A stretch of 53,980 nt of DNA, counting the filler, from Streblomastix strix (lineage: Eukaryota), in NCBI GenBank assembly GCA_008636045.1. It is 2 parts of 2 records of this genome, joined end to end, with 100 filler letters (N's around TTAATTAATTAA, not from the genome) between each part and the next. Parts side by side here need not be neighbours in the genome. Positions count along the whole stretch, not along the records: positions 27,052 to 53,980 come from SNRW01000154.1; 1 more part is not named here. One strand, written 5' to 3'. The number at the start of each line of letters is the position of its first letter. Position 1 is the stretch's first letter. A program made the position numbers and the translations under genes. The notes below the pieces were generated by a model. It did no database searches. It was not told the origin of the DNA and was given only the letters and a program-made list of their open reading frames with translations. This document shows, piece by piece, positions 1 to 53,980 of this stretch.

Positions 1-429
1 ATTGCTCTCTCGCACTAATTAGGAAATATATTTTAATTTCATTAATAGACACCTCTGAGATAATCATCTCGATACATTTTTATTATGCTTATTAGTAAAA
101 GAACTTTCTCATCGAGGTGAAAAGTGCGGCGGACGGACTTTTTGTCCTCCCGGTATCATTATAGTTTTTGTATTAGTAAATGTGTATTAAATCATATAGT
201 TAATAAAATTTAATTTAAAACAAATTCATAAAGCTATAATTTAAAAATAATTGAATAGAAATGAAATAATAATTATTATTGCTTTTTCAATAGATTGATA
301 CGTAAATATATCTATATAACCTAGAAACAATGAATTATTATATTTATATTAAAAATATTTATTATCGATAATTTAAATGTATATATTTGATTGGGCATAA
401 AATATATGTCTATTTTTTTCGTGAGAAGG

Positions 430-1040
430 GGCAAAAGTAGTTTAGTTACATATGAAAAATTTGATATAATTTTTATTGTTAAAGCTTCTGTATTATTTAA
501 ATTTCCAGTTACACCGAAGTTAAAGCGTTTGAATATTTTTTTATGAAGTTAATTTTTCTGAGATACGCATTCTTCATGATGAACAAGTTCATATTCAAGT
601 TCAAATTTTGCAGCTCGCTTCAATGTATGTAAACCAGGAACACTAATTGCTTGAGTAACTCCAATGAAAGGACCATATTACGAGCTTGATGAAAGTAGCT
701 AATTTGTAAAAAACGAAATACTTTAGTAATAAATCATTGCTGATGTTTGAGAAAGAGCTACAGTTTGTATTTGCTGTTTAAATTTAATAAGAAGTGCACT
801 CGCTTCATTGTATCTACAGTAATCAAAAGACGAGAAAACTGTTATAACTCGGTTCTCGTGTGTAGTCATAAACCCACAAGAGAAAAACTAATGAGCGCGT
901 ATTGCCATATCAATGCGGTTTGTTGCTATAAATCGTCTGCATGTATCAAGACTGAATGTATATCTATTTCCATTTGATAAGTCTATATCTCCAGGATCAG
1001 TCCATAATGTTGTTTGCTATGTGTTCTACTCCATAGATCA
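430..1040 (-). pseudogene. PPP-family Ser/Thr protein phosphatase, C-terminal catalytic fragment (5' part not recognisable)
   Basis: Minus-strand translation with TAR=Gln gives TLWTDPGD...RRFIATNRIDMAIRAHQ(TAG)FFSCGF...RVITVFSSFDYCRYNEASALL, matching PPP motifs LWSDP / IRAHQ / TVFSAPNYC. No GDxHG or GDYVDRG found upstream. Boundaries approximate. Confidence 0.7.
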
Positions 1041-1562
1041 TGGATGACCAAAGTTGTATTCTTTCTACATTATATTTTCACATTCTCGGAAATAATTAAA
1101 TCGCTAAAGCTGATTAAGCTCAAGTTCAAACTAAGATACTAACGAGGACATTTCTGTTCATAGTTCAATAGTTCAAGAAGAATAATATTTCGATTAGTTT
1201 ATAGGATATTGTAATGAATAACGTATTTATAAGCCTTTCATCCAATACAAACACAACAGATACTTATACGTAAGGTTCTGTTAGAACTAAAAGTTATTGA
1301 AAATAAATTAATAAATAAAATTTGTTCTTGAGTTAATGCAGGAATATTGACTTAAATTATTTATTTTTCTAGGGATTTAATTTAGTCCCTTGATTGACGT
1401 GGATATTTATGTATAAATTTTCAACACAAATGAGTCTAGCTGATATCCGCCACTCCAGTTCATAATTAATTGATTCAAAAATTAATCGTTTTACTTTTAT
1501 TTAAATTTTACCTTTTATCTCATATTAAATAGAAATACAAGCAGCAACTACACAAGCAGCAA

Positions 1563-2588
1563 TAACACAACGAAATTTTCACATTTGGCTCTTATAACTG
1601 TTTTGAAATAGTTATTAGAGATAAAGATGGATATATAAATGGTACAAAATTTGTATCTTTAATTAGTAAAAAATGAAAAATAAAGCAAACAATTACAGAA
1701 AATAATTTCATCTCTGATGTATAGAGAATACAAATAACACATCCAAAATATTCGTCAGGCATAATTAACCCAAAAATAATTAAATTATTTATTGAGAAAT
1801 AAATTTAGTAACAAAACAAGTGGACAAATTTTCTTAAGAAATTTGTAAATGTGATGTGTGTGAATGCCTAATATTCTTTCAATACTAATAATTACATTAA
1901 CAACGAAATACAATTAAAGAATCATAATCAGGGTGAAAACATCATATTACAACACAGTTTGAATGCTCAATATCCTTCTAACTCAAAAAATTTAAATGAA
2001 ACCAAAATAAAATTAAAGAAGCCGAATCAGATTTAAGCTATCATTCAATAAAAAAGTCTGAAAGCTCAATATCTTTCCAACTCAATTAATTAAATTGAGA
2101 ATATGACACAATTAAAGAATCTGGATCAGATTATATTCATCACTTAATAACAAAGTCTGAATGCTCGAAATCTTTTCAATTCAAATAATTAAATTGAGAA
2201 TTTGACGTTAATAAAGAATCCGGATCATAATGAAATAATAACCCGATATCAAAGTTTGAATATTCAATGTCTTTCCTACACAAATAATTTAATTGACAAC
2301 AAAATACAAATAAAGAATCCGTATCAGATTTAATCCATCATTCAATAACGAAGTCTGAATGATCAATTTACTTTCAACTCAAATAATTCAGTTGAGAATA
2401 TGACACAATTAAAGATTGCAGATCTGAATTAATCTATTAATCAATAATAAAATGTGAATGCTCAAAATCCTTTCTATTCAAAAAATAAAATTGAAAATAT
2501 GACGAAATTAAAGAATCGTGATCATAATTATTTTTTCAAATGTCCATAAAATGATTTGATGTTTAATATTTTCAATTAATTCTGCTGA
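1563..2588 (+). CDS. KilA-N domain protein followed by about 7 tandem 33-aa repeats; one in-frame TGA (1674-1676); start uncertain
   Basis: Single frame reads HNEIFTFGSYNCFEIVIRDKDGYINGTKFVSLISKK*KIK (KilA-N-type IRDKDGYINATK motif) and continues without frameshift through the repeat array to TGA 2586-2588. Confidence 0.55.
1860..2530 (+). repeat. Degenerate 99-bp (33-codon) tandem repeat, about 7 copies
   Basis: Anchor aattaaagaatc and variants recur near 1912, 2011, 2110, 2209, 2308, 2407 and 2506; unit approx. SLNAQYLSNSNNQIENMTQLKNPDQIQSIIQQK. Confidence 0.9.
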
Positions 2589-2759
2589 CAATAAATCAAT
2601 CCGATTTATTAGTAAGTTATATTTGAATGAATAAATATAAAAAAGATTAGTTTGTTGATAAACAGTTATACTAATAATGTTTTATCAAATAAAAATTGCA
2701 AAAAATAACATATGAATCAATTTTATCTATTATATTTTTATTGTTAATACAAAAAATTA

Positions 2760-3330
2760 TTTAAAGAAATTCAAATTTTAAATTTTATCAAATATGAAGA
2801 ATATAAAGAAGGAATTTGCTGTTTACAAAGCAGCTCGTCGTTTGAATCCAAATTTTCCACTTTGATTAATTTTTCATTGCAAATCAAAAAAGAATCAGAG
2901 GGTGAAACTGAGGTATAGGATACAGGAATTGGATCAAGAATGACTTCATTGACTTTCTAATCTATGTTGTCAAATGCTGAAATACGCCATATATTAGCAA
3001 AAGAATCATTAATGAATATCTTTAAAGAAACAACGAAGAAATCGCCTAATTATTCAAACTTACCTGGACTTCTAACTAAGATTGCATATTCAAAATCTGA
3101 AGCTAGAAAACTCTATGAGGAATTATTAATATTATATTCAAGGAATTCAATGGTTTTCAGAAATTTAGCTATATTAATGAGAGATATGTTTATGCATGAT
3201 GATGATGCAGAGATCTTATTCTAAACGTGCTGACACAATTGAGCAGGAAATGTCAGTGATTCAATAATTTTAAAGAAAATAATATAAAGAATATTGAAGA
3301 CAAAGTGCAAAGGAAAGAAGAACGTATCTA
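2760..3330 (+). pseudogene. Fragment of a TmcB/TmcC-like protein (TPR-like segment), frameshifted
   Basis: AVYKAARRLNPNFPL*LIFHC ... SEARKLYEELLILYSRNSMVFRNLAILMRDMFMHDDDAEILF, then frameshift to KRADTIEQE. Resembles the Y..LL..YP.S..VLR.YA....D..A....A..IE pattern of TmcB-like proteins (from memory). At least two frameshifts. Confidence 0.5.
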
Positions 3331-3929
3331 AGAAAGTTTTTTGGATATAAATTATAAAATTGAATTTATTTATTTGAATATAAATAAAAAATAAAAAAGC
3401 TCTATTAAAGAAATATTAAAAATTATTTCAGATTTCTTTCTTATTGTTATTACAGTCTTTATCATCCTCTATTTATTCAATTATTTCAATTAATATATAT
3501 TCAAATCTTGATGGCCTTCTTCTTTTTTTCTTTTTATGCATTTTATTTGCATTATGAAGGAATTATTAGTTCAGATCAACTAGATAATTTTGAGTAAAAA
3601 TAGAAGAAAAACTTTATTAAATCGAAGAATTTGATGGATATATGTGAATTATTTTCCAATATTCTGAGAATTTTTCAATTTAAAACTATTAATTATCTTA
3701 TATCTTTTGAATAATACGATTTGAACTAGTTATTCCATTATTTTATAATAAACATTTCTATAATTTGGATATAATTATTTGAAAGATATTTATTCAAATT
3801 ATCTTTAAAGATAAAATAATGCAAAATGGCAAATGAATCCTTAGATATTTGAAAAATGTTAGTGTAATTTAATTGGGTGATTTTTTTATTCATACTTTAT
3901 TTAGCTGTTTGTTTCTATGAATTAGTTTT

Positions 3930-4850
3930 ATATGAATGAAGTTAAATGTAGAATAATTGATATAATGAGAAGTGGCGCAGTTGATTGCCACTTTTTCGAG
4001 CTGAATTTTAACCCTCAGCTGGGTTATTTGTTGTTTTATGAAGATATTAGCTGTCCTGAAGAGCATAGTTCATGAAGAATTGTTTATATTTAAGTTATTA
4101 CTCAAAAATTTGTTTTCCAAATTATGATTAGTATCCGAGAATATTAGACATATTATTTATATTCATATTAGTTTGAAATTCATTATTATCCATAATATCA
4201 TTTTAATATAATTCACGTACAGATTATATTTGATATTCAGACAAATATTTTATAGCATATGTTTCTATGTCGCGATTTATATGTCAAATGCAAATTATTC
4301 TTTATGATTGCGGAAAAACTGTTCCAATTGTGTTTAGTAATGCTAATTCTCTGACTGAGTGAAAAATTGCTAGATTCAAATCAGTTATTTGGCTAAAAAC
4401 TTATAGAGTTTAAACATAAGATTCTTCGTTTTTATGTTGCATGAAAATGAAGGAAACACAAATGTAATGCATAGTAAGTAGAAGCGTTGAAATAATTATC
4501 AGTTGATACCCATTGCAATTAGTGCCGAAAGTTCCGTCAATATTTATGTTTTGATGATTTATGTCGAATGTTTGTTTACATTATTAATTTAACAAGCACT
4601 CAAATTATATTTCATCATAAAAATTTATTGTTTTAAATATGCATTCTTCTATATTTAACATATCAAACATGTTCTGAATTTGGTGAGGTGGTGATTTATC
4701 TAATTAATTTTAATTAAATCGTGTATTGTTTATAGCTTTGACTCCTATTAAATCTTTATCATTTCTTTGTCATCTTTAATTAATTGCATTCTTCGTCTGT
4801 TTTGGTTCAATATTGGATAAATGCACATCGTTTATTTACTCTTTCTCTTC
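3930..4850 (-). mobile_element. Degenerate Mutator (MULE) transposase
   Basis: Minus strand: INIDGTFGTNCNGYQLIII (~4545-4490), VRELALLNTIGTVFPQS (~4355-4305) and HKTTNNPAEGQNS (~4040-4000) match MULE motifs DGTF..YQL, D.E.AL..A...VFP and TTN..E..N. Frameshifts between blocks. Confidence 0.75.
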
Positions 4851-6197
4851 GTTCGTCAAAGTATCTTCTTACTTTAAAGACGAGGTTTTTTTCTAAATGG
4901 TGATTATGTGTGATTTTTTTTGTCACTACTTCTCATCTTTGTTTCTTTTTTGAATACGAAGCGTAAATTTCAAACGTACAGCCAATTTTTTTGGAAGATC
5001 TCACAATCTTTTTTTTCTATTATTTATCTTCTTATTTATTTATTTCTCCTTCATCATTTTTCTTATCTAACTGAATTTAATCAGGCTAATCAATCTTAAT
5101 TTTTTCTTCACTATTCACTTTATTCGTTATTTTTTCACTTATTTCTTTTTTTTCTTTCTTTGATTTATTTTTTTTCCTTCTCCTAATTCGCACGTAATTG
5201 TGAAGTTTCTTCCTTTTGTTGATATAAATATTATTAAATTCTGATCAATATCTTAAGCTCATCAATTAATTTATTTATTTTCATTATCGAAAAATTTTAA
5301 GAATTAAATTATTAAAATTAATCAAAAAATAAACAATATTTTTTTTAAGGAGAATAAGAAATGTGGCTCTCTCTACAGGCACCCCAATTCGAGAGTGTTC
5401 AAACCTAAAGCTTTGCATATTTTTGCTTATAAATTTAACTGTATTAGTATTTAAATATATCAAATGTAACGTTTAATAAAATTTATATAAATTTTTGGTG
5501 AATTAAAATGAATTTCTTTAAAAAATCTTAGAAATAAGAAATTACCTAATAATTGAACTAATTTTTTGAATTTTATAAATAATTTATATTATTTAAATAC
5601 ATTATATTAGTCAATAATAATAATAATTATATATATAAAGGTATATATGTGGGTAATTATTTGTACAATTCAATGTTTTGTACAAAGTGGATAACTTCTC
5701 AATTTAGTATTAAAATTTTAATATATAATTTATTTACCTTAAATTTTTAATAAAAAAATTTTGCAAAATCAAACTCGATTAAAAAATCAAATTTTTTCGA
5801 AAAATATATTTTTAAGCTAATTTTCTATTAAATCAAATTAAAACATATTTAAAATTTTAAAACTACTTTTAATAGAAAATTTTTATACTTTTTATATTTA
5901 ATGTTCAATTATTAAGAAAACAAATAAAAAATTTTTTTACTTTTTTTTTTAATTGATAAAGAAGGAAATTTGATATGTTTGTTATATAAAATTTTAAAGT
6001 TTTGCTATATTAAATTTAATTTTTTATTTCAAAAATAAAAGTTATCAACCGGCGAATTCAGCAAATAATTGCTCATATTAATTTTTATTTCTACTCAGAA
6101 AAATTTTTACAGTTAAGTAAAAACATTCCGATTACATGAGTTTGATTAGGTACTATGGGTTAAATTAGGAAATTTTGTTCGGAATATATAATATATA

Positions 6198-7491
6198 CAG
6201 TTCGTTTCGTTTCTTGGTTTTTGGTTTATTTTTCAATGAAAATATAATTATTTTTTTTAAAATTTTCATTAAATTTTATATAAAGAACTTCATTTTAAAT
6301 CATTTTAATATTAATTTCGAATATTTATTGAATAAATATTTAAATTATTGACATGTCATATTTTGTCTCTCATTTTTATGATGGTACATTGGACGCTTCA
6401 AAATTTTTTTACTCGTTTCCGTTTAACGGATTCTTTTGAAGCATCGGGCACGGCAGCGTTATCAGCAACAATTTGAGCTTCCATCTCTACAAATGCATTA
6501 TGGTCAATTGCTGCTACAAGCTTTCCTCCATGCATTTCAGCCTTAATACCGCGTGCTCTAAAACTATTTCCAATTGTAATAATTGTAGCTGTCTTTTATG
6601 TGGCATTAATTGCGTTTGTCAATATTTATCTTAGCAACATTTTTGAAATTGCAACCTTTTCCTGTTAGTAATTTATCTTTAGTGCAATGAACTGCGAGAT
6701 TGCCAACCAGAAGCACTCCTTCGGCATTGTGTGGTAATCATTCGATTTTTCGTTGGTTAACAAAATAAGGATCGACAATTTCTTTGACCCACCGTATGCA
6801 TAATTCTGAATTCATCGTATTTGTTAGACGCTACGCTATTATTGCATTTCAGTTTTACAATACCCTATTTTATAGTTGCTCATTGCTGTCAAGATTTCCT
6901 TTACGCTTATCTCTTTTGTTAGATCTTTACGCCAATTTATGTACGATTACTCTCTAGGAAATAAGAGTACCAGTTTCTAGAAATAACAACTTTTGTTCTG
7001 TGATACACCTCCGAACGAAATATCCTTGGCGAAAAAGGTTTGAGATGTTTAATATATTGATTTCTGACCCATTGTACTATTGGCTTTTCTTACTTAGCAG
7101 TCAACTTATAGCACTTCTTTGAGCCTTTTTTCTGGTAAACTCGTCCTAGTTTTATCATGTTAATGTACTGTTTTGTACAATCAATAAGTGAGGCCAACAT
7201 GATATCTGATGCATTCAGAATATTGTATGATCTAATTAGAGACAATATTCGTGCTGCAATAACAGATCTTGAAGCAAATGCAAGTTTTGCCATTTTTTCA
7301 ATTAAGAACATGTTGTGACAATATGAGAGTCACTTTATAGCATTACTGGTAGTTCTCTTAGTATCATTCCTAAGCACCATGAAATAAAAATAAAATTGAT
7401 CAAAATTTCTTTAGCCTAACGCAATTTTATAAATCCCAAAACGAGGGAAAAAATACAAAATAAACCAAAACCTAAAACACGAAACGGACTG
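6198..7491 (-). mobile_element. pogo/Tc1-mariner superfamily DNA transposon (DDE_1 transposase relic) with ~33-bp TIRs and TA flanks
   Basis: Left TA|CAGTTCGTTTCGTTTCTTGGTTTTTGGTTTATT vs reverse complement of right end TA|CAGTCCGTTTCGTGTTTTAGGTTTTGGTTTATT (30/35 identical). Internal minus-strand TMNSELCIRWVKEIVDPYF...GVLLVGNLAVHCT and TIGNSFRARGI are DDE_1-like. Confidence 0.85.
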
Positions 7492-10400
7492 TAATTGATA
7501 TTATAGGATTTACAATAAAAAATATAATATTTGTTCTGCTTCCTTGTTCTCTTTGGAAAAATTCTGATTTCTGTTGGGGTGCGCCATTAATATTTTATTG
7601 CATTTATGAGATAATATTTATTTATCATTAATTAACACAGGACTATATTATTTAAGTTAATATATAATTATTTCAATTTTATACCCAATTGTGGTTTCGA
7701 TCGAGAAATATAATTCTGCAAATTATATTACAAAATGGTTGAGAAATAATAACGCACTGAGTTCTAACATTAGGGAAAGAGTATGCTAAAAACAAGTCTA
7801 CGGTGCATAGGTCTGGAGTACGTCATGATTGATGACTATTTCTTCGATCATCAGCAATCAATTAGCTCGTATAAAAGATGTTGTTGATAAAAAATTGTGT
7901 AAATTTTCATTATAATAGATTCAATTTTAATTTTTATAAATCAATTTGAAATGAATAGAATCTTTTCATCGTAATGATTTGTGTAGTGTTGCTTGTAAAG
8001 CTACGCCTATTGCCTAGTAACCGATCTTTTATATTGATAAAATACAAAATTAGCTCCATTCATGAACTACTTGTAGGAATGAATACATAACTTAAATCAA
8101 TTTGAATATTTCCAACTTCATTTCACGAATCAGTGTTTAAATATTAAGGACTTTAAATCCTTTTTTAACTCCGAAATTTTGATCATGAAATGATTTTCTT
8201 CTCTTATGATTTTACTGAAGACTATCATCTGTAGTACACCAATACAGAAACAAGATAGACCTTTTTCAAGAAATCAAATGCAACTTTTTTGAATTTTAAT
8301 ATATTTGAAAAGTAGATAAGTTAATTTAGAAGCGAAATTATAATTATTCAAGTATAATTAAGAACAACTACTCTATATTCTCAATTTAATGCTTAGACAA
8401 CTTTCTTTAACTAATCAATTCAAAAACAATTAAGCACTATATCTTTGTTAGTAACTATAGAACATATTTCAGATCTGAAGCATTTCTTCTTTGTATCTTC
8501 AATTGTTTGAACAAACACTTATCTGGAAAATGCTTTAAATATGTCAGCATGCAGAAAGACATGGAAAATGCTTCAACGATGAAGATATTTGTGATATAAA
8601 AAATTCCTTTCTGAATAACCTTCAAATATATTAAATATAAATATTTGAACAATTTTTTTAATTTCTATAACTTCTATCTACAAAAATTTCAACTTTTCCA
8701 TTTCTATTTAAAATTTTTATGAATTTTTTAGAAATTTAGAATTGGATTTATTATAAATTATTTTATTTTAAAAATTTAAATTAAAATTATACAAAAAAAG
8801 ATAAAAATAAATATTTAATTATATAAATTTAATACGAACTATATTATTCATAAAATATATATATTAAAACTGTAAATGTTAGATTTAAATAATATTCACA
8901 CTTTAAATATCTTAATATCATTAAAAATCTAAAAAATTCATCTATTCTTCTCATCTAGTCACATGAATTTTCCATTTAGTAATGTAAAATTTAAAACACT
9001 TATAAATTATTCAAATAAAATTTAAAACTAACATAAAAACAAAAAATTTGCGAATAACATATGTTGAAATCGTCTATTTTTGTGAAGAAAAACTTTCTGC
9101 TTTGTTTTGAAAGATACATAATTCAAAAATAAAGATATTAAGTAATATTAGCAAATCTGAAAAATATTTGGATATATACTGCTTTCTCCAAATGACAATC
9201 AGCAAATAAAATACTCATTCAAAATTCTTAAAGCAATAATAGAGAAGATATGATTTAAGTAACCGTTAACAGGTTAAGAAAAGAAAAAATACCAACTTTG
9301 GCTATAAAATGAAAAAAGTGAAAACAAACAAAGAGAAGTTTTCAAAAAATAAGTTGCAAATTTAAAAGAAATTGAAGAAATAATTTTAAATGAATTTAAA
9401 TAGAATTTTCCATTCCTTCTTTTTGATGAACAACTTTTTCTGGAATTTTATGAAAAGATAAAAGTAAAATTATTTGTACAAATTGTAATTTTCGTCAGCA
9501 ATAAAACTAATTAGATTAACAAGAAATTTTTCGCATTTGAACAATTGCTAGAATTTAGAATAATAGTTCAGAAATATTTAGATTAAATCTTAATGGAATT
9601 AATATTTATTTAAAATTCTTTTAAAGAATAAATAAAAATTATTTTAATTTAAAAGTTTAATTTATTTTAGTTTAAAAAATTAGTAAATTAAATATTATTT
9701 ATTTGAATATTTAATTATATAATTTAAATTTGTAAATTAGATTCATAAAATTTAATATTTTTTTAAATTCTTTACTCAAATATTAGAAATATAGTACAAA
9801 TAGTTCATATTCGATGAAATTGAAGAATTCCAAGCTTATAATATCATTTTATTTTAAAGATCAATCCGCAATTATTGAAAATTTTTTAGATAAATTTAAT
9901 ATCAAGTTTTGTCAGTTTGCAATATAAAACTAAAAGATCTTTACTATATCCCAATATTATCTGCTGAACAATTAGTTTCTCAAGATCAAGTCATAACGTT
10001 TGTGCTTCCTATTGGTAAATTCCTAAAATTATATACAACAAAATTGTCGCGGTAAGAGATACATCTGATGTAGAGATTATCCCTGATTAGTTGCATAATC
10101 AGTTTAAAGGTTTTGTAAAAATGTTAACGGAATGGGTCATATTCCGAAACACATTGCACGGTAACGATAGAACTTGCTATTAAATGTGAAGCCTAAGAAT
10201 GGTTTAAGTTTTTCTTTAATAACGATATAGTGAAATGCGCTTTCTAAATAGATTTCTATAGGAAGAGTAATAAGGTCTGTTTTACTATCCGTCTGCTTTG
10301 AAATTAATAGTTCGTTAAAAATTTGGGGATAAGTTATTGTTACTGTAGCATAATAGAGAATATTAATTTTTTGTAAGAATTTTATGAAAATTTATTTACT

Positions 10401-11349
10401 AATTTTGCATCATTGAATGATCATTCCGTATATTCAATTATTTATGTATTTTAGATAATTATTTAGTCAAATTTTCTATATTTAATATTTTTTTTGTCAT
10501 TGATCCTTAAAATTATTAATTTTTCATTCATTAAATATTATTGATTAAATATTGGTGATTCTCCTTAAATTTTTACACTGTTTTAGTACGAATATACTAA
10601 AATCTCTAATTTATAAAAAAATTCTCAAAAATAATATAACCGTATAAAATAGATTATCTAAAATAATATCCAAAAGTAATTGGCAAAAGAAACAGTCAGC
10701 GCAATGAAATTTAACTCATAAAATAAACTTATTTCATTATTGTTTTTCAAAAACTATCTTCTTAAATCGTTTCAATTTACCTTTTTCATTCATCTACAAC
10801 ATCAATAATATTCATTTTTCTTTTTCATTCATTTTACTCAAAAATTTATTTTCATTTTTCATTGCGATTTATTATTTTTCAACAATGCTTTCTAATTATT
10901 TTACAAGAGTAAATTCTGGGAGCAGACCGTTTCTTTTGCCTTCTATTTACGTTCAGTCATAAAATATGATTAAATAATTGATGATTTGATTTTTCCAATC
11001 AGATCAATCTTAGTCAACAATTCTTGTATCTCATTTATATTTATTAGAATTTTATTAGCATGAACGGCATTGAACTAACCACATTTTTTATTCAGATCAT
11101 CACTATTTGCAATAGCAAATATATTTAATATTTCATAGATTGTTTCAATCGCAAACAATTTATTGCAACATTGGTCAACAAAGAAATACATCATCGTATT
11201 TATCTTGACATGGAAATTTTGAAATATAAACGTGAATCATGAAATGCAATAAATATAATTCCATTCAATTAGCCATTCATTAATACCATATAATACCGTT
11301 TTGATTTTGTCAAAGAAAAGTTTTATAACACTTTTCACATTCATTTTAT

Positions 11350-11757
11350 TAGTGTAGTGATGCGAATTTTGCGCCATAAATAGTTAAATTAATGGGCTAA
11401 CATATCTTTTAGGGCTTAAAAAACGTGTTAAACAAAGAAAAAGAACAGTTTTTGAATTAATTTGACCATTTGTCCCCACACTGCTTCATGTCACGGAATG
11501 GAGATCACAACTTTCTACATTTCTCCCATAAATTAAAGAACTTTCTCCAAAAAAATATTAAAGTTGAGCTTACTTTAGATAAAACATTGGATAAAATAAT
11601 ACTCAAATAATATACACTTTGAAATTCAAAAAAATTTAGGTCAATTCAATTCAAAAACAGTTCCCTTCCTTTGTTTTGACACGTTTTTGAGGCCTTAAAA
11701 GAAAAGTTAGACCATTAATTTAACTATTTTGGGCGCAAGATTAGCTTCACTATACTA
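11350..11757. mobile_element. MITE / foldback element with ~118-bp imperfect terminal inverted repeats
   Basis: 11350-11467 (tagtgtagtgatgcgaattttgcgccataaatagttaaattaatggg...tttgacc) is the reverse complement of 11639-11757 (ggtcaatt...ccattaatttaactattttgggcgcaagattagcttcactatacta), roughly 80% identical by eye; ~170-bp non-coding spacer. Confidence 0.85.
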
Positions 11758-13159
11758 CTCACCTTCTCGAACGAAACATTATTATTCATGAAGAACTTGA
11801 CATGTTAGTTTATGATTTATCCGAAATAGGTATTATTTATATTTATGAACGGTTTGTATTATTTGATGTCATGTATCATTCTCTCTTCAATTTTAGCTCT
11901 GATTTCGAAATGGTTATAAGTTCTAATTTTGATATAATTTAAACCATCTATAATTCCAATCGCACCCCTCAAATCATTAAATTATTGAATGAAATCAGAT
12001 ATGCGATATAACTTTTATTTGATGATATCTTAATCGTATGAACCTTCGTTGATAATGATTTCAAAATTAATACATCCAAACTTAAATTTATTTTTATGTT
12101 GTTGCTATAGATTCTTATCCAAATATTTGTTGAAAAAGTAGAACTATTCATTTGTTTATTTATCTTCTTATTTTATCATTTTCATAATCAAATGATTAAT
12201 TTGATCGATTTTAAGATTTTTTTTGCTTACGAAATTGATGCCTTTTGTTGTAACATTCTTGAACCAAATCCTTGGGCATAAATCTGTAACGAATCTGAGT
12301 TCTTGATTTTTCGAGGTTTTTGAACATGGTTTCGAAGATATTTAATAACTATATTGTTTTCTACTTATTATTATACATGATTAATTCATCTTTGTATTTT
12401 ATATAACCGATCTTTGAATTTTGATGAATATTTTAGGAAATCTGCCACTTGTTTCATTTATAACAGCTGCACCAATAGCAACATTAGTTTCTCATAAAAT
12501 TAAAGTTGTATATTTTGCAAATTCCACTTTAGAAAGTATTTTTTTGAAAATACTACCTCAAAGATATATTTCATCATTACCATTAATGGTTTAAAAGCAT
12601 TACTGCATTTAATTCGACGATTTTTCATTTTCTAAAATAATTTGCCACACTTATCAAATGTGAAAGTTAACAGCTTCTTTTGTGATGAAAAAATTATACT
12701 AGGTTGTGGCCTAATTGCTGTTTCAAGTCATACATTTAGTTAAGCATCGGATTTCAGATAAAGTTTTTTACATAGAGCAAAACGAAACAATTAACAAGAA
12801 TATTCTAAAGCATATTTCAGATTGTATTCGATATCATCTGCGAATTTTTGATATATAATACCCGTTGTATTTCATATTAGCATAAACTATTTTTATAATT
12901 ATTTTTTCATATCTTCTCGTTCAATTAGTTTTTGGTAAAATATTATTTGAATTAATATTTTTTTTGGCTTCATGATTATATACTAAATTATACACTTTTG
13001 CGTATGTAATAGCAATTATATAATTTCAGAGAATTATTAGTAAAAAATGAGCAGTTTTATTTAAATAAATTTTTATTTGTTGGTATAAAATTTATAAATG
13101 AAATGTTTTTGTGTTTACATGAGTTAGTGCGAATAAATTTATCAGTCATCTGTTTCCAT

Positions 13160-14573
13160 TTCTTTTTTATAAACGAATCCGTAAACGTTTTTTTGTGACT
13201 CGTCATTTCGGCGGTGGTCGCAGTTCAGAAGCCATTACATTGTCAGATTCGACTCTATTTAATATTTTATTAAACGCATCAGTCATTACAGATGCAACTA
13301 GTTTACTTGCTTTCACTTTGTGCCCGATTCCAGCCATTTTAAATGCAGTTTGCATTGTTCCAAGTGATGTTTCCTTACCATATGCTTCAATGATATTGTA
13401 ATCGTTCGATTCTGGTGTTAATTTAATTATTGCGCCTAATGTTCTCTAAATATTCTTCTAAAGTACACTGAAATTGAGCAAATCTCAAAGTTAGTGAAAT
13501 CCTGTCGGGTTCCGTGGGAAAGTTAGCATAGATTTATTGTATGCAGCAAACTCTATTTTAAGCTCATCAGTAACATGAATTGCGCAATTATCTTGCAGTA
13601 TTACAGCTCGTTCGTTTGGACGATGAAGTCTATCTCTCAGCTCTTCGACGTATGGAAAAAGACGCAGTGGCGCCGACTTCATGAATAATTCTGCATTGAA
13701 ATTGCCAGTTTCTGAACCCATTATTATTGTATTCACACCTTGCTTTATGTCTTTCTATAATAATGCTTTTTTATCTGGCTTTTTGGCGATAACAAGCATC
13801 GGCACATGGGTCTCACCACCTAAACTGACGCATTCGTATAACGGTACTCATGTTTCACTTCCATCAAATCCATATTTCTTTGTTGAATCTCATCTTGAAA
13901 ATGGCACTATGAATAATCTAATTTCTGCTTCCCCAAAGTTCCAAATTCCGCATTCTTCTGCGTTTAAAACGAAACATGCAGGGTCGCCTTCCACGTGCTC
14001 ATATAATTCGTCCAAATATTTTCTTATATCAGCTTCTTCGACTATCGTTCTTCCGTACTCTCCTAGCTCACATTTGACAATTGATATTTCTTCACTATGC
14101 CGTAAAGCGAAATATTTTTGCCACATCCTGGAAGCTTCGATTTCGAATAGCTTTTTTTACTATAGCTGAGAGTGTTGCTATTTATAAAGCTTTATCATCA
14201 ATCCACTCTAAGATTTCATATGCCAATATTGCATTTTCTCTGGCCTCGTACAGCTTTTATTTCCTTATTTTCTCGTACTTTTTTTTTATCTTCATGATTT
14301 ATCCTTGAAACAGTACCCTCGCTTGCATGGCATATTTCAGCGATTGTGAGGCTGTAAATATTTAGGATACATCCCTTTTTAAGTTTGTTTATCTACTTTC
14401 TCACTAAATTCGAAAGTATATTTTTTATTAGTTTCCCCAATTTGTTGGCAATATCCCTGCTATCAACTTCTGCATCTTGTCCTAAAAGAAGCTCCTCGAT
14501 ATGTTTTTATGGTGCAGTGCGAAATAGACTCTTTTTCGTACAGATTCCTTTCTAAAATTTGAATTTTCTTCAT
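13160..14573 (-). mobile_element. Degenerate pogo-like DDE_1 transposase (HTH, CENP-B-type HTH and DDE_1 segments)
   Basis: ASRMWQKYFALRH (S.GW..F..RH), FVLNAEECG (N.DETG), GNFNAELF...AVILQDNCAIH...LTFPRNPTGFHQL*D (LLDN..H / PPN.T..LQP.D) and TMQTAFKMAGI. Several frameshifts; no TIR found. Confidence 0.8.
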
Positions 14574-16034
14574 ATATTTATGGGCGATAATTTTAAAAAA
14601 ATTTACAATTTACTTTATATATGCAAATGTATACCTCTCGCTTATATACTATTCAAATTTACATCCATTTATGGAATATTCATTGAATTCACGAATCAAT
14701 GAAACCAACAAGGAGATCACACTACTGTATTACTTAATTGTTTCGAGATGACGTAAATAAAAATAGGAATGAAAATGTAATAATGAAAATATAATTTTAA
14801 TCATGTTCTTAGATAAAAAATCATATTCATTTACGAAAGAAAATTAAATAAGAAATATAGCTCTATTCGATTGATTAATGTTCAGCACTAATCGAAAAGT
14901 TATGTCTACGATTTTTATTTTTAATTGATTTCATAATTTTGTTACATGAAATTTGTTATCGAATTTAAAATAAAAAAAATTAATATATTTTTTTTTCCAA
15001 ATTGATTGTCAGAAATTAAGTGAAATCCATTAACTTGGTTTCTAAAATTCCGTTTCTGCATAAAAACAAAAAAGTGAAAACTTTAATTTTATATCTGATT
15101 TGTTTTTGCTACCTTTGCTTCCTTTGGCAATAGATCAAAATATCACTGATATTTAAACGGTGTGAATATTGATTGAAATGTAATTGGAAAATCGAATGAA
15201 AATAAATGACAAACTACTAATTTCTCATATTTGTGATTCAATTTTAAACACTAAGTAATGCATAATTTACTTAAAAACTAAATAAAAATAATGTGATTTT
15301 CTAATACAAGATTTATATTCAAAATCATTTAGCGTAGATATATTATACAAATTCTATGGATTAGAACTGGTACCAACAAATGTTTGATTAACAAATTCAG
15401 CATTTCTTTACTTTAGGCAATAATTATCTTTAAAATAGCGTTTTTATGGTGAAAAAAAATTTGAAAAATTTCCACTTTTCCAGGAAAAGTGAATAAAAAT
15501 AATTTTGAGAAAAAAAATTTTTTTATAAAATCCATTTGGGTTATTCAAACTTACTTAAAATAATTATATTTAAATAATAAAATACATTTAAAATATCTTT
15601 AGTTTGATTAAAAACTTTAACAATAAGTTTGAATTTAAATATTAATTTTAACTTTTCAATTGCTTTATATAATAATTCAATTCAACAAATCGCCAATAAA
15701 TCACACTTTAAATTAAATTTTTATATATTTATGAAAATATATTAACTGTATATACAACAATAATAATTATTGATTTTCTTCACTAATTGATTATATAAAG
15801 ATAAAATAAAAATTTAATTAATGCTATTAAAATAGAAGAAATCCAATCAAAATGAAAATATCATTAATTACTGAATAATAACAGGTAGATAAATTATTTT
15901 TATTATTCACATTTTTCTTACTCGATAATAGTAGTCATGTAACGTTTTGACATTGATTACAACTTAAATCAATATTTTAATCACCTTGAATCAATAAATT
16001 ATTACTTTAATTCATTATTTCTTAGAATTAATAT

Positions 16035-21592
<5,558 letters not shown>

Positions 21593-22099
21593 ACAATTAT
21601 AAATAAAATAGTGTTTTATTGATATTAATCGAGATTATTTTTTGATTATAATTAAATTTCTAGGGAAAAAAATATTTTTATTCATGGAAATATTTGCAAT
21701 GATATGCAGGCTGTGGAATTCAGGAATTGCAGTTCGTCAATCATTGGTTGCTTTTTGGAAGAAAATTCACTCAATTACATACAAAAAAATACTACATATC
21801 TTAAATTTATAATTATTATTTTCGAGGCTACTATTTGAAGCGCGTAAATTGTATTTTATCTTGTGCACTTCCACGCTAAGTTAATTTATTACTTTATACA
21901 TTTAGGCAAAGAAATCATATATATAGTAAACAAAATATTGAAACATGCACTGTCCTAATGTTCTATTACTTTGACACAACTTCCAAGAATGCAAGTTTCA
22001 ATTAAGAGCTTGCTGTGCATAGCCTAAGAAACATAGCAAACATTGAGATTAATTTTTTTTATTTGATTAACTTTAACTATGTATTTCTTGAATTTAGAA

Positions 22100-22722
22100 A
22101 TGGGAATTGACCTCATCGCAGGAGGCCGCTCGAAAAAGACAGTAAAAAGGACGACAAAGAGCACAGATCCATATCATCAGCTGCTTCACAAGGTATTTAT
22201 ACAATTAATATGTTATGCACTATCATTATTTTCATATATTATATTATTTATATTCAGCTATACCATCATTTGGCTCACAGAACAGGAAACAAATTCAACA
22301 AAGCGATTGCACACAGATTAACACAGAGCAAGAGCGTCCGTGCACCATTATCGCTCAGTAAAGTCTCAAGATTCCTTGCAGGTCGTGAGGACAAAGTAGC
22401 TGTGGTAGTAGCAACCGTAACTAACGATGTCCGTCTCCTAGATGTCCCAAAACTGAAAGTAGCAGCTCTGAGATTCACCGAAACAGCTCGTGCCAGGATC
22501 AATAAAGCAGGAGGTCAGTGCCTGAATCTTGATGAAATCGCAGCTAAGTTCCCAACAGGAAAAGGTACAGTGCTCCTTCGTGGACCAAAGAGCCATCGTA
22601 CAGCAAACAAATACTTTGGTACTCCTCCAGGTGTTATTCACTCTCACACTAGACCTCGCACTCTTACACGCCGCAGTGAGAGGAATCGTGGGTTCAAAGG
22701 ACAGTTGCGCCACAAGCACTGA
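22100..22722 (+). CDS. RPL18: 60S ribosomal protein L18 (eL18); exons 22100-22192 and 22258-22722
   Basis: MGIDLIAGGRSKKTVKRTTKSTDPYHQLLHK|LYHHLAHRTGNKFNKAIAHRL...VVATVTNDVRLLDVPKLKVAALRFTETARARINKAGG...PTGKGTVLLRGPK; GT-AG intron 22193-22257; ends TGA. Confidence 0.97.
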
Positions 22723-23318
22723 AACACTTCGCATTATGACCATGTTCGTGAGGTTGAAATAAAACGAAATCCGATTGTTCTTAATAATCCTATAAAATTT
22801 CATGGTTTTAGTAAAAAAAAATTATTTAATCATAAAAAATCGAAATTTTAATCGGTATGTTACAACTCACTCATCTTATTTTATTGAAAATCATAATAAA
22901 GACAAAAATTACTATAATTTTACTTAATATAAATAAATTAATTATCCTCCAACCCAACGCTAAAAAGAGTAAATAATTATCTCAAGAAGTACTCAAAAAG
23001 TTAGTACATATATATAAACAATAACTCTATATAAAATTATTGAAAAAAAGGCAAAGGGAGTAAACTCATCGCTGAAAGAAATAAATGAATAAACAATGAT
23101 TCAAAAATTATGATGGAATATGAGATGAAGTAATATTTATATGAGAAGTAAAACATGCGTTATAAAGGGTAAGAAAGGAACACTAGTAAAATAATAATGA
23201 AATGCTCAGAAAAAGTTGCCCAAATTTACAAAATAAGACAATTAAATAAACCTTAGATCATTTATGAGGACCTTAACGATATGAAAGCACTCATCAGTAA
23301 TCTGACAATGCGTAATCC

Positions 23319-24526
<1,208 letters not shown>

Positions 24527-25028
24527 TCTTTATAGATTAAAAAATAAAGAAGATAAAATATAAATAAAAAAATTAATTTAAGTAAAATATAAGTTGGAAA
24601 TCAAGATTTTTATTTGTGAACATTAATAGCATTTTCTACTTCATATAAGAATTAGTGAAAATTGAAAATAGTGAAATATTTTATATATTGTAAATCTATG
24701 TATAAAAAATATAATAATGAAAATGTTTACAACTCAGGAAATAAATTTATTAATTATTATGTAGTTTCGCAATATAAAAAGGGTTTTATTCAATAATAAG
24801 TAATCATAAAAGTTAGAAAACGTGAATAATAAATAAATTATATAAAATAAAATTGTTTTTATATTAAACGGATGAAACAAAAGCGATTTAATGAGGAATA
24901 GAAAAAGTGAAAATAGTTCAATTATAATAATAAGTTTATATAAATAATCAAAGGAACAAATTATTATTTTTATTGTAATTACAATAGAGTTAATTTAAGG
25001 ACAAAAAAATTGTTCTTATTGCATTTAA

Positions 25029-26684
25029 TCAACTCCTCATCTTAAGTCTTACATTTCTTATCATTCGTCTTGTCAGTTTTGTCCTGCGTGATCTGTTCAA
25101 GAAAGAATGTAAATTTTATTAATATATAAAATAAAAAAGTAAATAAATAAAATAAATAAAGAGAAATACTTTCTTTTATTCATTAATTGTTCATTATTTC
25201 CTAATGTTTGTAATTCAGATTAATCAAAAGTTAATGATTCTACAAATAAATATAACGAAGAAAAAATAAATATATCAAAAATAATAGAATTGTTATATAA
25301 TTAAATCAAATACCATCTTTCTTTATCAATTCAGGGAAAAATTCCTGTAAATAGAATATTAGGAATAACAATAATAAAAATAAATATTGATCTTAAAAAT
25401 TAAATAATAATACCTTCATTTCTCTTCTTTCTATTTTTCTCTATTTTTGAAGCTTTTTTCTTCTCTTCCACATGTCTTCATGAACCTGAATATTTATAAT
25501 AATATAAAATGAATTAATATTTAATAAGCATTAAATTATAATTTATTAATATATACCTTCTCTCTAATTTATAATTATATCTCCCTTAATCTTTTCCTCT
25601 CTTATTCTTCCTCTATATGATACAAATATAGAAAATATAAAGATATAAATATATGAATGTATTCAATATAGACAAAGTATGATAATATATATGAATAACA
25701 ATAAACCTGCTTATTATCTTTCTTTCATTCTTTATTTAGCTTATGACCCTTAAGCTCTAAAACTAATAATTCCCTTCACTTTCCCATAATCTTATTCAAT
25801 ATCCTTCTATTTCTCTTTCCCAAATCCAACATCTGTTTGAATATGAATTGCAATATCCTTCTTGTCTATTGATGATAGTGAAGACTATGTCTATTCATGT
25901 GAAGTGAGTGAATTGATTGATGTTTATTATTTAATTTTCATTTATTGTTTGGGTTCTATTTATTATTATTATTCATCTTCATCTTCATCATCAAATTCAT
26001 CTATGTCTCCTAAGAGGAAATCAAATTCATACAAGTCATCATCATCTAAATCTTCATCTATATATTATTCTTCATTTATTAATCCATTTTCATTATCTTT
26101 ATTCTCATTCTATACTTCAATAGTATCAATATTCTCTTATTATATTTCATTATCATTATTATCATTATTTCTTTCTCTTTCATCTTATTCTTTTCTTCTT
26201 TCTTTTTCCAACATTAATTTCTCTTTCTCTTTTTATTCCATTTTCTTCTTCTCTTCATCTTCTTTCTATCTTTCTTCTTCTTCATCATATTCTTCATCAT
26301 CTTCATCAACATCATAATATCCTTTCTCTTTCTCATAAAGCATTTTATATATCTTGTCTGTTTGATATATGTTTCTTTTATTAATTAATTAATTATATTA
26401 ATATTAAAATAGTGTGATAATAATAAAACAATAATAAAATATACTTAACTGGTTCAGAAGCACGTGCAAATACAACATAATCTCCTCTCCTATTTAAAAA
26501 TAAGAAAATAATAAGATAATTAAATGATTGATAAATATAATTATATGACTAACTTTAGTGATGTTGTTGAAAGCATCGAAAAATGATGTGTTTTCTTTTT
26601 AATTATTCCCATTAAACTTGTGTCTTCTTCATTTCCATTTGTTAATTATCCCTTTTAATCATCAATTTCAGCATAAATTTCACC
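25029..26684 (-). CDS. Hypothetical multi-exon E/K/R-rich (coiled-coil-like) protein, 5'-incomplete; in-frame TGA at 26629
   Basis: Exons with phase-compatible GT-AG introns (...FNNITK|ERGDYVVFARASEP|...); ends SRRTKLTRRMIRNVRLKMRS-TGA. 5' end lost near the contig edge. Confidence 0.6.
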
Positions 26685-26951
26685 TTTATTTGAATAATAA
26701 GAAATTGAATAAATAATAAATTGAATAAATAATAAATAGTAATTAAATGCAAATCATATAAATATTTATAAGCGAACTTTATAATATGTTAAAATTAATC
26801 ATGTTGTTCAAAATTAGTGAAGCCAAAATAGACTAAGCTTGTGCACCCTGGAATAATTAAAAAGAAAACACATCATTTTTCGATGCTTTCAACAACATCA
26901 CTAAAGTTAGTCATATAATTATATTTATCAATCATTTAATTATCTTATTAT
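26508..26951. repeat. Perfect ~102-bp inverted duplication at a contig end (26508-26609 vs 26850-26951)
   Basis: Exact reverse-complement match by eye, ending at the N run. Confidence 0.9.
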
Positions 26952-27051
26952 NNNNNNNNNNNNNNNNNNNNNNNNNNNNNNNNNNNNNNNNNNNNTTAAT
27001 TAATTAANNNNNNNNNNNNNNNNNNNNNNNNNNNNNNNNNNNNNNNNNNNN
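26952..27051. other. Artificial contig-joining spacer (N-run, TTAATTAATTAA, N-run)
   Basis: TTAATTAATTAA places TAA in all six frames and is embedded in Ns, as in linkers used to concatenate contigs. Confidence 0.9.
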
Positions 27052-27290
27052 CAAGAGAATTCAATATTCGTAAAAATACATCTTATTGTATAATTATGGG
27101 ATAAGCACTTGTAAGAAGCAGAATTCCTTAAGATATCGAAGAAGGAAAGAAAATGCTGTTAAATACTCTAAGTATGCCGGGTGTTTGTTTACGCACTAAT
27201 CCAATTGAATCTTCCAATCCTGATTCTGTTACTGCATCAGAAAAGAAAGGACGACAGAAATAGACTTTTTTGCAATTTTAGTTAGGTATA
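27052..27290 (+). pseudogene. Short coding fragment, possibly TTC21/IFT139-like TPR protein
   Basis: EFNIRKNTSYCIIMGQALVRSRIPQDIEEGKKMLLNTLSMPGV resembles TTC21B DFKVRDYPLYHLIKAQ...AIKTLHMAMSLPGM (from memory). No room for the rest of the gene before SUMO. Confidence 0.3.
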
Positions 27291-27437
27291 AAATAGAAAG
27301 CTTAATGCAAATAGAAATATATACAATTAATTAGTTAGAAATAAATATTAGATTAAAAAAAAGTTGGGATTAAATAATAAAGCATTGATTGGTTACATTT
27401 TTTTGGTCTGGCCCAAAACGGAAATTTTATCGAAAAA

Positions 27438-27942
27438 ATGGCAGAAGCAGAAAAAGGCGTTCATCTTAACATTAAAGTCCGTAGCAACACAGGCGGTATA
27501 CATCTTTATATCAAGCTTCAGTTTCATGATTTTTTTACTGCTGCCGCCGTTATGTAATTTTTTTTAAATATTTTCTAATAGAGGAGGTGTACTTCAAGAT
27601 CAAGAAGAACACCGCTCTGAAAAAGTTAATGGATGCATATTGTACTCGTGAGAATCTCGTACCGAACTCAGTTCGTTTCCTGTGTGTACTTGCAGCAATT
27701 TTATTTTATTTTTTCAAAACTGTGATGTTTGACCTTAACCCTTTTTTATTTCAGCTTCGATGGCAACCGCTTGAAGCCTACTGATACACCCGATCAGGTT
27801 CGTAACATGATCTAATTAAAAAAATCTCTTATTCATATTTTTTTTTATTTACGCATTATTTTCATCCGCCTGAACTGGATAGCTTGATATGGAAGATGGG
27901 GATATGATAGATGTTCAGATTGAGCAGTCTGGTGGATGCTGA
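27438..27942 (+). CDS. SUMO: Small ubiquitin-like modifier (SUMO), 4 exons
   Basis: MAEAEKGVHLNIKVRSNTG|EEVYFKIKKNTALKKLMDAYCTRENLVPNSVRFL|FDGNRLKPTDTPDQ|LDMEDGDMIDVQIEQSGGC-TGA; di-glycine motif followed by one residue. Confidence 0.96.
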
Positions 27943-28666
27943 ATTGCAAAAATTACGATATGAAGAGTGGATTATCCACTTTCAAAGAACGAAATTGACG
28001 CTTTTTCACCACAAACGCTTCACTTCTCAACTAAAAATAATAAATTCATTTTAAACACGTAATAGTTGTCTTATTCTGCATAGTTTATGATTTATAATCG
28101 TTTAAATTTTGAAAATTGAATTGATATTTTTTCAAAAAATTGCCTTGTTTTTACATGGACTACGATCATGGATAGTAATATCTATTGGCACTTTCGGATG
28201 AATATTATCTAGTATTATGTTTTAATTAGGTTAAATATGGTAAATAAATTATCATTTATGGCTAAATATTGAAAATAATAAATTGAAAAGTATTAATAAA
28301 AATAAAAGTTGCTTTTTTTGTATAATTTATTGAATAGTATATCGATTTTATTTCATAAATGTATTTAATATAAAAGGATCTATTACATATTTTAAAAATT
28401 TAATATAAATATTTAATTTAAACGAAGATAGAATTAAATAATTTTAACCATAAATTTTATAATAATATGATCACAAATTCATATTTTATATATTTAATAA
28501 ATAAAATATGTAGATATTGATGCGCTCTAGTGAATATTAAATTGACATATCTTATAAAAATAATTTTGTTGAGATATAAAAGGATTAACCAAATTTTCAA
28601 AAATCTACGAATAAATTTTTGTATTTATTCACATTAAAAATTGATACAGCTCAATGTGCATTTATT

Positions 28667-31600
28667 TCAAATGTGATATACATTGCAAAACATTCCCGTC
28701 AGATCAAGAAATCGAAAGGTTTAAGATATTTTGCGATCTGACCCAAATCCAAATACTTTGAACATTTTAACTTCCATTATTTGCAATCCTCTTAGATGAC
28801 TATTTATTAATTAATTATATAAAAATTAATTTAAATATAATGAATATATAAAAACAAATTAATTCTGTCTAGAATAAAATACTTTTATTTATAATTGTTT
28901 GAAGTTTATTTTATTTTATTCAATAATTCAATCATCAGAATAATTATATTTATTTCCATTATTTTCATTTAATTATAGTTTTTATTGATTTTCTATCCTA
29001 TCATCTTCTATTTTCTTACATTACAAATATTAATCTATTTGATGATTTTATTTTTGTTGAATATCTGACAGATTTTCATTAAAATGCTTACAACTTAAAG
29101 AAAGATTATTATCAGAAATTGAATGATATTAGTAATTACCAAAAATAAAAAATATTATTCCAATCTAATATTAATTTAAATTATATTAAATATTTATTTT
29201 ATTAATAATAAATTTTTCATTATTAAATATGAAATGAAAAAAAATTCATACTATGTAAACAAAATTTTACTTATAAAAATATTTAGAATTTGTTTCTTGC
29301 ATTACTTTTTATCAATTGATTAGTTTTGAAATGTAAATAAATTTTCTGTTATTATTCATGTTTCTTATCAATTTCTATAATATTCAATATGTTTGACTTA
29401 TTTAAATAATTTTTAACTGAAATTTAATGGGAGAATGTGAATAAATATATTTTGTATTATTGATGCTGTTATATTTTCATTTTCCCATCAAAAATCATTT
29501 CTCTTTACTTAGATTTTGAATATCTTTTATTTCATTTATTTTATTGGATTTATTAGATTTATTTATTTTCTTCTTATCCAATTAAATTCTAATGAATTGA
29601 TACTGATCATCATTTCAATTGTAATTCTTATTTTCATTACTAATACATATTCCTCCTTCTTAATTAAACATAATGAATTCCGTTCCACATATTTTATTTA
29701 TTCCATTTGAACAAAATTTGTTCATTTTCAATATTTCAGTAATTAGAAAGTCAACAGGGTCATCAGAATTGAGAAGTTCTAATTCAAAATCATCATTTGT
29801 ATAGTCAAGATTGAATATTTCTGGCCATGATCTATTTATACTTGCTTAAATATTCTACTAACCATATTCTTTTTAACATAAAGATTAATTATCAATATTA
29901 TTCTTTAATGTTTATTATTTTCTATGAGAAGGTGATTAATTTACTTATTCTGAATGAAGTGCTGATCCACATCCGCAAATCCATCCCTCAGGATATAGTA
30001 TATGAGCATGAGGAGATGTACATGTTTTAATTGGTATATGAAGTGTGTTAGGAGATGGTTTGAATGAAATGGATTATGATGGCTATAATTATTAATTTAA
30101 ATATTAATGAGATGAATTGGATTTGAAATTAGATTATTAATGAAGCTGTGATTGTACTTATCTAGGAGATGTTGGTGGTAGTGAATTATTAGTAAATAAA
30201 AGTGATCGTGGAGAAAAAAGGGGGAATATTGAAGAAAATATTGGCTTTTATTACTTAAGTTAATCATTTCTTGGAGATTAAAGCAGCTTTATTTGATTAT
30301 TGTTTTAATCTTACTTAAATGATTATTAATGGAGAATAGAATGAGTTTAATCATTTACATAATCAAAAGCATTATTATTTACTAGATATGAAAGATCGTC
30401 CAATTGTTCGATATTTTCCTCCAAATTAAATCCTGCTTAATGTTCTTCATTTAATAATTTTCTCATTTAATTTCTCTCCTCTCTTTTTTTCACAATCATT
30501 ATTCTTCTTCTTTCACTCTCACTGTTTTCTTCGATAAATATTTTATTTAAATCTTGAATTTATTCTTGATCTTTAATTTAGTGCAATAAGTCTTCATTGA
30601 TTTATTATTTATAATCGCATTAATCTCTTTCATCATTTTCTAATTCAATGTCTGTTATTTTATTCTAAATTGTATTTTTTATTTTATTAAGTGCAAGTTT
30701 TGGAATATTTAATGGCATTTAATCATAAAAATTCTCTTGTTAGAAAATATCTTCTTTGTTTTCTTGTTAGAAAATATCTTCTTTATTCTCTAATATGAAT
30801 TGATCTTATTCCTTTACTTATCTTATGTTTGAATTAGAATTGATTTAAGTAATTATTTAATGTATTGGTTAAAATTGTTTTGAATAAATTCTTTTTCAAA
30901 TTTTCTTTTCTTAATATTGATTAGTTTTTTAACTGTTAGTTTATTCCACTATAGGTTCTAAGAAATTGTTTTTGATATGCAAATTTTCTTCTTAATTTTG
31001 GAATTATTATAAATTTGGCATTAATTGTAAGGAAGATATTTAAGATTATTATAAATTATTTTATTTGTTGGTTCTTGAATTTTCAAGTGAAAGAGATTCA
31101 TCATGTATATTCTGAAGATTTTCTATAGATATTGAATCTGAGCATGAATCGTGAGAAGATTATTTATTTATTTACTTCTCTTCATTTTCCATATTTAAAT
31201 CTAAATTCTATTATTATACTGTTTATATTGATAGAGAATCTTGAATATGATTTTGTGAATAATTCGTTTTGCTATCTGAAAATATATTATCACGAGTATT
31301 TTAATCATTACAATACTCTTTATTGTGAAATCTCAAATATACAAATCCATTTTCAACTTTATGAATATCATTCATGCTTGCAGAAATTTATTCGAAGTTT
31401 GAATGTTTATTATTATTGTCATTTTATTTTATAATAATATTCTTTTCCATTGTAATATCATTCATTTCAGTTAAGTTATCTTCCAATATCTGATTATTAA
31501 ATATTTAATTATTAATCAGTTATTTTTCTGCTTTCTATAAATTTTCATTTGTAAATTTATTTTCATTTTCATAGCAATTAACTTTCTTCCTCAGTTTTAA

Positions 31601-32350
31601 TTTCTTCTTTTTTTTCTTTTTCTTCAATTTCTTATTTTCATCAGAAACATAATATAAGTAATTATCTTTCTTTTCATTACTTGAAATTTGATTTTTAATA
31701 ATTCAATCATCAGAATAATTATATTTATTTCCATTATTTTCATTTAATTATAGTTTTTATTGATTTTCTATCCTATCATCTTCTATTTTCTTACATTACA
31801 AATATTAATCTATTTGATGATTTTATTTTTGTTGAATATCTGACAGATTTTCATTAAAATGCTTACAACTTAAAGAAAGATTATTATCAGAAATTGAATG
31901 ATATTAATAAATATTAATATTAGAAGATTATTAATTATTTAAATTTAATTTCATAAACTAATTTTATGATTAATTGATATTTTTGTTTATGTGAAATGAT
32001 TGTTAATTAGATGATGATTATGATGATTATGAAGAAAATGATGAAGAAGAAGAAGATATGATTGGTATTGGTGCAAGATGAGGTGAATATGGATGTAATA
32101 TTGATTCATTTTCAAACGATTTCACAAGTTGTGGAGTTGAAAAACGATTTGGAAGATGATTGGAAGAATTAGTTGAACGAGATGATAATGATTAACGTGG
32201 AGATTAAAAAGATGTATTTCATTATGATTATGATGAGGAATAGAATGATTATGAAGATGCTGGTATAGGAGAAGAATGTTAAATGTGAATATTATTGATA
32301 GAATTGTGACTAGTAATCTATGAAGATGAACGAATTCTAACTATTGGACA
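28667..32350 (-). CDS. Large hypothetical Q/N/S-rich protein (~1200 aa) with 9 in-frame TGA codons; start and true stop uncertain
   Basis: One frame held for ~3.6 kb (probable intron 29165-29251). Typical low-complexity composition plus globular-looking blocks: YPEGWICGCGSALH; SWPEIFNLDYTNDDFELELL; LRGLQIMEVKMFKVFGFG...FRFLDLTGMF. Confidence 0.65.
28922..31906. repeat. ~210-bp direct duplication (28922-29131 = 31697-31906), in frame within the same gene
   Basis: Identical by eye; offset 2775 bp is a multiple of 3. Confidence 0.9.
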
Positions 32351-33239
32351 TTATTATTCAGCATAATTTTGTGATTTATTTTGTGAATTGATCGTACTAA
32401 AGATAATAGGTATATTTTATTTATATTTTTTGTCTATTCTTTTCACTCAAACTTATTTATTTCTATGGATTTATTTATATAGATTACAACTTTTTTGGAA
32501 GAGCTATTGCAAGAACAGCATAATTTCCTCTTCACTAATAATGTGATCTTAATGATGTTTAATATGCTTTATCAGAAATGAGGATAAATTTTGAAGATCT
32601 TGAATAATTTCGATCTAAATGCACATCTTTGAAATTATTCTTACCTTTCCGTTTGTTCACAAATCTTTTTATATACATTTTTTCTTTCATTTTTTTTAAC
32701 AACCAATTTTATTCTAGAACTTCCCAAAGGTCTATTTCATGTACAATCAGATTCGTTTCCATTCAAATTTTAACATCAAATGCAGTATATTTCAAATAAT
32801 TAGCTTCTTATACATTCTAATTTACCTTCTTTTCCTGATATACGAACATATGACTATTTTTTTGTATGTATTTATTATTGATTTTCGTTGAATTAATATA
32901 CTCTTTAATTATCAGAACTGGAAAAATTAGCAAATTCAATCAAAAACAAAAGATTCAAAACATAAAAAGGATTCATTAATTGCACATCCACCCAATTTTA
33001 CTTCAAATGCAATGTTTAATCAACCTCCTGCTCCAACATCTCCTTCATTCATAACTTCACAGGTCAATGGGATATAAGATACTAGAAATGAGATAGAAAT
33101 AAGTGAAATTGTTCCATTGAATAGTATTTCTGAATTGGAGAATGTAGTTGGAGATTAGTAAGAAGTAAAATAGGATATAATATAAGAAAATTAAGAAGAT
33201 GAAGATTTTGATCTAATGAAATTCAATCTTTATGCATGA
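32283..33239 (+). CDS. TAF8: TAF8-like TFIID subunit (histone-fold/BTP region plus TAF8 C-terminal motif), at least 4 exons; start uncertain
   Basis: Phase-compatible introns 32410-32482, 32651-32717 and 32864-32915 give ...FCDLFCELIVLKIIDYNFFGRAIARTAQFPLHQQCDLNDVQYALSEMRINFEDLEQF...LLIHSNLPSFPDIRTY, similar to TAF8 HIPSHFPEFPDPHTY. Ends TGA 33237-33239. Confidence 0.6.
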
Positions 33240-47793: not shown

Positions 47794-48428
47794 AATCTAA
47801 AAAAAGCAAACAATTTTTAAAAAAATGGCTTAATTTCCAATAATTTTAAAAAAATTTGCAAAAAATTAGAGATTTCAATAAACCGAAAAAAACTATTTGA
47901 AAATCATGTTATTTAAATTATAGTTCAAATTATTCCATTTTAAAAAATATCCAGGTTGATATTTGCATCAGCAATTTATATATCTTCAATATTTCATTAA
48001 TAAAATGCAGAAATTTGTAAAATTATTATAAAAATAAAAATGAGACATTAATACCTTATCAAATATTGTTTTTATAAAAAATTATTGATATAATTTTATA
48101 AAGTATGGATTTGTACAAAAACGTTTGCATTATAAAACTACTGAAAGAAAAATATCTAGTTTTTAATGGATTAGCCTCCGCGCTGAATCTGCGTATTCAA
48201 AATATTAACAATCATGTAAAATAAATCGAAATATGTATTATTTTGCAGTTAATATTAAATAAATCGCTCATTCAAACAAATTTCTACTATTATGGTCCTA
48301 AAATATGGACTCGCTGTTTCTAGAGCTATCATTTATTTATATAAACATTAAAATTGTTTAAATATGAACATTGTGGATATAAAAATAAAAAAATTAACTA
48401 TAAGTAACATTAAATTGGAAAATTGGCT

Positions 48429-51400
48429 TCAATTAAGAAATCCTGTACAATTTGGTGCACCACAGTGGCATGGCACTCGTGTTTCTTCTGGTTCCAGACT
48501 GAATTTATAATCATACGTGATTTCTTCTCCTGTCTTAATAGCACGTTTGGAGAAAATCACAATTTTCTTCAGACCGTTATCATTTACAATCTCAGCAAAG
48601 CAATTAGGTTCGCAGCTATGATTAATATAGCGAGCTAAATTCCCTTTCTTAGTCGCATCAATAAGACAAAGACGATCAATTCCAAACATGTAGTTTGAAG
48701 GATTTCCTTATCGTTTGTACAACTCTTCACGGAATTATCCCACAGAATGGCGTATAATCTCACCAATATATTCAATAACAACATCTCCAGGAGATATTGG
48801 CTCCATTGTAAACAAACCCCAGTCATGAATTCTTGATCGATCAAATCTGAGTCTCTTTGGACGTCCTCTTTCTCTCCAAATAACAGAAAGAACATTTTAT
48901 CTGTCTCCAAGATCTGATAAAGCAGAGAGTCTCAATTCTGATGTAGTTGTTGGATCAACACGAGCTGATGCCAATGTTTCTGCTAGATTATTAGACAGTC
49001 CTTCAAGTCTGGCTTTGTTTCTCATTGTTTCTATTTATTCTCTGGGATCTTATTATTAATTCTATGTCTGTTATATGTTGGATGTAGCTTCAGCATGGTC
49101 ATTAGCAGCAGATACTGCAGCAACAAATGCAGGTGATAGAGCATTGGCATCAATAGCAGTTGGTGATATATGACTGGATGATATCATTGTAAAAGGAGAG
49201 AAAGTTATAACAGATCCTGATGATGATGAAGATGATGAAAAAGATTAATGTAAATGATATCCTCTTACATATGATGGTTTTGATTAACTTGCTTAAATGA
49301 GAGATGAAGGATGATTCATAACATAACTACGTGGAATAGAGTCTACCCTCGCAATTGAATGTAATGGAGGAAGAGGAATATGAGTCAATTCACTTAATTA
49401 ATCTTTAAGCATATCAAATCTGCTAAATTCAGGAATATATGGTGAGCATTTATGTGACATTAAACGAAGATGTTTGACTGTTTAAATTAAATATTTATTA
49501 TTAAGAGATGAAATATTATCAATGCTTGAATCTGCATTTTCAGTTAATAGCTCCTAATTGTCAATTAAATATATTATTGGTTTAATTTATTATTAATTAT
49601 TTTAAGAAGGAGTTGTGAATGATTAAATATTTTAATTGGATTAAGATGATTATTATGATGGAGTTTATTATGTTAACTTTGAAGGATGCATTTCCGTTAT
49701 CTCAAAATGATCATAATCAATTGCCATATTTTAATGATCTGATTTAATGTCATTAACTGAATCCTTCTAAATAGTTACATCCTGTTTTTATTTTTCATTC
49801 TCAATTGTTTATTTATGAAAATCTAGAATCATTTATAATTAATTCTTCTTAATTTCATCTCCAAAGAAATCTCCAAATGTTTAAGAAATGTTTTATTTAT
49901 TAATTTAATTGTTTAAAGTTGGTTATTATATTACATTTGATGGATTCATATTTAATTCAATATTGAGATTTTAGTAAATAGAGTGAAATGTGGTCTTCCT
50001 TTATTTATCATATATTCCACACTAATTGAATCCATCATTATCTTCTTCTTTCAAATTATTATTAATCTAATCTTTATTCATATAATTATTATCTTCATAT
50101 TAATTATAATCTAATTTTCTTTCATCCTTTTCAAATCCAAATCCAAAATTAATGTATCCGTTATTCTTTTTCTTTTACTATTATAATAATTATTATAATT
50201 GATATTAATCATTTTAATTATTTATATTAATTTCACTTTATTATTAAAATTCAAATATACTTTTATCCATTTATTACTAATTATTGGTATTTTCTCCTTC
50301 AATTATAACAATCGGTTTACTTTATGTTAATTTATTAATTAGTTCTCTTCGTTTCATAATAATCTCTTCATCAAGAAAATCAATGAATCTACCCAAAGGA
50401 AGTGAGAAATAATCAAATATATCTTCTTCTTCTCCTTCTTCTAATTCATTCTCAATTTATATCTAAGAAGAAGGTAATGTCTATTGTTATGATTCTTATG
50501 GTATATCTTAGATCTCATGTGAAACTGTTAACTTTTATTATTCTTTATCTTATTCTATGTTATTTGATTGAAGATTCAATTCTATCTTATTGTGGTCTGT
50601 ATCAATTACATTTTCTATAACCTAATCTTAATTTTAATCCAATTCTTAAATAGTTTATTCTTTTAATGTATTATTGTTGCTTATATTATCATTCAAAACA
50701 TCATCATCTTTTATCATTTAAACTTCTTTCTCTAACTCTTATTATATATCTTTTTCTTTCTCTTCCGCTTTGCTTTAATTCTATTCACTATTTTCTAATA
50801 TAATTTCTTATTCATTTAATTTCTCTTATTCCTTCTAATCCTTATTCTGATCTATTTAATCTTTTTCCATTAATTTAATTTATTATTTATTTTATTATGA
50901 TTATTATTTCTTTCTCTCATTTTCACGTTGGATCAAAAATCTCTACATTAGCAAAGTGAAGTGGGGAAGAGTAGCAAAAGGATGACCTCCAAGTTATTTG
51001 AACAGTTATCTGAATCTCATTTACAGTTTGTGAGGAAGAAGTGATTGACCAATTGGACGTTACTATTACTATTACTAATACTGGTTAGATTACTTTCTTT
51101 CTCTTTCATTTAGTTGTTGCTATTATTCATACTCTTGTTGTGTTTAGTACACAAGAGGTTATTAAAGCATCAACTATTCTACTGCAATGTTCTATCTATG
51201 CTGTCTTCGAGCTCTGATTCCAGATCTGCTCATTTCTTAATTCAATTCAGAGTCCTTCTATTTATCCATTCCATTTATTCTCTCGTATTCTCTTTCTATT
51301 TTCTTCTCCTTCTTTTTCTCTCTTTCAATTCTTTTATTTATTTCTTCTTATTGTTATTTCATTTCAAGACTTTTAATATTACTTCCTTTATCTATTTAAT

Positions 51401-53980
51401 ATTCAGAAATAAATTCATCTTTTATTATTCCATTATTTTCATCAAATTAATTCTATTTTGACTATTTTGCATCTTCTTCTTCAAATTCAGCGAATAAATC
51501 ATCAGAAATTTCATCTCCTTTTTAATCATCCTTTATTTATCTAGATTACTGATCTTTCATAATTTTGTATTAGTTTATTTAGTTTTATTCATTCTATATT
51601 CTGATATTCTCCTCTTTCTTATTGTCTTTCAGATCATATTCTTTAGATTCAGATTAATCATTATCCTCACTTTCTGTCTTAGCCAACACTGCTGCTGCTG
51701 CCTAAGCTGCACTTCTCTTCCCAATTCCTGCAATGTTCTGCAAATCAGTGAATACATACTCTGGCATAAAGTTGTGCTTATCTGCTAAAATAATTAGAGC
51801 AATCTTTGCATAATCTTAATCAGCTCCATATTATTCAATTTCATTCTATTATGCTGCCCTTCTATCTTTATTTAATTTTAATCCTATTAAAGATTATTAA
51901 TTAAATTAATTCGCATTAGTATGTTAATCATTTTTTATTGATTTAATGTTATTGTTAATATTATTATTGTTGTTGTTAATTCCATGTTATGTCCAATCTT
52001 TATCTTTCTTTATTTCTTTTTCGATTATTTTCTCACTTTCCTATTTTATTTCATCTTCATTTTCAAATTTGAGATGAATTTATTATTCTTTCTTTTATCT
52101 CTTTATTTTAACTTTATCTTTTGATTAATGTCTTTCATTTTCTTTTTCTTTTTTCTTAATTTTATCTTCATTAGGTGATAATGATTATTTTATATAATTT
52201 GAACTCTGATTTAAACCATTTCTTTCTTAATTTTATTATTCATTCTTATACTTCAAAGTTTAGGAGAATTCTTTCTTAGTTCTTTTGTTTGTATTAATTA
52301 ATTCAAAATTGTGATTACTAGTTTAATCATTAATATCTAATTCTGCTGATTAAGATATGTCATCATCAATGCTATAATCATCGTATTAATGCTTATTTTA
52401 GTATTCATGAAGATTCTCTTTTCTTTGATGCTTAGATTATCCTTCAAAATCATTTTCTTTCTTCAATTTTTTATTCTTTTATTCTTCTTTCTTTTCTTTC
52501 TTATTTTCTTTCTTTATAACCAATCCATTACTTAATCCTTTCTTATTTGATGAAAGTGATTCAAAATGAGTAATTTATCCATTTTATTAGATATCTACTT
52601 CTTCTTCTTCTTATTATTATTATTATTAACTAATAGAATTATTAGATTAAGGAGATGATGAGATATGATTATTAATATTTGATGATTATGAGAAAGGAAA
52701 TGCATTTACATCTGAGGGTGATTACATCTCCTTCAATTTCATTTCTTCTGTTTTTCTTTTCTTTCTTCCTTTTATTTTATTTTATTTTTATTCTGATGTT
52801 TCCTTATCTGTAATTATTCTACTTCTTTATTTTTATGTTTCCTTTTCATTTTCTATTAATTCTACATTGTCAGATTAATAGTTATTTTCTTTATTATGTT
52901 TCTATTTGATCGGAGTAATCGATTGCTTGTCTTATTTTGTCTTATTAATACTCTTCTTTCTTTCATTTCTCTTATCAATATTAATATCTTCATTTTCTGA
53001 AGACATAATATCTGTTGCCTAATTCATCAATATTAAAGAGTGTTTCTTAACTTATTAATCTTTATTTGCTTTTGGAGATTCTTTAGTTTTAATCCTAAAT
53101 TTCTTCTTATGATGTTTTTCTTCTGAATTAGATGATTTGCTTTAAACATCTTAACTCTATGAAATTGATTCACTTCTATTTTCTTTCATTTTCTTCCTTC
53201 CTCTTTTCTTACTCTTCACATCCAGATCTTCTTCTTAAATCATATTATCTTTCCTATTCAATAGAAGATGCTGTTGATGATTAGATTATACTGACTATGA
53301 AAGTGAGGATGAATCTAAACGTCTTCTTTTGGATCCACTTTCATCCACATTCTCAATGTCCTTTTATTTGTTTCTCTTTCCTTATTTGTGGTGATGCATC
53401 TTTGGATTAATTAATTTAATATAACTTTGAATATCATTTTCATTAATTACAATATTATCATCTTATTCTTCATCTCCATCTCGCTTCCTTTTGCGTTTTT
53501 CACTCATCTTTGGATTATCCCAAGGAAATAATCTATTCAATTCTCTCGTCAAAACAAATTCATGTTTTAATTCAGATTTGGGACTTGGATATTCAGTTGA
53601 TGGTTAGTTTGTGATCTAAACAGGATTATCTGGAATGCTTCTTTTATATCCACGACCTCTTCCACGCCCTCTCCCTCGTCCACGACTTTAATTTGGCAAT
53701 TCAATGTTTATTTTGTCATGAATTCTTTAGTCGCGTTCTGAACTCATAAAATCCTTGGCAACTTGAAATGCAACAGAATGAGATAGTTAATCATCGAGCA
53801 GATTATGAAGTGTATTAAGTTCATTATCTTCTATCTTACTATTATTAATTATTTCTTGTGTCATATATTGAACATCAACAAATCTAAAAGAAAGAAGAAA
53901 GTAAAAATAGGATAAATACAACAAGATTTATCATCAATACACTAAAAATTCAAGTCAACAGATAGTGATGAAGATTATTA
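48429..53980 (-). CDS. SET1: SET1-like histone H3K4 methyltransferase with C-terminal SET and post-SET domains; 5' end outside the window
   Basis: [32 protein letters not shown]...YMFGID...[21 protein letters not shown]...[10 protein letters not shown]...[16 protein letters not shown]. Frame open ~5.4 kb with TAR=Gln; [10 protein letters not shown] at ~53650-53685; probable intron near 53884. Confidence 0.9.

Follow-up and report, generated by a model that had tools for sequence, protein, structure and literature searches.

Internal TGA codons in two adjacent genes of the oxymonad Streblomastix strix, one of them at a conserved arginine

Reassigned stop codons in ciliates and in Streblomastix

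The closest described systems are found in ciliates. According to the available text of PMC10089648, seven spirotrichs (Uronychia setigera, U. binucleata, Sterkiella, Tetmemena, Stylonychia, Paraurostyla and Uroleptopsis) use a Q/Q/R code, named after the amino acids given by TAA, TAG and TGA, and Condylostoma magnum and Parduczia sp. have an ambiguous Q/Q/W code for which termination close to the poly(A) tail was proposed. As far as that text describes these ciliates, the code proposed here for S. strix resembles that of Condylostoma and Parduczia in allowing each of the three stop codons a sense meaning. It differs from theirs in that UGA is Trp in both ciliates, whereas the sole assignable host-gene site of S. 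strix is Arg, and in that terminating TAA or TAG was not seen, TGA being found in all seven gene ends examined. With the spirotrich code, as described in the same text, S. strix shares TAA and TAG as Gln, a low frequency of internal TGA at Arg columns, and terminal TGA. On the other hand, S. strix belongs to another eukaryotic supergroup, the Metamonada, which makes an independent origin most likely, and its case consists of one conserved site together with polymorphism, not of a genome-wide profile.

Streblomastix strix is an oxymonad, a protist of the termite gut, and one of the metamonads that lack a mitochondrion. TAR as Gln is its published code (Keeling and Leander 2003, as cited in PMC13002328). 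The latter paper, a 2026 study of oxymonads that presents single-cell transcriptomes, infers genetic codes from tubulins, and its accessible part mentions just TAR as Gln and holds no occurrence of TGA or UGA; the accessible part of PMC9161772 has no occurrence of UGA. The DNA studied here agrees with the published code, as PMC13002328 relates it, in TAA and TAG as Gln and in TGA ending genes, while internal TGA is not described there. The literature searched, consisting of paper listings and the available text of PMC13002328, PMC10089648 and PMC9161772, gave no instance of an oxymonad with internal UGA. The Q/Q/R code itself is already known from ciliates, and the putative oxymonad instance would probably be an independent acquisition by a distant lineage.

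The window is the whole stretch of DNA that was analysed, 53,980 nucleotides of S. strix assembly GCA_008636045.1, filler included. Read with table 11, it has no ORF above 170 aa. Only under table 6 (TAR as Gln) do long frames appear for DNA polymerase alpha (41057-46030), SET1 methyltransferase (48429-53930, minus strand) and cytosolic carboxypeptidase 5 (CCP5/AGBL5), and CAA/TAA swaps occur among the differences between sequencing runs; TAA and TAG are Gln in S. strix, as observed in these three genes. The same reading also reveals SUMO, RPL18, PPP phosphatases and a CaMK kinase, interrupted by short introns. The base-composition model with which GT..AG pairs of 40-130 nt were scored was built from nine T-rich introns of the window, 50-90 nt long, whose own scores are 3.3-9.6. 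No tRNA genes were found within the window, and no Rfam family matched there. Expected TGA counts were taken from the all-frame TGA rate of the window. The sequencing runs that contain this DNA bear the label termite gut metagenome or organism A, and among them X2 comes from another study.

A TGA at a conserved arginine of CCP5

The CCP5 gene (33944..39958, plus strand) is a single frame of 2004 codons with three internal TGAs and a terminal TGA at 39956. The first internal TGA (35804..35806, plus strand) is codon 621 and falls in a conserved Arg column of the homolog alignment: with the site masked as X, R is found in 163 of the 176 homologs that cover it (181 were fetched) and W in 0, the remainder being K (4), Q (3), S (3), I (1), C (1) and V (1). 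Codon 621 aligns gap-free with an Arg of human CCP5 and lies upstream of the motifs HPGE (708), DLHAH (940) and YTLEC (1020). The N-terminal domain and M14 motifs of the human enzyme (PDB 8v3q, 8v3m) align with the S. strix protein at E 2.5e-58; unlike the human enzyme, that of S. strix carries extended inserts rich in Q and N, and its catalytic motifs are reached only if at least one TGA, and probably two, are decoded. The second TGA (36266..36268, plus strand; codon 775) sits in an insert, and the next Met after it is 973, beyond DLHAH. The third (38252..38254, plus strand; codon 1437) is in a low-complexity tail. No GT..AG pair of 40-130 nt spans the first TGA, while the second has a weak 45-nt intron candidate (score -4.6) and the third a weak candidate too.

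Judged by its column, TGA 35804 is the sole site of the window that is assignable by homology, so that one of one assignable host-gene sites appears to be Arg. The other six internal TGAs, in CCP5 and in the core of the neighbouring orphan gene, have no aligned homolog column, and the 360 residues around these six unconserved sites comprise R 10, C 4 and W 2. Chance alone could have put a nonsense change at one conserved site. A TGA at the conserved Arg 621 of CCP5, a gene apparently under purifying selection, does not fit table 6, which has no TGA within functional coding frames. The NCBI model KAA6402990.1 is identical to the CCP5 frame, letter for letter, over five stretches, which identifies the window as S. 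strix DNA; it avoids TGA 35804 only by deleting nt 35072-35830, and stops at TGA 36266, thereby losing the conserved Arg motif, DLHAH and YTLEC.

Variation between runs bears on whether the gene is maintained. X2 contigs over 35699-35868 and 36142-36320 retain the TGAs at 35804 and 36266, for which sequencing error is therefore rejected, and have 3 differences in all, every one synonymous and two of them AGA/CGA swaps. Throughout CCP5, where 21-29% of changes would be expected to be synonymous, this holds for 13 of 18 X2/X3 differences (P 4e-6 to 2e-4), and for 4 of 5 downstream of TGA 35804 (P 0.008-0.03); both counts are among 40 of 122 rows, and the differences come mostly from single contigs of depth 2.6-5.5 and are possibly errors. 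One X3 contig has three frame-shifting single-base insertions in CCP5, which the X1 and X2 pieces there do not have. The X3 contig over 33906-35570, from a run whose kind is not on record, is unspliced throughout, with just 2 T>C differences, both in X2 DNA too, and ends before TGA 35804. From these comparisons CCP5 appears to be under purifying selection, and relaxed selection after a stop is not borne out. That both populations have these TGAs, while the variation of the gene is still synonymous, argues that the stop is decoded.

The orphan gene and TGA use across the window

The orphan gene lies divergently from CCP5. The original prediction had described here one long minus-strand frame, 28928-32221, carrying nine TGA codons without a frameshift. 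All nine tca triplets are present in one frameshift-free minus-strand frame when TAA and TAG are read as Gln, and a tenth TGA, at 29246, had been overlooked. The frame is indeed single, but it has two zones: the coding-like core of an orphan Q/N/S-rich gene (29498..32446, minus strand; 983 codons, four internal TGAs, no frameshift) and a 3' tail (28928..29497, minus strand) with TGAs at 29495, 29477, 29384, 29312, 29246 and 28928. Within its 983 codons the core has 4 TGAs where 22.5 would be expected (P=2e-6), and its codon scores are positive over 29540-32360 except for one scoring interval at -1.0. In the tail, coding scores are mostly negative and TGA density is at chance level (6 in 190 codons, 4.3 expected, P=0.27), so its six TGAs are indistinguishable from chance, and it is probably non-coding, either 3' UTR or intergenic. 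The basic contexts that had been noted around several TGAs are mostly exemplified by five 3' sites in this stretch. A candidate frame-keeping intron from 29251 or 29260 to 29165 (scores 8.0 and 6.5) would remove TGA 29246, which leaves room for a longer gene.

At its other end the frame continues into a candidate coding part, the 5' extension (32447..33316, minus strand), with 8 more TGAs in 205 codons (32447-33020), where 4.7 are expected; the first in-frame ATG downstream of TGA 32447 is at 31954. Five of the six X2 differences in this extension fall at third codon positions of the predicted frame, but at 32420-32900 the codon scores favour a neighbouring frame, shifted by one base. Two other upstream frames were compared with Pfam, one giving no match and the other just TRCF at E 0.31.

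The four core TGAs, all on the minus strand, stand between SQSQ and NTS (32219..32221), between SDD and II in copy 1 of a duplicated block (31703..31705), between KKI and KRIY (30896..30898), and between YN and ND (29615..29617). The first is kept in X1 and X4 contigs and is spanned by no GT..AG pair of 40-130 nt; the best frame-keeping introns over the other three score -13.1, -5.5 and -10.8, respectively. The flanks of the core TGAs have exon-like scores, and no intron of local size that removes the four is plausible. TGA 29615 is either internal or the true stop, with 39 coding-like codons between it and the next TGA, at 29495. X1 contigs, possibly from the source sample itself, show no other letters at those of the ten TGAs (29246-32219) that they span, and among the 8 pieces listed, beside which the two runs have 234 more, no X2 piece spans the four core TGAs. 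The differences visible in the core are 3 synonymous and 4 non-synonymous, in a predicted protein that is disordered and has no ortholog.

The repeat that the original prediction had recognized at 28928 and 31703 is real, with copies at 31694-31928 and 28919..29153, about 210 nt of which are identical. X1 has a separate 210-nt piece over 31697-31906, whose depth is 71.6 where that of the adjoining pieces is 34-47; this double depth is that of a true two-copy repeat, and an assembly artefact is rejected. The X2 piece over 28891-29122 differs in 10 of 232 letters.

A homology search, which had been proposed as a check, brought no support: the orphan protein translated with TGA as R had 0 matches among 1.84 billion representatives, and 0 families in Pfam. 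Such a protein cannot name the residue at its TGAs, and the orphan gene taken alone would fit either read-through or recent decay into a pseudogene. The implied sense meaning of TGA, probably Arg, is supported chiefly by the neighbouring CCP5, outside the predicted coordinates, while within them just four TGAs lie in coding-like sequence, their residue not being fixed by homology. We infer that the orphan gene is translated through TGA 32219, 31703 and 30896, and perhaps 29615, as Arg.

Elsewhere in the window TGA terminates. The control, the terminal TGA of SET1 (48429..48431, minus strand), is located exactly where the chains of Set1/MLL homologs end, so TGA still functions as a stop. There is no internal TGA in the 1225 codons counted in Pol alpha (60 Arg codons) nor in the 1811 codons of SET1 (86 Arg codons), and none was seen in the CaMK exons or the aligned PPP stretches; one of three PPP phosphatase frames matched PDB, its aligned stretches being free of X. 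CCP5 and the core together have 7 internal TGAs (3 + 4) against 88 ordinary Arg codons. No context visible in the following bases separates internal from terminal TGAs, and this likeness fits a position-dependent rather than a motif-dependent reading. A codon-score scan of 2,452 TGAs, with 40 codons on either side, gave no further host-gene site among the best 45 of 2,452; its top ranks are mostly antisense shadows, and short exons escape it. Ten further frames had no match in Pfam, with the exception of one at E 0.039.

Mobile-element relics of the same window also carry TGAs. In a broken MULE element, two TGAs fit Trp over Arg (FAR1 23.3 vs 16.3 bits; MULE 41.0 vs 39.9), and a DDE relic scores with Cys at its TGA and not otherwise; TGAs at such Trp-like and Cys-like sites indicate that they also arise here through decay. 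As separate observations, a metagenome scan with the DDE relic returned 1 locus at 44% identity, which was left out of the analysis, a viral scan with the relic at 6401-6811 gave no match, and a TmcB-like paralog search returned 1 protein, too few to look for truncation at Arg columns.

Readings of UGA and their consequences

TGA ends genes and also sits within intact frames, once at a near-invariant Arg, and UGA is therefore likely to be Arg inside genes and a stop at their ends. We consider such a bifunctional Q/Q/R code probable in S. strix. Internal UGA could be decoded by an Arg tRNA with anticodon UCA, one change away from UCG or UCU, or alternatively by an Arg tRNA through near-cognate pairing at codon position 1. 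Inside the mRNA, this tRNA would outcompete a weakened eRF1, and proximity to the poly(A) tail would restore termination, in the way proposed for Condylostoma and Parduczia.

That both genes are instead young pseudogenes or null alleles, carrying ordinary nonsense mutations, among them CGA/AGA to TGA, of a genome that is biased towards AT and has TGA as its only stop, is in our view unlikely, although the relics do carry TGAs at W-like and C-like positions, CpG is depleted in CCP5 and the orphan gene alike (o/e 0.46-0.49), and the few differences in the orphan gene are 3:4 synonymous to non-synonymous. Decay agrees poorly with the retention of the catalytic motifs of CCP5, with two of its TGAs being common to both studies, and with the 13:5 excess of synonymous differences in this gene, 4:1 past the first TGA, in the rows counted above. 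Frames speak on the matter as well: no frameshift occurs in the 2004 + 983 codons of CCP5 and the core, while the mobile-element relics are frameshifted. With an indel:substitution ratio of 0.05, the P for two neighbouring genes to collect seven TGAs while escaping any frameshift is about 1e-3 to 2e-3 (as a product), and with a ratio of 0.02 the P of no frameshift is 0.24-0.27 in CCP5 and 0.14-0.17 in the core. This argument from intact frames carries weight only where indels amount to at least about 5% of substitutions, and is weak if indels are rare. That near-cognate tRNAs read UGA as Trp, or as a mixture of Trp, Arg and Cys, in the manner of the Q/Q/W code, seems improbable. Trp, Arg and Cys are near-cognate UGA products in the available text of PMC10089648, a 151-nt X2 contig (depth 2.4) has TGG for the window's CGA at 32885-32887, and the two MULE TGAs fit Trp, but MULE is frameshifted between its domains, so that decay of TGG to TGA explains them. 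In host genes no internal TGA was found at a conserved Trp column, the Trp-like TGAs being in the frameshifted MULE alone. The absence of W from all 176 homologs at TGA 35804, the TGG codons at the conserved Trp columns 55 and 100 of CCP5, the 26 TGG codons across Pol alpha, SET1 and CCP5, and the rarity of Trp near the unconserved sites (2/360) all stand against this reading.

Two further explanations we regard as more improbable still. U-to-C editing of the mRNA to CGA would leave the ribosomal meaning of UGA as it was, yield Arg and preserve the frame, but such editing is mainly known from plant organelles, and the X3 contig over 33906-35570, which stops short of TGA 35804 and is of unrecorded kind, shows no T>C difference other than the two also present in X2 DNA. 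The least probable explanation is that the TGAs lie within longer or atypical introns and are spliced out, as the NCBI model does by skipping TGA 35804, and as the weak candidates at 36266 and 38252 might allow. Skipping 35804 would remove a motif that 163 of the 176 homologs keep, the synonymous X2 changes at 35819 fall inside the skipped part, the nine introns of the window are all short, as given above, and the flanks of the core TGAs look like exon. Selenocysteine recoding was rejected, the column being Arg (C in 1/176), with 0 Rfam matches in the window and no SECIS.

For Arg as the internal meaning of UGA, the wider claim is that S. strix has no dedicated stop codon, UGA being efficiently decoded as Arg genome-wide and acting as a stop just near the poly(A) tail; on present sequence evidence we hold this to be evenly balanced. 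If this is true, Metamonada would include an ambiguous code, and the nuclear reading of UGA as Arg would extend beyond ciliates. The orphan gene would encode one protein of at least 1,200 residues with at least 12 UGA-Arg codons, and splitting or false splicing would affect many of the public gene models of S. strix. The public proteins of this species were predicted on the premise that TGA is a stop, and, judging from one gene, claims about its gene content could need re-annotation. A metamonad lacking a mitochondrion would then have arrived independently at a code that gives all three stops a sense meaning, including the seldom reported UGA=Arg. S. strix would offer a test, outside ciliates and trypanosomatids, of how translation terminates when no codon is dedicated to stopping, as well as of the question whether UGA=Arg requires a new tRNA or just near-cognate pairing.

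Relics and repeats

The MULE transposase relic on the minus strand (3675-5400) is frameshifted, with its FAR1 and MULE domains in separate frames; two of its Trp-like positions, at 4284 and about 4930, are TGA. Several TGAs are carried by the DDE_1-like transposase relic at 13302-14699 (minus strand), which gives a weak Pfam match only if TGA is read as Cys (E 0.012), and a coding-like relic with internal TGAs (6401-7180, minus strand) had no Pfam matches and no relatives among viral contigs. The frameshifted TmcB-like fragment at 2601-3300 (plus strand) is preceded by a 99-nt tandem repeat (1816-2607) and shares 71% identity across 63 aa with S. strix EZS28_045750.

A MITE-like inverted repeat (11350-11757; 83 nt, 84%, 242-nt spacer) adjoins a transposase-like relic at 11646-12491. 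A perfect 102-nt inverted repeat (26508-26609 and 26850-26951), adjoining two N gaps (26952-26995 and 27008-27051), is likely an amplification or assembly artefact.

Codon variant at 32885-32887

At 32885-32887, the window has CGA and one contig of X2, a sequencing run from another study, has TGG (depth 2.4); the intermediate connecting these codons is TGA or CGG.

Intron-bearing genes and gene models

GT-AG introns, T-rich and 50-90 nt long, interrupt the genes for a CaMK kinase (23319-24400, minus), SUMO (27440-27942, plus), RPL18 (22111-22722, plus) and two PPP phosphatases (15875-21592, plus; 192-1037, minus), with no internal TGA among the exons examined. For the cytosolic carboxypeptidase gene CCP5 (33944-39958, plus), the NCBI model KAA6402990.1 has spurious introns and a shortened protein around the internal TGAs, and similar errors may affect further S. 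strix gene models.
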